Assembly: GCA_003208875.1 (NCBI GenBank)
Contig: QCUR01000006.1
Coordinates: forward strand, 1-64,000
DNA from: Prochlorococcus sp. AG-679-M23
Lineage (GTDB): Bacteria > Cyanobacteriota > Cyanobacteriia > PCC-6307 > Cyanobiaceae
DNA: 64,000 bases
Reading direction: 5' to 3'
The notes under the pieces are model-generated. The model was given only the letters and a program-made list of their open reading frames with translations. It did no database searches and was not told the origin of the DNA. Made by a program: the position numbers and the translations under genes. Within the stretch, counting starts at the first letter, position 1. Each line of letters opens with the position of its first letter. Of this stretch, positions 1 through 64,000 are shown piece after piece.

Positions 1-274
1 TTTGCCAGAACCATTGTCTTGATTCTATTTTGTTTTCATATTTTGGTTGAATTTGTACCGGTATGACTTTATTCTTTGGTTCAATTTTCTCCAATTTACT
101 TTTTGTCTTAACAGCATCAAGACTGATCATGAAAATGATTAAAAAAACAATAGAAAACATATAAGCGAAACTATGCAGCGGACTATATTTATTGCCAATG
201 AAACCTGCAGTTTCTAAGGAAATTGCAGCCGCAATCATTAGATCGCTTATAGGAAGTTGAGACCATTTAATCAT
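1..274 (-). CDS. Hypothetical membrane protein, 3' end beyond window edge
   Basis: Hand translation from ATG 274: MIKWSQLPISDLMIAAAISLETAG...YMFSIVFLIIFMISLD..., open to base 1, with a hydrophobic segment. Confidence 0.6.
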   Translation of the reverse strand, partial: MIKWSQLPISDLMIAAAISLETAGFIGNKYSPLHSFAYMFSIVFLIIFMISLDAVKTKSKLEKIEPKNKVIPVQIQPKYENKIESRQWFWQ

Positions 275-440
275 CAATAAAAGATTTAGCTAAAAGAACG
301 ATAAAACACTAAATATAAATTCTCAAGGAGAATGAAACAAATAAAAATAAGAGTTAATTTTAAAAAATATAGGTTGCATTAATATTCTCTTGATAAAATT
401 TAAGATTTATTCAATTTTTATTTTCACATAAGAAAAATTT

Positions 441-854
441 TTGGCAGTATCCTTAATTTATGTAAGTAAAAAAATTCTTGTGAAATTTTTCTCGCATCTA
501 ATCAAGGTAATTTTTAAACCATTGCTGGGATTCGCTAAGTTTTTTACAACAACTTACGGAGTATTCTTAAAGTTTTTTCTTCAATTAAATGGAGGTTATT
601 GGGGAAAAATAGGTATAGGAAAATATTCAAAAATTGAAAGAAAAAGATTTTTTTATATTTTACCTTTTTATATTCTTTTAGCTTTGTTGTTTGGACTTCT
701 TTCTCTCATTTATTGGTATTTTGTTGTGTTATTTATCCCTTTTTGGATAGAAAGATATTTAACAAATACTGCTCAATGGAATAATATTTTTTCTTCGATA
801 ATGGCTTTTGCCATAGTCTGCGGTTGGCTTTTATTACTTTCTAAGGCAAAATAG
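441..854 (+). CDS. Hypothetical membrane protein
   Basis: 137-aa ORF with several hydrophobic helices; start uncertain. Confidence 0.6.
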   Translation: MAVSLIYVSKKILVKFFSHLIKVIFKPLLGFAKFFTTTYGVFLKFFLQLNGGYWGKIGIGKYSKIERKRFFYILPFYILLALLFGLLSLIYWYFVVLFIPFWIERYLTNTAQWNNIFSSIMAFAIVCGWLLLLSKAK

Positions 855-943
855 ATAGAGAATAAGTTACTCTTTGAAATAAAAAAAAGACCCTGCGAAC
901 CTAGGTGATTAGGATGATTTGGCTAATTCATGAATATCAACAT

Positions 944-981
944 GTACGGTTTAAGGAACTACAAGGTACGGGAAGGGGTAA
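944..981. promoter_or_regulatory. Tandem K-box-like sites (GTACGG at 944 and 966)
   Basis: GTACGGTTTAAGGAAC 944-959 reads GTTCCT-TAAA-CCGTAC on the minus strand, resembling the K-box GTTCGG-NNAN-CCNNAC; second GTACGG 22 bp on. Confidence 0.5.
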
Positions 982-994
982 GTATATCTACTTA
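979..994. promoter_or_regulatory. Palindromic operator TAAGTA-TATC-TACTTA
   Basis: Perfect 6-bp arms; the same motif recurs at 10375, 10394, 18109 and 38348. Confidence 0.6.
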
Positions 995-1091
995 TAAGGT
1001 TGAATAGCTTATCTAGAATTATAATATGGTTGTCATAAGACATTTATAGTTATGCAGCTTAAGCCAACCATAGTTTTAAGGGAATCAAATT

Positions 1092-1214
1092 ATGACTCAA
1101 AGAACAATTCAATTAACTAATCATGGATTTTCATTAGTGATTTGGTTTATCGCATTAAATAGTTTATACACCTTATTTTCTACATTTGAAAAAGCATTAA
1201 GTGATTCCGAATAA
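1092..1214 (+). CDS. 40-aa single-TM microprotein
   Basis: MTQRTIQLTNHGFSLVIWFIALNSLYTLFSTFEKALSDSE; AAGGGA upstream, -10-like TAGAAT/TATAAT at 1014-1025, GC hairpin plus T-run at 1267-1292. Confidence 0.6.
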   Translation: MTQRTIQLTNHGFSLVIWFIALNSLYTLFSTFEKALSDSE

Positions 1215-1387
1215 TAGATAATTTAATTAAAAGTTCAAGAAATAAATAGATTATTAGTAATTGGTAGTCAGTGGGCCCACATGTGGCTTTTTATCAATTA
1301 GTTAAATATATATTTAATTTGTATAAAAAGAATATTAATCAGAAAATTAATTAAGAAATTCGTACAGCATTAAAATATTCTATTTAC

Positions 1388-1651
1388 TTACCATTTTGGA
1401 ATAGTTACTTGCCAACCTGAAGTGATTAATTGTTGGTACTCTTTGCGAGCAGCTTCTATTTTAATTTCTTTTCTTGTTTTCATAAGTGGAGGTTTATCAC
1501 CTAATACGTCAACAACAATTCCACTATCAACAAACATATATTCGAAAAACTTATCTTCATTATTTTTATTCTTTGTAAAACGTCTTACTTCTGTCCTGTT
1601 AGGGCATATTAACCATGCTTCCTCTGTTACCTTTCTAGAGTCTTTATCCAT
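1388..1651 (-). CDS. DUF1651-like protein
   Basis: WL...VRRF, FVDSG, PPLMKTR, L..GW...P.W pattern typical of this picocyanobacterial family; AGAGG upstream. Confidence 0.7.
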   Translation of the reverse strand: MDKDSRKVTEEAWLICPNRTEVRRFTKNKNNEDKFFEYMFVDSGIVVDVLGDKPPLMKTRKEIKIEAARKEYQQLITSGWQVTIPKW

Positions 1652-2001
1652 AAATTTCCTCTAGGATTATTAATTCTTTTATTGATATATGATTTTCTTT
1701 CTCTTGCTTCAAGGCATGGATACTCTTACAAGCCTCTATAGTTTCTAAAATTCTAAAATTAATTTCCTCTTTCATTTTCTTTTGCCAATTTTTGAAGAAA
1801 AATAAAATAATCCCATATCAAAATAGTGTTTAATATTTTCTAGTTTAGATTGAAAATTAATTAAAAAATCTTTTATTAAATTTCGCGTTAAAATCTCAAA
1901 TCATCCTCTGAAGAAAAAAAAATAGTTTGGATGTTGTTTTTATGTTTAAGAGGATTAAAGGATTATAATAGAAGTATGATATCGGAGAATATAAATAAGA
2001 T

Positions 2002-2571
2002 TTGAAAAATATTAGTGCTAAAAAAAATAGAGGGAAAACCAAACTAAACCTTGAAGATGATCAGTTATTAGAAATAGTAATTAAATTAAGAGATTTAATG
2101 CCAGAATGGAAGTGGAGTCTTGGCATGATCTATTGCTATGGTTTAAGACCTTCAGAAGTTTTTGGTGCAAAGGTAAATAAAAAAGATAAAACTTGTACGG
2201 TATTAGGACTTAAGGGAGAGGAAGATGAACTTGAGGAAAGGACAGCTTTTACTCTTGAAAAATCCTTAGTGGATATTTTTGATTTAAATAATATAGATAG
2301 ACCTTGGGAATACAATATGAGCGATAAAAAATATAACGCAATTTATTCAAAAATTAAAACAGACCAAATGGGAAAGAGATTAAAGAAAATCATAAAAAAA
2401 GAGAAATTTCCACAATTTACAATCAATATGATTAGGCATAGTTGGGCTAAGAGAGCTATTAAATCAAAAGTTTCTTTATCCGATTGTTCATTATCGATGG
2501 GATACTCAATTGAAGTTTTTCAGGATAAATATCTAAACTCAGTTAAGATAAAAGAATTTGCTGATATGTAA
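2002..2571 (+). CDS. Tyrosine recombinase catalytic domain only (orphan, degenerate motifs)
   Basis: YGLRPSE (box I Arg), IRHSWA (box II), MGYS...KY. Confidence 0.7.
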   Translation: MKNISAKKNRGKTKLNLEDDQLLEIVIKLRDLMPEWKWSLGMIYCYGLRPSEVFGAKVNKKDKTCTVLGLKGEEDELEERTAFTLEKSLVDIFDLNNIDRPWEYNMSDKKYNAIYSKIKTDQMGKRLKKIIKKEKFPQFTINMIRHSWAKRAIKSKVSLSDCSLSMGYSIEVFQDKYLNSVKIKEFADM

Positions 2572-2604
2572 GAAACTAATTAAAGGAGATGAGAGAGGTA
2601 ATAG

Positions 2605-3138
2605 ATGTTTATAAATTATGAATTTTTGAGAAGCTCCATTTTGAATAAAATTCTTGCCCTTATTTTTGTTTTAATTTTTCCTATTCATGCTTACGCTGGT
2701 TTCCCTGAAGGAGAGAATGGCTATGAATTAAAAAAAATAGAACAGTCATTTAAACTTCCATGTAGTGAGATAGGAAAGGATAAATGTCTAGCTAGAGTTA
2801 TTTCTATGGGAGGTTGTATTTTTAGTTTCGAAATTAATAAAGGCAAAGATAATGAAGCTGCCTTAAGAAAATCAGATGAGGTTTTAATTTCACTTTTAGA
2901 TGGAAATAATTTGGATATAAATAATATTTTCGCAAAAGATGGATCAATAAAAAGTGAAATTAGAATAGAAATAATTAGCAGAATAAATTTTTGTAGACAA
3001 GCTATTAAAGAAGCAATTCCTAATTTGGTTAAGTTGCCTGAAGGAATGGAAATGACGGAAGATAGACTTGAGATTTTGGCAGATACCTATCCTCAGTATT
3101 ATTTACATATGTTTGAAAAAACTAGAAAAGGAAATTAA
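2605..3138 (+). CDS. Hypothetical exported protein
   Basis: Signal-peptide-like N-terminus (HAYA), four Cys. Confidence 0.65.
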   Translation: MFINYEFLRSSILNKILALIFVLIFPIHAYAGFPEGENGYELKKIEQSFKLPCSEIGKDKCLARVISMGGCIFSFEINKGKDNEAALRKSDEVLISLLDGNNLDINNIFAKDGSIKSEIRIEIISRINFCRQAIKEAIPNLVKLPEGMEMTEDRLEILADTYPQYYLHMFEKTRKGN

Positions 3139-3199
3139 TTAAGGATGCCATTTCTTAATTAAATTTCTAATATAAACTTTAAAAGAGCTTGAATTAAAA

Positions 3200-3676
3200 A
3201 TGTTTAAAAACCTAATTTTATCTTCTTTTTTACTATTAACTTTAATTGGCATTATCTATCCTACGAAAAAAGAAAATACAAAGCTATTTGATTATTGTTA
3301 TCCTCTTGAAAAAATTCTTTCAAGGAATTCAATACAAAAAAGGAAAAATTTATCCCTGAAAGTTAAGTCAATTTCAAAAGATATTGCAAAAGTTGGGGTT
3401 AGTAAAACTGGAGGGGTCTTAATAAATAAGATGATTGATAAATATAAAACTACTAAGGATTTGCAAATTATAAAACTTATTCCTAATAACCTTTATTGTT
3501 TCTTGGGATATTGGATTGAGAAGGTGAAACCTGGAACTTTTGAATCAATTTTTTATTCGGAAATTAAAAAAGAAATTAATGAATTTATAGATTTGAAAGA
3601 TCAAGTAGATGGAGTATTAAATGAGATTAATTCAGAATATAAATTAATAAAAAAAGAATTTAAGAGTCTTTTTTAA
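3200..3676 (+). CDS. Hypothetical protein with N-terminal membrane anchor
   Basis: 158-aa ORF, hydrophobic N-terminus. Confidence 0.6.
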   Translation: MFKNLILSSFLLLTLIGIIYPTKKENTKLFDYCYPLEKILSRNSIQKRKNLSLKVKSISKDIAKVGVSKTGGVLINKMIDKYKTTKDLQIIKLIPNNLYCFLGYWIEKVKPGTFESIFYSEIKKEINEFIDLKDQVDGVLNEINSEYKLIKKEFKSLF

Positions 3677-3740
3677 GATTTATCAGTGGCATATTTACTT
3701 TTCAGTGGAGTCAAAATTTTCTTAGTAAGAAAATTAGTTG

Positions 3741-4034
3741 TTAATCAGATTCTAATATTTCCGCAGAATCAAAACAGGTATTAACACTAAACCATTTCAT
3801 GGCTGACCAATTGTATTCTTGGTAAGTACCAGCAGCAACACTCACAAAACATTCATTCTCATACCAACTTCGATATCTTGGCTTTAAACCAGTTCCTTTT
3901 AAGCTGTTTGATAAACCTTTTCCATATTTTTGAATAACAAGATTAATAGCTTCATATTCTATTTCTCTTTGTCTGTCATCTGCAAAGACTGGCATTGAAA
4001 TTAAAAATATTGAAGTAAGAAGTATTAGTTTCAT
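3741..4034 (-). CDS. Hypothetical exported protein
   Basis: Signal peptide (PVFA), two Cys. Confidence 0.65.
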   Translation of the reverse strand: MKLILLTSIFLISMPVFADDRQREIEYEAINLVIQKYGKGLSNSLKGTGLKPRYRSWYENECFVSVAAGTYQEYNWSAMKWFSVNTCFDSAEILESD

Positions 4035-4128
4035 ATTAAGAATATATTCTGAATAAAATTTTTATTATTTAAAGTATAAACTTTTTATTTTTGGAATATT
4101 CTATTTACTAAATAAATAAAAATCTAAT

Positions 4129-4353
4129 TTAATTTTTTGAATTTTCTAAAACAGATATTCTATTTTTGACTTCATCTAATTCGTCTAAAATACTTCTATA
4201 TTTTGTTTGATCATTTTTTATGTCTTGAATATAATTCGTTAGGACTTCATTAATTAATTCAACTAACTTTCTATTATTTTCTAATGCTATTTTTTTGAGG
4301 TTTTTTAATAAGTCTGGATTGATATTTATATTTAATTGAGTCCTTTCTGGCAT
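4129..4353 (-). CDS. Ribbon-helix-helix (CopG-like) regulator with C-terminal coiled coil
   Basis: RTQLNININPDLLKNLKKIALENNRKLVELINEVL alternating strand plus two helices. Confidence 0.75.
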   Translation of the reverse strand: MPERTQLNININPDLLKNLKKIALENNRKLVELINEVLTNYIQDIKNDQTKYRSILDELDEVKNRISVLENSKN

Positions 4354-4389
4354 TTAGTTATTTATACTTAGTTTTATTCTATTCATTCC

Positions 4390-4403
4390 GTCTTAATTAA
4401 GAC
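4390..4403. promoter_or_regulatory. Perfect 14-bp palindrome GTCTTAATTAAGAC, candidate operator
   Basis: Lies 37 bp upstream of the RHH start codon. Confidence 0.4.
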
Positions 4404-4565
4404 AATGTGATGATTGTTAAATTTTTATAAATGATTTGGTAGTTATCTATCTTAATAGGCTTTTCAGAATTACTTATTTCTAACTAAAAAGATATAATTA
4501 GTTTTGGAAGTGAATTAACCATTAAATTAAAAAATAATTAAGTTCTTTTAAAAAGGTTAATTTTG

Positions 4566-4608
4566 GTAGGAAACACTACATCAAATATAAGTTTATACTA
4601 ATTAGTTT
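4566..4608 (+). promoter_or_regulatory. NtcA-activated promoter
   Basis: GTA-GGAAACAC-TAC (4566-4579), then 23 nt, then TAGTTT (TAN3T) upstream of hli. Confidence 0.7.
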
Positions 4609-4635
4609 ATGTTTATAAATCCTTTTTACTAAACT

Positions 4636-4764
4636 ATGGAATTCGTTAAAAAATTTATGACCGAAAAAGCTGAAAAGTTTAACGGTAAAGCTGCAATGCT
4701 TGGTATGTTTGCTCTTGTTGGAGCTTACTACTTTACTGGTCAAATCGTTCCAGGTATTTTCTAA
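4636..4764 (+). CDS. hli: High-light inducible protein (42 aa)
   Basis: MEFVKKFMTEKAEKFNGKAAMLGMFALVGAYYFTGQIVPGIF; AExxNGxxAMLG and TGQIxPG motifs; missed by ORF track. Confidence 0.95.
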   Translation: MEFVKKFMTEKAEKFNGKAAMLGMFALVGAYYFTGQIVPGIF

Positions 4765-4791
4765 TTACAAATTACTTTAGGAAAAATTATG

Positions 4792-4815
4792 GGGGCTTAT
4801 CAAGCCCCTTTTTTT
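4792..4815 (+). terminator. Intrinsic terminator of hli
   Basis: GGGGCTT-ATC-AAGCCCC followed by T7. Confidence 0.85.
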
Positions 4816-5079
4816 ATTTATATATTTTGTTGAAAAATTATGGGTAAATTTTGGATATAAAATACTTTTAATTAAAAAGTCAAGGTAAAGTTTTTATCCA
4901 TTTTAGTAATCTATTAAATTACTTAATAAATATAAAAGAAGGAAAAAGATTAAATTTTGGATGTTAAATAATTTCCAACTACTAAATATAAGCTTATTAT
5001 TTTTAATAGAAAAATTTTAGGAAGTGAATAATTTCCATAATATGTCTTAAAAACTCAATCACTATAAAATTCAATTGTT

Positions 5080-5117
5080 GATCCTTTATCCGTATATAAA
5101 TGTTCCTCAAACCGAAC
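5080..5117. promoter_or_regulatory. Tandem K-box-like sites
   Basis: GATCCT-TTAT-CCGTAT (5080-5095) and GTTCCT-CAAA-CCGAAC (5102-5117), 22-bp period. Confidence 0.5.
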
Positions 5118-5180
5118 ATTATTTAAAAGCATAATAAATGATTTCCTAGTTAGAACATAGTAATAGTAGCTAAGATTCAA

Positions 5181-5366
5181 ATGCCTTCAACTCCAATTAA
5201 ATCATGTAAAAAATATGTTTTGAGTTATAAAGATTCATTAAACAAGACATGTCAAGTAGGATTCTATGCCCGCGATGCATACGATTGCCTAATGCTTGCC
5301 CGAGAATTTAATTCTTATATCCATGATCATCCACGCTCTGTAGTCAGAATCCAACAAAAATTTTAG
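5181..5366 (+). CDS. Small hypothetical protein (61 aa)
   Basis: Protein-like composition (FYARDAY...HP..VVRI); tandem sites upstream. Confidence 0.7.
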   Translation: MPSTPIKSCKKYVLSYKDSLNKTCQVGFYARDAYDCLMLAREFNSYIHDHPRSVVRIQQKF

Positions 5367-5558
5367 ATAATTATGAATCTAAAAAAATTGCATTTGGATT
5401 TATTGTTTTAGCAGTTCTATTTGTATTTAGATATTGTCTCAAATTTTAAACTTAAAATAATCAACTGAAGCGAATTATACCTTACAAAGAGAAGTATAAA
5501 AAGAAAGCCACAGACAAATAGAAAATATATTTAAAATATAAAAAATTTGATTTTAACT

Positions 5559-5702
5559 ATGAACGTTTACGTATTTTGGATATTGTTTTTTGGGTTGTGG
5601 GGAATTGTTCCTTTAATGATTATAAAAGGTAGAACAGATGAAAAAACAAAAATAAAAACAGTCCCAGAAGTTAAAGCCAAGAAAAAAGGTTGGTTTAACT
5701 AA
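5559..5702 (+). CDS. 47-aa TM microprotein
   Basis: MNVYVFWILFFGLWGIVPLMIIKGRTDEK...KKKGWFN. Confidence 0.65.
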   Translation: MNVYVFWILFFGLWGIVPLMIIKGRTDEKTKIKTVPEVKAKKKGWFN

Positions 5703-5812
5703 AAAATTTTATAAAGTAATCTAATCAATATAAATTAGTTATTTGAAAACTTATCGAGCTTTAAAAAAAACTCGAAATTTTACTTTTCAAGGGTTTAAAA
5801 ATATTTAATATT

Positions 5813-6445
5813 TTATGGGTTAGCTAAGCGTGAAATATAATTTTCAAGTTTACCAGCATTAATCCAACCAGTTGCAACAGTTTTAACATCAGTTTTGTTA
5901 ACTCTTCCACGATGAATATGCGATATACCTGCCGGGAAAATAATAAGTTTCCCCCTCTCAGCTATTTCATGATGATTTTGCCAATGAAATTCAGTTCCGC
6001 CAGAATTAACATCATTACAATAAAGAATCCATGCTAAGACTCTATTAACAGGCTCTGTAGCTTCATTACTAATAGTCCAATCGCAATGCCATTTTTTAAA
6101 TCCCTCACCTGGTGCATAACGTTGTAAATTAAATATTGGGTTAACGAATAAAGATTGTTCTGGACAGCATTCTTTTATTAGAGGGTGATCCTCAAGATAT
6201 TTATTTAGTGCTGCATTAACTCCTCTTATTATAACTTCAGAGATTGCGAAGGCTTCTGGATCTGACCTATCTATTGAGACAAGACTAATATCAGTAGATA
6301 CTTTATATGGTTCTGAATTCAAAGAAGTGCTTTGTCCGAAAGCAATACCATTAGTATGTAAGTCTTTGCGGCGGTCAAAGAAAGAAATCGCACCATCAGC
6401 TACAGCCTCGAATCCTGAATTTTTATATTTTCCAATTAGTTCCAT
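5813..6445 (-). CDS. 2OG-Fe(II) oxygenase
   Basis: WHCD (HxD), YCND..GGTEF, HIHRG distal His, K.VATGW. Confidence 0.9.
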   Translation of the reverse strand: MELIGKYKNSGFEAVADGAISFFDRRKDLHTNGIAFGQSTSLNSEPYKVSTDISLVSIDRSDPEAFAISEVIIRGVNAALNKYLEDHPLIKECCPEQSLFVNPIFNLQRYAPGEGFKKWHCDWTISNEATEPVNRVLAWILYCNDVNSGGTEFHWQNHHEIAERGKLIIFPAGISHIHRGRVNKTDVKTVATGWINAGKLENYISRLANP

Positions 6446-6540
6446 AAAAAGTATTAGTCTTGATTTATCGTAAATAATCCTTTAATCATATCTTTCAGAT
6501 AACCCTTTATTTTATTTATCTTTCTATTTAAAATATATTA

Positions 6541-7122
6541 ATGGAACCTCTTGAAAAATTTCTTTTTTTAGTTGTGGTTGGAGGTAGATCTCCTAAAGCA
6601 AATATCGAACTGCATGACGTTAGGTGGGTCATAGGTTCAAAAATTGAGGACACCTTTGATCAATTAAGAAATGATTGGTTTGGAGCTGATAATGGCTTAC
6701 ATATAGATAGTTATAAAAAAATTGATTCAATTGATGGTTATAAAATAAATCTTAGAAATAAAGAGAGTAATGTACCAAAAAATAAGATATTTAAAAAAGA
6801 TAAAATACCCAATAAAAAATTATGGTTTGTAAATATTGGAGGATACGATCCAAGATCTATGCAAGAAAAACATGAATTTGGACTTATTGTGGCTTCTAGT
6901 CCATCAGAGGCCAAAAATAAAGCTAAATCAAAATGGCTTATTGACTGTAAAAAAAGACATAAAGATGATATTTCTGCTCTTAAAAAGTTTGCTGATGTAG
7001 ATGATTGTGAAGTTATTAACAATATAAAAAATTGGGAAATAGAATTAATACCAAATTATTATCATGTAGAAGAAGAAAATATCCCTGACTGGTTTGGATA
7101 TATGAGAATTGATAAAAAGTAA
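6541..7122 (+). CDS. DUF1543 family protein
   Basis: GG..PKANIELHD, WFG...GLHID, FVNIGGYDP..MQEKH, HKDD. Confidence 0.85.
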   Translation: MEPLEKFLFLVVVGGRSPKANIELHDVRWVIGSKIEDTFDQLRNDWFGADNGLHIDSYKKIDSIDGYKINLRNKESNVPKNKIFKKDKIPNKKLWFVNIGGYDPRSMQEKHEFGLIVASSPSEAKNKAKSKWLIDCKKRHKDDISALKKFADVDDCEVINNIKNWEIELIPNYYHVEEENIPDWFGYMRIDKK

Positions 7123-7173
7123 ATTTATTTATAGAAAAAAGCTTAAAAAAATCAGAACTAAAAATTTTGACCA

Positions 7174-7374
7174 TTAACTAATATTATTAAATCCACCACT
7201 AACTAAGAATATAATTGTACCTAGTGCCATCGTTACTACACCCATATAAGGATATTTTTTTATTGTTGTTTTGGTAATAGGAAGCCAAGAAAGATATCTA
7301 TTTGATTCTTTTTTATCGATTATTTGTTTTCTTGGAGGGATACCTAAAACTTGTCTTCTTTTTGCTTCGCCCAT
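7174..7374 (-). CDS. DUF2839-like small membrane protein
   Basis: MGEAKRR..LG.PP start, WLPIT, C-terminal TM. Confidence 0.8.
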   Translation of the reverse strand: MGEAKRRQVLGIPPRKQIIDKKESNRYLSWLPITKTTIKKYPYMGVVTMALGTIIFLVSGGFNNIS

Positions 7375-7462
7375 ATTTTTAATTGTTCAAAACTCAATTT
7401 TAAAATTTAAGTTACAAATATGCGAGTTATTCAATGGATTACTTCTTTGTATTCCTTTTCAT

Positions 7463-7705
7463 TTAATCTGAAATCCAACTTGTGATTTTTTTAGTATTAT
7501 AAAAAATTTGAACTTCTGCTTCTATATTTTTAATTGTTTTTGGATCAGAAAATAAATATTTAATGACTCCTACTGCGGCTTGCTTAATAATAATGACTTC
7601 TTTAAGATCCGCTAAACTTTTTCTTATATAAAGAGGAGATAATTCTAAAGTTTTGTGAAATTTATCTATCTTTAGACTATGAAAAAATTTAACCCATACT
7701 TCAAA
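7463..7705 (-). pseudogene. 80-codon open frame without an in-frame ATG/GTG/TTG; possible frameshifted gene
   Basis: FEVWVKFFHSLKIDKFHKTLELSPLYIRK...KKITSWISD*; an out-of-frame TTG at 7704 joins it via a T6 run. Confidence 0.35.
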
Positions 7706-7805
7706 TCAATTTAGAATTTCAAAGGTGCAAACATTAGTTTAAATAGTAATAAAAAATTAGATGATAAATAACCATTATTTTAGATCCGCTTTCAATTAAT
7801 AAAAC

Positions 7806-9008
7806 TTACAAACTTGACTTTCTTAAGAAATAAATTCCACCACCCATAGATATTAATACAGGTAGCCAAGTTGCAATTATTGGACTGAACAATCCTTTTA
7901 CTCCCAATGAACTGAATACAAACGAAATTACATAATAGAATAATATAAGAATAACGCTTAATCCAAATCCCTGACTTTTGGAAGATCTTAAATTAGATTT
8001 AGATCCTAGGCTACTTCCGATTAATCCGAATACTAAGCAAGCGCAAGGTAAAGTAAATTTTTCTTGGATACGAACTTGGATTCTTCTTATTTCTTTTAAA
8101 TTTCCTGTCTCTTTATATATTCTCTCAGCTTCTAAGGCTTGCTTAAGAGACATTTCAGTAGCATCTTTTGGGATTCTTGCTAAATCTAGAGGCCCTTCGA
8201 CAAATGGATACCTATATTTTTCAAATTGAATATTAGTAGTTTGCCCGCCTTGGTCAATTGAGACAATACTGCCATTTGAAAATATCCAGGAGGAGTTTTT
8301 TTTATCAAATACCGCACTTTTGGCTTTTAAAATTTGTTGTATATCTTGTCTCGAAAAATCCAAAACTGTAACTTCCTGCATAATATTATTTTCGAACAAA
8401 GATGCATAAAATATATGCGTAAGGAATTGATTAGTCTTTGTGGGCTTATTTGTTACAGAGTCTATTTTTGAACCATATCTAGAGAACATAATATTATCTT
8501 TCCCTTTTTCACTACTAAAAGAACTTCCAATGCCAGTTCTTAAGGTTGATTCTGCTAACTTATTGCTTGCAGGCACCAAGTTATCGTTGAAATAAAAAGT
8601 TAAGCCCGTCATAAATATTGAAACAGCAATAGCAGGAGCAATAATTCTTGAGGTTTTTATACCTAAAGATTTCAATGCTAATAATTCAGAATTAGCTGAT
8701 AATTTCCCATAAGCTAATAATGTAGACAATAAAACTGCCATTGGGAATGATAAAACTAGAAAACTAGGAAGACTATAGAAAAGAACTTTTATAGCTAAAA
8801 ATAAAGGCAATCCAAATTCAACTATTTTTCTTATTAGATCAAACATCACACCGACTGATAATGAAATAACAGTAAAAGCAGAGATGGCAAATAGCATTGG
8901 AGGTAATATTTGTGCTATTAACCATCTATCCATTAATGGGATGGATTTCCAAGGTGAAGTGACTTGACGGATAAATTTTTTAAGAGGTGATTTGGTTTTG
9001 GTTTGCAA
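7806..9008 (-). CDS. LptF/LptG (YjgP/YjgQ) family permease
   Basis: MDRWL, PMAVLLSTLLAYGKLSANSELLALKSLG, 3+3 TM layout, WLP. Confidence 0.9.
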   Translation of the reverse strand: MQTKTKSPLKKFIRQVTSPWKSIPLMDRWLIAQILPPMLFAISAFTVISLSVGVMFDLIRKIVEFGLPLFLAIKVLFYSLPSFLVLSFPMAVLLSTLLAYGKLSANSELLALKSLGIKTSRIIAPAIAVSIFMTGLTFYFNDNLVPASNKLAESTLRTGIGSSFSSEKGKDNIMFSRYGSKIDSVTNKPTKTNQFLTHIFYASLFENNIMQEVTVLDFSRQDIQQILKAKSAVFDKKNSSWIFSNGSIVSIDQGGQTTNIQFEKYRYPFVEGPLDLARIPKDATEMSLKQALEAERIYKETGNLKEIRRIQVRIQEKFTLPCACLVFGLIGSSLGSKSNLRSSKSQGFGLSVILILFYYVISFVFSSLGVKGLFSPIIATWLPVLISMGGGIYFLRKSSL

Positions 9009-9089
9009 AAGAAATTTATTTATTAAATTTTAAATAGTTTTTAAGATTATAAAATACTAATCATATTGAGACCATCTTTACTCTTTTAT

Positions 9090-9257
9090 CTATAAAAAAA
9101 TATTTTCTTTTTTAAGCTTGTTCTTCAATTCTATTGGCATATATGAAATATCTTTTTTAATTGCTTTAATAGCCTCTGAGTACTTTTTTTTATCAGACAA
9201 AAGCATTTTTATTAAATTGTATTGGCTTTCGATCTCTTTAGAAGAAAAATTAGCCAT
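9090..9257 (-). CDS. 55-aa hypothetical protein
   Basis: MANFSSKEIESQYNLIKMLLSDKKKYSEAIKAIKKDISYMPIELKNKLKKENIFL. Confidence 0.6.
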   Translation of the reverse strand: MANFSSKEIESQYNLIKMLLSDKKKYSEAIKAIKKDISYMPIELKNKLKKENIFL

Positions 9258-9321
9258 GTAATAATTAAGTGTATTTCTTTTTATTTTAGGATGTTTGTCA
9301 ATGACTTTTAATATCTATATT

Positions 9322-9486
9322 TTATGATAGTTTTCTAGTCCCTCCATAAGAATATTGATCTTCTTTAGAAATAATATCCCAACATTTTTTACAGCAGAAA
9401 ATCCATTTTGGGTGATTAATAGATTTAACTCTAAAATGAATCTTGCCTGACTTCTTACAAATATCGCAATCTTTTTTGGTCATCAT
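9322..9486 (-). CDS. 54-aa CxxC/CxxC zinc-ribbon-like microprotein
   Basis: MMTKKDCDICKKSGKIHFRV...WIFCCKKCW...YSYGGTRKLS. Confidence 0.75.
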   Translation of the reverse strand: MMTKKDCDICKKSGKIHFRVKSINHPKWIFCCKKCWDIISKEDQYSYGGTRKLS

Positions 9487-9721
9487 TTTAGTTTTATTTT
9501 TTGGCGTCTTTTAGTTTGATAATACTAAATTATCAATTTCAATTTCATCTTTAGCCTTGGTAGCAAGTCCAAGATGAATGGTTTTATTTAAAATTTATTT
9601 GTTCTATGAAGTGAGAAAAAAAAAAGAATCATTAAAGCTTTTTATTGATAAATTCACAGGATATGAATATTTGCTATTGCAATTAATTTAGATATTTGTT
9701 TTATTAAAAAAAAATGAAGTA

Positions 9722-9841
9722 ATGACTTCCAAAATGTTAGCAAGAAATTGCGATTGTACTCATTGCAAACAAAAATTGGAACAAATAAGTCGTTCAAAAG
9801 TTTATTGGGATAAGTTAATTAGTAATAAATTGAATGCTTAA
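9722..9841 (+). CDS. 39-aa microprotein with CxCxxC
   Basis: MTSKMLARNCDCTHCKQKLEQISRSKVYWDKLISNKLNA. Confidence 0.55.
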   Translation: MTSKMLARNCDCTHCKQKLEQISRSKVYWDKLISNKLNA

Positions 9842-9956
9842 ATTTTTCTTAGTACTTGAATTTCTATAAAATAAGGAAACATATTAAATAAAAATACCAA
9901 AGTAATTACAGCAATATTAAATATCAAGCTTAAATTTTTGGAGTTTAGATTCGTTT

Positions 9957-10058
9957 TTATCGAGCTTTTTTATTATTACGGTAGATTTTATTCTCTCGAT
10001 TAAATAGCCATAAAATAGCAATTATACAAAAAGGAATAAGAATGAAATCTAAGGACAT
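9957..10058 (-). CDS. 33-aa TM microprotein
   Basis: MSLDFILIPFCIIAILWLFNRENKIYRNNKKAR. Confidence 0.5.
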   Translation of the reverse strand: MSLDFILIPFCIIAILWLFNRENKIYRNNKKAR

Positions 10059-10261
10059 ATTCAATTTAATCTATATCCTTTTTTAGCAAGATTATTTCAT
10101 CTTGACAGGAAAGTTTCTAAAAAAATTAAATCCTGATGTACAAGGTCTTATTCAACAACTTTTTTAAAGTGCTAATCAATGCCTTATCTAAATCTTTTTT
10201 ATTTAAAATCAAAAAACTGTTGATTTGTTATTTTACAAACTGAGTATTATTAGTAAAAAAT

Positions 10262-10361
10262 TAAAAAGAGCTTGCTCGCATCCCTACTAGCAAACTCTCA
10301 TGACGATTTAGTTAAATTCAGATTGACTGAGCTTAACCAGCTAAGCACTTCCTAAATGCTT
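10262..10361 (-). ncRNA. Candidate ~100-nt sRNA (Yfr-type, family not assigned)
   Basis: TATAAT at 10373-10368, GC-richer noncoding body with short hairpins, terminal stem GAGTTTGC/GCAAGCTC plus U-run. Confidence 0.65.
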
Positions 10362-10374
10362 GCTCTTATTATAG

Positions 10375-10409
10375 TAAGTAAAAATACTTAGCGTGAGTAT
10401 AAATACTCA
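10375..10409. promoter_or_regulatory. Two adjacent palindromic operators TAAGTA-AAAA-TACTTA and TGAGTA-TAAA-TACTCA
   Basis: Perfect arms, 3 bp apart, directly upstream of the sRNA -10 box. Confidence 0.7.
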
Positions 10410-10469
10410 AGCTGGTTTGTGCTAGGTTTAGATGATTACTCTATGTATCTATTAATAAGTGATAATTCA

Positions 10470-10604
10470 TTAGCTCCAAGTTAGATTAGAAAAAAAGAAA
10501 TACCAAATAAAGACTATTGAATTAAGAACAAATATTATACCTAGAAAAATATATGCAAATTTTTTACCTATAAAAGCTGTTTCAGGTTCAAGTTTTACTC
10601 TCAT
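10470..10604 (-). CDS. 44-aa TM microprotein
   Basis: MRVKLEPETAFIGKKFAYIFLGIIFVLNSIVFIWYFFFSNLTWS; AGGA upstream. Confidence 0.65.
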   Translation of the reverse strand: MRVKLEPETAFIGKKFAYIFLGIIFVLNSIVFIWYFFFSNLTWS

Positions 10605-11130
10605 TTTGTATCCTAAATTTCTTAATAAATCTATCACCTTTCAAAATTAAAAAATTTTCCTTGTATTATTTACCCTAATTTAAAATCCAAAATTTAAAAA
10701 ATTAGAACTTACATAAGAACCAAAATTAAATTTGTAGAAAGGCATCATATCCCTAAATATCTTTCAGTATTTTTTGTCCCTTTTAATATATTTCTTATTC
10801 TGAAACAAAATGCATTATTGGTGGCTGGGATAATATCTCAAGATTTTTTTATTTTATTCAAAATAAATTTTAAGCTAGAACTCAATCTAAGAATGCTAGT
10901 TAAAGTTTTTGAATTAAAATCACGACCTAAAGATATTGACTGAAATCTTTATTGGTTAACTGATTAATAACTTTATCCAACCATTCGGTATTGGTTTCAG
11001 TTTTTTTTATTTTTTGATTTTTCTTTCTTGTATGCATGAATTTTCCTCAAATAAAAATTAAATTTAATTTAGGGTAAAACTATTAAAAATCAAGAGCCTA
11101 AATTTACAAGTTTACGTATAAAAGTTAATT

Positions 11131-11280
11131 TTAGTCGCAATAGAAAAGGCATTCTTTTTTAGAGGGATGCTCTTTGCACTCTTCAGCCCAATAATCTTTG
11201 TTAGGTAAAAATGATGATAAATCAGCCTCCGAATAAATTTTATTTTTTGGAAGAATTTTGAAAGTGTCATTTAATGCCAT
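11131..11280 (-). CDS. 49-aa microprotein with a CP12-type C-terminal motif
   Basis: ...DYWAEECKEHPSKKECLFYCD: C-x3-P-x4-C-x2-Y-x-D; GAGG upstream. Confidence 0.7.
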   Translation of the reverse strand: MALNDTFKILPKNKIYSEADLSSFLPNKDYWAEECKEHPSKKECLFYCD

Positions 11281-11625
11281 GATTAAAACCTCTTTTATTA
11301 ATGAAAATAAGGAATCTCTTCTGATTTTTTAGTTTTATAAGAGAAAATACCAAATTGCATACATTATTTGTATGTAAGGATTTTTATAAGACACGCTTAA
11401 AAGCTACTTCTTTTAATACTGTTGTTTATAACTTTTCTTAGTTTGAGTAAGTCTAGCTCTAAGATAGGTTAATAAAATTAGCCAGAATACAATCTCCAAT
11501 CCGATGTTGGTCATCTGATTTCCCTCCAATTATTTGATTTGACTTTAATATGATTTTTATTATTCCGATAGAGTTTTTATACTGATTAAAAACCCAATTA
11601 TATTGAGGTTTTATACCTATTTTTT

Positions 11626-11739
11626 CTATATCCCGTCTTGATCTTCACCGAAAGGATTATATTTAATATCCCAAATTAAGACTACTGCAGTTGATAAAAT
11701 TAGTAAGGCAAAAACTACTTGAGGCGGAGGATAAATCAT
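11626..11739 (-). CDS. 37-aa TM microprotein
   Basis: MIYPPPQVVFALLILSTAVVLIWDIKYNPFGEDQDGI. Confidence 0.6.
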   Translation of the reverse strand: MIYPPPQVVFALLILSTAVVLIWDIKYNPFGEDQDGI

Positions 11740-11859
11740 TTATCGATTCATCATATAAGCAATAAAACCAGAAAAGGTAAGAAGCTTAAAAGTAATAAAA
11801 AATGGCATGATCTTTTGAATTTTTAAGCCAAAAGGTAAAAATTTATTAATAGCATTCAT
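11740..11859 (-). CDS. 39-aa hydrophobic microprotein
   Basis: MNAINKFLPFGLKIQKIMPFFITFKLLTFSGFIAYMMNR; stop abuts the next ATG. Confidence 0.45.
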   Translation of the reverse strand: MNAINKFLPFGLKIQKIMPFFITFKLLTFSGFIAYMMNR

Positions 11860-12044
11860 ATTTTTTGTATCATTTCGATAATACTAACCAAATTTTTTAC
11901 AAAAGAGAAAATAAATTCATGTTCTAATTTTCTTAATTCTGATTATTAAAAAAAGAATATTATTGAAGTAATTAATTAAGATAAAAACACAAAAAAATCA
12001 GATTGAATTTGACAGTCTGGTTTGTAAAATTTTATTTGAAAACT

Positions 12045-12185
12045 TTAGATAAATCCAGGAATAATTTGTCCTGTAGTTAGATATGCTCCAATTAATGCAA
12101 CGAAGCCCATCATGGCAAATCTACCATTTAGTTTTTCAGCTACAATTTTTTCTTTTTCTACTAATTTTGTTTTGTTGTTCTTCAT
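12045..12185 (-). CDS. hli: High-light inducible protein (46 aa)
   Basis: MKNNKTKLVEKEKIVAEKLNGRFAMMGFVALIGAYLTTGQIIPGFI; ATG overlaps the upstream hli stop (TAATG). Confidence 0.95.
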   Translation of the reverse strand: MKNNKTKLVEKEKIVAEKLNGRFAMMGFVALIGAYLTTGQIIPGFI

Positions 12186-12292
12186 TAGAACCAACCAGGA
12201 ATGATTTGCCCAGTTGTAACGTAAGCACCTACTGCTGCTACGAAACCTAACATAGCTGCCCAACCATTAAAACGTTCTGCTTCAGGAGTCAT
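12185..12292 (-). CDS. hli: High-light inducible protein (35 aa)
   Basis: MTPEAERFNGWAAMLGFVAAVGAYVTTGQIIPGWF. Confidence 0.95.
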   Translation of the reverse strand: MTPEAERFNGWAAMLGFVAAVGAYVTTGQIIPGWF

Positions 12293-12465
12293 TTTTAATA
12301 AATAAAGTTATGTTAACAAATATAACACATGTATTTATTTTTGTAAATAATTACACCTAATTGATAGAATTCTGGATCATTGAGATACATATCTGTCACG
12401 TTAATGTCTCAACTATTTCAAATGCCTCTATTTTCTGACCAAGGGTTACGATGCTCCTTTTAAAA

Positions 12466-12594
12466 TTAAGACTTCTCATCAAATTTAGTTTGAAGTTTTG
12501 CCGCCTTATGCAATAAACCTACTGCTTCTTTTCTTCCAGTTGCTATGGATGCTTGATGCAATAAATCTGCGTACTTTTTGTTTAATTTTTTCAT
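12466..12594 (-). CDS. 42-aa helical microprotein
   Basis: MKKLNKKYADLLHQASIATGRKEAVGLLHKAAKLQTKFDEKS; similar to 32402-32530. Confidence 0.7.
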   Translation of the reverse strand: MKKLNKKYADLLHQASIATGRKEAVGLLHKAAKLQTKFDEKS

Positions 12595-13121
12595 TTAATT
12601 TGTAATATTATAAATTCAGGATTGATAAGGAAAAATAAGCATTCATATTTAATCAAAAGATAGATCAAAAAAACTTATATTTCTGAAAGTTTGACTCTAG
12701 CAATTAGTATTCACATTAGAAATTCTTTAGCTTTGTCAATATTAATTAATCTTATCTCTGCCTGAGATATATACATAATACCATTAATTAACTTATAACC
12801 GTGATTTGAGTTAACGTTAATTATTTTATGGTCAAAAATTTAATAGATCTCTAAAGATTTAAAACGTAGCAACAAACTTTTTTAATTATTATTTAATACA
12901 TAAACGAATCTATTTAAATATTGAAAGAACATCGGCAACAGTTTAAAGAAATATAGTTTAAATTTATATTGATTGTGTTTCAGGAGCCTTTTTTTATATT
13001 CTTTTTTTTCTTTTTATTTAGTAACCAAAATCTTGCACTTTATTATTTATAAAAATAATTTTAAGCAGCTTTATTTATTAAAAGAAATCCTCATTTAATA
13101 TAAATTTTAACTAATATTATG

Positions 13122-13160
13122 AAAAGAGTCAGCTAGTAGGGATACAGGCTGACTCTTTTT
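13122..13160 (+). ncRNA. Stand-alone hairpin/terminator homologous to the 3' stem of the 10262-10361 sRNA
   Basis: AAAAGAGTCAGC-TAGTAGGGATACAG-GCTGACTCTTTT, 12-bp perfect stem. Confidence 0.55.
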
Positions 13161-13307
13161 ATTTAGTATTCTTTCTTTTAAAATCTCTTTAATAATTAAC
13201 TAAAAGCAGTCTAATATTTTAATAAATTTCTATTCTTTAAAACTAGGATAAATACTCTTTTACTTTTAGAAAATAATTGCTATTAATAAATTAGATAAAA
13301 AAAAGTT

Positions 13308-13472
13308 ATGTCATTTACTACTTACTATATGCATTTGATTTTCGCTAGCATTCCATCATTATTCAAATCTGATTTGATACTTTATATTTTACCAATTTTA
13401 ACTGCTTCAATATTGTTCTTTAGCTTCAAAATAATGTTTTATAAAGCTCCAAAATTGAGAAGAGCTAAATAA
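13308..13472 (+). CDS. 54-aa TM microprotein
   Basis: MSFTTYYMHLIFASIPSLFKSDLILYILPILTASILFFSFKIMFYKAPKLRRAK; ends 8 bp before the DUF938 gene. Confidence 0.55.
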   Translation: MSFTTYYMHLIFASIPSLFKSDLILYILPILTASILFFSFKIMFYKAPKLRRAK

Positions 13473-13480
13473 AAACTATT

Positions 13481-14104
13481 TTGGATAATAGACTTTTCTT
13501 TCCTGCAACTGAGAGAAATAAAGATTCCATAGCAGAAGTATTATCAAGCATTCTTCTAAAAAAAGGTTATATTTTAGAAATTGGTAGCGGTAGTGGAGAG
13601 CATGCAATTAAATTTCAAAAATGCTTCCCAGAATTAACTTGGCAATCAAGCGATCCGGAACTTGTTCATCGAAAGAGTATTAGTTCTTGGATTGAACATG
13701 AAGAATTAAACTTTAAAATGCCTCAACCTTTAGATATTGATGTAGAGAAAATTCCTTGGGAAATACCAGCTGAATTACTGAATTCTATTCAAGGAATAAT
13801 ATCTATCAATATGATTCATATAGCATCCTGGAACTGTACAAAATCACTGTTTAACGAATCTGGCAATTTATTAAAAAAGGGACAATTTTTGATGTTATAT
13901 GGGCCATTTAAAATAGGTGGTAAGCACACTAGTCAAAGCAATGAATTATTTGATACTTCCTTAAAAATGCAAAACGAATCTTGGGGTGTTAGAGATTTAG
14001 GAGAAGTTAGTGAAGAAGCTAAAAAGAATGATTTTATTGAAGAGGAGCTTATTCGTATGCCTTCTAATAACTTTTCGGTAATTTACAGGAAAGGTTCTTT
14101 ATAA
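13481..14104 (+). CDS. DUF938 SAM-dependent methyltransferase
   Basis: PATERN, LEIGSGSGEH, WQSSD, NMIHI, LYGPF, MPSNN. Confidence 0.9.
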   Translation: MDNRLFFPATERNKDSIAEVLSSILLKKGYILEIGSGSGEHAIKFQKCFPELTWQSSDPELVHRKSISSWIEHEELNFKMPQPLDIDVEKIPWEIPAELLNSIQGIISINMIHIASWNCTKSLFNESGNLLKKGQFLMLYGPFKIGGKHTSQSNELFDTSLKMQNESWGVRDLGEVSEEAKKNDFIEEELIRMPSNNFSVIYRKGSL

Positions 14105-14236
14105 AAGGATTATGAATAATTTTTTTCTGTAAGATTTTTATAAATTAAAAATTCATGAATTCAAATTACACACTTTCTCAATCTATTAATATATATAATT
14201 ATTTTTTCAGCAGTTTTAATATGTTTTAAAAAGAAA

Positions 14237-14398
14237 TTATATTGATAACTGTCTGCTCCATTCTTTATGTTTCGCATCTAAGTCTGATACTTTATCTCCT
14301 AAACTTAATTGCTTTTCTAATAATTGCACTTTGGTAAGTGTTACTTCCTCAGAATAAAACTTGATTGGTTGCTTACCGTGTAAGTTGTCTCCGCTCAT
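14237..14398 (-). CDS. 53-aa hypothetical protein
   Basis: MSGDNLHGKQPIKFYSEEVTLTKVQLLEKQLSLGDKVSDLDAKHKEWSRQLSI. Confidence 0.6.
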   Translation of the reverse strand: MSGDNLHGKQPIKFYSEEVTLTKVQLLEKQLSLGDKVSDLDAKHKEWSRQLSI

Positions 14399-14512
14399 AA
14401 CTACAAAAATAGAATCAATTGCAATTAAGTATTTAAGATAAAAAAGACTTAATTTCTAATTCTTTTATATTATTTTCAGATTTACGTAAATTAATGTGAT
14501 ATTAGATTAGTT

Positions 14513-15691
14513 TCAATAAGTTGTTTTAATCTTTTTTTTGTAAGAGGATTGCCAAATATATCTTCCTTCATCAACATCTGATTTAACCGCAATACAATTA
14601 CAAGCAATATTCCATAGAGCTTTATGTATTGGATCGGGATTAAAAAGATAGGCTTTATTGAATGCTTTTCTTATTGCAAGAGTAGCCTTGGTAGCATGAT
14701 AGTGAGGAATAGTTGGGCATACATGATGAACTACGTGACTTGAACCAATATTATGATGAAGAATATTAATAATCTTCCCATAAGGCCTATCAATTGAAAG
14801 AAAGGCTCCTCTCATAAAAGAAAATTCTGAATTAGAGAGGTGTGGAACGTCTGAATCTGTATGGTGAAGCCAAGTATATATAACTAACCAACAATTAACT
14901 ACTAATAAAGGTCCTACATACATTCCAATTATTGGAAAGAATCCAATTTTGATAATAAAAATAATAAGTCCAATTATTACTGCAGCTACACCAATATCTG
15001 AAATCCAAACTTTTTTAGCCCATACAGCAGGCCACAATGTTTTAGAAAAAGGTTTTCTTGGCCAAAAATGATTTGAAGTTCCATATTTGAGACCACCTGT
15101 ACTTCCAGATAATAAGTAAGCAGGCCAACCAAAAATAAGATGTAGAACCAATTGGAGAATTCCATACTTAGTTTTGCCTAATTTACTTGAGAAAGATAGT
15201 TCCTTTTCACCTCCAACTTTTTCGCTAATTCCATTCCCATCAATAACTATGGGCACGTGAGTTTCTCCATTAGTTATATGATTGGTGAAACGATGATGGA
15301 CTGCATGTGAACGTTGCCAAGAGAAATACGGAACTAATAATAATGAATGAAGTAAATATCCAGTAATGGTTTCCAAAGTTTTATTTTTTGAGAAGGCTCC
15401 ATGACCACATTCATGGGCAATTACCCAAAAACCCATAGCAGTGGTTCCTGATAAAAGTGCATAAAGGATCCAAATCGGGATCATTCTTTGACTAAAAGGA
15501 ATTGTTAATCCTATTGCGACAACAATTGCCTGAATAATGATTGATTGTAAAAGATAGCCTAATGAAGTTATTGTTTGAGATTTAAAGCATTTATTTGGAA
15601 TAACACTTTGAAACTCTTTCATGCTTGGAATATCACTCATCTTTATTGAAAGTGCTTGACCTTTAAGGCCAGAAAATTTAATATCGCTCAA
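14513..15691 (-). CDS. desA: Delta-12/omega-6-type fatty acid desaturase
   Basis: His boxes HECGH, HAVHH, HVVHH; VPYFSW, IDRPYG, IPHYHA. Confidence 0.9.
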   Translation of the reverse strand: MSDIKFSGLKGQALSIKMSDIPSMKEFQSVIPNKCFKSQTITSLGYLLQSIIIQAIVVAIGLTIPFSQRMIPIWILYALLSGTTAMGFWVIAHECGHGAFSKNKTLETITGYLLHSLLLVPYFSWQRSHAVHHRFTNHITNGETHVPIVIDGNGISEKVGGEKELSFSSKLGKTKYGILQLVLHLIFGWPAYLLSGSTGGLKYGTSNHFWPRKPFSKTLWPAVWAKKVWISDIGVAAVIIGLIIFIIKIGFFPIIGMYVGPLLVVNCWLVIYTWLHHTDSDVPHLSNSEFSFMRGAFLSIDRPYGKIINILHHNIGSSHVVHHVCPTIPHYHATKATLAIRKAFNKAYLFNPDPIHKALWNIACNCIAVKSDVDEGRYIWQSSYKKKIKTTY

Positions 15692-16115
15692 ATTATTATG
15701 GGTTAGGATTTAGTTTTTAATAAATTTTAGTTTATATGATTAATTATCCATCAAAGACTCTTTTTATGAAAGTAATATGTAGTTTCAAATATTCAAATAG
15801 TATTAATTTGGACAAGTTTTTGAAAATTAATTAACATTTTTAAATCTTCATAGGTTGTAAATTATTAGTAAATAAATAATAAAAATTATTTTATGACAAT
15901 CAATAAAACTAAATATAGAAATAAAGTAGAAGTAATCGCGAAGGCAGAAAGAGGTAAGATTAAACCAGTATTTAGCCATCTAAAAAATCTAATTTTTCTG
16001 TTAATTACTTTTACCATTTTTTAAAAAGGGTTAATCTAAACTTATTGAAGCACCAAGGCTTCAACAAATAAACTTAATAAATTTCAGTAACAAAAAAATA
16101 TTTAATATTTCCAAT

Positions 16116-16754
16116 TTAAAATAAGTTCATCTGATCAGTAGGCTTCTTATTAATTTCTTCCGTTATCCATCCAGAAGATGACCATCCCAACATTAAGGCT
16201 ATTAACCCTTTTAATTCATGAGCATCCTTAACCTGTTCAGTCCATTGTTCTTCGTATCCATTAGGAACAATAACTGGCATACGATGATGTAAAGGTTTCA
16301 CTAAATTATTTGGTTCAGTTGTTAAAACACAGCAACTTTCTAACTCTGCTCCATCAGGTGAAGACCATTTACTCCAGATCCCTCCTAACCAAAAAGTTTC
16401 GTAATTCTCTTTCCTAATACGATAGTTTTTTTCAAAAAAACCACTTGCTGGTATTAAACATCTTTTATGTTTCCAACTTCCACTAAATAATTTTTTCTCT
16501 TCCACAGTTTCTGATCTCGCATTAAATGGTCTGGGTCTTGTCTTATCAAAAGGATCTTTAGCCCAAGGTGATATAAAACCCCATGACATAAAAGTTGTCT
16601 TAATTTTTCCTTCATTCTTAATTACAAGGACTGGATCAGTAGGTCTAATTAAATTCTGTGTCTCGTATTTATTATCAAGCCCACTTGGATAGTCTTGTTT
16701 TAAAACTTTTGGTAACTTATCAAATTTAGTTTTAAGTTCAAATCTTCCGCACAT
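16116..16754 (-). CDS. SRAP / SOS response-associated peptidase (YedK/HMCES family)
   Basis: MCGRF N-terminus, FNARSET, RCLIPASGFFE, HHRMPV. Confidence 0.93.
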   Translation of the reverse strand: MCGRFELKTKFDKLPKVLKQDYPSGLDNKYETQNLIRPTDPVLVIKNEGKIKTTFMSWGFISPWAKDPFDKTRPRPFNARSETVEEKKLFSGSWKHKRCLIPASGFFEKNYRIRKENYETFWLGGIWSKWSSPDGAELESCCVLTTEPNNLVKPLHHRMPVIVPNGYEEQWTEQVKDAHELKGLIALMLGWSSSGWITEEINKKPTDQMNLF

Positions 16755-16807
16755 ATTAAATATCAGTGTTTGGTTTTTAAATTTTATTGGAAATTTATTT
16801 GATTGAT

Positions 16808-17485
16808 TTAAAATCCTTTATATAACTTTAAATAATAAATAATTTCTGATAACTCATTAATTTTTTGAATTTTTTCTTGGTTAAATTCATTTATTAATTT
16901 ATTTAGTATCCCAATATCTTTGGAAAAAAACATTAAATTACATTCCGCTTTTAGTCCTGAGATAGATCCTGCATATGAGTCTTCTATAACCCAAGATTTC
17001 CTTGGATCTACATCTAATAATTTTAATGCTCTTAAATAGGGATCAGGAGAAGGCTTGCCATTAGAAATGAACTTATCATCTCCAAGAACCTTTGTTTTGA
17101 ATAAATTTAACCAGGGATTTACAGAGCTTTTGATTTTAAAACTTTCACTACTACTACTTGTTACTAAAGCAATAGGTAATTTTGTATTTATACAAAAATT
17201 GATTAATTCTATTGCTCCCTTAAAAGGTTTTGCTCTAGTCAGTACTTTATCTACTTTTAATTTTTGAATAATGAGTAATTCTTCTAATGGGTTTTCTTTA
17301 TTTATCCATTTAAGGACTTTTTTTGCACAATCTATTCTCCTTCTTCCTTTTAATTCTAATAATTTATCGATTGATAAAGAGTGATTATATTCTTTTGCGG
17401 TTTCACTCCAGGCATTAGCTAGTAATGGTTCTGTATCTAATAGAACACCATCTAAATCAAAAAGAATTGCTTCTGGGAATTCCAT
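16808..17485 (-). CDS. HAD-superfamily phosphatase
   Basis: FDLDGVLLDTE, VTSS, GKPSPDPY, IEDS. Confidence 0.92.
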   Translation of the reverse strand: MEFPEAILFDLDGVLLDTEPLLANAWSETAKEYNHSLSIDKLLELKGRRRIDCAKKVLKWINKENPLEELLIIQKLKVDKVLTRAKPFKGAIELINFCINTKLPIALVTSSSSESFKIKSSVNPWLNLFKTKVLGDDKFISNGKPSPDPYLRALKLLDVDPRKSWVIEDSYAGSISGLKAECNLMFFSKDIGILNKLINEFNQEKIQKINELSEIIYYLKLYKGF

Positions 17486-17635
17486 CTTTGTTGAAATATC
17501 TTAGATAAACTATTATTTAATATAGTCTTTTTTTATTTCGATATTTAATTACTTTTTGTCTTTCAATAATAATATTTTAGAAATCTGGATTGATTTTATA
17601 AGCCTCGAACGTATCTTTTAGGAGGCAATGATTCC

Positions 17636-17728
17636 TTACGTGGCTTTACTAATATTGGCAAAATAATAACTCCGACAGTAAAAACACATATTGGAGCAAC
17701 AACCATGAGTATAGATTCTAGAGACATG
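17636..17728 (-). CDS. 30-aa TM microprotein
   Basis: MSLESILMVVAPICVFTVGVIIFANISKAT. Confidence 0.55.
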   Translation of the reverse strand, partial: HVSRIYTHGCCSNMCFYCRSYYFANISKAT

Positions 17729-17921
17729 AATTTATTTTCAAATTTATCTTACAAATAGCAGTATTTATTTTTTTAGTCATGCGTATTTATATCTAATAAG
17801 GCTATATCTTTACAACTTTTTATATTGTTAAGCAAAAGCGAAAAAAAGATTAAATATGATAAGTTCTTTAGATTTATATCCTAGATAACACCTAGTAAAT
17901 TTTAATTGAGGAATTATTTTT

Positions 17922-18068
17922 ATGAATCAAGATAAAAAATGGATGTTAATGACTTACTACTGCCCAACTCATGGTGATGCAGGAAAAGTAGAACCTATAC
18001 AAGTGACAAGGCAAGAAATTTACAGTAAATTATACGATAAGTCTAAATCTAAAAAGGAAATTAAATAA
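17922..18068 (+). CDS. 48-aa hypothetical protein
   Basis: MNQDKKWMLMTYYCPTHGDAGKVEPIQVTRQEIYSKLYDKSKSKKEIK; GAGG upstream. Confidence 0.6.
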   Translation: MNQDKKWMLMTYYCPTHGDAGKVEPIQVTRQEIYSKLYDKSKSKKEIK

Positions 18069-18098
18069 CCTAAATTTTCAAAAACAGGTAAGTAAAGC

Positions 18099-18133
18099 TT
18101 GACAGTGATAAGTATAAATACTTTTAGTAGGGT
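18099..18133 (+). promoter_or_regulatory. Promoter region with TTGACA and operator TAAGTA-TAAA-TACTTT
   Basis: TTGACA 18099-18104; operator 18109-18124. Confidence 0.55.
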
Positions 18134-18135
18134 GT

Positions 18136-18342
18136 ATCTTCAAGGACAAAAACGTCCGATATGCTTTAGTTAACCCCATCATTACTCGAGTCAAAGGCGT
18201 TGGCTTGAGCATTTTTAGGAGACTGCATTCTGGTTTACATGTATTTAAAGCGAACGTATTTGTTTATTGCAAAGTAATTAATAATAAATTTGAAAAATTA
18301 ACCTATAGAGGTTTAAGTTACTTTTGTGACTAAATTGAAGAT
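18136..18342 (+). ncRNA. Candidate structured RNA/leader containing a YRG-motif ORF
   Basis: Hairpins 18144-18157 and 18185-18209; 8-bp end-to-end complement 18136-18143/18335-18342. Confidence 0.4.
18205..18333 (+). CDS. 42-aa peptide with a DUF4278-like LTYRGxxY motif (TTG start, uncertain)
   Basis: MSIFRRLHSGLHVFKANVFVYCKVINNKFEKLTYRGLSYFCD; frame open from 18118. Confidence 0.5.
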   Translation: MSIFRRLHSGLHVFKANVFVYCKVINNKFEKLTYRGLSYFCD

Positions 18343-18371
18343 CTTAAGTTTCAAAAAACAAAAAATTAAAT

Positions 18372-19247
18372 TTATAGTTTGTTTTTTGATAATTTATTAG
18401 AGTTAATTATTTCCCATGCTTCTGAAGCTTTATCAGCATATTTAAAAATTTTTAAATCCTCTTCGCTAATAAGCCCGAGATCAGCAAGGAAGCCAAAATT
18501 AATTAAATTATTCCAATATTTCCTGCCAAATAAAATTATTGGAATTTCACTTTTCATTCCTGTTTGACGAAGAGTTAATAATTCAAATAATTCGTCTAAT
18601 GTCCCAAATCCTCCAGGAAAAAAAACAGCAGCAACAGAGCGCATTACAAAATGGATTTTGCGTAATGCAAAATAATTAAATTTAAAACAAAGTCCAGGTG
18701 TTATAAAAGAATTTGGGAATTGTTCATTCGGTAACTGTATGTTTAAACCAATAGACTTACAGTCTGCTTCAAAAGCGCCTCTATTAGCCGCCTCCATAAT
18801 TCCTGGTCCACCTCCTGTCACTATTACATGAGAATTGCATTTATCATTTTGATTATTTATTGAAGCTAGTTTTGAAAATTCTCTTGCGGATTCATAGTAA
18901 TGACTCATAGAAAGTAAATTTTTTAATTTGTTAAATTTATTTTTTAATTTAATAGATTGAGGACATTTTTCTAATAAGTTTTTTACTTCATCGATTTTGC
19001 TCTGAGCTGATGATTCTTCGATAATTTTTGCACCTCCAAAAACGATAATAGTTGAGATGATATTTTGTTCTTCTAGTACTAATTCAGGCTTAGTTATTTC
19101 CAGCAGCATTCTTACACCTCTCATTTCGTCTCTTCTAAGTAAATTAAGATCTTCCTGTGCAAGTTTGTAGGAATTTGAATCAAGTATTAAATTTAGATTT
19201 TTTTCTCTATTATCTGTATTATTGAGCTTTTTGAAGTCGTTAATCAT
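18372..19247 (-). CDS. LOG-family (lysine decarboxylase-like) nucleotide-binding protein
   Basis: TGGGPGIMEAANRGA, PGGFGTLDE. Confidence 0.93.
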   Translation of the reverse strand: MINDFKKLNNTDNREKNLNLILDSNSYKLAQEDLNLLRRDEMRGVRMLLEITKPELVLEEQNIISTIIVFGGAKIIEESSAQSKIDEVKNLLEKCPQSIKLKNKFNKLKNLLSMSHYYESAREFSKLASINNQNDKCNSHVIVTGGGPGIMEAANRGAFEADCKSIGLNIQLPNEQFPNSFITPGLCFKFNYFALRKIHFVMRSVAAVFFPGGFGTLDELFELLTLRQTGMKSEIPIILFGRKYWNNLINFGFLADLGLISEEDLKIFKYADKASEAWEIINSNKLSKNKL

Positions 19248-19344
19248 GGATTCAAGAATAAATATGTTTTTATATAGAGAATTGATCTTTTTAAAAATTG
19301 TTATTTAAAAAATAATAAATATAGTTTTTCTTTTACCTATTTAC

Positions 19345-19494
19345 CTATTCATCTAAATCGCATGTCAATTCACATTGATTCAGTTCAGAAGCAGAAATTC
19401 TATCCAAGATTCTCAGCATATCAATTTCAGAAAGATCTCCATTAGAGTTCCACTTTAGAGTTGTTTTTCTTTGAAGAGAATATCTTTTATTCAT
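19345..19494 (-). CDS. 49-aa hypothetical protein
   Basis: MNKRYSLQRKTTLKWNSNGDLSEIDMLRILDRISASELNQCELTCDLDE; GGAG upstream, overlaps the upstream ORF. Confidence 0.7.
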   Translation of the reverse strand: MNKRYSLQRKTTLKWNSNGDLSEIDMLRILDRISASELNQCELTCDLDE

Positions 19495-19645
19495 TTTTAT
19501 TTACTCCCTTAAGATGAATTTCTACACATCTAGTAATACATTCTTGATGTCCATCTACAATGCTGCATTCACTAATGCATTCAAAATATGAATCTATGGT
19601 ATCTTTTGCTTTTATTTGATTCGACGAAAAAAACAACTCATCCAT
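19487..19645 (-). CDS. 52-aa twin-CX3C microprotein
   Basis: MDELFFSSNQIKAKDTIDSYFECISECSIVDGHQECITRCVEIHLKGVNKNE; AAGGA upstream. Confidence 0.7.
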   Translation of the reverse strand: MDELFFSSNQIKAKDTIDSYFECISECSIVDGHQECITRCVEIHLKGVNKNE

Positions 19646-19827
19646 AATTTTTGTTCCTTAATGTGGAATGAGATATAGCATGACTTTAAAAAATAATTTT
19701 TCCTTTGTTAAGAAAATTGGGATAAATAAGTATTAGTTACTAGTCTTAAGTTTTGATTTTATAAAGAGGCAAAGGCACAGTTCCTAACTTGTTTTATTGG
19801 ATCTATTAAATACTTAAAAACTTAATC

Positions 19828-20061
19828 TTAGTAATTTAAATTTTTACTTTTAGGTTGATTCTTTAGCAACTTCTCTGATTTAGATTTATAACTATCTGGG
19901 TCCCAATCTTGTTGGATATCTTTAATGAAATCAAAAATAAATTCATTAGGACATTCAAGTTCTTTGTGAAGATCATTTAATTTTTGATGTATATATTTTT
20001 TAGTGCAATAAATTAATCTGTCTTTTTGATAATTTGTAGGCTGCCATTGTTTGTTATTCAT
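19828..20061 (-). CDS. Hypothetical protein (CPxE...WD family)
   Basis: 77-aa ORF; similar to 26280-26450. Confidence 0.7.
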   Translation of the reverse strand: MNNKQWQPTNYQKDRLIYCTKKYIHQKLNDLHKELECPNEFIFDFIKDIQQDWDPDSYKSKSEKLLKNQPKSKNLNY

Positions 20062-20106
20062 ACAGATTATTTCCTTATTACTATGCTTATATTCTTCTTA
20101 GTGGTA

Positions 20107-20146
20107 TTAAAAAGTAAATCAGCATAAAGACTGATTTACTTTTTAA
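20107..20146. repeat. Perfect 16-bp inverted repeat with an 8-bp spacer
   Basis: TTAAAAAGTAAATCAG-CATAAAGA-CTGATTTACTTTTTAA between divergent genes. Confidence 0.85.
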
Positions 20147-20158
20147 AAATTTCGTTAG

Positions 20159-20341
20159 ATGATAAGAATGTACTTTTTAGATTTTCAAATGAGATCAATT
20201 ATGAATTGGCTTTCTAAAATGTTAGAAAGCATGGCAAATGCTTTTATTCATCCTGTTAAAAATGATTTACCCCCATCTATTGGAGCTCACGCTTACAGTA
20301 GCATTCCTCTAAAAAGGAAAATGCGAAGAAGACTCAGCTAG
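20159..20341 (+). CDS. Small hypothetical protein (start may be a later ATG)
   Basis: MNWLSKML...PPSIG..AYS..P. Confidence 0.6.
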   Translation: MIRMYFLDFQMRSIMNWLSKMLESMANAFIHPVKNDLPPSIGAHAYSSIPLKRKMRRRLS

Positions 20342-20344
20342 TAT

Positions 20345-21451
20345 TTAATTAATTGGAATTAGATTCTGGTTCTTGCTGTCCCAAATAATATATCTAAAAC
20401 AATTTGGGAAATCACTTAATTTGAGAACTTTTGATTTTTGCAGTAAATGTTTATTTGCTTTATGACAAGATCTTAAATTGTAATTAGGAATTCTTTCTGA
20501 TAGATGATGAATGCTATGGAACGAAATATCAGCTAAAAACCAATTTAACCAATTTGGGATATCTAAATTGCTACTGCCAGAAATAGCCCCTTCGACAATA
20601 TCCCAATTTTTTGTATTACTTGCGTAGGCATTTTCATAGTTATGTTGTATAAAAAAGATACATATGAAAATCGCTGCTGAAAAAGTTAATATTAGTGAAT
20701 AAAAAGTTAAGAAAAAAGCAGCTCCTAACCATTTACACATAATTATCCATCCACTTATCACAATAATATTGTTTGCTATTAGATCGAATAATTCATCAAA
20801 ATTGTCTCCATAGTCAGAGAAAGGAGGCTTGATTCTCGATTGAATATTTAAAAGTTCTAAATAATTTCTTTTTTTTAATTTAATAAAAGTTTCTTGCATT
20901 AAAGTTTTTATAAAATTAAGGATAATTAGAATTAACCCTAATCTGGCTTTAATAACTAAATAAAAGAAACCACCAGGAAAAAGCATTAACCAATGTCTAC
21001 TTACCTTATAAATAATTTTTTCTCTTTTATTAAGAGCCTCATAATCTTCTAGGCTTAAAACATCAACAGGACCTTTGTAAATTTCCCAATTCCCATTATT
21101 CCTATGATGGAATGCATGGTCATTAGCCCAAGGTTTATGAGGTATCCCATTTAATAAACCCAGAAAAAACCCACATAAGTTATTCAAAGAACGTTTTTCA
21201 AATAAGGAATTATGTCCACAATCATGCATTAATGAGAATGTTCTCGAAGATAGGAGGGTAAGAAGAAAAAAAACTGGAATCAATAAAAACCCTTTTGTGA
21301 TTTGCAAAAGAGGAGAATATACAATTTTAGAGACAATAAACCAAAGAGAAATTACCGGTATAAGAGTATTTATTAGCTGATAGGAAGCTTTGAAATTATT
21401 TCTTTTAAGAAATGGCTTTAATATAAAATCAGACCTCTTGATTTTATTCAT
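20345..21451 (-). CDS. Membrane fatty acid desaturase (second, divergent)
   Basis: HDCGH, HAFHH, HSIHH His boxes; RIPNYNL. Confidence 0.9.
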   Translation of the reverse strand: MNKIKRSDFILKPFLKRNNFKASYQLINTLIPVISLWFIVSKIVYSPLLQITKGFLLIPVFFLLTLLSSRTFSLMHDCGHNSLFEKRSLNNLCGFFLGLLNGIPHKPWANDHAFHHRNNGNWEIYKGPVDVLSLEDYEALNKREKIIYKVSRHWLMLFPGGFFYLVIKARLGLILIILNFIKTLMQETFIKLKKRNYLELLNIQSRIKPPFSDYGDNFDELFDLIANNIIVISGWIIMCKWLGAAFFLTFYSLILTFSAAIFICIFFIQHNYENAYASNTKNWDIVEGAISGSSNLDIPNWLNWFLADISFHSIHHLSERIPNYNLRSCHKANKHLLQKSKVLKLSDFPNCFRYIIWDSKNQNLIPIN

Positions 21452-21577
21452 ATAAATTTTTCTTTAATTCTCTTTAATTAGGATAGCTTAGTTATTATTT
21501 ATCGTGGCAAAGTTTTCAATTTGCCGATATACGAAAACTATAGCCAATACTTCGTTATTGATTCATTTGATTGGAAT

Positions 21578-22573
21578 TTATTTTAAAGAATTACTCATAT
21601 CTATTAAAGTTTTTTCTAATGAAATAGGTTCCCAATTAAATATAGAAATAGTTTCCGTAATATCAGCGCCATAAGATCCTCTATTAACCATGGCAGCCAT
21701 ACTTTTCATCTCTTTATTAAATGGGGCCAGAGAATTTATCATTTTTGTAGGAATAAAGTTTTGTGGTGCTTTCTTGTAGCCATTTTTTCTTAAAATATTA
21801 GAAATTTCCATAATATTGATCCCTTGAGGAGAAGTCGCAATTATTCTTTTATTATCACTTTGGTTTTTTCTAAGAGATTCGACATGTAACTTGGCGACAT
21901 CTCTTACATCTACGACAGTAAAATATGCATCTGGTAGTGCTGGAAATTTACCATTAATCATTTTTGAAAGAAGTTCTGCCGAAGCACCATCAACATCATC
22001 ACTTAGCAGTGGACCAAAAACCATCCCAGGATGAATAGTTGTCATTGAAAAAGAGTGTTCATTGTCATTATGAATAAAATCCCATGCAGCTTTTTCTGCA
22101 ATTGTTTTACTTTTTACATATGCACCAACGTTTTTTGTTGTATCTGTCCAGTCTTCAGGCGAGCATAACTGCTTGTTATGCCCATATGCAATTGCAGCCA
22201 TAGAAGAAGTCAGGACAACTTTCTTGACTTTAGAGGAATTTTTTGAAGCATTCAATGCTCTTAAAGTTCCCTCTAATGCAGGATTGATAAGAATAGATTC
22301 CTTTTTTGGCTCTTCGATAGTAAAAGGAGATGCAACATGAAGAAGATAATCACAATCAAAGGCTGCCTCATCCCATCCCTCATCATCTAGAAGGTCAAGT
22401 TTACAAAATTCCAGCTTATGATTTTCTGAATCTTTATCAAGAGATTTTCTTACTTCATCTTCTCTATTCATATTTCTTAGAGATCCTTTGACAAGATAAC
22501 CTGCTTTTATTAGCTCATGTATGCAGTGAATAGCAATAAACCCAGATGCACCAGTAACTAAAACTTTTTCCAA
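21578..22573 (-). CDS. NAD(P)-dependent epimerase/aldehyde reductase (extended SDR)
   Basis: VTGASGFIA, HVASP, TSS, YVKSK. Confidence 0.92.
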   Translation of the reverse strand: MEKVLVTGASGFIAIHCIHELIKAGYLVKGSLRNMNREDEVRKSLDKDSENHKLEFCKLDLLDDEGWDEAAFDCDYLLHVASPFTIEEPKKESILINPALEGTLRALNASKNSSKVKKVVLTSSMAAIAYGHNKQLCSPEDWTDTTKNVGAYVKSKTIAEKAAWDFIHNDNEHSFSMTTIHPGMVFGPLLSDDVDGASAELLSKMINGKFPALPDAYFTVVDVRDVAKLHVESLRKNQSDNKRIIATSPQGINIMEISNILRKNGYKKAPQNFIPTKMINSLAPFNKEMKSMAAMVNRGSYGADITETISIFNWEPISLEKTLIDMSNSLK

Positions 22574-22719
22574 AATAATTTTGTTTTATTTCTACTTTTA
22601 TTATGATCTATTAGACTGCACAAAATACAAAAGGATTTTTAATAATATAGTTTTTAGAACTTTATTTTCAACATAAGTATTTAAGAATTTAAAAACTAAT
22701 GAGTTGCTTGAATATTATT

Positions 22720-22998
22720 TTAATTGCCATGATGTCTACTATTTCTTCTGGAGCGATCTTTTTGCTCCGCCTTGTTAACTCTAATTTCTCTACCCATCCA
22801 CTCGACATCTTGTAAATCATCAATCGCAGTTTTCTCGGAGCTTTCGCTAGTCATTTCAACAAAGCCAAAACCTCTTTTTCTTCCTGAATCCCTCTCCAAA
22901 GGGATTGTACATTTTTTAACTTCACCATAAGTCTTGAAAAGTTCTCTAAGGTCTTCTTCTTCAGTGTCCCAGGATAAATTCCCAACAAAAATTGTCAT
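22720..22998 (-). CDS. rbp: RRM RNA-binding protein
   Basis: RNP2 IFVGNL, RNP1 RGFGFVEM. Confidence 0.93.
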   Translation of the reverse strand: MTIFVGNLSWDTEEEDLRELFKTYGEVKKCTIPLERDSGRKRGFGFVEMTSESSEKTAIDDLQDVEWMGREIRVNKAEQKDRSRRNSRHHGN

Positions 22999-23147
22999 AA
23001 TTCAATAAATTATTTGGTAGAAGATGCAATAACAAGGCATATTAAATAAATATGTGATTAAACGCTTCTTATTTTTTACTATTGTATATCACTTATGTTT
23101 AATTTTTAGAGTTAGCTTTTAATTAATCTATTTATTTATTTTAAGAT

Positions 23148-23303
23148 TTAGAGAATAAACTCTTTAGACATTGTTCTTAATTGATCTAAATTTAGTTTAT
23201 TTAAATAATTTATTATTTCATTAGAACTTTCTCTCGATTTGAGATTTTGACTTTCGCAAATCAAACTGTTTGAGATTAGATCTATAAGATGTTGTTTGTC
23301 CAT
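23148..23303 (-). CDS. 51-aa hypothetical protein
   Basis: MDKQHLIDLISNSLICESQNLKSRESSNEIINYLNKLNLDQLRTMSKEFIL; AAGGAG upstream. Confidence 0.65.
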   Translation of the reverse strand: MDKQHLIDLISNSLICESQNLKSRESSNEIINYLNKLNLDQLRTMSKEFIL

Positions 23304-23441
23304 GACTCCTTATAAGCCATTTTTTTGTATTAAAAACTAAAAATCTTGAATTCCAAACCTTATTCTATGGTTATTATTAATATTTTTCTAATTTCGAAAC
23401 TATTTGTCTCTAAAAGTGGTTTTTAAATTTGTTTCTTAATT

Positions 23442-23663
23442 TTATAAATTTTTTAATTCTTGATCTATTTTTTGCAATCTTTCATTTAATTCTTGCTTTT
23501 CTTTTGATAAAGATTTTTTCTTTTTTTGGAGTTCTTTATTAAAAGGTGAATTAAAGTATTTTTGATAAGCTAAGAAAAATACTGCTAACGCTACAACAAT
23601 ACCAAGTGCTCCAATTATTAATAAAGGTGATGATGGGAAATCGTAAAAAGGTACTGAAGGCAT
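23442..23663 (-). CDS. Small TM plus coiled-coil protein
   Basis: One TM helix followed by a heptad-rich tail. Confidence 0.7.
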   Translation of the reverse strand: MPSVPFYDFPSSPLLIIGALGIVVALAVFFLAYQKYFNSPFNKELQKKKKSLSKEKQELNERLQKIDQELKNL

Positions 23664-23879
23664 TTGCTCTATAAACCTTTATCTTAGCTTTTTTTTGATT
23701 TAAATAATATAAGATAAATACCTAATATTTTATTTATCTAGTTTTTGCTATCAATAAAAAAAGTCTTACCCAATTATATAAACAAATTTTCTAAAGTAAC
23801 TTATTAATAATCCTTCCAAATATAAATATGAGTAATTGTACAGGTGTCAAATAGATAATGATCAATAATCATTAATGTA

Positions 23880-24215
23880 GTGAATATATTGTTAATGAAG
23901 AAAATCGTTAAAGAAGAGAGTGAGAATACATCTGAATTATGGTTTAATTGGTTGACTAGAAAACTAAATTCTTATGAGGCTTTTAAAGACTTTGCCTCAG
24001 GTCAAAATCCTGAAGATGTAGCAGAGAATTTTGTTGCAATTAATAGTTTGGGGATATCCGATATTTTTGATAAATTTGATGAAGAAGATAAAGATACACT
24101 TGACCAATTTCAAAAGTTATCTGAATGTGAATGGCATGTATTCAGAATTCTTAAAAAACAATTAGAATTTAAAAATAAAGTAACTTTTGTTGATTTTAAA
24201 AAAAATAAAAAATAA
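23880..24215 (+). CDS. Hypothetical protein (paralog of 35770-36036)
   Basis: ELWF.W, AE.FV, KFDE, F.KLSE.E.H shared; likely start ATG 23895. Confidence 0.75.
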   Translation: MNILLMKKIVKEESENTSELWFNWLTRKLNSYEAFKDFASGQNPEDVAENFVAINSLGISDIFDKFDEEDKDTLDQFQKLSECEWHVFRILKKQLEFKNKVTFVDFKKNKK

Positions 24216-24255
24216 AAGAAAAAAAATAAAGTTTATAAAACGCTTTAAATTTTAA

Positions 24256-24293
24256 GTACGGTTTAATGAACATCTTTGTTCGGTTAAGACATG
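24256..24293. promoter_or_regulatory. Tandem K-box-like sites
   Basis: GTACGG-TTTA-ATGAAC (24256) and GTTCGG-TTAA-GACATG (24278), 22-bp period. Confidence 0.5.
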
Positions 24294-24351
24294 AAAATTA
24301 GGCTCAATGTAGACCATCTTTTTATTAAGTTATAAGAAATTAATAGATATC

Positions 24352-24483
24352 ATGAAAAACTTGATTAGCTCCTTCTCTGTTCTTAATTTTAAAAAGTATT
24401 TGCATAAAAATTTAAAGGAAAATACTTTGAACAATAAAGAAAATTTAGTTCATTACAGAAGGGATTTAGACTCTTTAGGTTGA
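24352..24483 (+). CDS. 43-aa hypothetical protein
   Basis: MKNLISSFSVLNFKKYLHKNLKENTLNNKENLVHYRRDLDSLG. Confidence 0.5.
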   Translation: MKNLISSFSVLNFKKYLHKNLKENTLNNKENLVHYRRDLDSLG

Positions 24484-24493
24484 TAATCAAAAT

Positions 24494-24829
24494 TTAAAAA
24501 AATTTTGACTTCCCATTTCCAGATTTACCAAAACCAATCCATAAGAACCATACTATCCAGCCAAAAACAGGTATCAAATTTATAAATATCCACTTCCAGT
24601 TCTTTCCAAAGTCTCTTAACCTTCTAACATCAATAGCAATCTGAGGGACTATACAAACTAATCCATAAATATTAAAACCAAATGTTCTTAGAAATATTGG
24701 AATAGTAAAAATTGATATAATAATGTTTACTAATTGAACTCGCCACCAATCAGATCTTGTTGTTGTGCTATTAAAGTTTGTAGCTTTAAGCCAAAATTCT
24801 TGATAGGCATTCAAAAAATTCTTATACAT
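24494..24829 (-). CDS. DUF805 inner-membrane protein
   Basis: F...TTRSDWW, VRRLRD.GK.WKW, LIPVFG. Confidence 0.88.
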   Translation of the reverse strand: MYKNFLNAYQEFWLKATNFNSTTTRSDWWRVQLVNIIISIFTIPIFLRTFGFNIYGLVCIVPQIAIDVRRLRDFGKNWKWIFINLIPVFGWIVWFLWIGFGKSGNGKSKFF

Positions 24830-24915
24830 AAGATCTAAATTTAATCATTTATTAAATAAACATTATTATTCAAAGATTATTCACTTAAGAGAATTAATTT
24901 ATGTATGCCTTAATT

Positions 24916-25080
24916 TTAAATAGGATCGAATAAATTCACATTGTTTTTAATTATGTTTTGATTTTGATTTTGATTTGGTAATGTACAAAAGCCGTCCTTA
25001 CAAATGATATTTTCTTTTTCAATTTTCAATGACTGGGGGAAAGCATCATCCTTTGAATTATTAGAAGATTCAATTTGCAT
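24916..25080 (-). CDS. 54-aa hypothetical protein
   Basis: MQIESS...IICKDGFCTLPNQNQNQNIIKNNVNLFDPI. Confidence 0.6.
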   Translation of the reverse strand: MQIESSNNSKDDAFPQSLKIEKENIICKDGFCTLPNQNQNQNIIKNNVNLFDPI

Positions 25081-25161
25081 ATATATAAAATTAAAAGAAA
25101 CATCATTAAATTAATAACTAAATTTATTTGAATAGGCAACAAAATTAATAATAATTATCTT

Positions 25162-25260
25162 TTACTTCTTTTTTTGATTTGGAAGATCTCTCCAAAATAG
25201 AGCCATGACATAGATAAATAAAAAAATAGAAAAAATATAAAGTAGAGAATTAAGATGCAT
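25162..25260 (-). CDS. 32-aa TM microprotein
   Basis: MHLNSLLYIFSIFLFIYVMALFWRDLPNQKKK. Confidence 0.5.
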   Translation of the reverse strand: MHLNSLLYIFSIFLFIYVMALFWRDLPNQKKK

Positions 25261-25416
25261 CTTGAGTTTTCGTCAGAAAAAGCTTATTAAAACAAAATAT
25301 TAATCCAATAAATGAGCAATTTCTATTTAACTTAAGATATATTTTAAATATAATTTATAGTTTGATTTCTTCTGGTTTATAAAATTTACATGAAGAATAA
25401 AGGGAAATAAAAATGC

Positions 25417-25536
25417 TTATTTGGTATTTTTACTCATTTCTTTAAGAGCCTCCTTACCTTCTTTAAGCGTTTTATTTACTAACCAATAAAGAAAAAGGAG
25501 AATCAAAATGGCTAACATTATTAATGACGTAGTCAT
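25417..25536 (-). CDS. 39-aa TM microprotein
   Basis: MTTSLIMLAILILLFLYWLVNKTLKEGKEALKEMSKNTK. Confidence 0.55.
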   Translation of the reverse strand: MTTSLIMLAILILLFLYWLVNKTLKEGKEALKEMSKNTK

Positions 25537-25598
25537 TTTAAATTATGATAGTTAATTTCATTTCTAAAATTTTTGAGTTTATATTTCGAAAATCAGAA

Positions 25599-25778
25599 TT
25601 AATTCTTAGCGCTTGAGTATGCAGGAATCATCATTCCTCCATCTTGATCATCATTATCATCGTCAAATCCACCACCAAGAAACAACTCAACCAATACTAA
25701 TATTGCTATGGGGTAGAAACACCATAAGATTGCTGAAAAAGGACTTATTGAAGAAGTTGTTGAGTAAATTTCTGTCAT
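25599..25778 (-). CDS. 59-aa TM protein with acidic DDDNDDQDGG tail
   Basis: MTEIYS...AILWCFYPIAILVLVELFLGGGFDDDNDDQDGGMMIPAYSSAKN. Confidence 0.8.
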   Translation of the reverse strand: MTEIYSTTSSISPFSAILWCFYPIAILVLVELFLGGGFDDDNDDQDGGMMIPAYSSAKN

Positions 25779-26006
25779 ACAAATATAATAAACAAAAAAA
25801 AAGTTAATTGTGGATATTTTGATCTGTATTCTCTCCTAGAAATTTTATGAAATACAAAATGAAAAACTAGAATAATAATTGTTAGGTAAAGGGTCTAGAG
25901 AATAATTCTTTAAGAAATTATCTCCTTATTTGATTTCAAAATATAAGTTTTTTACTTAAATATTTTCTACTAATTAACTAATATTGACGTATTGAGAGAT
26001 ATCAAT

Positions 26007-26020
26007 GTAACGAATGTTAC
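26007..26020. promoter_or_regulatory. NtcA-box-like site
   Basis: GTAAC-GAAT-GTTAC = GTA-N8-TAC, 62 bp upstream of a 42-aa ORF. Confidence 0.55.
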
Positions 26021-26082
26021 TTAACAATAATTGTGGAATTTGGATTCAAAAACTATTATTTATTTTGATTTTATAGTTTTTT

Positions 26083-26211
26083 ATGTTCTCTTTCACTTTT
26101 GACCCTTTAGCTGCAATTTTTGGTATTGCAGGAATAGTAGGGTTTGTTTTCTTTGTATCAGCGGCTAAGGGAACTTCAAGTATTAATACAAGTGCTAAAA
26201 AAGATATTTAA
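26083..26211 (+). CDS. 42-aa TM microprotein
   Basis: MFSFTFDPLAAIFGIAGIVGFVFFVSAAKGTSSINTSAKKDI. Confidence 0.7.
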   Translation: MFSFTFDPLAAIFGIAGIVGFVFFVSAAKGTSSINTSAKKDI

Positions 26212-26279
26212 GTCAAAATTGATAAATAATATAAAAGTAATTTTAATTACTAATTTCTTTTAGAAAGATTTATCAATCA

Positions 26280-26450
26280 TTAATTATCCCATTGTTTAGA
26301 AATAAATATCAGAAAACTCTCAATGTCTTCTTCTGGGCAATCAGTTTGATTTTTTAAATTAATACATGTTTGTTTTATCGTTTCGAAGGCTTCTTTGACA
26401 GTTTCGTTTTTTTTGATAACTTCGAAGTATTCCTTGTCAGTGAAAGTCAT
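26280..26450 (-). CDS. 56-aa hypothetical protein (CPxE...WD family)
   Basis: MTFTDKEYFEVIKKNETVKEAFETIKQTCINLKNQTDCPEEDIESFLIFISKQWDN. Confidence 0.7.
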   Translation of the reverse strand: MTFTDKEYFEVIKKNETVKEAFETIKQTCINLKNQTDCPEEDIESFLIFISKQWDN

Positions 26451-26537
26451 AAAAAATATATGTTTTTACAATTAATTTACTAATTTATATTAGCTTAAAG
26501 AACAAAATTAGTTAATTTATGGGAATATTTTTTAAAT

Positions 26538-26816
26538 CTATTCCCCTAATCTAAAGTGTTTTTTTATACTTTTAATTATTTGCCATTCGCAAGAAAGTCC
26601 TTCAGGAAATTCAACTAAGTCTCCTGATTTAATTAAGTAACTTTCTTCAGCTTCAGTCTTAATTTTTGCTTCACCTTCAATTATGTAACAAATTTCTTTT
26701 TCCCTGTAAATCCAAGAGAAATTAGATGGTTCGCGCTCCCAAATAGGCCAATTCTTTATTCCGTACTGAATTATTAAACTGGCGCTGCATGGCGATTTGA
26801 TAAGAACTTTCACCAT
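26538..26816 (-). CDS. Cupin (DUF861-like)
   Basis: WPIW..EPS.F.W.Y, E.CYIIEG, GDLV.FP.G. Confidence 0.88.
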   Translation of the reverse strand: MVKVLIKSPCSASLIIQYGIKNWPIWEREPSNFSWIYREKEICYIIEGEAKIKTEAEESYLIKSGDLVEFPEGLSCEWQIIKSIKKHFRLGE

Positions 26817-26936
26817 AAAAATACTTAAGTACAGTTATTATAATTAATCGTCAATTTAAATTATATTTGAACAATGTTAATTAATTTACAAATTTTTATT
26901 TATTTTTCTATTAGTATCTAATAAATATTTTTATCA

Positions 26937-27071
26937 ATGGACGAGCTTTCAGCCCTTTCTATTTCAATATCAATTGCTTCACTTGGGATATATTGTTTAT
27001 TTTTTGCTTCAAGTGATGATGATGATCAAGATGGAGGTCACTTAGTAAAGTCGGCTCAAAAAATCAATTAA
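26937..27071 (+). CDS. 44-aa TM protein with acidic DDDDQDGG tail
   Basis: MDELSALSISISIASLGIYCLFFASSDDDDQDGGHLVKSAQKIN. Confidence 0.7.
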   Translation: MDELSALSISISIASLGIYCLFFASSDDDDQDGGHLVKSAQKIN

Positions 27072-27266
27072 TTTAGGTAAATAATATATTTAATAAGGAC
27101 TTATAACCTATAAAGCCAGCATATATGCATGATAAGAAAATTAAATATACTTCAAAGATTCCAAGTGTCTTTTTCTTTAGAACTTTCATATTGAATAACG
27201 TTTCTAAGATTATTTTATTGATTGTTTTTTCTATTAACATGAGTATTTATTACATGGATTTATCTT

Positions 27267-28142
27267 TCATATAATTATTAGACATAAACCTAAAAATAAT
27301 AATAGTGTAAAGAATATTATACCTTTTGTTATCTGTCTTTCTTCTTTAGTTGCGAAAAAAAGAGAAATTACGGGGGAGGTACTAAGTAAAGTCCAACCTA
27401 TGCCTAAAGGTAGAGTCTTGAAAACAATTTGTTGAAGCAATATGCCTAAATTTGTTCCTAATAATATTGAGAGTAAAAATCTTTTTTGATCATTAAAATC
27501 TAATTTCTTTAAGAAAAATTTAATTCTAAATTTTTTTATTATTATTAAAAATATTATTGCTCCAAGTAACCTGATCTCTGTTGTTTGGAAAGGAGATAGA
27601 TTGCTTTCTAAAAATACTTTTCGAGATAAAAGCCCTCCTAACACAGCACATAAAACTGATAAAAATGGAAATATATAAACGCTTAGATTATTTCGTTCTG
27701 TAATGTTGGTCAAACTATTAACTATAAGATTAGTTCTCTGCCTAAGTAGAATGAAAAGGGAAATTGATATAATTAAAATACCTAGATAAGACTTTAATGC
27801 TAGGTTTTCATTAATAAAAATTTCACCAGATAATGCGGCTAATATTGGAGATAATGCTTCAATAGATAAAGTTCTTCTAGTACCAATTAGTTGCAATGAC
27901 TTTATATAAAAAGTATCTCCTAAACCTATTCCTATAACTCCACTTAATAAAAGAGTAATAATAGATTTTAAATCATTTAAAACACTGAGATTGATAAATG
28001 CAGGAAGAAAAACTAGAAATGCGATTATATTTTTTACTAAATTAATATCTATGGATTTATACTTTTCGGTTTGTGAACGCCATATGAAACATGCATAAGT
28101 CCATGATATTGCTGCTCCAAAGGCCGAAAAAATTCCAATCAA
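27267..28142 (-). CDS. DMT/EamA-family transporter
   Basis: About 10 TM helices, SG.IGIGLGDTFY. Confidence 0.88.
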   Translation of the reverse strand: MIGIFSAFGAAISWTYACFIWRSQTEKYKSIDINLVKNIIAFLVFLPAFINLSVLNDLKSIITLLLSGVIGIGLGDTFYIKSLQLIGTRRTLSIEALSPILAALSGEIFINENLALKSYLGILIISISLFILLRQRTNLIVNSLTNITERNNLSVYIFPFLSVLCAVLGGLLSRKVFLESNLSPFQTTEIRLLGAIIFLIIIKKFRIKFFLKKLDFNDQKRFLLSILLGTNLGILLQQIVFKTLPLGIGWTLLSTSPVISLFFATKEERQITKGIIFFTLLLFLGLCLIII

Positions 28143-28525
28143 AACTAATAACTTTAAAAATTTTTTACTTTATAAATTGTGTTATTGCTAAAAAGAAAAC
28201 GTATAGAAGAATAATAAAACCCGGCAGATACTGTATTAAAGACTTTAATTTGTTAGTTTCCATGATATTTAAATTTGATATTTATATTTAAATAATATAA
28301 AGTCTTCATACAGTCATTAGAAGCAGATAATTTAAGAAATTAACATAAGGTTTAATACTAAAATTTTGTAAGGTGATTTATAAATAAGAAAATTTATAAT
28401 AATTCATCAAAAAATTTATATTTTTCATATTTATATCTGAAAGCAGTAAGTATTATGTTGAATCAATCACCAAGCAATTACTTTAATTTAATAATTATCT
28501 AATATAAAAATAAATTATCAATAAT

Positions 28526-28678
28526 ATGGAATTAATTAATAGAAATGATGTTTCGCTGGGTCTTGCACCATTTGACATATTAGGCTTTAAATCCGAAGAA
28601 GAACTTAACTTGGAAATTTCAAAGCTTATTAAGGCTAGAAGCGAATTCGATACTAAAAATAAAATAAATTCTAATTAA
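28526..28678 (+). CDS. 50-aa hypothetical protein
   Basis: MELINRNDVSLGLAPFDILGFKSEEELNLEISKLIKARSEFDTKNKINSN. Confidence 0.55.
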   Translation: MELINRNDVSLGLAPFDILGFKSEEELNLEISKLIKARSEFDTKNKINSN

Positions 28679-28706
28679 TACTTCTGAAAGTTTGATACAA
28701 AAATTT

Positions 28707-28943
28707 TTAAAAATTATTTTTTCTACTTGGATATAAACTTTCTAACTTTCTTCTTCTTTCGGTCTTTGCGTTAATTCTCTCTTCTTTCTCTTTTTTCTTT
28801 ATTTCATCGTTTATTTTGTTTTGTCTATAACCTATCCAAAGAAGTACCCAAATTACTGAAGTTAATAACAAAAGAGCAGTATATTGGCCCGTCATTGGAA
28901 AGCTGGCTTCAGAATATTTGACGTAGGAAAATAAATTAACCAT
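28707..28943 (-). CDS. Small TM plus charged-tail protein
   Basis: One TM helix, basic/acidic helical tail; start may be the internal Met. Confidence 0.6.
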   Translation of the reverse strand: MVNLFSYVKYSEASFPMTGQYTALLLLTSVIWVLLWIGYRQNKINDEIKKKEKEERINAKTERRRKLESLYPSRKNNF

Positions 28944-29135
28944 CTAACTAAAATAATATATAAAAAATATTTGCGTGTTTATATAAACTATAAAATTTAA
29001 AATGTCTTTAATTTATTATTCTCCATATTTCAAGATAATTTAGTCTAAGAGTTGAATTTTTTATTTAAAAACGTTTTTTTTTAATAAAATTGAATTGCTA
29101 TCATCAGATTAAGGAAATATTGAGAGCTTACATTT

Positions 29136-30380
29136 TTGAACCCTTTTGATTTAGTAGTAGTTGGTGGTGGAGCTGCAGGTTTCATGACGGCAGTAACAGC
29201 CGCCGAAAATGGTGTTAAAAGGATAATAATTCTTGAAGGCTCCTCAAAGCTTATGGAGAAAGTAAGAATAAGTGGAGGTGGTAGATGCAATGTAACTAAT
29301 GCATCATGGATACCGAGAGAGTTAGCAGAAAATTATCCTCGAGGTGGTATTAAGCTTTTGGAATCATTTAATCGTTTTGCCGCTGGAGATGTATTTGATT
29401 GGTTTGAGAAAAGAGGTTTGAATTTAAAGATTGAAGCTGATAATAGAGTATTTCCAGTATCTGATTCATCTTTAGATGTAATAAGTTGCTTAAAAAAAAA
29501 TGCAATAAATAAAGGTGTAGAGATATCAACTAAATTTTTTGTTAAAGAAATTTTAAAAACTTCAGATAACCTTTTTACTATTTTCAATAGTGAAAAAATT
29601 TCGATAATTGCAAAAAATATTATTCTCTCTACTGGAGGCCATCCTAGTGGACATAAATTAGCTAAAAATTTTGGCCACAGCATAATAAGACCTGTTCCTT
29701 CCCTTTTTACTTTCTCCACAAAAGAAACAAAATTGAATGAGTGTAGTGGTGTCTCTATTAAAAATATAGATATTGAAATTCAACTAAATAACAAATCTTT
29801 CAAAAATAGAGGAGATTTACTTATAACTCATTGGGGATTTAGCGGCCCTGCTGTCCTAAAGCTCTCTTCGATAGCTGCGAGAGAATTGTTTGACCAAAAG
29901 TATAAATTTAATTTAATAATTAGATGGTCAAACCTTGAATATAAAGAGTTAAAAGAAAAAATTGATAACCTGAAATTTAACAATGGAAAATTAAACTTAA
30001 TTAATTTAAGACCTCTACCTTTGTTAACAAAAAGGTTGTGGGTGTTCTTATTAAATAAAATGGAAATTAATAAAGATAAGAAGTGGTCAGATCTTCTTGC
30101 AAATGAAAGAGAGAAAATGATAAATAGCCTATTGAAAGATAAATATATTATTTCTAGTAAAGGCCCCTTTGGAGAAGAATTTGTCACCTCTGGAGGTGTC
30201 TCAATCAATGAAGTTAATTTTAAAAGTATGGAAAGTTTAATATGTCCAGGTTTATTTTTTTCTGGTGAAGTTCTAGATGTTGATGGAATCACTGGGGGGT
30301 TCAATTTTCAACATTGTTGGACGAGCGGATGGCTTGCAGGACAGTCAGTCTCAAAGTTATGTGGCAAAGTAACAAATTAA
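29136..30380 (+). CDS. HI0933/BaiN-family flavoprotein
   Basis: GGGAAG, KVRISGGGRCNVTN, VTSGGV, GEVLDVDGITGGFNFQ. Confidence 0.93.
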   Translation: MNPFDLVVVGGGAAGFMTAVTAAENGVKRIIILEGSSKLMEKVRISGGGRCNVTNASWIPRELAENYPRGGIKLLESFNRFAAGDVFDWFEKRGLNLKIEADNRVFPVSDSSLDVISCLKKNAINKGVEISTKFFVKEILKTSDNLFTIFNSEKISIIAKNIILSTGGHPSGHKLAKNFGHSIIRPVPSLFTFSTKETKLNECSGVSIKNIDIEIQLNNKSFKNRGDLLITHWGFSGPAVLKLSSIAARELFDQKYKFNLIIRWSNLEYKELKEKIDNLKFNNGKLNLINLRPLPLLTKRLWVFLLNKMEINKDKKWSDLLANEREKMINSLLKDKYIISSKGPFGEEFVTSGGVSINEVNFKSMESLICPGLFFSGEVLDVDGITGGFNFQHCWTSGWLAGQSVSKLCGKVTN

Positions 30381-30447
30381 TAAGTTTATCTTCTTTTTAT
30401 TAAGTATTTATCGATAAAAGTTTTTTAAACGGAGATTAATTTTAAAG

Positions 30448-31218
30448 TTGAAAAACTCAAAAAGAATGATGCAAAATCTAATTCCTAAAAAGGAAGAAGA
30501 AGAAAGAAGGTTAAAAGCATTAGCTGAATATAGAATATTGGGGACTAAACCAGAATCCTGTTATGACGATATTACAAAAATAGCAGCTTCAACATGTAAT
30601 GTTCCGATATCTTTAATGACCTTAGTTGATAAAGATAAGCAATGGTTTAAGTCAAAAGTGGGCCTCGAAATTAATGAAACAAAAAGGGATTGGTCTTTTT
30701 GTACCCATGCTATTCAAGAAAATAGCCCATTAATTATTCAGGATGCTTTTCAGGATGAAAGATTTATCAATAATCCCTTAGTAACTGGAGATCCTAAAAT
30801 AAGGTTTTATGCTGGGTTTCCTCTTAAAAATAGAGATGGTAATAAACTTGGAACTTTATGTGTTATCGATCGGAAACCAGGTAATCTTTCTCCAAAACAA
30901 TTCAATGTAATGGAATTATTATCTAAGCAAATAGTTTCTTTTTTGGAGTTAAGAAAGAAATCTCTCAATTTATTAGAGGCTTTATCTAATTTACATAAAC
31001 AGGAGGGTATATTATCAGTCTGTTCATATTGCAGAGAAGTCAAAAATAATGATGGTGATTGGATGCATTTAGAAAAATATCTATCGAAAATAAGTGATAT
31101 TAGATTTAGTCATGGTGTTTGTGATGTTTGTATGGAAAAACATTTCCCAGATGTGGTTGAGGTCTGGAATAAAAAAGATTCTTTTCAGGAGGGACAAAAA
31201 AGGTTCCTGAAATCCTAA
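30448..31218 (+). CDS. GAF-domain protein with C-terminal CxxC/HGxCxxC module
   Basis: RL.AL..Y.IL, QWFKS, SFCTHAI, IRFYAG.PL, GTLCVID; VCSYC...FSHGVCDVC. Confidence 0.88.
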   Translation: MKNSKRMMQNLIPKKEEEERRLKALAEYRILGTKPESCYDDITKIAASTCNVPISLMTLVDKDKQWFKSKVGLEINETKRDWSFCTHAIQENSPLIIQDAFQDERFINNPLVTGDPKIRFYAGFPLKNRDGNKLGTLCVIDRKPGNLSPKQFNVMELLSKQIVSFLELRKKSLNLLEALSNLHKQEGILSVCSYCREVKNNDGDWMHLEKYLSKISDIRFSHGVCDVCMEKHFPDVVEVWNKKDSFQEGQKRFLKS

Positions 31219-31297
31219 AATCTAAAAATTATTTTTTTACTGATGGCATTTTTGGACGAATATATATTTAAATAGCTAGTATTGTATAAATTTAGAC

Positions 31298-31789
31298 TTG
31301 CAAATGTTACTAGGGACTTTATTTACGGGTGAAATAGCTAAAAGTGCATTAGTTGCTTATATCCATTACCTGGGAATCATACTTTGTTTTGGATCTCTTT
31401 TATTTGAAAGGCTGACTTTAAAAGTTGATCTTAATAGAAACCAAACTATTTCAATGGTTGTTGCTGACGTTATTTATGGCTTAGCTGGGGTTGCAATATT
31501 GGTTACTGGAATTTTACGGGTTAAATATTTTGGACAAGGAGGTGATTTTTATACAGAAAATCCAATTTTTTGGATTAAAGTATCTTTATATATTTTGGTT
31601 GGATTATTATCTTTATACCCAACAACAACTTATATTTTGTGGGCGATACCATTGAGTAAAAATAAATTACCTGTGATCTCAGAAAAACTTGTAAAAAGAT
31701 TTAGATTTATTATTACAACTGAATTAGTAGGTTTTGCAACTATCCCTCTTTTCGCGACTTTAATGGCGAGAGGAGTGGGTCTAGGTTGA
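31298..31789 (+). CDS. DUF2214 membrane protein
   Basis: AYIHYL, D..YG, FW.K, SLYPT, ATLMARGVG. Confidence 0.85.
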   Translation: MQMLLGTLFTGEIAKSALVAYIHYLGIILCFGSLLFERLTLKVDLNRNQTISMVVADVIYGLAGVAILVTGILRVKYFGQGGDFYTENPIFWIKVSLYILVGLLSLYPTTTYILWAIPLSKNKLPVISEKLVKRFRFIITTELVGFATIPLFATLMARGVGLG

Positions 31790-31799
31790 AAAAATCTTT

Positions 31800-32336
31800 A
31801 TGGAAAGAAGTTGTTTAATAAGTACAAATAAAGAATATAGATGGAGTTTAAGTTTTAAAATAAACAAATCAAAAAAAGAGATAATTTTCATAGGTTTAAA
31901 TCCATCCCTTTCAGATTTAAAATATATTGATAATACAACGATGAAAATAATCAAAATCTGCAAAAACTATAATTATGGAAATATTAAAATAATAAATCTA
32001 TTCGCTTTAATTTCCAAAACTCCTGATAAATTATTCACTCATAAGAAACCTGTTGGCTATTTAAACAATAAGTTTATAAATAAAAGTTTAAGATATTGGT
32101 CTGAAAATAAAAATTGTCATTTGTGGTTGGGCTGGGGCAACAAAGGGATCTTTCTAAATAGAAATTACAAAATTTCTAAAAAAATAAAAAATTTTTATTC
32201 AATAAAAAAAGATTATTTTGTTAATCCTTTAGGTCCGCTTTTTATAAAAAAAACAAAAAAACAAAATCCTATACACCCTTTATATTGTCCTGATAATTCA
32301 GTACTTCAATCAGAATCTTCATTAAATTTCTCGTAA
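31800..32336 (+). CDS. DUF1643 family protein
   Basis: YRWSL, FIGLNPS, NLFA, GWG, P.HPLY. Confidence 0.85.
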   Translation: MERSCLISTNKEYRWSLSFKINKSKKEIIFIGLNPSLSDLKYIDNTTMKIIKICKNYNYGNIKIINLFALISKTPDKLFTHKKPVGYLNNKFINKSLRYWSENKNCHLWLGWGNKGIFLNRNYKISKKIKNFYSIKKDYFVNPLGPLFIKKTKKQNPIHPLYCPDNSVLQSESSLNFS

Positions 32337-32401
32337 TTTAATAAGAGCTAATGCTATTCTTTTAAAAATATGTTAACTTTTAGGAAAATATAAAATATGA
32401 G

Positions 32402-32530
32402 ATGAAAATCTCTAAACAATTACAAAAGCTAAAGAATTTAAATGTTAAAGCAGAAAACTGTTTAACAAGAGATGAGGCAAAAAAAATTATTAGTAAAGCA
32501 ACCAAGGCACAAAGTAAAATAACTTTCTAA
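32402..32530 (+). CDS. 42-aa helical microprotein
   Basis: MKISKQLQKLKNLNVKAENCLTRDEAKKIISKATKAQSKITF. Confidence 0.7.
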   Translation: MKISKQLQKLKNLNVKAENCLTRDEAKKIISKATKAQSKITF

Positions 32531-32625
32531 ACATAATTTTCTAATTTTCATTTCTCTCAACTCCTATAATTGGAGTCCTTCCGAAAGATAAATAAAAGTT
32601 TTATAAATTTTTCATAAACAATTAG

Positions 32626-33357
32626 ATGGCTTTAAATATTCTCAAGTTCAGAAAATCTAATGAAAGATTTAAATCAAATAGAGAATGGCTTGATTCAAAA
32701 CACTCATTTTCTTTTGCAGAACACAGGGATCCAATCTGGGATAATTTTGGAAAAATTAGAGTAATTAATGAAGATATAATTTCTCCAAATTCAGGATTTA
32801 ATACTCACTCTCATTCGAATATGGAGATAGTCACAATAGTTATAAAAGGAGAGATTACACATAGAGATTCATTAAATAATTTAGGAATAATTCATGAAGA
32901 TGAAGTGCAGGTTATGTCTGCAGGAACAGGTATTACTCATAGTGAAAAAAATGAAAAAAATACAGATTGCAAATTATTTCAGATATGGATATATCCGGAT
33001 ATTCAAGATCTCACGCCTTCATATAATCAAATTTCGATTAAGAATACTTCTGGGAATAATTTGATTATTGATTCTTTAAAAAAAAACAAATGTCCGCTTT
33101 TTATAAATCAAGATATAACTATATGGCGATGTAAATATAACCTTTTAAACAAAAAATATTTACCTTCAGAAGTAGAAAAATTTAATTGGATTCAAATAAT
33201 AGAAGGTGATTTGTTAGTAAGAGATAAAAATAATAAATCAAGTAAAAAGCTTTCTTCTGGCGACGGTTTGGGATTTGAGATTTCTGATTTCAGCGATATA
33301 GATATTCAATCAGATAGCTACGTCGATATGCTTTTATTCTCTATGCCAAAACTATAA
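32626..33357 (+). CDS. Pirin-like bicupin
   Basis: WLDS.HSFSF, RVINED, HSH.NMEI, H.DS, MSAGTG..HSE. Confidence 0.92.
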   Translation: MALNILKFRKSNERFKSNREWLDSKHSFSFAEHRDPIWDNFGKIRVINEDIISPNSGFNTHSHSNMEIVTIVIKGEITHRDSLNNLGIIHEDEVQVMSAGTGITHSEKNEKNTDCKLFQIWIYPDIQDLTPSYNQISIKNTSGNNLIIDSLKKNKCPLFINQDITIWRCKYNLLNKKYLPSEVEKFNWIQIIEGDLLVRDKNNKSSKKLSSGDGLGFEISDFSDIDIQSDSYVDMLLFSMPKL

Positions 33358-33360
33358 TAT

Positions 33361-33675
33361 TTAGTCTAAAGAGTCTTTTTTGAATGCGTTTAGTGCTTGT
33401 AATGCCATATTTAGATGAACTTCCATAGCACCCAACGCAATTAAGGAATTAGAAGATTTATTTTTTAATAAGTTTTTATTTCGCTTAGAAATTGTCTTAA
33501 TAACATCTTTAGTTACGATCTCCCAATTATTTATTAATTCATCAAATTCTTGTTTTTCTAAGCTTTCAGTATTTTTTTTATCATCAGAGGCATTAAGATC
33601 TTTTTGTGCATTTAGCATCAAATAAGTTAATTTTTTATGGCTTATTGCTTGAGGTAAATTGTTAGATTCACTCAT
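33361..33675 (-). CDS. Hypothetical protein
   Basis: 104-aa ORF, ALGAMEVHLNMALQAL. Confidence 0.75.
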   Translation of the reverse strand: MSESNNLPQAISHKKLTYLMLNAQKDLNASDDKKNTESLEKQEFDELINNWEIVTKDVIKTISKRNKNLLKNKSSNSLIALGAMEVHLNMALQALNAFKKDSLD

Positions 33676-33776
33676 GTTTCTTTCAAATTACTATTTAAAA
33701 TGTAACTAAATAAGAGGAAATTTGCTAGTAGTGGATTGGTTGTAATGACCGACCTGGTATTAGTCCAACTAAATTT

Positions 33777-35198
33777 TTAATGCCCGAAAAACTTTATATT
33801 GAATTTTTCATGGATTAATTTTTTAAAAATATCTCCTCTTTGTTCATAGTCTCTAAATTGATCAAAACTCGAACATGAAGGAGAAAATAATAAAGTTTCA
33901 GCTTGATTATTTTTTATATAAGAATAGGCGTAGTTGATCACTTCTGAAAGATCATTAAAAGTTAAAATATCATTCTTAAATCCTCCCTCAAGGATCAATT
34001 TTTTTAAGGTTTGCGAGCTTTCGCCAAAAAGAAATACAGCTTTTGCTTTTTTATTAATAATCTTTACCCACTCAATAGAATCGCCATTTTTTAACCTACC
34101 CCCAGAAATTATTATGGGGAAACCTTTAATTGCATTTATACCTGCTACGGAAGAGTCAAAATTGGTAGCCTTGCTATCATTAATTATTTCGAGTTCATCA
34201 TGTTGGAATATTGTCTCCATTCTATGGGGAAGTTGTTCATAGCTAAGTAAAGCATTCTCTATTCTTTCAGGGGATAATCCAATTTTCCTTGCAGCTGCTA
34301 CAGCTAATAATAGATTTTGAGTGTTATGATTACCTTTCAATTTAAAATTCTTTAAACTCAGTAATTTTTCCCTTCTTTCTACAATAAAGTGTTCATTATT
34401 TATCCAATAATCACAGTGATCTGAATCTGATTCTTTAGAATTAGTAGTTATCCATATTCCATTTAAAAGTGATTTGAAATTTTCTTTTAAATATTTATCG
34501 TCGTAATTATAAATTCTAAATTCTGATTGTTTTAGTAAGCTATTTTTTATCTTGAAATAATTATCAAGTGTTTTGTGACGGTCAAGATGGTCGGGAGTAA
34601 ATGTTGTCCAAATTCCAATTTTAGGTTTAATGCAATGTGTCGCTATTTCTATTTGAAAACTGCTTAATTCAGCGACTATCCAATCAATATTTTTGCTTTC
34701 TGTTGAGTAAGCAATTTCGCATAATGGAGTCCCAATATTGCCTGCAAATGGGGCTAATAAATTATTTTCTCTTAGTATATGACTTAATAAGTGAGTAACT
34801 GTGGTTTTCCCGTTAGTACCCGTAATCCCAATCCAATTTATATTCTTTAAACTTTCCCATGCGATATTTATTTCCCCTATTACAACGATTCCTCGTTCTT
34901 TAAGTTTGATTATTGTTTTATGGTCAAAGGGTATAGCTGGACTTACAACAATAGACTCAATTTGTTTAAGAAATGTAGAGAACTCATCAAATAAAAATTG
35001 TTTATTTAAACAAACAGATATATCGAGTTTTTCTAGTATCTCCTTTGTTTCTAAAAGTTCTTTATTTTCTTTACTTTCCCAGACAATAACTCTCTTTCCA
35101 ATACTTCTTAAATACTTTGCTGCCCAAAAACCAGATCTTCCTAACCCAATAACAAAATTTATTTTTTCTTCCTTTTTTGAATTATTTTTAATAGGCAT
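33777..35198 (-). CDS. murD: UDP-MurNAc-L-Ala:D-Glu ligase
   Basis: [37 protein letters not shown]. Confidence 0.96.
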
Positions 35199-35232
35199 TA
35201 AATTTATAATTAAATTGAAGACTAGAAATTAA

Positions 35233-35496
35233 ATGGTCTATTTAATTATGAAAAATTCTTTAAAAACTAATCTAATTTCTAAATTAAAATTAATAAACGT
35301 CTTTTTAATTATTTTTGGATTTAATTTAATAGATATTGAATTGAAAGCTCATCTTAGAGGTTCTTATTCAACTGAAAGTGAAGCCAAAGAAAAAGCTAAA
35401 GACCTTGGTTGCTCTGGAACATTTAAAATAAAAGAAATGTGGATGGCTTGTGAAAGTGAAAAAGATCTTCACAAATACCTTAGAAAAAACAAATAA
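35233..35496 (+). CDS. DUF3721-like small exported protein
   Basis: Y.T..EA..KA..LGC.G.....WMAC. Confidence 0.7.
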   Translation: MVYLIMKNSLKTNLISKLKLINVFLIIFGFNLIDIELKAHLRGSYSTESEAKEKAKDLGCSGTFKIKEMWMACESEKDLHKYLRKNK

Positions 35497-35765
35497 TGTT
35501 TAAAACTAAAACAAGAAAACTTCACAGAAGTATTACTCTAATAGCAGTAATTCCATTATTAATAACCGTTCTTAGTGGAAGCTTATATTCTTTATTTCAA
35601 TATTTTGGATTGGATTTCTTTTGGCTTATGAAAATTCATACTGGAAATTTTTTCTTTATAAATCTACAACCTCTTTTTACACCTGTTGTAGGTTTATTAA
35701 CAATATTTGCAATAATTTCTGGTTTATTTTTATTTCCTAGATCTAAAATTAAATACCCAGATTAA
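35496..35765 (+). CDS. PepSY-associated TM-like small membrane protein
   Basis: RKLHR, PL..T.LSG, LMKIH.G; overlaps the upstream stop. Confidence 0.7.
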   Translation: MFKTKTRKLHRSITLIAVIPLLITVLSGSLYSLFQYFGLDFFWLMKIHTGNFFFINLQPLFTPVVGLLTIFAIISGLFLFPRSKIKYPD

Positions 35766-35769
35766 TTAA

Positions 35770-36036
35770 ATGAAAGAAAATATTACTGAATTATGGTTTT
35801 CTTGGTTCTATAAAAATTGGGAGAAAAATGCTCCGGGTAATTTGATTGATAAGGGCTTATCTCCATCACAAATTGCAGAGAGATTTGTAAATGAAAATCA
35901 TAAAGAATTTTTGAAAATAGCCAATAAATTTGATGAAGATAATTATCAGGCTTTAAATGAATTTATGAAACTTTCAGAAAGTGAATTGCATATTCTAAAA
36001 TATTTTTTGAAGTTAATAAAACTAAAAAACTTATAA
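35770..36036 (+). CDS. Hypothetical protein (paralog of 23880-24215)
   Basis: Aligns by eye over about 80 aa. Confidence 0.75.
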   Translation: MKENITELWFSWFYKNWEKNAPGNLIDKGLSPSQIAERFVNENHKEFLKIANKFDEDNYQALNEFMKLSESELHILKYFLKLIKLKNL

Positions 36037-36960
36037 AAAACTACAAAGTATTTCCATACTCTTATCCCATAGATTTTTTCTTTCTTTCTTATTTAGAGCA
36101 AATGGAGAAGTTGGAGATAATTTTGGATGACCTCTAAAATTGAATTTAGGTCCGTAATGGTCTCCTCCCTTTGCTTCAGGAGAAGTAGCAGCAAGTAATT
36201 GAGGTAAAGCGCCCATCTCTGCCGATTGAAAAATTGGACCAAATAGTTCTAAGGAGAAAGTTTCAATTGGACTTGGTTTCGGTTTCTGTGCAGAAAAAAG
36301 ATTTGTTTTTGCAATACCTGGATGAGCCGCCAAGGATAAAATATTTTTTTGCTCTAGTTTTTCATTTAACTCTAAAGCAAACATTACGTTAGCTAATTTA
36401 CTGTTAGCGTATGATTCCCACTTGTTATAGTAATTTTCTGCTTTAAGATTATTCCACCCAACTTTTCCAAAGAACTGAGCCCCTGAAGTTACTGTTACTA
36501 TTCTAGATTTTTCTTTCTTTTCGATTAAAGGAAGGAATTTTAGTGTTAAAAGCATATGTGCTAAATGATTGACCGCAAATTGAATTTCAAAACCCTGTTT
36601 ACTTAATGTTTTTGGCGGATGCATTATACCTGCATTGTTAATTAGCAAATCTAAGTTCTCAAACTCACTTGATATTTTTAATCCAATTTCACTTACATTA
36701 TTTAAATCTGATAGATCTAGTTCTATAGGAGTAAACTTACCTTTAGGATTTAGCGACTTTAATTTATCTATAGCCGAATTAGCCTTTTCTAAACTTCTGC
36801 AAGCAAGTAAAACATGTGCATTTTTTTCTGCTAGAGCTTTAGCGGTGTAATATCCAAGACCACTGTTTGCTCCAGTAATAAAAGCTGTTTTCCCATCTAA
36901 ATTGGGAATATCTGATATGGTCCAATTAGAATTTTTATTCCTGGAAATAGTGGCAGTCAT
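36031..36960 (-). CDS. Short-chain dehydrogenase/reductase
   Basis: TGANSGLG, NNAG, YANSK, AHPG. Confidence 0.93.
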   Translation of the reverse strand: MTATISRNKNSNWTISDIPNLDGKTAFITGANSGLGYYTAKALAEKNAHVLLACRSLEKANSAIDKLKSLNPKGKFTPIELDLSDLNNVSEIGLKISSEFENLDLLINNAGIMHPPKTLSKQGFEIQFAVNHLAHMLLTLKFLPLIEKKEKSRIVTVTSGAQFFGKVGWNNLKAENYYNKWESYANSKLANVMFALELNEKLEQKNILSLAAHPGIAKTNLFSAQKPKPSPIETFSLELFGPIFQSAEMGALPQLLAATSPEAKGGDHYGPKFNFRGHPKLSPTSPFALNKKERKNLWDKSMEILCSFL

Positions 36961-37145
36961 TTTCTAATTCTTCTAAGAGATATTGAAACTTAATTAAAAA
37001 TCAAGTTTGCTGAATATTTTTTATCGTAAATACATATGGTAAGGATCGTGAGTAGTTAAATGATTATTCGTTTTGTAATTTAATTAAAAAATTTCATTAA
37101 TTAAAAAATTACAATTTAAAAAAAAATTTTTTAGCATATTCAAAA

Positions 37146-38282
37146 ATGCCATTACTTTTAGATGCTCAGGAAAAGTGGGATGATTTTTTAGAGAACAAAA
37201 TCACAAACTACGAAAAACTTCGTAATTTTGATTATGGCCCAACTAATAAAAGCTCCGTTTCAAAATTATCACCTTATATATCCCATAGGGTTTTATTGGA
37301 ATATGAATTGCTTAAAGAGGTTAAAAAGAAATATCATTCTCAAAAGATTAATAAATTTGTTGAGGAGATTTATTGGAGAATTTATTGGCAAGGATGGATG
37401 GAAAATAGACCAAAGGTTTGGTGTAATTTTATTTCAGAAAACAATTATGAATATGATATTGCAACCTATGAAAAGGCAATAAATGGAAACTCAGAATTAG
37501 GTTTTTTCAATTCATGGGTTAATGAGTTAAAAACTTATAACTACTTACACAATCATACTCGTATGTGGTTTGCTAGTACTTGGATTTTTAATTTAGGTCT
37601 GCCATGGCAATTAGGCGCAAGTTTTTTCTTTAAACATCTTTATGATGGGGATGCTGCCTCGAATCTTTTGAGTTGGAGATGGGTTGCAGGATTACAAACA
37701 AAAGGAAAGCAATATCGTTTTTCACCAGCAAATCTAAGAAAATTTTCAAATAATAGATTCAATGTTGAAAAGATTAGTAATAGGCAAATCTTTCTTGAAG
37801 AAAAAAATCAAATCCCATTTGATGATGAGATTTATAAAAGCAATATGGAACCAAAGTCAGAAACCCTTATATTATTTGAAAACGATTTACATGTTTCAAC
37901 TCTTGAAAATACCTTACGAAATTACAAGAGCGTTTTTGTTATCCTACTAAGTAATGATCAAAGAAAAATAAAATTATCTGAAGCAGTTCTGAGTTTCAAA
38001 CAACTCATAGTACTTGAATTCATAAAGCAATTTAATAATGTTACTCAGATTGATCCCTTAAAACTAAAAGAGACGTTGGTTGATATTGATCAGTTAGATA
38101 TGATTTATCCTGGTGTTGGTGAAAATAACGACTTTATAAATAGTTTTAAGAAGTTAAATAATAAGGTGATTTTTAATTTAGTAAGAGATCAAGACTTATT
38201 TGCTTGGAAGTTTGCCAAAAAAGGGTTCTTTAAATTCAAAGAAAATATACCCAAAATTAATCAATATGTTTTTCAAAATTAG
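37146..38282 (+). CDS. Photolyase with N-terminal FAD-binding domain (inverted domain order)
   Basis: SKLSPYI, YLHNHTRMWFAS, DGDAASN..SWRWVAGL all within the first ~190 aa. Confidence 0.85.
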   Translation: MPLLLDAQEKWDDFLENKITNYEKLRNFDYGPTNKSSVSKLSPYISHRVLLEYELLKEVKKKYHSQKINKFVEEIYWRIYWQGWMENRPKVWCNFISENNYEYDIATYEKAINGNSELGFFNSWVNELKTYNYLHNHTRMWFASTWIFNLGLPWQLGASFFFKHLYDGDAASNLLSWRWVAGLQTKGKQYRFSPANLRKFSNNRFNVEKISNRQIFLEEKNQIPFDDEIYKSNMEPKSETLILFENDLHVSTLENTLRNYKSVFVILLSNDQRKIKLSEAVLSFKQLIVLEFIKQFNNVTQIDPLKLKETLVDIDQLDMIYPGVGENNDFINSFKKLNNKVIFNLVRDQDLFAWKFAKKGFFKFKENIPKINQYVFQN

Positions 38283-38347
38283 TAATGGAAATTTTTGAAA
38301 GATGATAGCTTTTTAAAAAGCAAAAAATTTTGAAATACGCATAAAAC

Positions 38348-38363
38348 TAAGTATAAATACTTA
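38348..38363. promoter_or_regulatory. Palindromic operator TAAGTA-TAAA-TACTTA
   Basis: Perfect arms, 77 bp upstream of the DoxX gene. Confidence 0.6.
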
Positions 38364-38440
38364 ATTAAAGATCAGTTTTATGGTTTAATCCACGATGAAT
38401 AATATGGCTAGTTATTTTTACTTAAGAAATACATCTTATA

Positions 38441-39001
38441 GTGCTTTCAACAATTCTTACAAAATCATTCAGCAAAGATACAGCTTTATTAATCCTAAGA
38501 GTAATTACTGGTACAGTTTTAATACATCATGGATTTGAAAAGCTAGCTAATATAGAGAATTTTGCTGATGCTTTTGTCAGACCACTACACTTACCTTTCC
38601 CAATATTTTTATCATATGTAGCTGCATTTTCAGAAATTGGTGGAAGCTGGTTATTAATACTTGGTTTAGCTACAAGATTTGGTGCGTTAGCAATAGTTGG
38701 TACTATATCGGTTGCTATATATCATGCTCTAGTAACATCGGGTTTTAATATTTTCTTGTTAGAACTTTTACTACTTTATTTCGCTTCAGCTACCTCAATA
38801 GCCTTAACAGGTCCTGGAGATTTTTCAATTGATGAAGTAATTATAAGAGTATTGAGATCTGAATCTGATGATGAAGATATTCAAGAAACAATAAAAACTA
38901 AAACTAATTCTGGTAAATCAATCAGTCAAGAGGAATCAACCAACAAAGGTGGTATTTTCCAATTCCTACAAGCAAACTTACTATCAGATACTTCAAATTA
39001 A
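38441..39001 (+). CDS. DoxX family membrane protein
   Basis: LLILR, HG.EKL, E..G..LL.LGL.TR, GPG.FSID. Confidence 0.9.
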   Translation: MLSTILTKSFSKDTALLILRVITGTVLIHHGFEKLANIENFADAFVRPLHLPFPIFLSYVAAFSEIGGSWLLILGLATRFGALAIVGTISVAIYHALVTSGFNIFLLELLLLYFASATSIALTGPGDFSIDEVIIRVLRSESDDEDIQETIKTKTNSGKSISQEESTNKGGIFQFLQANLLSDTSN

Positions 39002-39201
39002 ATTTTTGGATAAAGACTATCAATAAATTCCTGTTTTTTTTGTAAAGAATTTATTTTTTCAAATTTAATTTTTAAAGTCGCTTCAGATAAACTTAAGAAA
39101 AGTCCTAAAGCCGTTACCCAAGATAAAAAGATTAGAGGATTTTCTGGAATTTCTGAGAAATTCATATGTTTAATATTTCTTTTATAAAACTGACCGATCA
39201 A
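38998..39201 (-). CDS. Small hypothetical membrane protein (start probably internal ATG)
   Basis: One TM segment. Confidence 0.5.
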   Translation of the reverse strand: MIGQFYKRNIKHMNFSEIPENPLIFLSWVTALGLFLSLSEATLKIKFEKINSLQKKQEFIDSLYPKI

Positions 39202-39240
39202 TTTAATTTTTTCAACCTAAGTAAACAATTTAGAAATATT

Positions 39241-39792
39241 TTATGGATTTATTTCCATTTCTACCCAATTATTTTCCTTATGCCAGACATACCTCTTGTG
39301 GATAGGCGTTACTAATTTAAGGAGATCTACAGAATATATTTCAAATTCTAATACAACAAAACTTTCTGGTTTTTTTAAATCACTAGAATTTATTTGAGAA
39401 GTGCAAATATTTTTATTAATCTGTTTTCCTGGATGTTGCCAAAACCAAGTTGATTTGGATCTATCTGATAAAGAATCCCAATATTTTATATTTTCCTTTA
39501 ACTCCCTCATTTTTCCTTTAAATCGGAATTGTGATTTACTTTTATAAAAAAGCCATAAAACTTCTGCGTTGGGATTCAATTTTAATTGAGCAACTTTTTC
39601 GCTGCGACTATCAGTAAAAACAAGGATTGAACTTTCAGTTTGCCATCCTCTAAAAACTACCGTACGTAATCTAGGTTCGTTATTCCCGTTAATAGTACAA
39701 AGCTGAAACCACCTACTTGAGGGTAATTTACCTTCTTTTTTTCTTGCAGCCTTTAACTCCTGCCTCCATATTGGAATTTTAATTTCCTTCAT
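39241..39792 (-). CDS. Pyridoxamine 5'-phosphate oxidase-like FMN-binding protein
   Basis: QL.T, PRLRTVVFRG, TD.RS.K, QFR..G, EINP. Confidence 0.88.
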   Translation of the reverse strand: MKEIKIPIWRQELKAARKKEGKLPSSRWFQLCTINGNNEPRLRTVVFRGWQTESSILVFTDSRSEKVAQLKLNPNAEVLWLFYKSKSQFRFKGKMRELKENIKYWDSLSDRSKSTWFWQHPGKQINKNICTSQINSSDLKKPESFVVLEFEIYSVDLLKLVTPIHKRYVWHKENNWVEMEINP

Positions 39793-40402
39793 TAAATTTG
39801 GGTAAAAGTAAACCACTTATTCGCTTATATTCAGCAAATGAAGCATATTTTGTAAGTGACTTGTCCTTTTTTAGCATTCTTGGTAGAAAGACTCCAAAGA
39901 AAAATAAAGCAAGAATAGCAAAAGGTATAAAACTCACAGAAAGGATGGCAAATGATAAATAAATTAGTATTTCACCGAGGTAATTTGTATTTCTTATATT
40001 TTTGAAAAACCCATAATTAATAAGTTCTTTTTTGATTTTAAGAGTGAAATATTTTTGAGCATCACTTGCAAAATGAAGAAAAACACCAATTATATTTATT
40101 GAAATAGAAGTTGCAATTATGGGATATGAAACTGATTTTTGGGAGGAAATGAGAATAAATGGGGCTATCCAGTAACTACCAAGAAAAATAAACCCGGTAA
40201 TTGAAGTGATTAGATTTATTTTTTCTTTAAAATATGGATCTGGAAATATTTTTTCTTTTAACAACCAAAGTATTCCATAAGTTCCATGCAAAGATAAATA
40301 AACCCATGCAGCAATTGAATAATTTTTATAAAACATCATTAACCCTGCTACAACAAACACAGTTAAACCTTTATGTAAGTTAATTATTTGATTGAGTTTC
40401 AT
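39779..40402 (-). CDS. DUF1295 / steroid 5-alpha-reductase-like membrane protein
   Basis: SDAQK, G.F...RN.NYLGE. Confidence 0.8.
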   Translation of the reverse strand: MKLNQIINLHKGLTVFVVAGLMMFYKNYSIAAWVYLSLHGTYGILWLLKEKIFPDPYFKEKINLITSITGFIFLGSYWIAPFILISSQKSVSYPIIATSISINIIGVFLHFASDAQKYFTLKIKKELINYGFFKNIRNTNYLGEILIYLSFAILSVSFIPFAILALFFFGVFLPRMLKKDKSLTKYASFAEYKRISGLLLPKFNEGN

Positions 40403-40467
40403 TTTCTAATTAATCTAAAAAACGAAAGTATTATTTGTGGATCTTCTTGCATTCATCAATAATCTAA

Positions 40468-40539
40468 TGGGCGATACTGGATTCGAACCAGTGACCACTA
40501 CCTTGTCGAGGTAATGCTCTACCGCTGAGCTAATCGCCC
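40468..40539 (-). tRNA. trnV: tRNA-Val(GAC)
   Basis: GGGCGATTAGCTCAGCGGTAGAGCATTACCTCGACAAGGTAGTGGTCACTGGTTCGAATCCAGTATCGCCCA folds into a full cloverleaf; CCA not encoded. Confidence 0.95.
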
Positions 40540-40594
40540 TTTTTAAAAAGTCAAATATTTTGACTCCCCTATATGAAAATAGCAGCTCAAGGAT

Positions 40595-41386
40595 TCATTT
40601 TCTAAGTAACTTAATTTTCCATCTTTCTCTTTTGGTTATTTCTAAATCTAGAATTTCAATAAACCCTTTATTATCAAGTTGAAGTTTGTCGCCAACTTTT
40701 AAACTAATAGTACCTTTTTTTACTGTCTTACCATTTAATTTGAGCATTCCACTTTCTATCCTTTCCAAAATTTTGTTCCTAGAGATTCGGAAACCTGCAG
40801 AAGCTATTGCATCGATCCTTGTTGAAGCCTCTACCGTATTAATTATTTTTTTTAATCTCCCAACAGGTATTTGTAATTCATCTAAACATACTATTTTTAT
40901 TTTTACTTTTACATCTCTTAGGGAGAAAATCTTTTCATCTAAGAATTCAATTTTTGAATCGTCGATTATTCCTTGAGCGCCTCTATCTCCTATGGTCCAA
41001 ATATCACCAATTCTTTCTTCCCTCAATCCATTATCCACTAATAAAGATCTAAAATCATCCTGAGTTGCGTTGTCAAATAAAAAATTACCATTCATTTGAA
41101 TACCTTTCGCAGGGAAATCTTTAATTAGTTCATTTTTCTCAGGGGTATTATCTTCTCTAAAACATGCAATCTTGGATCTTTGGGCTGAATTATATCCTCC
41201 AAAAACAAAAAATTTAAAATCATTTAAATTTTCAAATTCTTTCAAGATTTCTTCACACACAAATGTTGAATTAAACCCAGTCCAATATGTTTGCCATTGT
41301 TTTAAAGATAAATTAGAAATATTTATTAATTCCTCAATTTCTTTTTTGTAATTTGAATTTATTAATAATTCCTTCAAGTCAATCAT
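40595..41386 (-). CDS. Photosystem II S4-domain protein (YlmH-like)
   Basis: GGY..A.R, GNFLFD, IGDI, EAS.R.DAIASAGF.ISR. Confidence 0.9.
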   Translation of the reverse strand: MIDLKELLINSNYKKEIEELINISNLSLKQWQTYWTGFNSTFVCEEILKEFENLNDFKFFVFGGYNSAQRSKIACFREDNTPEKNELIKDFPAKGIQMNGNFLFDNATQDDFRSLLVDNGLREERIGDIWTIGDRGAQGIIDDSKIEFLDEKIFSLRDVKVKIKIVCLDELQIPVGRLKKIINTVEASTRIDAIASAGFRISRNKILERIESGMLKLNGKTVKKGTISLKVGDKLQLDNKGFIEILDLEITKRERWKIKLLRK

Positions 41387-41953
41387 TTAGCCTTCTATAA
41401 AAATTATGTCTCTGGGGTCTGATTGTTTTATTAAAGCCCAAGGTAACTCAGTTCCTATTTGATTTTCAAGAAGAATAAGCCATTTCCCTTCTTTATTGAA
41501 ATCAATAATAGATCTCAACTCTTTATTTCTATTAACGTTAATACTTGCTGAAGATACAATGCTACCTAAATATCCTGAGCCCATACCCAAAAGACCCCCC
41601 ATGAAAGATTCTCCTATATTGTTTAATCCAAGGAAGCTAAAAGTGGATAAGTTTGTCATATTAGAAAATGCTATGCCTGCTATAAAACCAAATGGCATTA
41701 GCCAATTACGCATATTTTTCTGTCTTATTTTCCTATCAAGTTTTGGATTTAGAATTCTTATGTTTTCAATTTCTTCAGATTTAAAGAAGCTATTTGTAGA
41801 TAAATTTAATAATTGTTGTTGATCAGGAGTTGTTTTTTCTTTAGATGGCAAAATTAATAAACATTCTGTTAGAAATATTGATTTGTCCTTAAAAACATTT
41901 AATAGATCAAGGCATTTTTCTAGCTCATTAAATATCACTATACTTTTAGTCAA
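41387..41953 (-). CDS. Conserved hypothetical membrane protein
   Basis: WLMPFGF.AG, GGLLGMGSG. Confidence 0.75.
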   Translation of the reverse strand: MTKSIVIFNELEKCLDLLNVFKDKSIFLTECLLILPSKEKTTPDQQQLLNLSTNSFFKSEEIENIRILNPKLDRKIRQKNMRNWLMPFGFIAGIAFSNMTNLSTFSFLGLNNIGESFMGGLLGMGSGYLGSIVSSASINVNRNKELRSIIDFNKEGKWLILLENQIGTELPWALIKQSDPRDIIFIEG

Positions 41954-42055
41954 TTTTCATTCCTCAAATGTTGGTTTGTTGATTCAAATTAATAAAACAA
42001 GATATCTCTACTATAGATTAAGTTAAAGTAAAAAAATTAAAGAACAACTCTTTAA

Positions 42056-43642
42056 ATGACAAAAGTTTTAATTACAGACCCAATTGATCAAACGGGAATT
42101 GATATTCTTTCCCAAGTCGCTCAAGTTGATCAGAAGATAGGAATCTCGAATTCTGAATTGTCATCTATTATCCATGATTATGATGCTCTTATGATACGCT
42201 CAGGCACTCAAGTTACAGGAGATATTATTAATTCTTCTAAGAAACTAAGAATAATTGGAAGAGCTGGGGTTGGTGTAGATAATGTGGATGTTAAGGCGGC
42301 TACTCAAAAGGGGGTACTTGTTGTTAATTCTCCGGGAGGCAATACCATAGCTGCTGCCGAGCATACAATTGCAATGATGTTGGCATTATCAAGAAATATA
42401 CCAATTGCAAATAGTAGTACTTTTTTGGGTAAATGGGAAAGAAAAAAATTTGTTGGTAATGAGTTGTTTAAGAAAAAGCTAGGTGTTGTAGGTTTAGGAA
42501 AAATAGGAACTCATGTCGCAAAAGTTGCCAATGCTCTTGGAATGGATGTTTATGGATATGATCCATTTGTTTCCTCAGAAAGAGCACAACAATTACAGGT
42601 CAGATTGTCCGAATTAAAAACATTGTTTGAGGAATCTGATTATGTAACTTTACATTTGCCGAGGACTTCAGAAACAGAAAACCTAGTAAATATGAAGGTG
42701 CTTAAAAGTATGAAAAAAAATGCAAAATTAATAAACTGTGCGCGTGGGGGAATAATTGATGAAGAAGCTTTAGCGGAGGCACTTAATAATTCATTGATAG
42801 GAGGGGCAGCTATTGATGTGTTTGCTAAAGAGCCATTAGAATCCAATTCACCACTACTTAAAGTTGATAAAAATTTAATCCTTACACCTCATTTAGGAGC
42901 ATCAACTAGGGAAGCTCAAGAGAATGTTGCTGTAGATGTTGCTGAACAAATAAGAGATGTTCTTTTGGGCCTTTCCGCACGAACAGCTGTAAATATTCCG
43001 GGTTTAAGTCCTGATATTATGGATAGCCTTAAACCTCATTTACAATTAGCTGAAACAATGGGCCTTTTAATAAGCCAACTTTCTGGAGGGCAAATTCAAA
43101 AGTTAGAGGTAAGGCTTCAAGGTGAATTTGTGCAGCATCCTTCAAAGCCTTTAATCATAGCCAGTTTAAAAGGTCTATTAAGTAAGGCTTTAGGTGATCG
43201 AATAAATTATGTTAACGCTTCTCTTGAAGCAGAGTCTAGAGGTATTTCAGTAGTTGAAAGTAAAGATGAGGCTAGACCGGAATTTGCTAGCGGTTCCCTT
43301 CAATTAACTACATTTGGAGATAATGGTGAGCATAGTGTTGCAGGAAGCATTTTTGCTGATGGCGAATTGAGAATAATTAGCATTGATCAATATCCAGTTA
43401 ATGTTTCTCCAAGTAGATTTATGCTTATAACTAGGCATAGAGATATGCCGGGTATTATTGGAAAGTTAGGTTCCCTCCTAGGGGACCACAATGTCAATAT
43501 TGCCTCAATGCAAGTTGGTAGAAAAATTGTCAGAGGAGAGGCTGTTATGGTTTTAAGTATTGATGATCCTATTCCTACAAAATTGCTTGAATCAATTCTT
43601 CAAGTTGAGGGCATCACTAGTTCTGATCCAGTGACCTTATAG
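42056..43642 (+). CDS. serA: D-3-phosphoglycerate dehydrogenase
   Basis: GRAGVGVDNVD, GLGKIG, TPHLGAST, C-terminal ACT domain. Confidence 0.97.
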   Translation: MTKVLITDPIDQTGIDILSQVAQVDQKIGISNSELSSIIHDYDALMIRSGTQVTGDIINSSKKLRIIGRAGVGVDNVDVKAATQKGVLVVNSPGGNTIAAAEHTIAMMLALSRNIPIANSSTFLGKWERKKFVGNELFKKKLGVVGLGKIGTHVAKVANALGMDVYGYDPFVSSERAQQLQVRLSELKTLFEESDYVTLHLPRTSETENLVNMKVLKSMKKNAKLINCARGGIIDEEALAEALNNSLIGGAAIDVFAKEPLESNSPLLKVDKNLILTPHLGASTREAQENVAVDVAEQIRDVLLGLSARTAVNIPGLSPDIMDSLKPHLQLAETMGLLISQLSGGQIQKLEVRLQGEFVQHPSKPLIIASLKGLLSKALGDRINYVNASLEAESRGISVVESKDEARPEFASGSLQLTTFGDNGEHSVAGSIFADGELRIISIDQYPVNVSPSRFMLITRHRDMPGIIGKLGSLLGDHNVNIASMQVGRKIVRGEAVMVLSIDDPIPTKLLESILQVEGITSSDPVTL

Positions 43643-43658
43643 ATAATTTGAGTATTTA

Positions 43659-44567
43659 ATGGAAATAAAAAATTGGTATGAACTTACCTTTGAAATAGAA
43701 ACTAATTTAGAAGAAATTATTATTTGGAAATTAAATGACTTAGGTATATCTAGTTACGCATTTGAAATTTTACTAAATAGTAAAAATAATAAAAAAGTAA
43801 TAATTTGGCTCCCAAATTTAAATTGGCCAGAAAGTTTAAGAATTAAACTTGTAAAAAATATTAAAGAGGTTTTAGATAAAAACAATTATCAAACCAATTG
43901 TTTTGAGTGGAATCTTATTGAACAAGAAGATTGGATATCAAGTTGGAAGAAATATTGGGGACCAGAACTTGTAGGAAAAAATTTACTTGTATTACCTTGT
44001 TGGCTTGAATTACCAGAGGAACATAAAAATAAGAAAGTTATTAAAATAGATCCTGGAGCAGCTTTTGGTACAGGAAGTCATCCCACGACATCTCTTTGCT
44101 TAGAAGAATTGGAAAAGATTTCATTATCTAGAAAGAAAATATTAGATATAGGTTCAGGTAGCGGTATTTTAAGTATTGCCGCTAGATCTTTTGGGGCTAG
44201 CAAGATTTATTCTATTGATAATGATTATCTGGCAATAAATTCCACTGAGTCTAATTTTCGGCTGAATTTTGGTAATCTTGATGATTTAAAAACATATTTA
44301 GGATCATTTGATGGTTTGGTTTCAAAATATACTTTGAAAAATTTTGATTTTATTTTGTGTAATATTCTTGCAGAAGTGATAAAAGGCATAATCCCTGACA
44401 TTCGTAATTGCCTTAAAATTGATGGAGAAGTTATTTTAAGTGGGATCTTGAATTCACAAAAAGATGAAATTATCAAATTATTAAAAGCTAGTAATTTACG
44501 AATAAATAATGTATCTTCTAAAAAAGATTGGGTGTGCATTACAGCACAAAAAATCCCCTTATCTTAA
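43659..44567 (+). CDS. prmA: Ribosomal protein L11 methyltransferase
   Basis: [24 protein letters not shown]. Confidence 0.96.
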
Positions 44568-44705
44568 AAATACATAAGTTTTTCTAATGTAACCCCCTTT
44601 TCTCATTGCATTGTTTCATTTTTTACACCCTTTACACACAAATGCTTACAAACAATGTTAAAAAAGTATTAACGGTAAATTCTTTACCATCAATTTTTAA
44701 ATTAA

Positions 44706-45005
44706 ATGGCTTCCTACAAAGTTACACTTATCAGTGAAAGTGAAGGTCTCAATTCTACGATTGAAGTACCTGATGATCAGTACATTCTAGATGCTGCTGA
44801 AGAACAAGGCGTTGATCTGCCGTATTCCTGCAGAGCAGGAGCTTGTTCTACTTGTGCGGGTAAAATCACATCTGGAACTGTTGATCAATCTGATCAAAGT
44901 TTTTTAGATGATGATCAACTTGAAGCTGGCTTTGTCCTTACCTGTGTTGCATATCCATCTTCAGATGTAACGATTAATACTCATGCTGAAGAAGAACTTT
45001 ATTAA
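44706..45005 (+). CDS. petF: Plant-type [2Fe-2S] ferredoxin
   Basis: [20 protein letters not shown]. Confidence 0.98.
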
Positions 45006-45050
45006 TTTATAAAAAATAACTCTAATAGGTTGTTTTATTAAATTTTTTCT

Positions 45051-45078
45051 GCCACTCTCATATGAGGTGGCTTTTTTT
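45051..45078 (+). terminator. Intrinsic terminator after petF
   Basis: GCCAC(T)CTCA-TA-TGAGGTGGC followed by T7. Confidence 0.8.
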
Positions 45079-45087
45079 ATGAGATAA

Positions 45088-45453
45088 ATGAATAAATTTC
45101 AATTTTTTAAAACCGATGCAATTCAATCAAGTTACGGTGGCCAATTCAGCTATAAAGTGATTGGACCATGTTGTAGGTTATATGATAGAGAAGAGTTACC
45201 TTGGCCTTGTTCTAGGCTTGCTTGGCGCAGTAAAGAGCCCAGTTGGAGAAGAATAGGCTCTCGATTTGTCGCAGATATGGCCTCAAGGAAATGTCCATCG
45301 TATTCAGTTCAAATTTTAGAGCCAGGATCAAAACCTGTAGAAACGGTCATCACTCTCTTCTCAAAGAAGTTTTCTTCAGAAATTCAAGAATGGTGGTATA
45401 GCAAAAAACCAGGTTCAAAAGAACCTGGTAATGTGTTGCCAGAAAGTATTTAA
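45088..45453 (+). CDS. Conserved hypothetical protein
   Basis: 121-aa Trp/Cys-rich ORF in core context. Confidence 0.75.
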   Translation: MNKFQFFKTDAIQSSYGGQFSYKVIGPCCRLYDREELPWPCSRLAWRSKEPSWRRIGSRFVADMASRKCPSYSVQILEPGSKPVETVITLFSKKFSSEIQEWWYSKKPGSKEPGNVLPESI

Positions 45454-45462
45454 ATTATTTTT

Positions 45463-46041
45463 TTAAGCTTTTGGTTTTGGAGGCATATAACCCTTTAAAC
45501 CTGAGCATTCAAGACTGTCAACTGTATCCACGCCAGTTTTTGAATTAGTACCTGTTGCTCTCTCACATAATGATTTCCTCTCAGAAAGATCAAGATTGGC
45601 GTCAGTAAAGTCTGTTCCATCTATAGTTGCCCCATTAAAAACACTTTTCATTAGCTCTCCATTTGTAAGATTTGCATCTGATAAATCAGCATTATCAAAA
45701 CGTACGGCATAAGCAATAAGATCTTTCATGTTTGCGCCTTTGAAACTAGAGTTCTTGGCAGTTGTTACGCTCATATAGGCACCTTGTAGGTTGGCTTCGC
45801 CTAAATCTTGATTAGATAAATCATATTTTACATATTCATTATTTTGAAGATCTGCACCATGAAGATCTTCTTTCAATCCATCTACCGATGAAGGATCACT
45901 TGGATAAAGTGCATTTGCAGAGATTGGATTAAGAAGTAAACCAATAATCAATGGAAGAAAAATAAGAAGTCTTTTGAAAGACTTGTTTAGTGATGAAAAA
46001 ATAGAAACCATTTCGATCGACATCAAATTAAAAAAAACCAT
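45463..46041 (-). CDS. Pentapeptide-repeat protein with signal peptide
   Basis: A(D/N)Lxx repeats; LC..A.G.N..TG..T..SL.C. Confidence 0.9.
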   Translation of the reverse strand: MVFFNLMSIEMVSIFSSLNKSFKRLLIFLPLIIGLLLNPISANALYPSDPSSVDGLKEDLHGADLQNNEYVKYDLSNQDLGEANLQGAYMSVTTAKNSSFKGANMKDLIAYAVRFDNADLSDANLTNGELMKSVFNGATIDGTDFTDANLDLSERKSLCERATGTNSKTGVDTVDSLECSGLKGYMPPKPKA

Positions 46042-46100
46042 AAGACTATTATTTCATGGGTTGGTCATTTACAACCCTACTGCTCACGAACTGTTGCAGT

Positions 46101-47039
46101 TTATTTAATTTCTGCGGTTAAAAAATCTTTCGCAAGATAAGTATTAGGGAAGATTTTTTGAGCTTCTTTTAGCAAATCGCTTGGCTTGATTAGACTTCTT
46201 TGAGTATATCTTGGGCTTAAATGTGTGATAATTAATTTCTTTACGTTAGACAATAGTGCAGTTTTTGCTGCCATTATTGTTGTCGAATGTAATTTCTCGT
46301 AAGCCATTTTTTCATCTTCTTTGGAAAATGTAGATTCATGAACTAACAAATCAGCATTTTTAGATAGATTTACTGCAGATTCGCTAAAAACTGTATCAGT
46401 ACAATAAACAAAACTTTCACCTTTTCTAGGAGGTCCACAAAAATCTTGCCCATTAAAAGATCTCCCATCTTTTAATTGAACTGTTTTACCTGCCTGTAAT
46501 TCTGAATATATAGGCCCGGGGGGAATATTTTGATCTTCTGCTTTTTTGATATCGAATACTCCTGGCTTATTTTTTTCGCTCACACGATAACCATAAGCAG
46601 GTAGCCTATGTTTGAGGCAGGCACAATGAACTTTTAACTTATCGTTTTCAAATAATATTTTATTTAATGAGGCGAAATTCTCAACTTCTCGAAAACGTAA
46701 AGGAAATGACAACTTGCAAAAGCTGCTTTCAAGTGCAGCAGTTACAAACCTTTTTAACTCTGAAGGACCATAAATTTCAATACCATTACTATTCCCCGAT
46801 AAACCTAATGTAGCTAAAAGACCTGGTAAACCATAAATATGATCACCATGCATATGAGTAATAAATATCTTTTTAATTTGTGAAGACTTAATATTACTCT
46901 TCATTAGTTGATGCTGAGTTCCTTCTCCGCAATCAAAAAGCCATACTTCAGCCGTTTGAGATAATTTAAGGGCTAAGGAAGAAACATTTCTTGTTAAGGT
47001 TGGCACCCCAGAGCTTGTTCCCAAGAAAGTGATGTTCAC
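46101..47039 (-). CDS. rnz: Ribonuclease Z
   Basis: [27 protein letters not shown]. Confidence 0.96.
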
Positions 47040-47126
47040 TTTAAATGTTATTTTTGTTTTATTTCTAGATTAAATCTAGACTTTTAGTCAAACTAAGGCA
47101 AATACAAAATTTGTTTTTCAAACATA

Positions 47127-48320
47127 GTGGGTTTTCAAATTACAAAAAATTCTCATAAATTTTATTTAATATTGATAATAATTTTTTGTGTTTTCCAAAA
47201 TCAGTCTTTATCTGCTGCTAGAGAGCCCTTAATAAGGGTTTTAATATCAAAAAACAGAAATTTAAGAATAAGATCTGATAAATCAATTCCATTAATTATT
47301 AAAGGGCAAAAATTCTCAAATAAAAAAATTAAAGGTTTGACTGTAAAAAAAGAAAATAATACAACATCATTATTTTTTGATAAGAACAAACAAAAAATTT
47401 ATGATTTAAAAAATAAAGTAAAATTAGTAGTTAAATCTTCTGATGGTAGAGGTATTTGGGTTGGCCAGAAAAGATATTCGGGAATTTTAAATCTATTAGT
47501 TCTTGATTCTGAGATATTAGTGATTAATATCCTTGGAATCGAAAAGTATCTGAGTAGTGTTGTTGGCTCAGAGATGCCAGCTAAATGGCCGTTAGAGGCA
47601 TTAAAAGCACAGGCTATTGCTTCAAGGACTTATGCTTTAAAACAAAAAGGAAATCAAATTTATGATATTGATTCTACTCAGAAAAATCAAGTATATAATG
47701 GCTTGGAATCAAGAACCTATAAAACTATAAGGGCAGTAAGAAGTACAAGATCATTAGTTTTGACATATAAAAATAAATTGATTAATGCCTTGTTTCACAG
47801 TAGTTCAGGAGGGATGACAGAAAATAGTCAAGATGTTTGGAAGAATGCATATCCTTATTTATCAAGTGTTAGAGATTTTGATAGAAATAATCCAAAACTC
47901 GGATGGAAGAAAAAATTCTCAAGCGGAGAATTACAAAAATTATTCCCTGAAATTGGAGGAATTAAAAAAATTGAGATTTTGAATATAACTAATACTGGGA
48001 GAGTAAAAAATGTGAAAATTTTTGGAAAATATGGCTCTGATCAAATATCAGGAGTTGATATTAGAAAAAGAATGAATCTGAAAAGTACTTTTATGAGGTT
48101 TAAATTCATTGAAGATAAAAAATATATTTCCGATAATGATAATTCCAATATTCCTATTGAAAAAACTTTAATAGTTTTTGGTCAAGGCTCTGGCCATGGT
48201 GTAGGGATGAGTCAATGGGGTGCAAGATATATGGCTTCCAAAGGTCAAAAAGCAGAAAGAATATTAAAACATTTTTATAAGGGTGTAAGAATTAAACCGT
48301 TTAGCAAAAATTACTTATAA
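47127..48320 (+). CDS. SpoIID/LytB-domain protein
   Basis: YL.SVV.SEMP..WP.EALKAQAIASRTY, GHGVGMSQWGA. Confidence 0.93.
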   Translation: MGFQITKNSHKFYLILIIIFCVFQNQSLSAAREPLIRVLISKNRNLRIRSDKSIPLIIKGQKFSNKKIKGLTVKKENNTTSLFFDKNKQKIYDLKNKVKLVVKSSDGRGIWVGQKRYSGILNLLVLDSEILVINILGIEKYLSSVVGSEMPAKWPLEALKAQAIASRTYALKQKGNQIYDIDSTQKNQVYNGLESRTYKTIRAVRSTRSLVLTYKNKLINALFHSSSGGMTENSQDVWKNAYPYLSSVRDFDRNNPKLGWKKKFSSGELQKLFPEIGGIKKIEILNITNTGRVKNVKIFGKYGSDQISGVDIRKRMNLKSTFMRFKFIEDKKYISDNDNSNIPIEKTLIVFGQGSGHGVGMSQWGARYMASKGQKAERILKHFYKGVRIKPFSKNYL

Positions 48321-48324
48321 AAAG

Positions 48325-49242
48325 TTATTTTGCATTAAGAACTAATTTGGGATGTAATGTAGTTTTTTCTTCATTAATAAAACCCATTCCTAATAGGATT
48401 TTGTTACTGTCAATAATTTTTATTGGTTTTTTGTAATCAAAAGAGTTGCTTTGAACAAAATTATTAGCATCAAATTTAATTATTCTTCCTGTTTGCCAAA
48501 AGTTAATTTCTTCTTGATTAGCTAAAACTAGTGTTGAAATATGATCAAGAGCAGAAATTGTGGGAATAATAAAAGGTGCGTTTATGTCATTATGATCACT
48601 TAGATCAGATATCTTTATAGAATTTTTCTCATGGAATCCACAAGCCGAAATCCTTTTAAGTTTCAAAAGACAACCTTCAGAATCTAAGATCCCGCCCAAA
48701 TCTCTAGCGATGGATCTTATATAAGTTCCTGAGGAACAAGAAACTTTTATTTCTAATATTCCATTTATTTGATCCCATTTATTTAGAACTAATTCTTCTA
48801 TTTCAACCTCTTTTGGTTTTAATTCAAATTCCTCATTTTTAAAAGCTTTTTTGTATGCTCTTTCACCATTAACGTGAACACTTGATACTTTTGGAGGGAC
48901 TTGTTGGATAATACCTCTGAAGTTATTTAAATACTTATCTAATTGCTTATGGCTCAAAATAGGCCAATCTTTTTGGTTAAGAATTTCGCCTTGTATATCA
49001 TCAGTTTTTGTTCTTATGCCTAATTGGATTTGGCCAATATAGGTTTTGCCTTGAGGTAAATATTGAATAAATCTTGTAGCACTGCCTATCGCAATTGGTA
49101 AAGTACCTGTTACGTCGGGATCTAAAGTACCTGTGTGACCAACTTTTTTGGTACCTAACAATTTCCTTATTTGTTTAACGCAATCATGAGAGGTAAATCC
49201 TTTCTCTTTATTTATTGCTATAAATCCATCTTTAATTTCCAT
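48325..49242 (-). CDS. truB: tRNA pseudouridine-55 synthase
   Basis: [17 protein letters not shown]. Confidence 0.96.
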
Positions 49243-49319
49243 TTTAATATTAAGATTCCTATGAGAACTATTTCTTACTATTTTATTATTTTTAAATAAG
49301 GAATTATTAAAGTAAGAAA

Positions 49320-50057
49320 TTGAAAAAAGATGATTTCATAATAAAAGAATTTATAGATGATGCTTTTGATTTGAAATCACACTTAATGGAATTCTTGTCT
49401 ATCGAGCAGGATGATTTAGATGGTTTCCTCGAAAACGCAAAGATGGATCTAGCCAATCTTCATCCTGGGGGTAGTTTAAGTGAGGCTGAAGACTTTTATA
49501 AAGAAATTGTTGGAGATAAGCATTTGGCAGATTTGGCCGCCTGGCATATTTCAAGTAAGGATTATATTGCTGACACGTTAAAACTTCAGCAGAGATTTTC
49601 AAGAAATTTGGTCTTAGATTTTGGAGGAGGGATCGGTACTCATGCTTTAGCTAATGCATTGTCTCCAAAGGTTGAGCATGTTTTTTTCGTTGATATTAAT
49701 AAAACAAATAGAGATTTTGTTGAATATAGGTCTAAAAAACTTGGTGTTGGTAATAAACTCACTTTTTGTAAAACAATTCAGGAAACAAAAATATCTAGAT
49801 TTGATACGATCATATGCCTTGATGTATTAGAGCATTTATCTGATCCGGCTTTTCATCTTGATACCTTTCATAAAATTATGGGTCCTAACTCAATTGGATT
49901 ATTTAATTGGTACTTTTATAAAGGAGAAAATAATGAATACCCCTTTCACGTTGATGATGAGCAAATTGTTGAACAATTTTTTAAGACTCTACAATTAAAA
50001 TTTGTAGAAGTTTTTCATCCTATTCTTATTACGACAAGATCTTATAAAAAGAATTAA
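49320..50057 (+). CDS. SAM-dependent methyltransferase
   Basis: [17 protein letters not shown]. Confidence 0.85.
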
Positions 50058-50314
50058 AGAACTACATTTACTCTTTTTCTGTTTCTTAAATTCCTTTTGA
50101 TACTGTCAAAGCTTACAGTTCCTTCTTTTAGGGCGAAAAGTGTATCGTCCTTTCCTTTTCCTACGTTAATTCCTGGTAAAAAAGAAGTACCTCTTTGACG
50201 GATTATGATAGACCCTGCCGATACTTTTTCTCCTCCATAAGCTTTAACTCCTAGTCTTTTAGAATTTGAATCTCTTCCATTTCTGGTTGATCCGGTACCT
50301 TTTTTATGTGCCAT
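50054..50314 (-). CDS. rpmA: 50S ribosomal protein L27
   Basis: [24 protein letters not shown]. Confidence 0.98.
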
Positions 50315-50323
50315 TAGTAAAAA

Positions 50324-50764
50324 TTAGTTTTCAGGATTTGAGGCCTTTGGGCTGGTACTCTTTTTTTTAACTTCAGTTTTTGAAGATGTTTTAGGAGTAC
50401 TGTTTGAAGTTGTTATAGATTTTACCATAACTCTTGTGAGCTCTTGTCTGTGACCCATTTTTCTACGTGTCTTCTTTTTAGGACGCATTTTATATACGAT
50501 TATTTTCTTATCTCTTTTATGAGAAACCACTTCTAGTTCAATTTTTGCATTTTTTACGTAAGGCTGACCAACTGAAATATTATCTTTATCCTTTATTAGG
50601 AGAATTTTATCAATAGTAATTTTATCTTTTTCTTTAGCATTTAACCTGTCAATATCATAATATTTATCAACTTCAAACCAGAATTGTTGGCCTGATGTCT
50701 CAGCTATTGCATACAAATGTTCATTTTTTGCAGAACTGTTAGAAGGTTTTTTGGAAGAAGTCAT
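50324..50764 (-). CDS. rplU: 50S ribosomal protein L21
   Basis: YAI.ETSG.Q, GHRQELT. Confidence 0.97.
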   Translation of the reverse strand: MTSSKKPSNSSAKNEHLYAIAETSGQQFWFEVDKYYDIDRLNAKEKDKITIDKILLIKDKDNISVGQPYVKNAKIELEVVSHKRDKKIIVYKMRPKKKTRRKMGHRQELTRVMVKSITTSNSTPKTSSKTEVKKKSTSPKASNPEN

Positions 50765-50909
50765 ATAATGAGGACGCCGTGAGGCTCAAATTTATTAATT
50801 TGATTAAGCCTTTTTAGCAGTCTTGAATGTTTGTTTATTTTCTTATTTTATAATGTAATTAGTCAAGGTTTATTATTAAATTCTTTTATTTAACTTGAGG
50901 TTTTAACAA

Positions 50910-51233
50910 ATGGTGGCAAGAAAAACATATATTTTAAAACTTTACGTAGCAGGAAATACTCCCAATTCAATGAGGGCTTTGAATACTCTTAAAGAAATTC
51001 TAGAGAATGAATTTAAAGGAGTTTATGCTTTAAAAGTAATAGATGTTCTTAAACAACCGCAACTTGCTGAAGAAGATAAGATTTTGGCAACCCCAACTCT
51101 TGCAAAGATTTTACCTCCTCCTGTTAGAAGAATAATTGGTGATTTATCTGATAGAGAAAAGGTTTTAATTGGATTAGATTTACTTTTTGATGAATTATCA
51201 GAGAGTGAATATAGTGGAGGTACAAAAAATTAA
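50910..51233 (+). CDS. kaiB: Circadian clock protein KaiB
   Basis: [19 protein letters not shown]. Confidence 0.98.
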
Positions 51234-51295
51234 TAAAAACTTTTATAATTAAAAATATATCAATAGTTATAGAATAATTTTCCTGACAAAAATCT

Positions 51296-52825
51296 ATGAA
51301 AGATAAAAAAATTAGTAAATCAATTAAAATGCAAGTCCAGAAAATACCTACTGGAATTGAGGGTTTTGATGATGTTTGTAGAGGAGGCTTGCCTGCTGCC
51401 AGAAGTACTCTTGTCAGTGGGACATCTGGAACTGGTAAAACTGTTTTTTCTCTACAATATTTACATCATGGGATTTGTAATTTTGATGAGCCAGGAATTT
51501 TTATTACCTTTGAAGAATCACCTTTAGATATTATTAGAAATGCAGCTAGCTTTGGTTGGGATTTACAGAAATTAATTGATCAAAATAAACTTTTTATTTT
51601 GGACGCTTCTCCTGATCCTGACGGTCAAGATGTTGCTGGTAATTTTGATCTTTCAGGTTTGATTGAAAGGATTAGTTATGCGATTAGAAAATATAAAGCT
51701 AAGAGAGTAGCGATAGATTCAATAACCGCTGTGTTTCAGCAATATGATGCTATTTATGTTGTTAGAAGAGAAATTTTTAGACTTATTGCGAGATTAAAAG
51801 AAATAGGAGTTACCACCGTAATGACGACAGAAAGGGTCGACGATTATGGCCCAATAGCTCGTTATGGCGTTGAGGAATTTGTATCTGATAATGTCGTACT
51901 ACTTAGAAATGTGCTTGAGGCAGAGAAAAGAAGAAGAACTTTAGAAGTTTTAAAGTTGAGAGGAACCGTACATATGAAAGGAGAATTTCCCTTCACAATG
52001 GGAGATAATGGCATAATTGTTTTTGCCTTAGGAGCGATGAGATTAACGCAAAGATCCTCAAATATAAGAATAAGTTCAGGAGTTAAAGATCTTGATGAAA
52101 TGTGTGGAGGTGGTTATTTTCAGGATTCAATAATTCTGGCAACTGGCGCGACTGGTACAGGTAAAACTATGTTGGTATCAAAGTTTATTGAAGATGCTTA
52201 CAACAATAAAGAAAGAGCTATACTTTTTGCCTATGAAGAATCTAGGGCTCAACTAAATAGAAATGCCACGAGTTGGGGAATAGATTTTGAAAAGATGGAA
52301 AATGAAGGATTATTAAAAATTATTTGTGCATACCCTGAATCAACTGGTTTAGAAGATCACTTACAGATTATAAAATCGCAAATAAATGAATTTAAACCTA
52401 AGAGGTTGGCAATTGACTCTCTCTCTGCATTGGCTAGAGGAGTAAGTTTGAATGCTTTTAGACAATTTGTAATTGGCGTTACTGGTTATTCAAAACAAGA
52501 AGAGATAGCGGGTTTTTTCACAAATACTGCCGAAGAATTTATGGGAAGTCATTCTATTACCGACTCTCATATTTCAACTATCACAGATACGATATTATTA
52601 TTGCAATACGTTGAAATTAAAGGCGAGATGGCAAGAGCCATAAATGTTTTTAAAATGAGAGGCTCGTGGCATGATAAAAGGATAAGAGAATATATAATTA
52701 CTGGCAAAGGCCCGGAAATAAAAGATTCATTTTCTAATTTTGAACAAATATTTAGCGGTGCACCTCATAGAGTTATTTCTGATCAGAGTATTCCAAACGT
52801 TTTTAAAGGAATTGAAAAAAATTAG
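51296..52825 (+). CDS. kaiC: Circadian clock protein KaiC
   Basis: Two RecA-like domains; DSHISTITD phosphosite motif. Confidence 0.98.
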   Translation: MKDKKISKSIKMQVQKIPTGIEGFDDVCRGGLPAARSTLVSGTSGTGKTVFSLQYLHHGICNFDEPGIFITFEESPLDIIRNAASFGWDLQKLIDQNKLFILDASPDPDGQDVAGNFDLSGLIERISYAIRKYKAKRVAIDSITAVFQQYDAIYVVRREIFRLIARLKEIGVTTVMTTERVDDYGPIARYGVEEFVSDNVVLLRNVLEAEKRRRTLEVLKLRGTVHMKGEFPFTMGDNGIIVFALGAMRLTQRSSNIRISSGVKDLDEMCGGGYFQDSIILATGATGTGKTMLVSKFIEDAYNNKERAILFAYEESRAQLNRNATSWGIDFEKMENEGLLKIICAYPESTGLEDHLQIIKSQINEFKPKRLAIDSLSALARGVSLNAFRQFVIGVTGYSKQEEIAGFFTNTAEEFMGSHSITDSHISTITDTILLLQYVEIKGEMARAINVFKMRGSWHDKRIREYIITGKGPEIKDSFSNFEQIFSGAPHRVISDQSIPNVFKGIEKN

Positions 52826-54891
52826 AATAATTCACTTACTTGAGATTCGGAAAAATTTTCGACATTACTAATAGTTTGAGCGAGCAATTCATCTTTATCA
52901 GATTGTTCTAGGGGTAAATCAAACCAAAATGTTGTTCCTATTCCTAGTTCGCTCGCCATTCGAATTTGCCCACCATGTTTCTCAATTATGCCTCTAACAA
53001 TTGATAATCCTAATCCTGTTCCTTGTTCAGTATGAACAGCATTTTCAACTCTATAAAAACGATCAAATATTTTTTCTTGGTCAGGTTGCGATATACCTGA
53101 ACCATTATCAGCGATCTCAATTCTTACTTTGGGTAAAGGTGAAACTAATTCACATTGAGGAGCATCTTTATTGTTGTTAGGGGGAAAGGCTGGACATGAA
53201 TCAGGCCAAGTATAAGCCCTAATTTTAAGAGTGCTATTTTTCGGACTGAATTTCAAACCATTACCTAGTAAATTATCAAAAACTTGTAATAGTAAGTCGA
53301 AATTTCCAAGAATTGATGGAATATTTTCCTCGATATCATGTGCTAAAGAAACATTCTTTTCAATAGCATTAAGTCTATAATTTCTAAGTGTTTGCTCAAT
53401 AGCTGGTTTAATTTCCATAGGCTCTAATTGAATTATCTTACCTGATTCCAATCTTGATAAATCAAGTACATCATTAACTAGTCTTGTTAATCTATCAGTC
53501 TCTGAATTAGCGATACCCAAAAATTCGAGTTGCTCTTCATTTGAAAGTTGATCTTTTAAATCATATAAAGTCTCTACATAACTTTTTATATTAAAAAGTG
53601 GTGTTCTTAACTCATGAGAAACGTTACTTATAAATCTATTTTGTGCTGCATTAAGTTCAACTTCTCTTGTTAAATCTTGAATTGTTACTGCAATTCCTTT
53701 TAATTCAACTTTATTTGTATCCAAAACAGACTGTAAAACAATTCTTAAAGTCCTTGCAGGTTCGCCGAAGCTGCACCTCAAATCATCATTTTCCTTTTCT
53801 CTTTTTAAAATTGATTCTATATTTGTATGTAAGTCATTAGATAAAATTTCAGGAATTTCATTTAAAAGATATTTACCTTCTAAAAATCTTCCTTCCCAAC
53901 GAAATAGTCTTTTTGCGGTGGGATTAGTTAGAACTATTTTGCCTTTGGAGTCCAGCAGTATTGCACCATCTGCCATTGTTGCTATTAGTGATTGTTGCTT
54001 TATCTGAGCAGCTTTAAGCTCTTCAATATTTGCCTCATCATAATTCTCTAGTTGAGAAGCCATTCGGTTAAAACCTGTAAGTAATTCTCCTAGATCACCA
54101 GTCATTGGTAAAGAGATCCTAGATTTGAAATTGCCTTTTGAAATTTCTCTAACACCTTTTACTAATTCTCTTACAGGCCTGGTAATGGTTAATGCATTAA
54201 ATACCGCGCCAAGTATCACTAAAACCCAAATAGAAATGAAAACTGCTATTGTTACTTCTCTAGTTAATGCAGCACTCGACAAAGCCTTTTTATTAGGTGT
54301 TACTCCCAAAGCTAATGTTCCAAGGTACTTACCTTTCCACAGCATTGGTACAAATACATCTGTGACTTGTCCTTGAGGGGTGACATGCTGTCTTACCAAA
54401 GGAAATTGAGGTCTCTTCTTTAATTCTGTTGGTAATTTTAATCTTCTAGTTAATTGAAATTGGTTATCTGAACTTGTAGGTGTAGCACTTATTGGAATTC
54501 CAAGTTGAACAATATCTTCAGCATCAGTAAAAAAAATGTAACGTAAATTTCTACTTGATCTCCAAAACTTTTCTGCAACATTGGATATCTCTTTCCTTTG
54601 ATTATTTGCAACTAGTTCAGTCACATTACCTGATAGTAGAAGTCCTAGATCTCGTGCGTATCTTGTGTCATTCATACCGGCATCTCTTTGAATACTATTA
54701 AGAGCAAAAAATGTTATGCCAGTCATTAGAAGACTCACAACAAGAGTTGCTATAGCTAATAGTTTTGTTCTTAAACTAAAACCACTCCACCAAGTTAAAA
54801 CCCTGTTTGACCAGTGGTCAGAACTATGATCATCAATAAATTTTTTTGAAGGAGTATGTTTCATCTTATTAGGTTCATTGCTATCTATCAT
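52822..54891 (-). CDS. nblS: Sensor histidine kinase NblS/Hik33
   Basis: TM-HAMP-PAS-HisKA (SHELRTP)-HATPase. Confidence 0.93.
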   Translation of the reverse strand: MIDSNEPNKMKHTPSKKFIDDHSSDHWSNRVLTWWSGFSLRTKLLAIATLVVSLLMTGITFFALNSIQRDAGMNDTRYARDLGLLLSGNVTELVANNQRKEISNVAEKFWRSSRNLRYIFFTDAEDIVQLGIPISATPTSSDNQFQLTRRLKLPTELKKRPQFPLVRQHVTPQGQVTDVFVPMLWKGKYLGTLALGVTPNKKALSSAALTREVTIAVFISIWVLVILGAVFNALTITRPVRELVKGVREISKGNFKSRISLPMTGDLGELLTGFNRMASQLENYDEANIEELKAAQIKQQSLIATMADGAILLDSKGKIVLTNPTAKRLFRWEGRFLEGKYLLNEIPEILSNDLHTNIESILKREKENDDLRCSFGEPARTLRIVLQSVLDTNKVELKGIAVTIQDLTREVELNAAQNRFISNVSHELRTPLFNIKSYVETLYDLKDQLSNEEQLEFLGIANSETDRLTRLVNDVLDLSRLESGKIIQLEPMEIKPAIEQTLRNYRLNAIEKNVSLAHDIEENIPSILGNFDLLLQVFDNLLGNGLKFSPKNSTLKIRAYTWPDSCPAFPPNNNKDAPQCELVSPLPKVRIEIADNGSGISQPDQEKIFDRFYRVENAVHTEQGTGLGLSIVRGIIEKHGGQIRMASELGIGTTFWFDLPLEQSDKDELLAQTISNVENFSESQVSELF

Positions 54892-56229
54892 TTAGTTGGT
54901 CCTGTCAACAATTTTTTTTATCCTGACTTGATGACCAATATCTTTTCTATAGTAAATCCCTTCAAAACTTATTTCTTTTAAATTCTTATAAGCCTTTTCA
55001 AATACCTTATTAAAATCTTCTCCTTGACAAACAATACTAAGAACTCTCCCTCCATCCGTAATAAATTCACCTTTAGAATTTAATGATGTTCCAGAATCGA
55101 AGATTTGACAATGTTCAAAGTCAATATTGCCGTAAGTTATCGGAAAACCTTTTTCATAATTATGAGGGTAACCTTTTGAAGTTGCAATTACACAACCGCT
55201 GAATTTATTCGACATTTTAATTTTTTCGTTTCCGAGAAGATTACCCTTGGCACATTTTTGTAAGAGAATCACAAAGTCTTTGTCCATTAAGGGCATTATT
55301 GTTTGGCATTCAGGATCGCCAAATCTACAATTATATTCTATAACTTTTGGGCCTGATTTTGTGATCATTAAGCCAAAATATAGAACCCCTTTGTAGTCGA
55401 TATTCTTCCGCAACAATGAATCAATTGTAGGCTCAATTATTTCCTTAGTAATGGTTTCAAGAAGACTTTTTGTCATCATTGGAGTAGGAGAATAAGCCCC
55501 CATTCCACCTGTATTTGGCCCTTTATCATTCTCATTAAGTCGTTTATGATCTTGAGCTGTAGGAAGTAAAACATATTTCTTTCCATCGCAAAGAGCAAAA
55601 ACCGAAACTTCTGGACCCTCAATTTTCTCTTCCAAAACAATTATTTCGCCAGCATTACCAAATTTTCCCTTAAATATTTCTTCCGTAGCATTTATAGATG
55701 CTTCTTTTGATTCAGGGATGAAAACTCCTTTCCCTGAAGCTAATCCGTCAGCTTTTACAACTAATGGATTTGGAGATTTAAAGATAATTTTTTTTGCTTC
55801 CTTTAATGACTTAACTTTCCAAAAATTTGCAGTGGGAATATTTGCGTCTTTCATAAATTCCTTTGCCCAAGATTTACTTGATTCTAATTTAGCTCCATCT
55901 GGTCCAGGCCCAAACACATCAAAGTTATTTCTCCGAAGAACCTCCCCTAAGCCCTGTGCTAAAGGCGTCTCTGGTCCTATTACTACTAAGTCAATATTTA
56001 GAAATTTTAGTTTTGAGGTTAATACTTTAGTATTATTTAAATCTAAATTAATTCTCTCAGATTTATTTATTTTTTTTGAACCAGCATTACCTGGGAGTAG
56101 ATAAATTTTCTTGATTAAGTCATTTTTTTGAATAGCCCATGCTAATGCGTTTTCTCGACCACCATTACCAATTATTAAAATATTTTCTAATTTATTAGAA
56201 CTTTTAGAGTTGATTGTATTAATACTCAT
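54892..56229 (-). CDS. purD: Phosphoribosylamine-glycine ligase
   Basis: G.GGRE, VVKADGLA.GKGV, GPNTGGMG. Confidence 0.97.
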   Translation of the reverse strand: MSINTINSKSSNKLENILIIGNGGRENALAWAIQKNDLIKKIYLLPGNAGSKKINKSERINLDLNNTKVLTSKLKFLNIDLVVIGPETPLAQGLGEVLRRNNFDVFGPGPDGAKLESSKSWAKEFMKDANIPTANFWKVKSLKEAKKIIFKSPNPLVVKADGLASGKGVFIPESKEASINATEEIFKGKFGNAGEIIVLEEKIEGPEVSVFALCDGKKYVLLPTAQDHKRLNENDKGPNTGGMGAYSPTPMMTKSLLETITKEIIEPTIDSLLRKNIDYKGVLYFGLMITKSGPKVIEYNCRFGDPECQTIMPLMDKDFVILLQKCAKGNLLGNEKIKMSNKFSGCVIATSKGYPHNYEKGFPITYGNIDFEHCQIFDSGTSLNSKGEFITDGGRVLSIVCQGEDFNKVFEKAYKNLKEISFEGIYYRKDIGHQVRIKKIVDRTN

Positions 56230-56362
56230 GAATGGGTTCTTTATATATAATAGTGTTTGAAATGTATTTCAATTAAAAATAGATCCTTTAGTCTATTAAA
56301 CATTTCTATTGCTAGCAAATAATTAAATTATATTCTATTTTTAGTTCTCAAAGGGGTTTTTA

Positions 56363-57091
56363 ATGAATAGTAAATTAAAGTTTATTTATGAAGGTAAAGC
56401 AAAAAAAATATTTGCTTATGAGGATTCAGATAAAGTATTAATTGAATTCAAAGATGATGCCACAGCTTTTAATGCATTGAAGAAAGCTAAGTTTGAGGGT
56501 AAAGGAGAATTGAATTGTCTTATAAGTTCAAAAATATTTGAGTTTCTTATAAAAAACAACATACCAACGCATTACATTGGGCTCAAAAATAATAATTCAA
56601 TGATTGCTCAAAAAATAAAAATCATCCCCCTTGAAGTTGTTCTTAGAAATACCGCATATGGATCTCTGTGTAAACAGACGACAATCAAGCCAGGAGCAGT
56701 TTTGGAAAGCCCCTTGATTGATTTTTATCTTAAAAATGATACTCTTAATGATCCTCTTCTAACAAAAGATAGAATTAATTTATTGAAGATAGTTGATGAT
56801 GAGGAATTAGACTTTATAAGTAATATGACATTAAAGATTAATAAACTTCTCAAAACATTCTTCTTCAATATCAAATTAGATCTTGTGGATTTTAAATTAG
56901 AGTTTGGCTATAACTCTAAGGGGCAAATCGTTTTAGGTGATGAGATCAGTCCTGATAATTGCCGATTATGGGATCTTAATCAAAAAAATGGTATGATAGT
57001 AAGCCTTGATAAAGATAGATTTAGAAATGATTTAGGTGGCTTTATTGAAGCCTATAGTGAAATTAATAAAAGAATAAACAATTTTATTTAA
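56363..57091 (+). CDS. purC: SAICAR synthase
   Basis: YEGKAK, DFKLEFG, DEISPD.CRLWD. Confidence 0.97.
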   Translation: MNSKLKFIYEGKAKKIFAYEDSDKVLIEFKDDATAFNALKKAKFEGKGELNCLISSKIFEFLIKNNIPTHYIGLKNNNSMIAQKIKIIPLEVVLRNTAYGSLCKQTTIKPGAVLESPLIDFYLKNDTLNDPLLTKDRINLLKIVDDEELDFISNMTLKINKLLKTFFFNIKLDLVDFKLEFGYNSKGQIVLGDEISPDNCRLWDLNQKNGMIVSLDKDRFRNDLGGFIEAYSEINKRINNFI

Positions 57092-57129
57092 TTCAAACGA
57101 CTCTTCATCTATCTAGTTTTTAAAATATT

Positions 57130-59274
57130 ATGCGAAATAATCTTTCAAAATTTACAAAAGCTTTTACAAGCATGGCTTGTTTCTCTTTTATTTTTATTTC
57201 AAATAATTCAGAATTAGCAGCTAGGCATTTGCTTAATAAAGAAGGAGAATTTAAAAAAATTAAAATTAATAATAAAAATACAAATCAATACTTAAATGAT
57301 CCGATATCAGTTTTTAATTTTGCGAATAAGAATAATGTGTTAATCGTAGATAATGGTGAAAGAGATTCTGAAGAGAATGTGCTCATTTCAGAAATAATTA
57401 TTGAAGGATGGGAAAATCATCCTGAAGGTAGAAAGTTAGAGTTAGCAGCCTATGATTCTATGACTATCAAGCCTGGAAGCGTTATTAATAATAAAAAATT
57501 AAATAATGATTTAAATTCAATCTATGCAAGTGGTTGGTTCTCAGGCGTAAAGATTAAGTCTGAAGATGGTCCACTAGGAGTAAGGCTGATAGTAAGCGTT
57601 GTGCCTAATCCAATCCTAAAAAAAGTCAAACTTAACCCGAAAAATACAATTATTCCTAATGAATTTTTGGACAATGTTTTTACTAAGTATTATGGAACCA
57701 CTTTGAATTTAAATGAACTTCAAAATAGAATAAATTTGATTAAAAAATGGTACACCGAAAAGGGTTATTCTCTTTCAAGAATAAATGGTCCTGAAAGAAT
57801 CTCTGGTGATGGAATTGTCATTTTAAATGTAGACGAAGGAATAGTTTCAGATATTGAATTAAGGTTTATTGGCTCAGATGGAGAATCTATTGTAGATGGG
57901 AAGCCTAGGAAAGGTAAAACAAAAGATTGGGTCATAAAGAGAGAATTGAAGACAATACCAGGCTCTATATTTAATAGAACAATATTAGAAGCCGATATAA
58001 AAAGACTTTATGCCACATCCCTGTTTGATGATGTCAAAGTTTCTCTTGGTCCGGATACTAAAAATCCTGGAAAAGTTATAATTTTCTTAGATTTGAGTGA
58101 GCAAAGAACAGGTTCCCTAACAGGTGGTTTAGGGTACAGTAATGGTTCTGGTGTCTTTGCACAAATTGGATTGTCAGAAACTAATGCTTTAGGAAGAGCA
58201 TGGTCAACAAATATCAATCTTAATTTTGGTGAATACTCAACAACTTATAATTTTTCATTATCTGACCCTTGGATAAAAGGTGATAAGTATAAGACTTCTT
58301 TTAGGACAAATGTTTTTTTAAGTCGAGATTATCCTCAAGAATTTAAAAGTGAAAAAAATGGAAGAATTTATGCTGTCGATGATACTACATCTGAGAGTAC
58401 AGATTCTTTTTCATCAATAGTTCTAGAAAAAACAGGCGGTGGATTCTCATTCTCAAGGCCTCTTAACGGTGGAGATCCTTTTAGAGAAACAAAATGGAGA
58501 GTTCTTGCAGGGATGAATTTTAAACAAGTAAAAATGATTGATAGTGACGGAAATAAAAAACCTTATGGAACTACGAAACCAACAACCGCAAATATTAGTG
58601 AAATTATTTGTATTGGTTATTCACCTAAAGATGGTTCATGCCCTTCTGAAAATACATTAGTTAGTTTTATTGGCTCGACCACAAGGAATAGTTTTAATAA
58701 TTCAATTAATCCAACTTCAGGAAATAAATTAAGTCTTGGTAGTGAACAATTTATTTCAATGGGAAATAACTCTCCGACTTTTAATAGAATAAGAGCTACA
58801 TATGCATTTTTTATCCCAACAAAATTGATTAACCTTACTAAAGGATGTAAGTCTAGTGAGATTGTTAATAGTGATTGCCCTCAAACTATTGGATTCGAAT
58901 TTAAAGCTGGAACAATTATTGGGGATTTACCTCCTTATGAAGCATTTTGTATGGGAGGTTCTTCCTCTGTGAGAGGTTGGGGCTCATGTGATCTTTCTGT
59001 GAGTAAAAGTTTTGTGGAAGCAACTGCTGAATACCGCTTCCCCGTCTGGAGAATGATATCAGGAGCTTTATTCGCTGATTTTGGAAGTGATTTAGGATCC
59101 CAGGATGACGTTCCAGGTAAACCAGGTAAATTATTACAAAAATCGGGTTCTGGTTATTCTCTAGGAGGAGGGGTCGGTATTAAGACACCAATTGGACCTC
59201 TAAGATTGGATGTCGCAAGTAAAGACTTAAGTGGTGATTGGAGATATACTCTTGGAGTTGGATGGAAATTTTAA
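57130..59274 (+). CDS. bamA: Omp85/BamA outer-membrane assembly protein
   Basis: POTRA-like N-terminal half, SVRGW, TPIGPLRLD, C-terminal Phe. Confidence 0.93.
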   Translation: MRNNLSKFTKAFTSMACFSFIFISNNSELAARHLLNKEGEFKKIKINNKNTNQYLNDPISVFNFANKNNVLIVDNGERDSEENVLISEIIIEGWENHPEGRKLELAAYDSMTIKPGSVINNKKLNNDLNSIYASGWFSGVKIKSEDGPLGVRLIVSVVPNPILKKVKLNPKNTIIPNEFLDNVFTKYYGTTLNLNELQNRINLIKKWYTEKGYSLSRINGPERISGDGIVILNVDEGIVSDIELRFIGSDGESIVDGKPRKGKTKDWVIKRELKTIPGSIFNRTILEADIKRLYATSLFDDVKVSLGPDTKNPGKVIIFLDLSEQRTGSLTGGLGYSNGSGVFAQIGLSETNALGRAWSTNINLNFGEYSTTYNFSLSDPWIKGDKYKTSFRTNVFLSRDYPQEFKSEKNGRIYAVDDTTSESTDSFSSIVLEKTGGGFSFSRPLNGGDPFRETKWRVLAGMNFKQVKMIDSDGNKKPYGTTKPTTANISEIICIGYSPKDGSCPSENTLVSFIGSTTRNSFNNSINPTSGNKLSLGSEQFISMGNNSPTFNRIRATYAFFIPTKLINLTKGCKSSEIVNSDCPQTIGFEFKAGTIIGDLPPYEAFCMGGSSSVRGWGSCDLSVSKSFVEATAEYRFPVWRMISGALFADFGSDLGSQDDVPGKPGKLLQKSGSGYSLGGGVGIKTPIGPLRLDVASKDLSGDWRYTLGVGWKF

Positions 59275-60111
59275 GTGTTTTCTTGGCCTTCTAATTATGA
59301 TTCCTGTTACACACTCTCTGGTGTTATCACTAAAGAGGGTGTAGGACTTCATAGTGGTGAAAAAACAAGAATAAAAATTTCACCGTTTGAAAAAGAGGGA
59401 TATTATGTTTCTTTCTCTGACAAGCCTGACGAAATTTTTAAGTTAAATCAAGATTTAATTGGCAGTACTATGTTATGTACTGCAGTCAAATTAGCCGGAA
59501 GAAATTTATATACAATTGAACACTTATTAGCGTCATTGGCAGGTTGTGGATTGAGTTATATTCATATCGAAGTTGATGGGAAGGAAATCCCATTGCTTGA
59601 TGGATCAGCAATCCAATGGGTTAGGGCATTTGAAGAGGTCGGTATTAAAAGAGTTCCTAATCCAAAAAACTTTATAAAAGAGATAAATCAATCAATGATA
59701 TTTAATAAAGATACTTCAGTTATCGCATTAACTCCATCTAATAAAATTACAATTATCTCAACTATAAATTTTTCTTATAAAGCAATTGGAAATCAAACTT
59801 ACGTAATAGATTTAAATCCAAATTGTTTTGTGGAAAATATTGCACCTGCTCGTACATTTGGTTTTAAGGACCAATTTCAAGAATTAAGTGAATTAGGATT
59901 AATAAAAGGGGGCAGTTTAGAAAATGCCCTCGTATGTGATGGGGATAAATGGGTTAATCCTCCATTAAGATTTAGTAATGAACCTATAAGACATAAAATT
60001 TTAGATCTTATTGGGGACTTAGCTTTGGTAGGGTTACCTAAGGCTCAAATTTTAGTCTATAAAGGATCACATTCTTTGAATGCTTTATTGGCCTCATCAC
60101 TAAAAAATTAA
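59275..60111 (+). CDS. lpxC: UDP-3-O-acyl-GlcNAc deacetylase
   Basis: GVGLHSG, TIEHL, ARTFG, HKILD..GD. Confidence 0.96.
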   Translation: MFSWPSNYDSCYTLSGVITKEGVGLHSGEKTRIKISPFEKEGYYVSFSDKPDEIFKLNQDLIGSTMLCTAVKLAGRNLYTIEHLLASLAGCGLSYIHIEVDGKEIPLLDGSAIQWVRAFEEVGIKRVPNPKNFIKEINQSMIFNKDTSVIALTPSNKITIISTINFSYKAIGNQTYVIDLNPNCFVENIAPARTFGFKDQFQELSELGLIKGGSLENALVCDGDKWVNPPLRFSNEPIRHKILDLIGDLALVGLPKAQILVYKGSHSLNALLASSLKN

Positions 60112-60128
60112 CTTTATTTTCTTAAGTT

Positions 60129-60587
60129 TTGGAACAACAATTATCGACTGAAAATAATCAACTATCTTCTGAGGAAATATTAGGTCTTTTGCCTCATAGA
60201 TTTCCTTTTGCTCTTATAGATAGAGTTATAGAACATGTCCCAGGCAAAAAAGCTGTTGCATTGAAAAATGTGACTATAAATGAGCCTCAATTTCAGGGGC
60301 ATTTCCCAGAGAGACCTTTAATGCCTGGGGTGCTTATTGTTGAATCAATGGCTCAAGTGGGGGGAATAATCGTAACTCAAATGCCTGACCTTCCCAAAGG
60401 ACTTTTTGTATTTGCAGGTATTAATAATGTCAAATTTAGAAGGCCAGTAGTACCTGGAGACCAATTAGTAATTACTTGCGAGTTATTAAGTATAAAAAGA
60501 CAAAGATTTGGGAAGGTAAAAGGTGAAGCTCATGTTGATGGGAAGTTGGTTTGCTCAGGCGAATTAATGTTTTCATTAGTTGATTAA
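60129..60587 (+). CDS. fabZ: 3-hydroxyacyl-ACP dehydratase
   Basis: LPHRFPF, FQGHFP, MPGVL..E. Confidence 0.97.
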
Positions 60588-60591
60588 AAAC

Positions 60592-61422
60592 ATGGAGATT
60601 AAAAATACTAATTTTAAAGGTGCAATAGTTCATCCAAATGCATTTGTTGATTCAAGCGCAGAGTTACATGATGGAGTTTCTATTGCTAGTGGAGCTATTA
60701 TCGGGCCAAACGTCGTAATAGATTCAGGTACTCAAATAGGCCCTAATGCTGTTATTGAAGGTAAAACAAAAATAGGTAAAAATAATAAAGTTTTTCCAAA
60801 TGTTTTTATTGGACTTGAACCTCAAGACCTTAAATATAAGGGTGCATCTACAGAGGTAGTTATTGGGGATAATAATACTTTTAGAGAATGTGTAACTATT
60901 AATAAAGCAACTGACGAAGGAGAAAAAACAATTATTGGTAATAATAATTTATTAATGGCCTATACACATATTGGTCATAATTGTGAACTTGGCAATGGAA
61001 TAGTTTTATCAAATAGTGTTCAAGTTGCTGGCCATGTAAAAGTTGAAGATAAAGCAATTATTGGAGGTTGTTTAGGTATCCATCAATTTGTTCATGTAGG
61101 GTATCTCGCAATGATAGGCGGGATGACAAGAGTTGATAGAGATGTTCCTCCTTTTTGCTTGGTAGAAGGACATCCTGGAAGATTGAGAGGCTTAAATAGA
61201 GTAGGAATAAAAAGAAGCGGGTTAATGGAAAATAAAGAGTTTGATTTAAAATTATTGCAAGATACATGGAATCTATTATTTAAATCTAATGATGTAATTT
61301 CTGTTTCATTGGAGATAGCGATGAAAGAGAAATTAGACCTTTCTTCTACCAAGCTTTGTAATTTTTTAAAAGATTCAATATCTAAGAAAAGAAGAGGACC
61401 AATGCCTTCAATTAATTTATGA
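60592..61422 (+). CDS. lpxA: UDP-GlcNAc O-acyltransferase
   Basis: Hexapeptide repeats, PQDLKY, HIGHNC, HQF; ATG 60592 preferred. Confidence 0.96.
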   Translation: MEIKNTNFKGAIVHPNAFVDSSAELHDGVSIASGAIIGPNVVIDSGTQIGPNAVIEGKTKIGKNNKVFPNVFIGLEPQDLKYKGASTEVVIGDNNTFRECVTINKATDEGEKTIIGNNNLLMAYTHIGHNCELGNGIVLSNSVQVAGHVKVEDKAIIGGCLGIHQFVHVGYLAMIGGMTRVDRDVPPFCLVEGHPGRLRGLNRVGIKRSGLMENKEFDLKLLQDTWNLLFKSNDVISVSLEIAMKEKLDLSSTKLCNFLKDSISKKRRGPMPSINL

Positions 61423-62597
61423 ATAGAAAGATATTCATAAGTACTGGAGAAGTTTCAGGGGATTTGCATGGAAGTTTATTAGCTAATGCCTTATTTAATG
61501 AAGCTAAAACAAAATCTATAGATTTAGAAATTTGTGGATTAGGTGGGGCAAGGATGAAGAAAGAAGGTGTACAAATTCTTCAAGATACAACGTCAATTAG
61601 TGCAATAGGAATTTGGGAGGCTTTACCCCTTATTCTTCCAACAATAAGAATTCAAAGAAGATTTTATAAATTACTAAAAAAATATCCTCCAGATTGTCTG
61701 ATTTTGATTGACTATATGGGTCCTAATATTAATATTGGTGCTAAATTAAAAAGATCGAGAAATAATATTCCAATTTACTACTACATAGCTCCCCAAGAAT
61801 GGGCTTGGAGAGTTGGTAACAATAGCACTACAAATTTAATTAATTTTTCTGATAAAATTTTTGCGATTTTTAAGCAAGAAGCAGTTTTTTATAGAAGAAG
61901 GGGAGGAAATGTTTCTTGGGTTGGACATCCAATGCTTGATTTAACGAAAAAACTACCTTCCAAGAAATTTTCTAGAACAATTCTAAAACTTAAAGCAAAT
62001 CAAAATATCTTGCTTTTAATGCCTGCATCAAGACCACAAGAGTTAAAATATATATTGCCCACCTTTTTGAAAACCGCCAAAAAATTACAATTAAGATATC
62101 CAAGTCTCTTAGTTTATATTCCATCTTGTAGGAGTATTTTTGATGAAAAATTTAGACAGGGTTTAGAAAAATATGAAATTAAAGGGAAGGTTATTTCTCA
62201 ACAAGATAATTCTAAATTTATGCCTTACATTTATTCATTAACGAAACTAGCTTTGTGCAAATCAGGCACAGTTAATATGGAATTGGCTTTATATGGAATA
62301 CCACAGATTATTGGATATAGAGTAAGTAGAGTTACTGCTTTTATTGCTAAAAGAATTCTCAATTTTAAAGTAAGGTTTATTTCGCCTGTGAATCTTTTAG
62401 TAAAAAAATTTGTAATACCTGAGTTTGTCCAGAAAAATTTTAATGAAAAGAAAATTTTTTTTAAAGCTTGCAGGATTCTCGATCTGACATCAGAAAAAGT
62501 AAAAATCAAAAAAGGGTATACTCTTTTAAGAAAAGAATTAGGAGAGGAAGGAGTAGTTGATAGAGCGGCAAAAGAAATTATTAATTCTATTATTTGA
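61419..62597 (+). CDS. lpxB: Lipid-A-disaccharide synthase
   Basis: GEVSGD, PQ.WAWR, VGHP, SGT. Confidence 0.96.
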   Translation: MNRKIFISTGEVSGDLHGSLLANALFNEAKTKSIDLEICGLGGARMKKEGVQILQDTTSISAIGIWEALPLILPTIRIQRRFYKLLKKYPPDCLILIDYMGPNINIGAKLKRSRNNIPIYYYIAPQEWAWRVGNNSTTNLINFSDKIFAIFKQEAVFYRRRGGNVSWVGHPMLDLTKKLPSKKFSRTILKLKANQNILLLMPASRPQELKYILPTFLKTAKKLQLRYPSLLVYIPSCRSIFDEKFRQGLEKYEIKGKVISQQDNSKFMPYIYSLTKLALCKSGTVNMELALYGIPQIIGYRVSRVTAFIAKRILNFKVRFISPVNLLVKKFVIPEFVQKNFNEKKIFFKACRILDLTSEKVKIKKGYTLLRKELGEEGVVDRAAKEIINSII

Positions 62598-62610
62598 ACT
62601 TTATAATGGA

Positions 62611-63216
62611 ATGATGAAACTTTTTTTACCTTTAATAATTGCTTTTTCAATTTTAATTAACCCTTTAAATACCCTTGCAGAAGAATTGATTCTTGCGGGA
62701 GGCTGTTTTTGGTGTTTAGAACATGACTTAGAGTCTTTAAAAGGAATTAATTCTGTAGAAAGTGGATACTCAGGAGGGGATTTACAAAATCCTTCATACG
62801 AAAATCATGAAGGGCATCAGGAAGTAGTTTTGGTTAACTATGATTCCCAACTGGTAAGTTTACCCGAGATACTTAGGCTCTATTTCAGAAATATTGATCC
62901 TATCGATGGTAAGGGGCAGTTTTGTGATCGTGGAGATTCTTATAGGCCAGTGATTTTTTTCAAAGATGATACTGAGGAAAGTGATGCAAATAATGCAATT
63001 GTTTCGGCCTCTAATGAGTTACAAGTGCCATTAGAAAAAATATCTGTAGAACTAAAATCAAAAAGTCAATTTTGGTTGGCCGAAGAATATCATCAGGATT
63101 TTGCCGAGAGAAATGAATTGAAATATAAGTTCTATAGATTCTCATGTGGGAGAGATCAGAGGTTGGATAAATTATGGGGGGATAACGCTAGGTCAACAAA
63201 TCTTTGGACTGAATGA
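62611..63216 (+). CDS. msrA: Peptide-methionine (S)-S-oxide reductase with signal peptide
   Basis: AGGCFWC, GYSGG, GQFCD.G, AEEYHQ; ATG 62611 preferred. Confidence 0.94.
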   Translation: MMKLFLPLIIAFSILINPLNTLAEELILAGGCFWCLEHDLESLKGINSVESGYSGGDLQNPSYENHEGHQEVVLVNYDSQLVSLPEILRLYFRNIDPIDGKGQFCDRGDSYRPVIFFKDDTEESDANNAIVSASNELQVPLEKISVELKSKSQFWLAEEYHQDFAERNELKYKFYRFSCGRDQRLDKLWGDNARSTNLWTE

Positions 63217-63228
63217 TTTCAAATATAA

Positions 63229-64000
63229 TTATTTATTTTTAATCCATTGAACAAGAGTTTTAACTCCAAAACCGGTTGCACCTGATGGATTAATCCCCTT
63301 ATTCTTATCAGTCCAGCAAGTCCCAGCAATATCAATATGAGCCCATTTAATCTCTGTATCAAAGAATTCCTCTAAAAACAAAGCAGCTGTTATAGACCCA
63401 CCTGCTCTAGGGCCTGTATTTTTCATATCAGCTATATGAGACTTTAACCCTTCTTTATAAGATTTTTGTAAAGGCATTTGCCATAATTCTTCTCCAGCTT
63501 GGGATGATGCAGCTTTTAGATCATTTGCTAGATCATCATTATTGCTCCAGAATCCAGCTACATCATTCCCTAATGCAACAACAATAGCTCCTGTTAAAGT
63601 GGCGAGATCTATTATTGAATCCGGTTTTAAATTGGATGCATAAGTTAAAGCATCAGCTAATGTGAGTCTACCCTCTGCATCAGTGTTATTTATTTCAATT
63701 GTCTTACCATTAGATGCCTTAACTACATCTCCTGGATGTACTGCAGATCCATTTATCATATTTTCGCAAGCTGCCACAATAAAATGTATTTCTAGTCCCT
63801 TTGGTTTTATTGCTCCAAGAGCTTTTGCTGCTCCTAAAACTGCAGCGCTTCCGCCCATATCATATTTCATCATTTCAATTTGAGAGGCTCCTACTTTTAG
63901 GTTGTATCCTCCAGAATCAAAGGTTAAACCCTTCCCAACAAGTGCAATCTTTTCTTTTATAGGCCCCTCTGACTTCAAAGTAAGATGTATAAATTTAGGG
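63229..64000 (-). CDS. pepA: Leucyl aminopeptidase (M17), 5' part beyond window edge
   Basis: [24 protein letters not shown]. Confidence 0.96.

Follow-up and report, generated by a model that had tools for sequence, protein, structure and literature searches.

What is the element at positions 13122-13160 in the DNA of Prochlorococcus sp. AG-679-M23, where an inverted repeat is followed by a run of T in a region in which no protein gene ends? The locus lies in a window of 64,000 nucleotides, the whole stretch that was analyzed (contig QCUR01000006.1, positions 1 to 64,000). An earlier note, made from the sequence alone, described it as the second copy of a GGGA-capped hairpin and proposed a two-member small-RNA family or a protein-binding RNA module. 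We compared the hairpin with its homologs in the genus and with published transcript data for strain MED4. The hairpin is real and under selection. We consider it likely that it is the Rho-independent terminator of a conserved small RNA that is catalogued in MED4, homologous to the terminators of the small RNA Yfr20 and of hli (high-light-inducible protein) operons.

RESULTS

Anatomy of the hairpin

The following elements make up the hairpin.

13122..13160 (+): hairpin and T-run under study, read as the probable intrinsic terminator of a small RNA
13122-13125 (+): A4 (AAAA), which can pair with the T-run and extend the stem
13126..13155 (+): stem-loop proper, an outer stem of nine pairs (one of them U-G), then a 1x1 internal loop and an apical helix of 3 bp capped by the GGGA loop
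13137..13144 (+): apical motif TAGGGATA, near-invariant family-wide, with the GGGA tetraloop at 13139-13142
13156..13165 (+): T-run, T5 (13156-13160) and then ATTTA

The plus-strand RNA of 13122-13165 folds at -20.1 kcal/mol (z -6.5), and none of 200 shuffles folded as well. At the apex, TAGGGATA places the GGGA tetraloop atop two A-T pairs. GGGA closed by A-T matches the G-N-R-A pattern of four-base loops by sequence only, and to this extent the earlier description of the apex as a GNRA loop holds. The statement that the element is not an ordinary terminator is not supported. No protein gene ends at 13122-13160, yet a stable, G+C-containing stem-loop with T5 directly 3' of it on the transcribed strand is the anatomy of an intrinsic terminator, and the twin of this hairpin is the terminator of Yfr20. 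At least five T within the eight bases starting at the last stem base were found in 36 of 38 distinct orthologs; the other two have just three T past the stem, with the hairpin unchanged. A scan for promoter and terminator consensus sequences called no terminator and gave 5 promoter-like sites against 7.7 ± 3.2 expected, which is uninformative in such A/T-rich DNA. The scan missed the hairpin at 13122-13160 because of its loop limit of 3-8.

Compensatory changes and strand

Two occurrences of the 12-mer GCTAGTAGGGAT were counted in the window, where 0.17 would be expected, and none of 100 shuffles contained two or more. Its second occurrence marks the second hairpin, which is indeed present at 10297-10263 on the minus strand, as had been claimed. 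Both copies fold strongly, the second at -17.4 kcal/mol (z -4.5; 0 of 200 shuffles as good). When the stems of the two copies were compared, two pairs differed on both sides (C-G to U-A and A-U to U-A), one U-A was replaced by U-G, and a U-A of the apical helix was likewise replaced by U-G. Since stem pairs have changed on both sides around a shared core, the covariation claim is right, and larger alignments agree with it. In an alignment of 23 hairpin copies from 17 genomes (A1), 99.6% of the 276 pair cells were standard pairs and 5 of the 12 pairs showed two-sided changes, values reached in none of 500 column shuffles. A further alignment (A3) held 25 more diverse family members, including copies with wholly different stems. 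Here 95.7% of cells were paired, and two-sided changes were seen in 7 of 12 pairs and in 36 cells, where shuffles gave 13.1 ± 3.2 cells and none of 500 reached 36. Compensatory changes were also found within the orthologs of the locus itself (genomes G015, G006, and G018).

The strand could be assigned as well. The consensus U-G pair, present in 19 of 23 copies, and the other wobble pairs fit RNA of the plus strand only. A covariance model built from the 23 copies of A1 (R1) scored 13122-13160 with 73.9 bits on the plus strand versus 35.9 bits on the minus strand. Covariation, strand-specific wobble, and a near-invariant apex bear out the proposal that RNA structure is under selection together with a conserved loop.

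These data bear on a different reading, in which the element is no RNA element but a palindrome in the DNA, either the operator of a dimeric regulator or a sequence that mimics GTA-N4-TAC. The earlier note had raised such mimicry as speculation. The inverted repeat does stand in a divergent promoter region, and GTA-N4-TAC is over-represented in the window (18 sites versus 6.5 ± 2.6 expected; 0 of 100 shuffles reached 18), with two sites just upstream of the Yfr20 -10 box. However, the compensatory substitutions and the G-T wobbles keep pairing in the RNA of one strand and break the symmetry of the DNA, and the strand asymmetry of the R1 scores argues in the same direction. The TAC half is not kept in paralogs, being TGC in Yfr20 and TAT in a copy on contig C11. 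The arms evolve as RNA pairs, and copies of the hairpin also occur at the 3' ends of genes. The spacers of the other 17 sites are mostly A/T-rich, and the GGGA of the hairpin is the most G-rich. We regard this reading as largely refuted and extremely improbable.

As a separate observation, the two sites directly upstream of the Yfr20 -10 box, at 10378-10387 and 10397-10406, form a candidate binding site for a light-responsive regulator; other sites lie at 17184, 18112, 26180, 38351, 56216, and elsewhere.

Relationship to Yfr20

The comparison with Yfr20 involves three features.

10273..10361 (-): Yfr20 small RNA (Rfam RF02367, 107.1 bits, E 1.5e-18)
10263-10297 (-): 3' hairpin of Yfr20, the second copy described above, corresponding to the 3' stem of the RF02367 model
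13063..13125 (+): possible body of an RNA of ~100 nt, beginning AAGCA as Yfr20 does, suggested by a weak match to the Yfr20 covariance model and by local similarity

An Rfam scan of the whole window gave two matches at the gathering score, one tRNA and Yfr20 (RF02367). In MED4, Yfr20 is described as an abundant RNA of 89 nt in genomic island 5, mapped by 5'RACE and Northern blot, located less than 2 kb from hli11 and hli12, and the only ncRNA induced upon transfer to high light (Steglich et al. 2008, PMC2518516). Table 1 of that paper gives homologs solely in MIT9515 and MIT9312, and a table of PMC2897979 lists a half-life of 2.0 min.

The terminator module of 13122-13160 is, on the evidence of its sequence, homologous to the Yfr20 terminator. 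Upstream of the hairpin, a collinear stretch of 25 nt is identical to the Yfr20 body at 20 of 25 positions, with a score of 23 against 15.9 ± 2.2 in shuffles (6 of 500 reached it). The segment 13063-13150 gave a weak full-length match to RF02367 of 18.7 bits (E 0.5-1.5), under the gathering cut-off of 44 bits. That the locus is Yfr20 itself was rejected, as 18.7 bits fall short of this cut-off and the true Yfr20 scores 107.1. A low-threshold Rfam scan of 12300-13500 gave 12 matches, all far under their cut-offs, and the printed alignments other than that of Yfr20 match on the terminator.

For the 38 orthologs, RNAalifold predicted the terminator alone, so the two 5' hairpins of the Yfr20 consensus were not seen and no consensus structure of the RNA body was obtained. 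Folds of the body in single sequences disagree with each other. Short hairpins around CCTC do form in many orthologs, in differing registers.

Distribution of the terminator module

The AG-679-M23 genome (G000, 1.65 Mb) holds four exact copies of GCTAGTAGGGAT, two of them in the window. The other two are the following.

C2:304319-304370 (+): third copy, 12-mer at C2:304333, ~20 nt 3' of an hli stop
C11:1611-1662 (-): fourth copy, 12-mer at C11:1637, just 3' of a small ORF

The four copies have ~55-75 nt in common, and the flank CGTCATGAG or a variant of it is found in all except the copy at 13122-13160. Sites that differ from the 12-mer by one mismatch, three in this genome and 24 in five complete genomes, do not fold as this hairpin. 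The idea of a two-member sRNA family therefore needs revision, since the genome has four copies, two of them after an hli gene or a small ORF; both window copies do stand at small-RNA loci, namely Yfr20 and the ortholog of a MED4 contig labelled yfr27.

A covariance-model search, which had been suggested as a check, showed that the module is conserved in the genus. With E ≤ 0.01 as the threshold, R1 had matches in 142 of 151 genomes of the genus, paralogs included (117 with E < 1e-8), and in 49 of 50 of its high-quality genomes. In a draw across the family, all seven genomes of the genus were matched, and of 143 genomes representing 41 other genera, one was. This single sister-genus match was rejected as a family member, being a weak match to an ordinary terminator without the motif. 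The whole genomes of five hli-carrying Prochlorococcus phages gave no match (best score 18.8 bits, E 0.22). A phage origin was also rejected by two other searches. A blastn search of 13080-13170 against 50,697 phage records gave seven short matches (query 6-51) to non-cyanophage records, mostly with the A/T-rich upstream part, and the 10 loci from an exact-pattern scan of IMG/VR included no such hairpin.

We inspected the host units of 20 lower-ranked R1 matches in the genus. Fifteen copies follow hli or small-ORF units, four belong to Yfr20, and one is of the ortholog type. Among the 15, twelve sit 126-129 nt 3' of a 44-aa hli ORF and, judged by sequence likeness to the L115 copy, directly after a ~36-aa ORF; two follow a small ORF of the same tail, with no hli ORF in the 200 nt examined; and one directly follows an hli gene. 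The module shares homology with the terminators of Yfr20 and of hli or small-ORF operons, and so these transcription units of the high-light island all close with one common module. A search of the literature on Prochlorococcus, hli, terminators, and hairpins returned no paper describing the module by title and abstract.

Two side observations concern the host units. In many genomes of the genus, the ~36-aa ORF, ending ...TTTTNTF(V/I), is found again with a 44-aa hli gene before it and the shared terminator after it (C11:1611-1700 (-) in G000; loci L114-L133). It resembles a small membrane protein that is unannotated and is co-transcribed with hli. G015 carries three more diverged relatives with the same flank and different stems and loops. 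Two identical copies of a diverged terminator module in G015, at 772717-772798(-) and 1344591-1344672(-), probably follow duplicated hli clusters, and the contigs of Lott et al. 2020 (PMC7368042) include antisense contigs over both.

Conservation of the locus

The surroundings of the hairpin contain the following features.

13087..13097 (+): block ATCCTCATTTA upstream of the hairpin, conserved in alignments of 17 and 38 orthologs
13112..13117 (+): TAATAT, 8 nt before the stem, conserved in the same alignments and resembling a -10 box
13308..13472 (+): conserved 54-aa small membrane-like ORF, located downstream of the element and co-oriented with it in 43 of 44 ortholog copies
13481..14104 (+): DUF938 protein, PMM1383-like (Pfam PF06080, E 2.7e-63)
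12045..12292 (-): two hli-type ORFs, divergent from the element (weak Pfam Chloroa_b-bind match of 19.2 bits, below the cut-off)

A query of 421 nt around the hairpin matched 22 of 24 other genomes of the genus and none of 16 that belong to other families of the class. When 17 and then 38 distinct orthologs were aligned, they showed conservation of ATCCTCATTTA, of an A/T-rich stretch ending in TAATAT, of the hairpin, and of the promoter region and start of the 54-aa ORF, while neighbouring intergenic DNA diverges or becomes unalignable. The spacing between ATCCTCATTTA and TAATAT is fixed in most sequences. Among 44 ortholog-type copies, the distance from the hairpin loop to the ATG of the 54-aa ORF is most often ~108 nt, and an hli-type motif is present upstream on the opposite strand in 36. 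The ATCCTCATTTA block could be either part of the RNA, as a possible seed, or a promoter-proximal DNA element. When complements were used to search for targets, the block gave 113 hits (≤1 mismatch) and the loop 28 (≤2 mismatches), among which nothing stood out by eye. A mini-ORF across the stem (ATG, 3-4 codons, TAG), found in some copies, was rejected as it is absent from the MED4-coordinate ortholog and most others.

The hli-type ORFs at 12045-12292 (-), one of 72 aa and the other of 35 aa, overlap in different frames. They probably represent a tandem pair of short hli genes, in which case the long N-terminal extension of the first would be spurious.

Could the hairpin be a relic without function that remains from the 3' end of an hli or Yfr20 cassette after duplication? 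Its homology to the hli and Yfr20 terminators would fit this, as would the lack of a listed TSS in one MED4 data set (PMC5607370). However, all five complete genomes checked have a nearly unchanged hairpin at this locus, and 43 of 44 ortholog-type copies precede the same ORF. Counting paralogs, the module is found in 142 of the 151 genomes of the genus, while the intergenic DNA beside it diverges, and compensatory changes occur within orthologs. This pattern largely refutes a relic, which we consider very improbable.

Transcript data for MED4

G015 carries Yfr20 at 1336435-1336523(+), exactly the published MED4 coordinates (PMC2518516), and its coordinates were therefore read as those of MED4. 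The flanks in G015 are 82-84% identical to the window, and its ortholog of the 12-mer is located at 1333783-1333794(-), inside the MED4 contig 1333763-1333821(-). This is contig 10130 in Table S3 of Lott et al. 2020 (PMC7368042, supplement file 6), with a length of 58 nt, an RNAz z of -4.71 and a probability of 0.977. It is supported by 5 metatranscriptome reads from a primary-transcript-enriched library and carries the manual label 'yfr27' with no Rfam model (PMC7368042). The contig, as drawn from these 5 reads, starts 21 nt before the stem of the hairpin and ends 3 nt past T5. Judged by its matching position and strand, 13122-13160 is the ortholog of the MED4 stretch labelled 'yfr27'.

The label itself is ambiguous. 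In supplement file 6 of PMC7368042 (rows 6 and 369), a second place, 1348946-1348997(-), reads '3' region of yfr27', and no row of the file carries yfr25; one of the two yfr27 labels is probably a slip. The sequence of 1348946-1348997(-) is unrelated to that of 1333763-1333821(-). The names Yfr22-27 were presumably introduced by Voigt et al. in 2014; a full-text literature search for Yfr27 found three papers, none of which dealt with cyanobacteria. The supplement of Hou et al. 2016 contained no match to the names or coordinates, and that of Wang et al. 2014 no ncRNA at this place.

Among the starts taken from the MED4 TSS tables (PMC5607370, files 7-10) of Read et al. 2017, for N-stress and control cultures, none lies on the minus strand between 1333562 and 1338319. 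The small RNA, if made, would therefore be below detection in those cultures. The starts given in the region are 1333562(-), 1334143(+), 1334592(+) for hli12, 1335359(+), and 1336436(+) for Yfr20, and none of these would begin the RNA of the hairpin. The start at 1333562(-), which appears in three of the four tables (files 7, 8, and 10), lies 188 nt before PMM1383 and downstream of the hairpin; by mapping it is 15 nt before the small ORF. Wang et al. 2014 called operon 342 (PMM1383 and HyPMM214) from 1333547. These two positions indicate that the downstream genes have their own promoter.

For the orphan TSS at 1335359(+), an observation apart from the hairpin, Read et al. 2017 (PMC5607370) give 15,000-26,000 reads. 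By blastn (92% identity) this TSS maps to ~11535 (-) of the window, a few bases upstream of a conserved ~33-aa ORF (MTN...KQQY) at 11413-11529 (-). This ORF is a very highly expressed small gene whose TSS was classed as orphan, with no gene assigned.

In public RNA libraries, contigs of three libraries from two studies cover 13025-13160, and contigs of two libraries, at 13131-13342 and 13131-13497 with a depth of 4-13, run from the hairpin into the downstream gene. The latter could be read-through or contaminating DNA. The contigs that end at 13160 share 30 bases with those that begin at 13131, as expected where an assembly branches at a repeat. These libraries may hold DNA, one was oligo-dT primed, and the contigs show neither strand nor ends; nothing was drawn from their cover, gaps, or ends.

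The position of the hairpin before an operon raises the question of whether it is a leader terminator. As an attenuator of the 54-aa ORF and DUF938 operon, it would be entered from a promoter at the TAATAT box, and regulated read-through would control the operon. The fixed linkage favors this, with 43 of 44 copies having a co-oriented ORF, mostly ~108 nt from loop to ATG, as do the conserved ATCCTCATTTA block and TAATAT box with their spacing fixed in most sequences and the RNA-library contigs that bridge hairpin and ORF. However, the MED4 operon has its own listed start at 1333562(-) (PMC5607370), which lies 15 nt ahead of the small ORF and thus past the hairpin, and the published operon call begins at 1333547 (Wang et al. 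2014). The same hairpin closes Yfr20 and hli units with nothing following on that strand, and an alternative, anti-terminator pairing was looked for and not found. An attenuator is improbable on this evidence, and we retain the terminator of a separate small RNA as the preferred explanation.

Conservation of the apex

Across the 38 orthologs, 14 of 14 apical columns are invariant while the flanks drift. In the 25-sequence alignment, six of the eight positions of TAGGGATA are invariant and the other two are kept at ≥90%, compared with one invariant column among the 18 of the outer stem. GGGA is present in 24 of the 25 members, and one has GTGA. In G002, G003, G054, and G114 the stems are replaced, and the TAGGGATA apex and the 5' flank CGTCATGAG are retained. 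Conservation of the loop among homologs, on which the earlier note had staked its claim, was thereby found in both the orthologs and the wider family. The loop is far more conserved than termination alone requires, and the contrast between loop and stem, the one feature that an ordinary terminator fails to explain, hints at a sequence-specific reader. A control terminator for this comparison was sought at the same loci, but 14096-14245 contained no clean hairpin, so the contrast within the family is the sole control.

With regard to genome content, R1 gave no ortholog-type copy in G002, G003, G054, and G114 (92-99% complete; loci L150-L154 and L156), but hli-linked terminators are present in them.

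The stem-loop may also, or mainly, be a sequence-specific 3' tag, in which the TAGGGATA apex is read by a putative RNA-binding protein or ribonuclease, or docks as a GNRA tetraloop, and by which the carriers (Yfr20, the RNA of 13122-13160, and hli operons) are treated alike. This would be compatible with termination. The invariant apical columns of the orthologs, the retention of the apex in the 25 members with entirely different stems, and the four genomes that keep apex and CGTCATGAG on replaced stems all point to such a role. In addition, the 2 of 38 orthologs without a good T-run still keep the hairpin, and every identified host unit is either hli-linked or the high-light-induced Yfr20. 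On the other hand, common descent and gene conversion among copies could keep the loop alike, and the Rfam scans of the window and of 12300-13500 found the motif in no family besides Yfr20. Yfr20 is also short-lived, with the half-life of 2.0 min listed in PMC2897979, so the tag is not simply stabilizing. We consider this role possible, if rather unlikely. Its fuller version is a tentative and doubtful one, in which the TAGGGATA-capped stem-loop would be a dedicated 3' tag on the high-light-stress transcripts of high-light-adapted Prochlorococcus (Yfr20, the yfr27-like RNA, and hli operons), and a putative RNA-binding protein or ribonuclease reading it would jointly set termination, decay, or placement.

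DISCUSSION

In the explanation that we favor, the hairpin would be the Rho-independent terminator and the 3'-end-protecting stem-loop of a plus-strand small non-coding RNA gene located between the divergent hli genes and the promoter of the 54-aa ORF and DUF938 operon. The structure with its covariation and strand, the conservation and synteny, the homology to the Yfr20 terminator, and the published MED4 contig and label are shown; we infer transcription in AG-679-M23, the 5' end of the RNA, and termination activity as follows. RNA polymerase would start between ~13063 and ~13120. The nascent RNA of 13126-13155 would fold into nine outer pairs, the internal loop, and the 3-bp helix capped by GGGA, and the T5 run would release a transcript of roughly 45-100 nt.

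Two starts are possible. The first is at ~13063 and would give an RNA of ~100 nt that begins AAGCA like Yfr20 and carries the CCTC block as a possible seed; the weak full-length covariance-model alignment, the upstream similarity to Yfr20, and the short CCTC hairpins in many orthologs are consistent with it. The second lies after a -10-like box at 13096-13117 and would give an RNA of 45-60 nt, which fits the 58-nt MED4 contig of PMC7368042; the conserved block would then be a promoter element.

Several observations count against the terminator explanation. No start for this RNA is among those taken from the MED4 tables of PMC5607370, the support in PMC7368042 amounts to 5 reads, and the 'yfr27' label given there is ambiguous. 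Two of 38 orthologs have just three T, RNA-library contigs bridge into the downstream gene, and the RNA body has no consensus structure.

If the hairpin is the end of a catalogued but uncharacterized small RNA, the original observation is largely explained, and its interest is modest, resting on the near-invariant loop tip common to high-light-linked transcripts. The interest for bench work lies in the surrounding pattern, one terminator module with a near-invariant 8-base tip that closes several high-light-linked units. This module was found in nearly every genome of the genus searched and was not detected in the sister genera and hli-carrying phages searched. If the tag reading were true, a terminator loop would mark a post-transcriptional regulon in an organism with very few regulators. 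A protein that reads the tip would offer a handle on how light stress is coordinated after transcription in a cell with very few transcription factors.

Among known systems, the intrinsic terminators of bacterial sRNAs and mRNAs are similar in having a G+C-rich stem and a T-run at the end of a unit, the stem here being kept by covariation. They differ in that ordinary terminators do not keep their loop, whereas here an 8-nt apex is near-invariant across orthologs and paralogs and the module stands at several unrelated units. The element resembles GNRA tetraloop hairpins in that GGGA fits G-N-R-A and is closed by A-T and T-A pairs; the likeness is one of base sequence, and no receptor or partner is known. 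The resemblance to MED4 'yfr27' consists in the orthologous position, the same strand, and a contig that covers the hairpin and ends at the T-run, under a name that comes from one table cell with which a second row of the same table conflicts (PMC7368042). Yfr20 is also among these systems. It and the 13122-13160 locus share an identical 12-mer GCTAGTAGGGAT, the same pairing scheme and architecture of the 3' terminator hairpin, and collinear similarity ~35-60 nt upstream of it, and the loci lie within 3 kb of each other, beside hli genes. In contrast to Yfr20, the 13122-13160 locus is without the two 5' hairpins and the CGTCATGAG flank, and its element is far more widespread.
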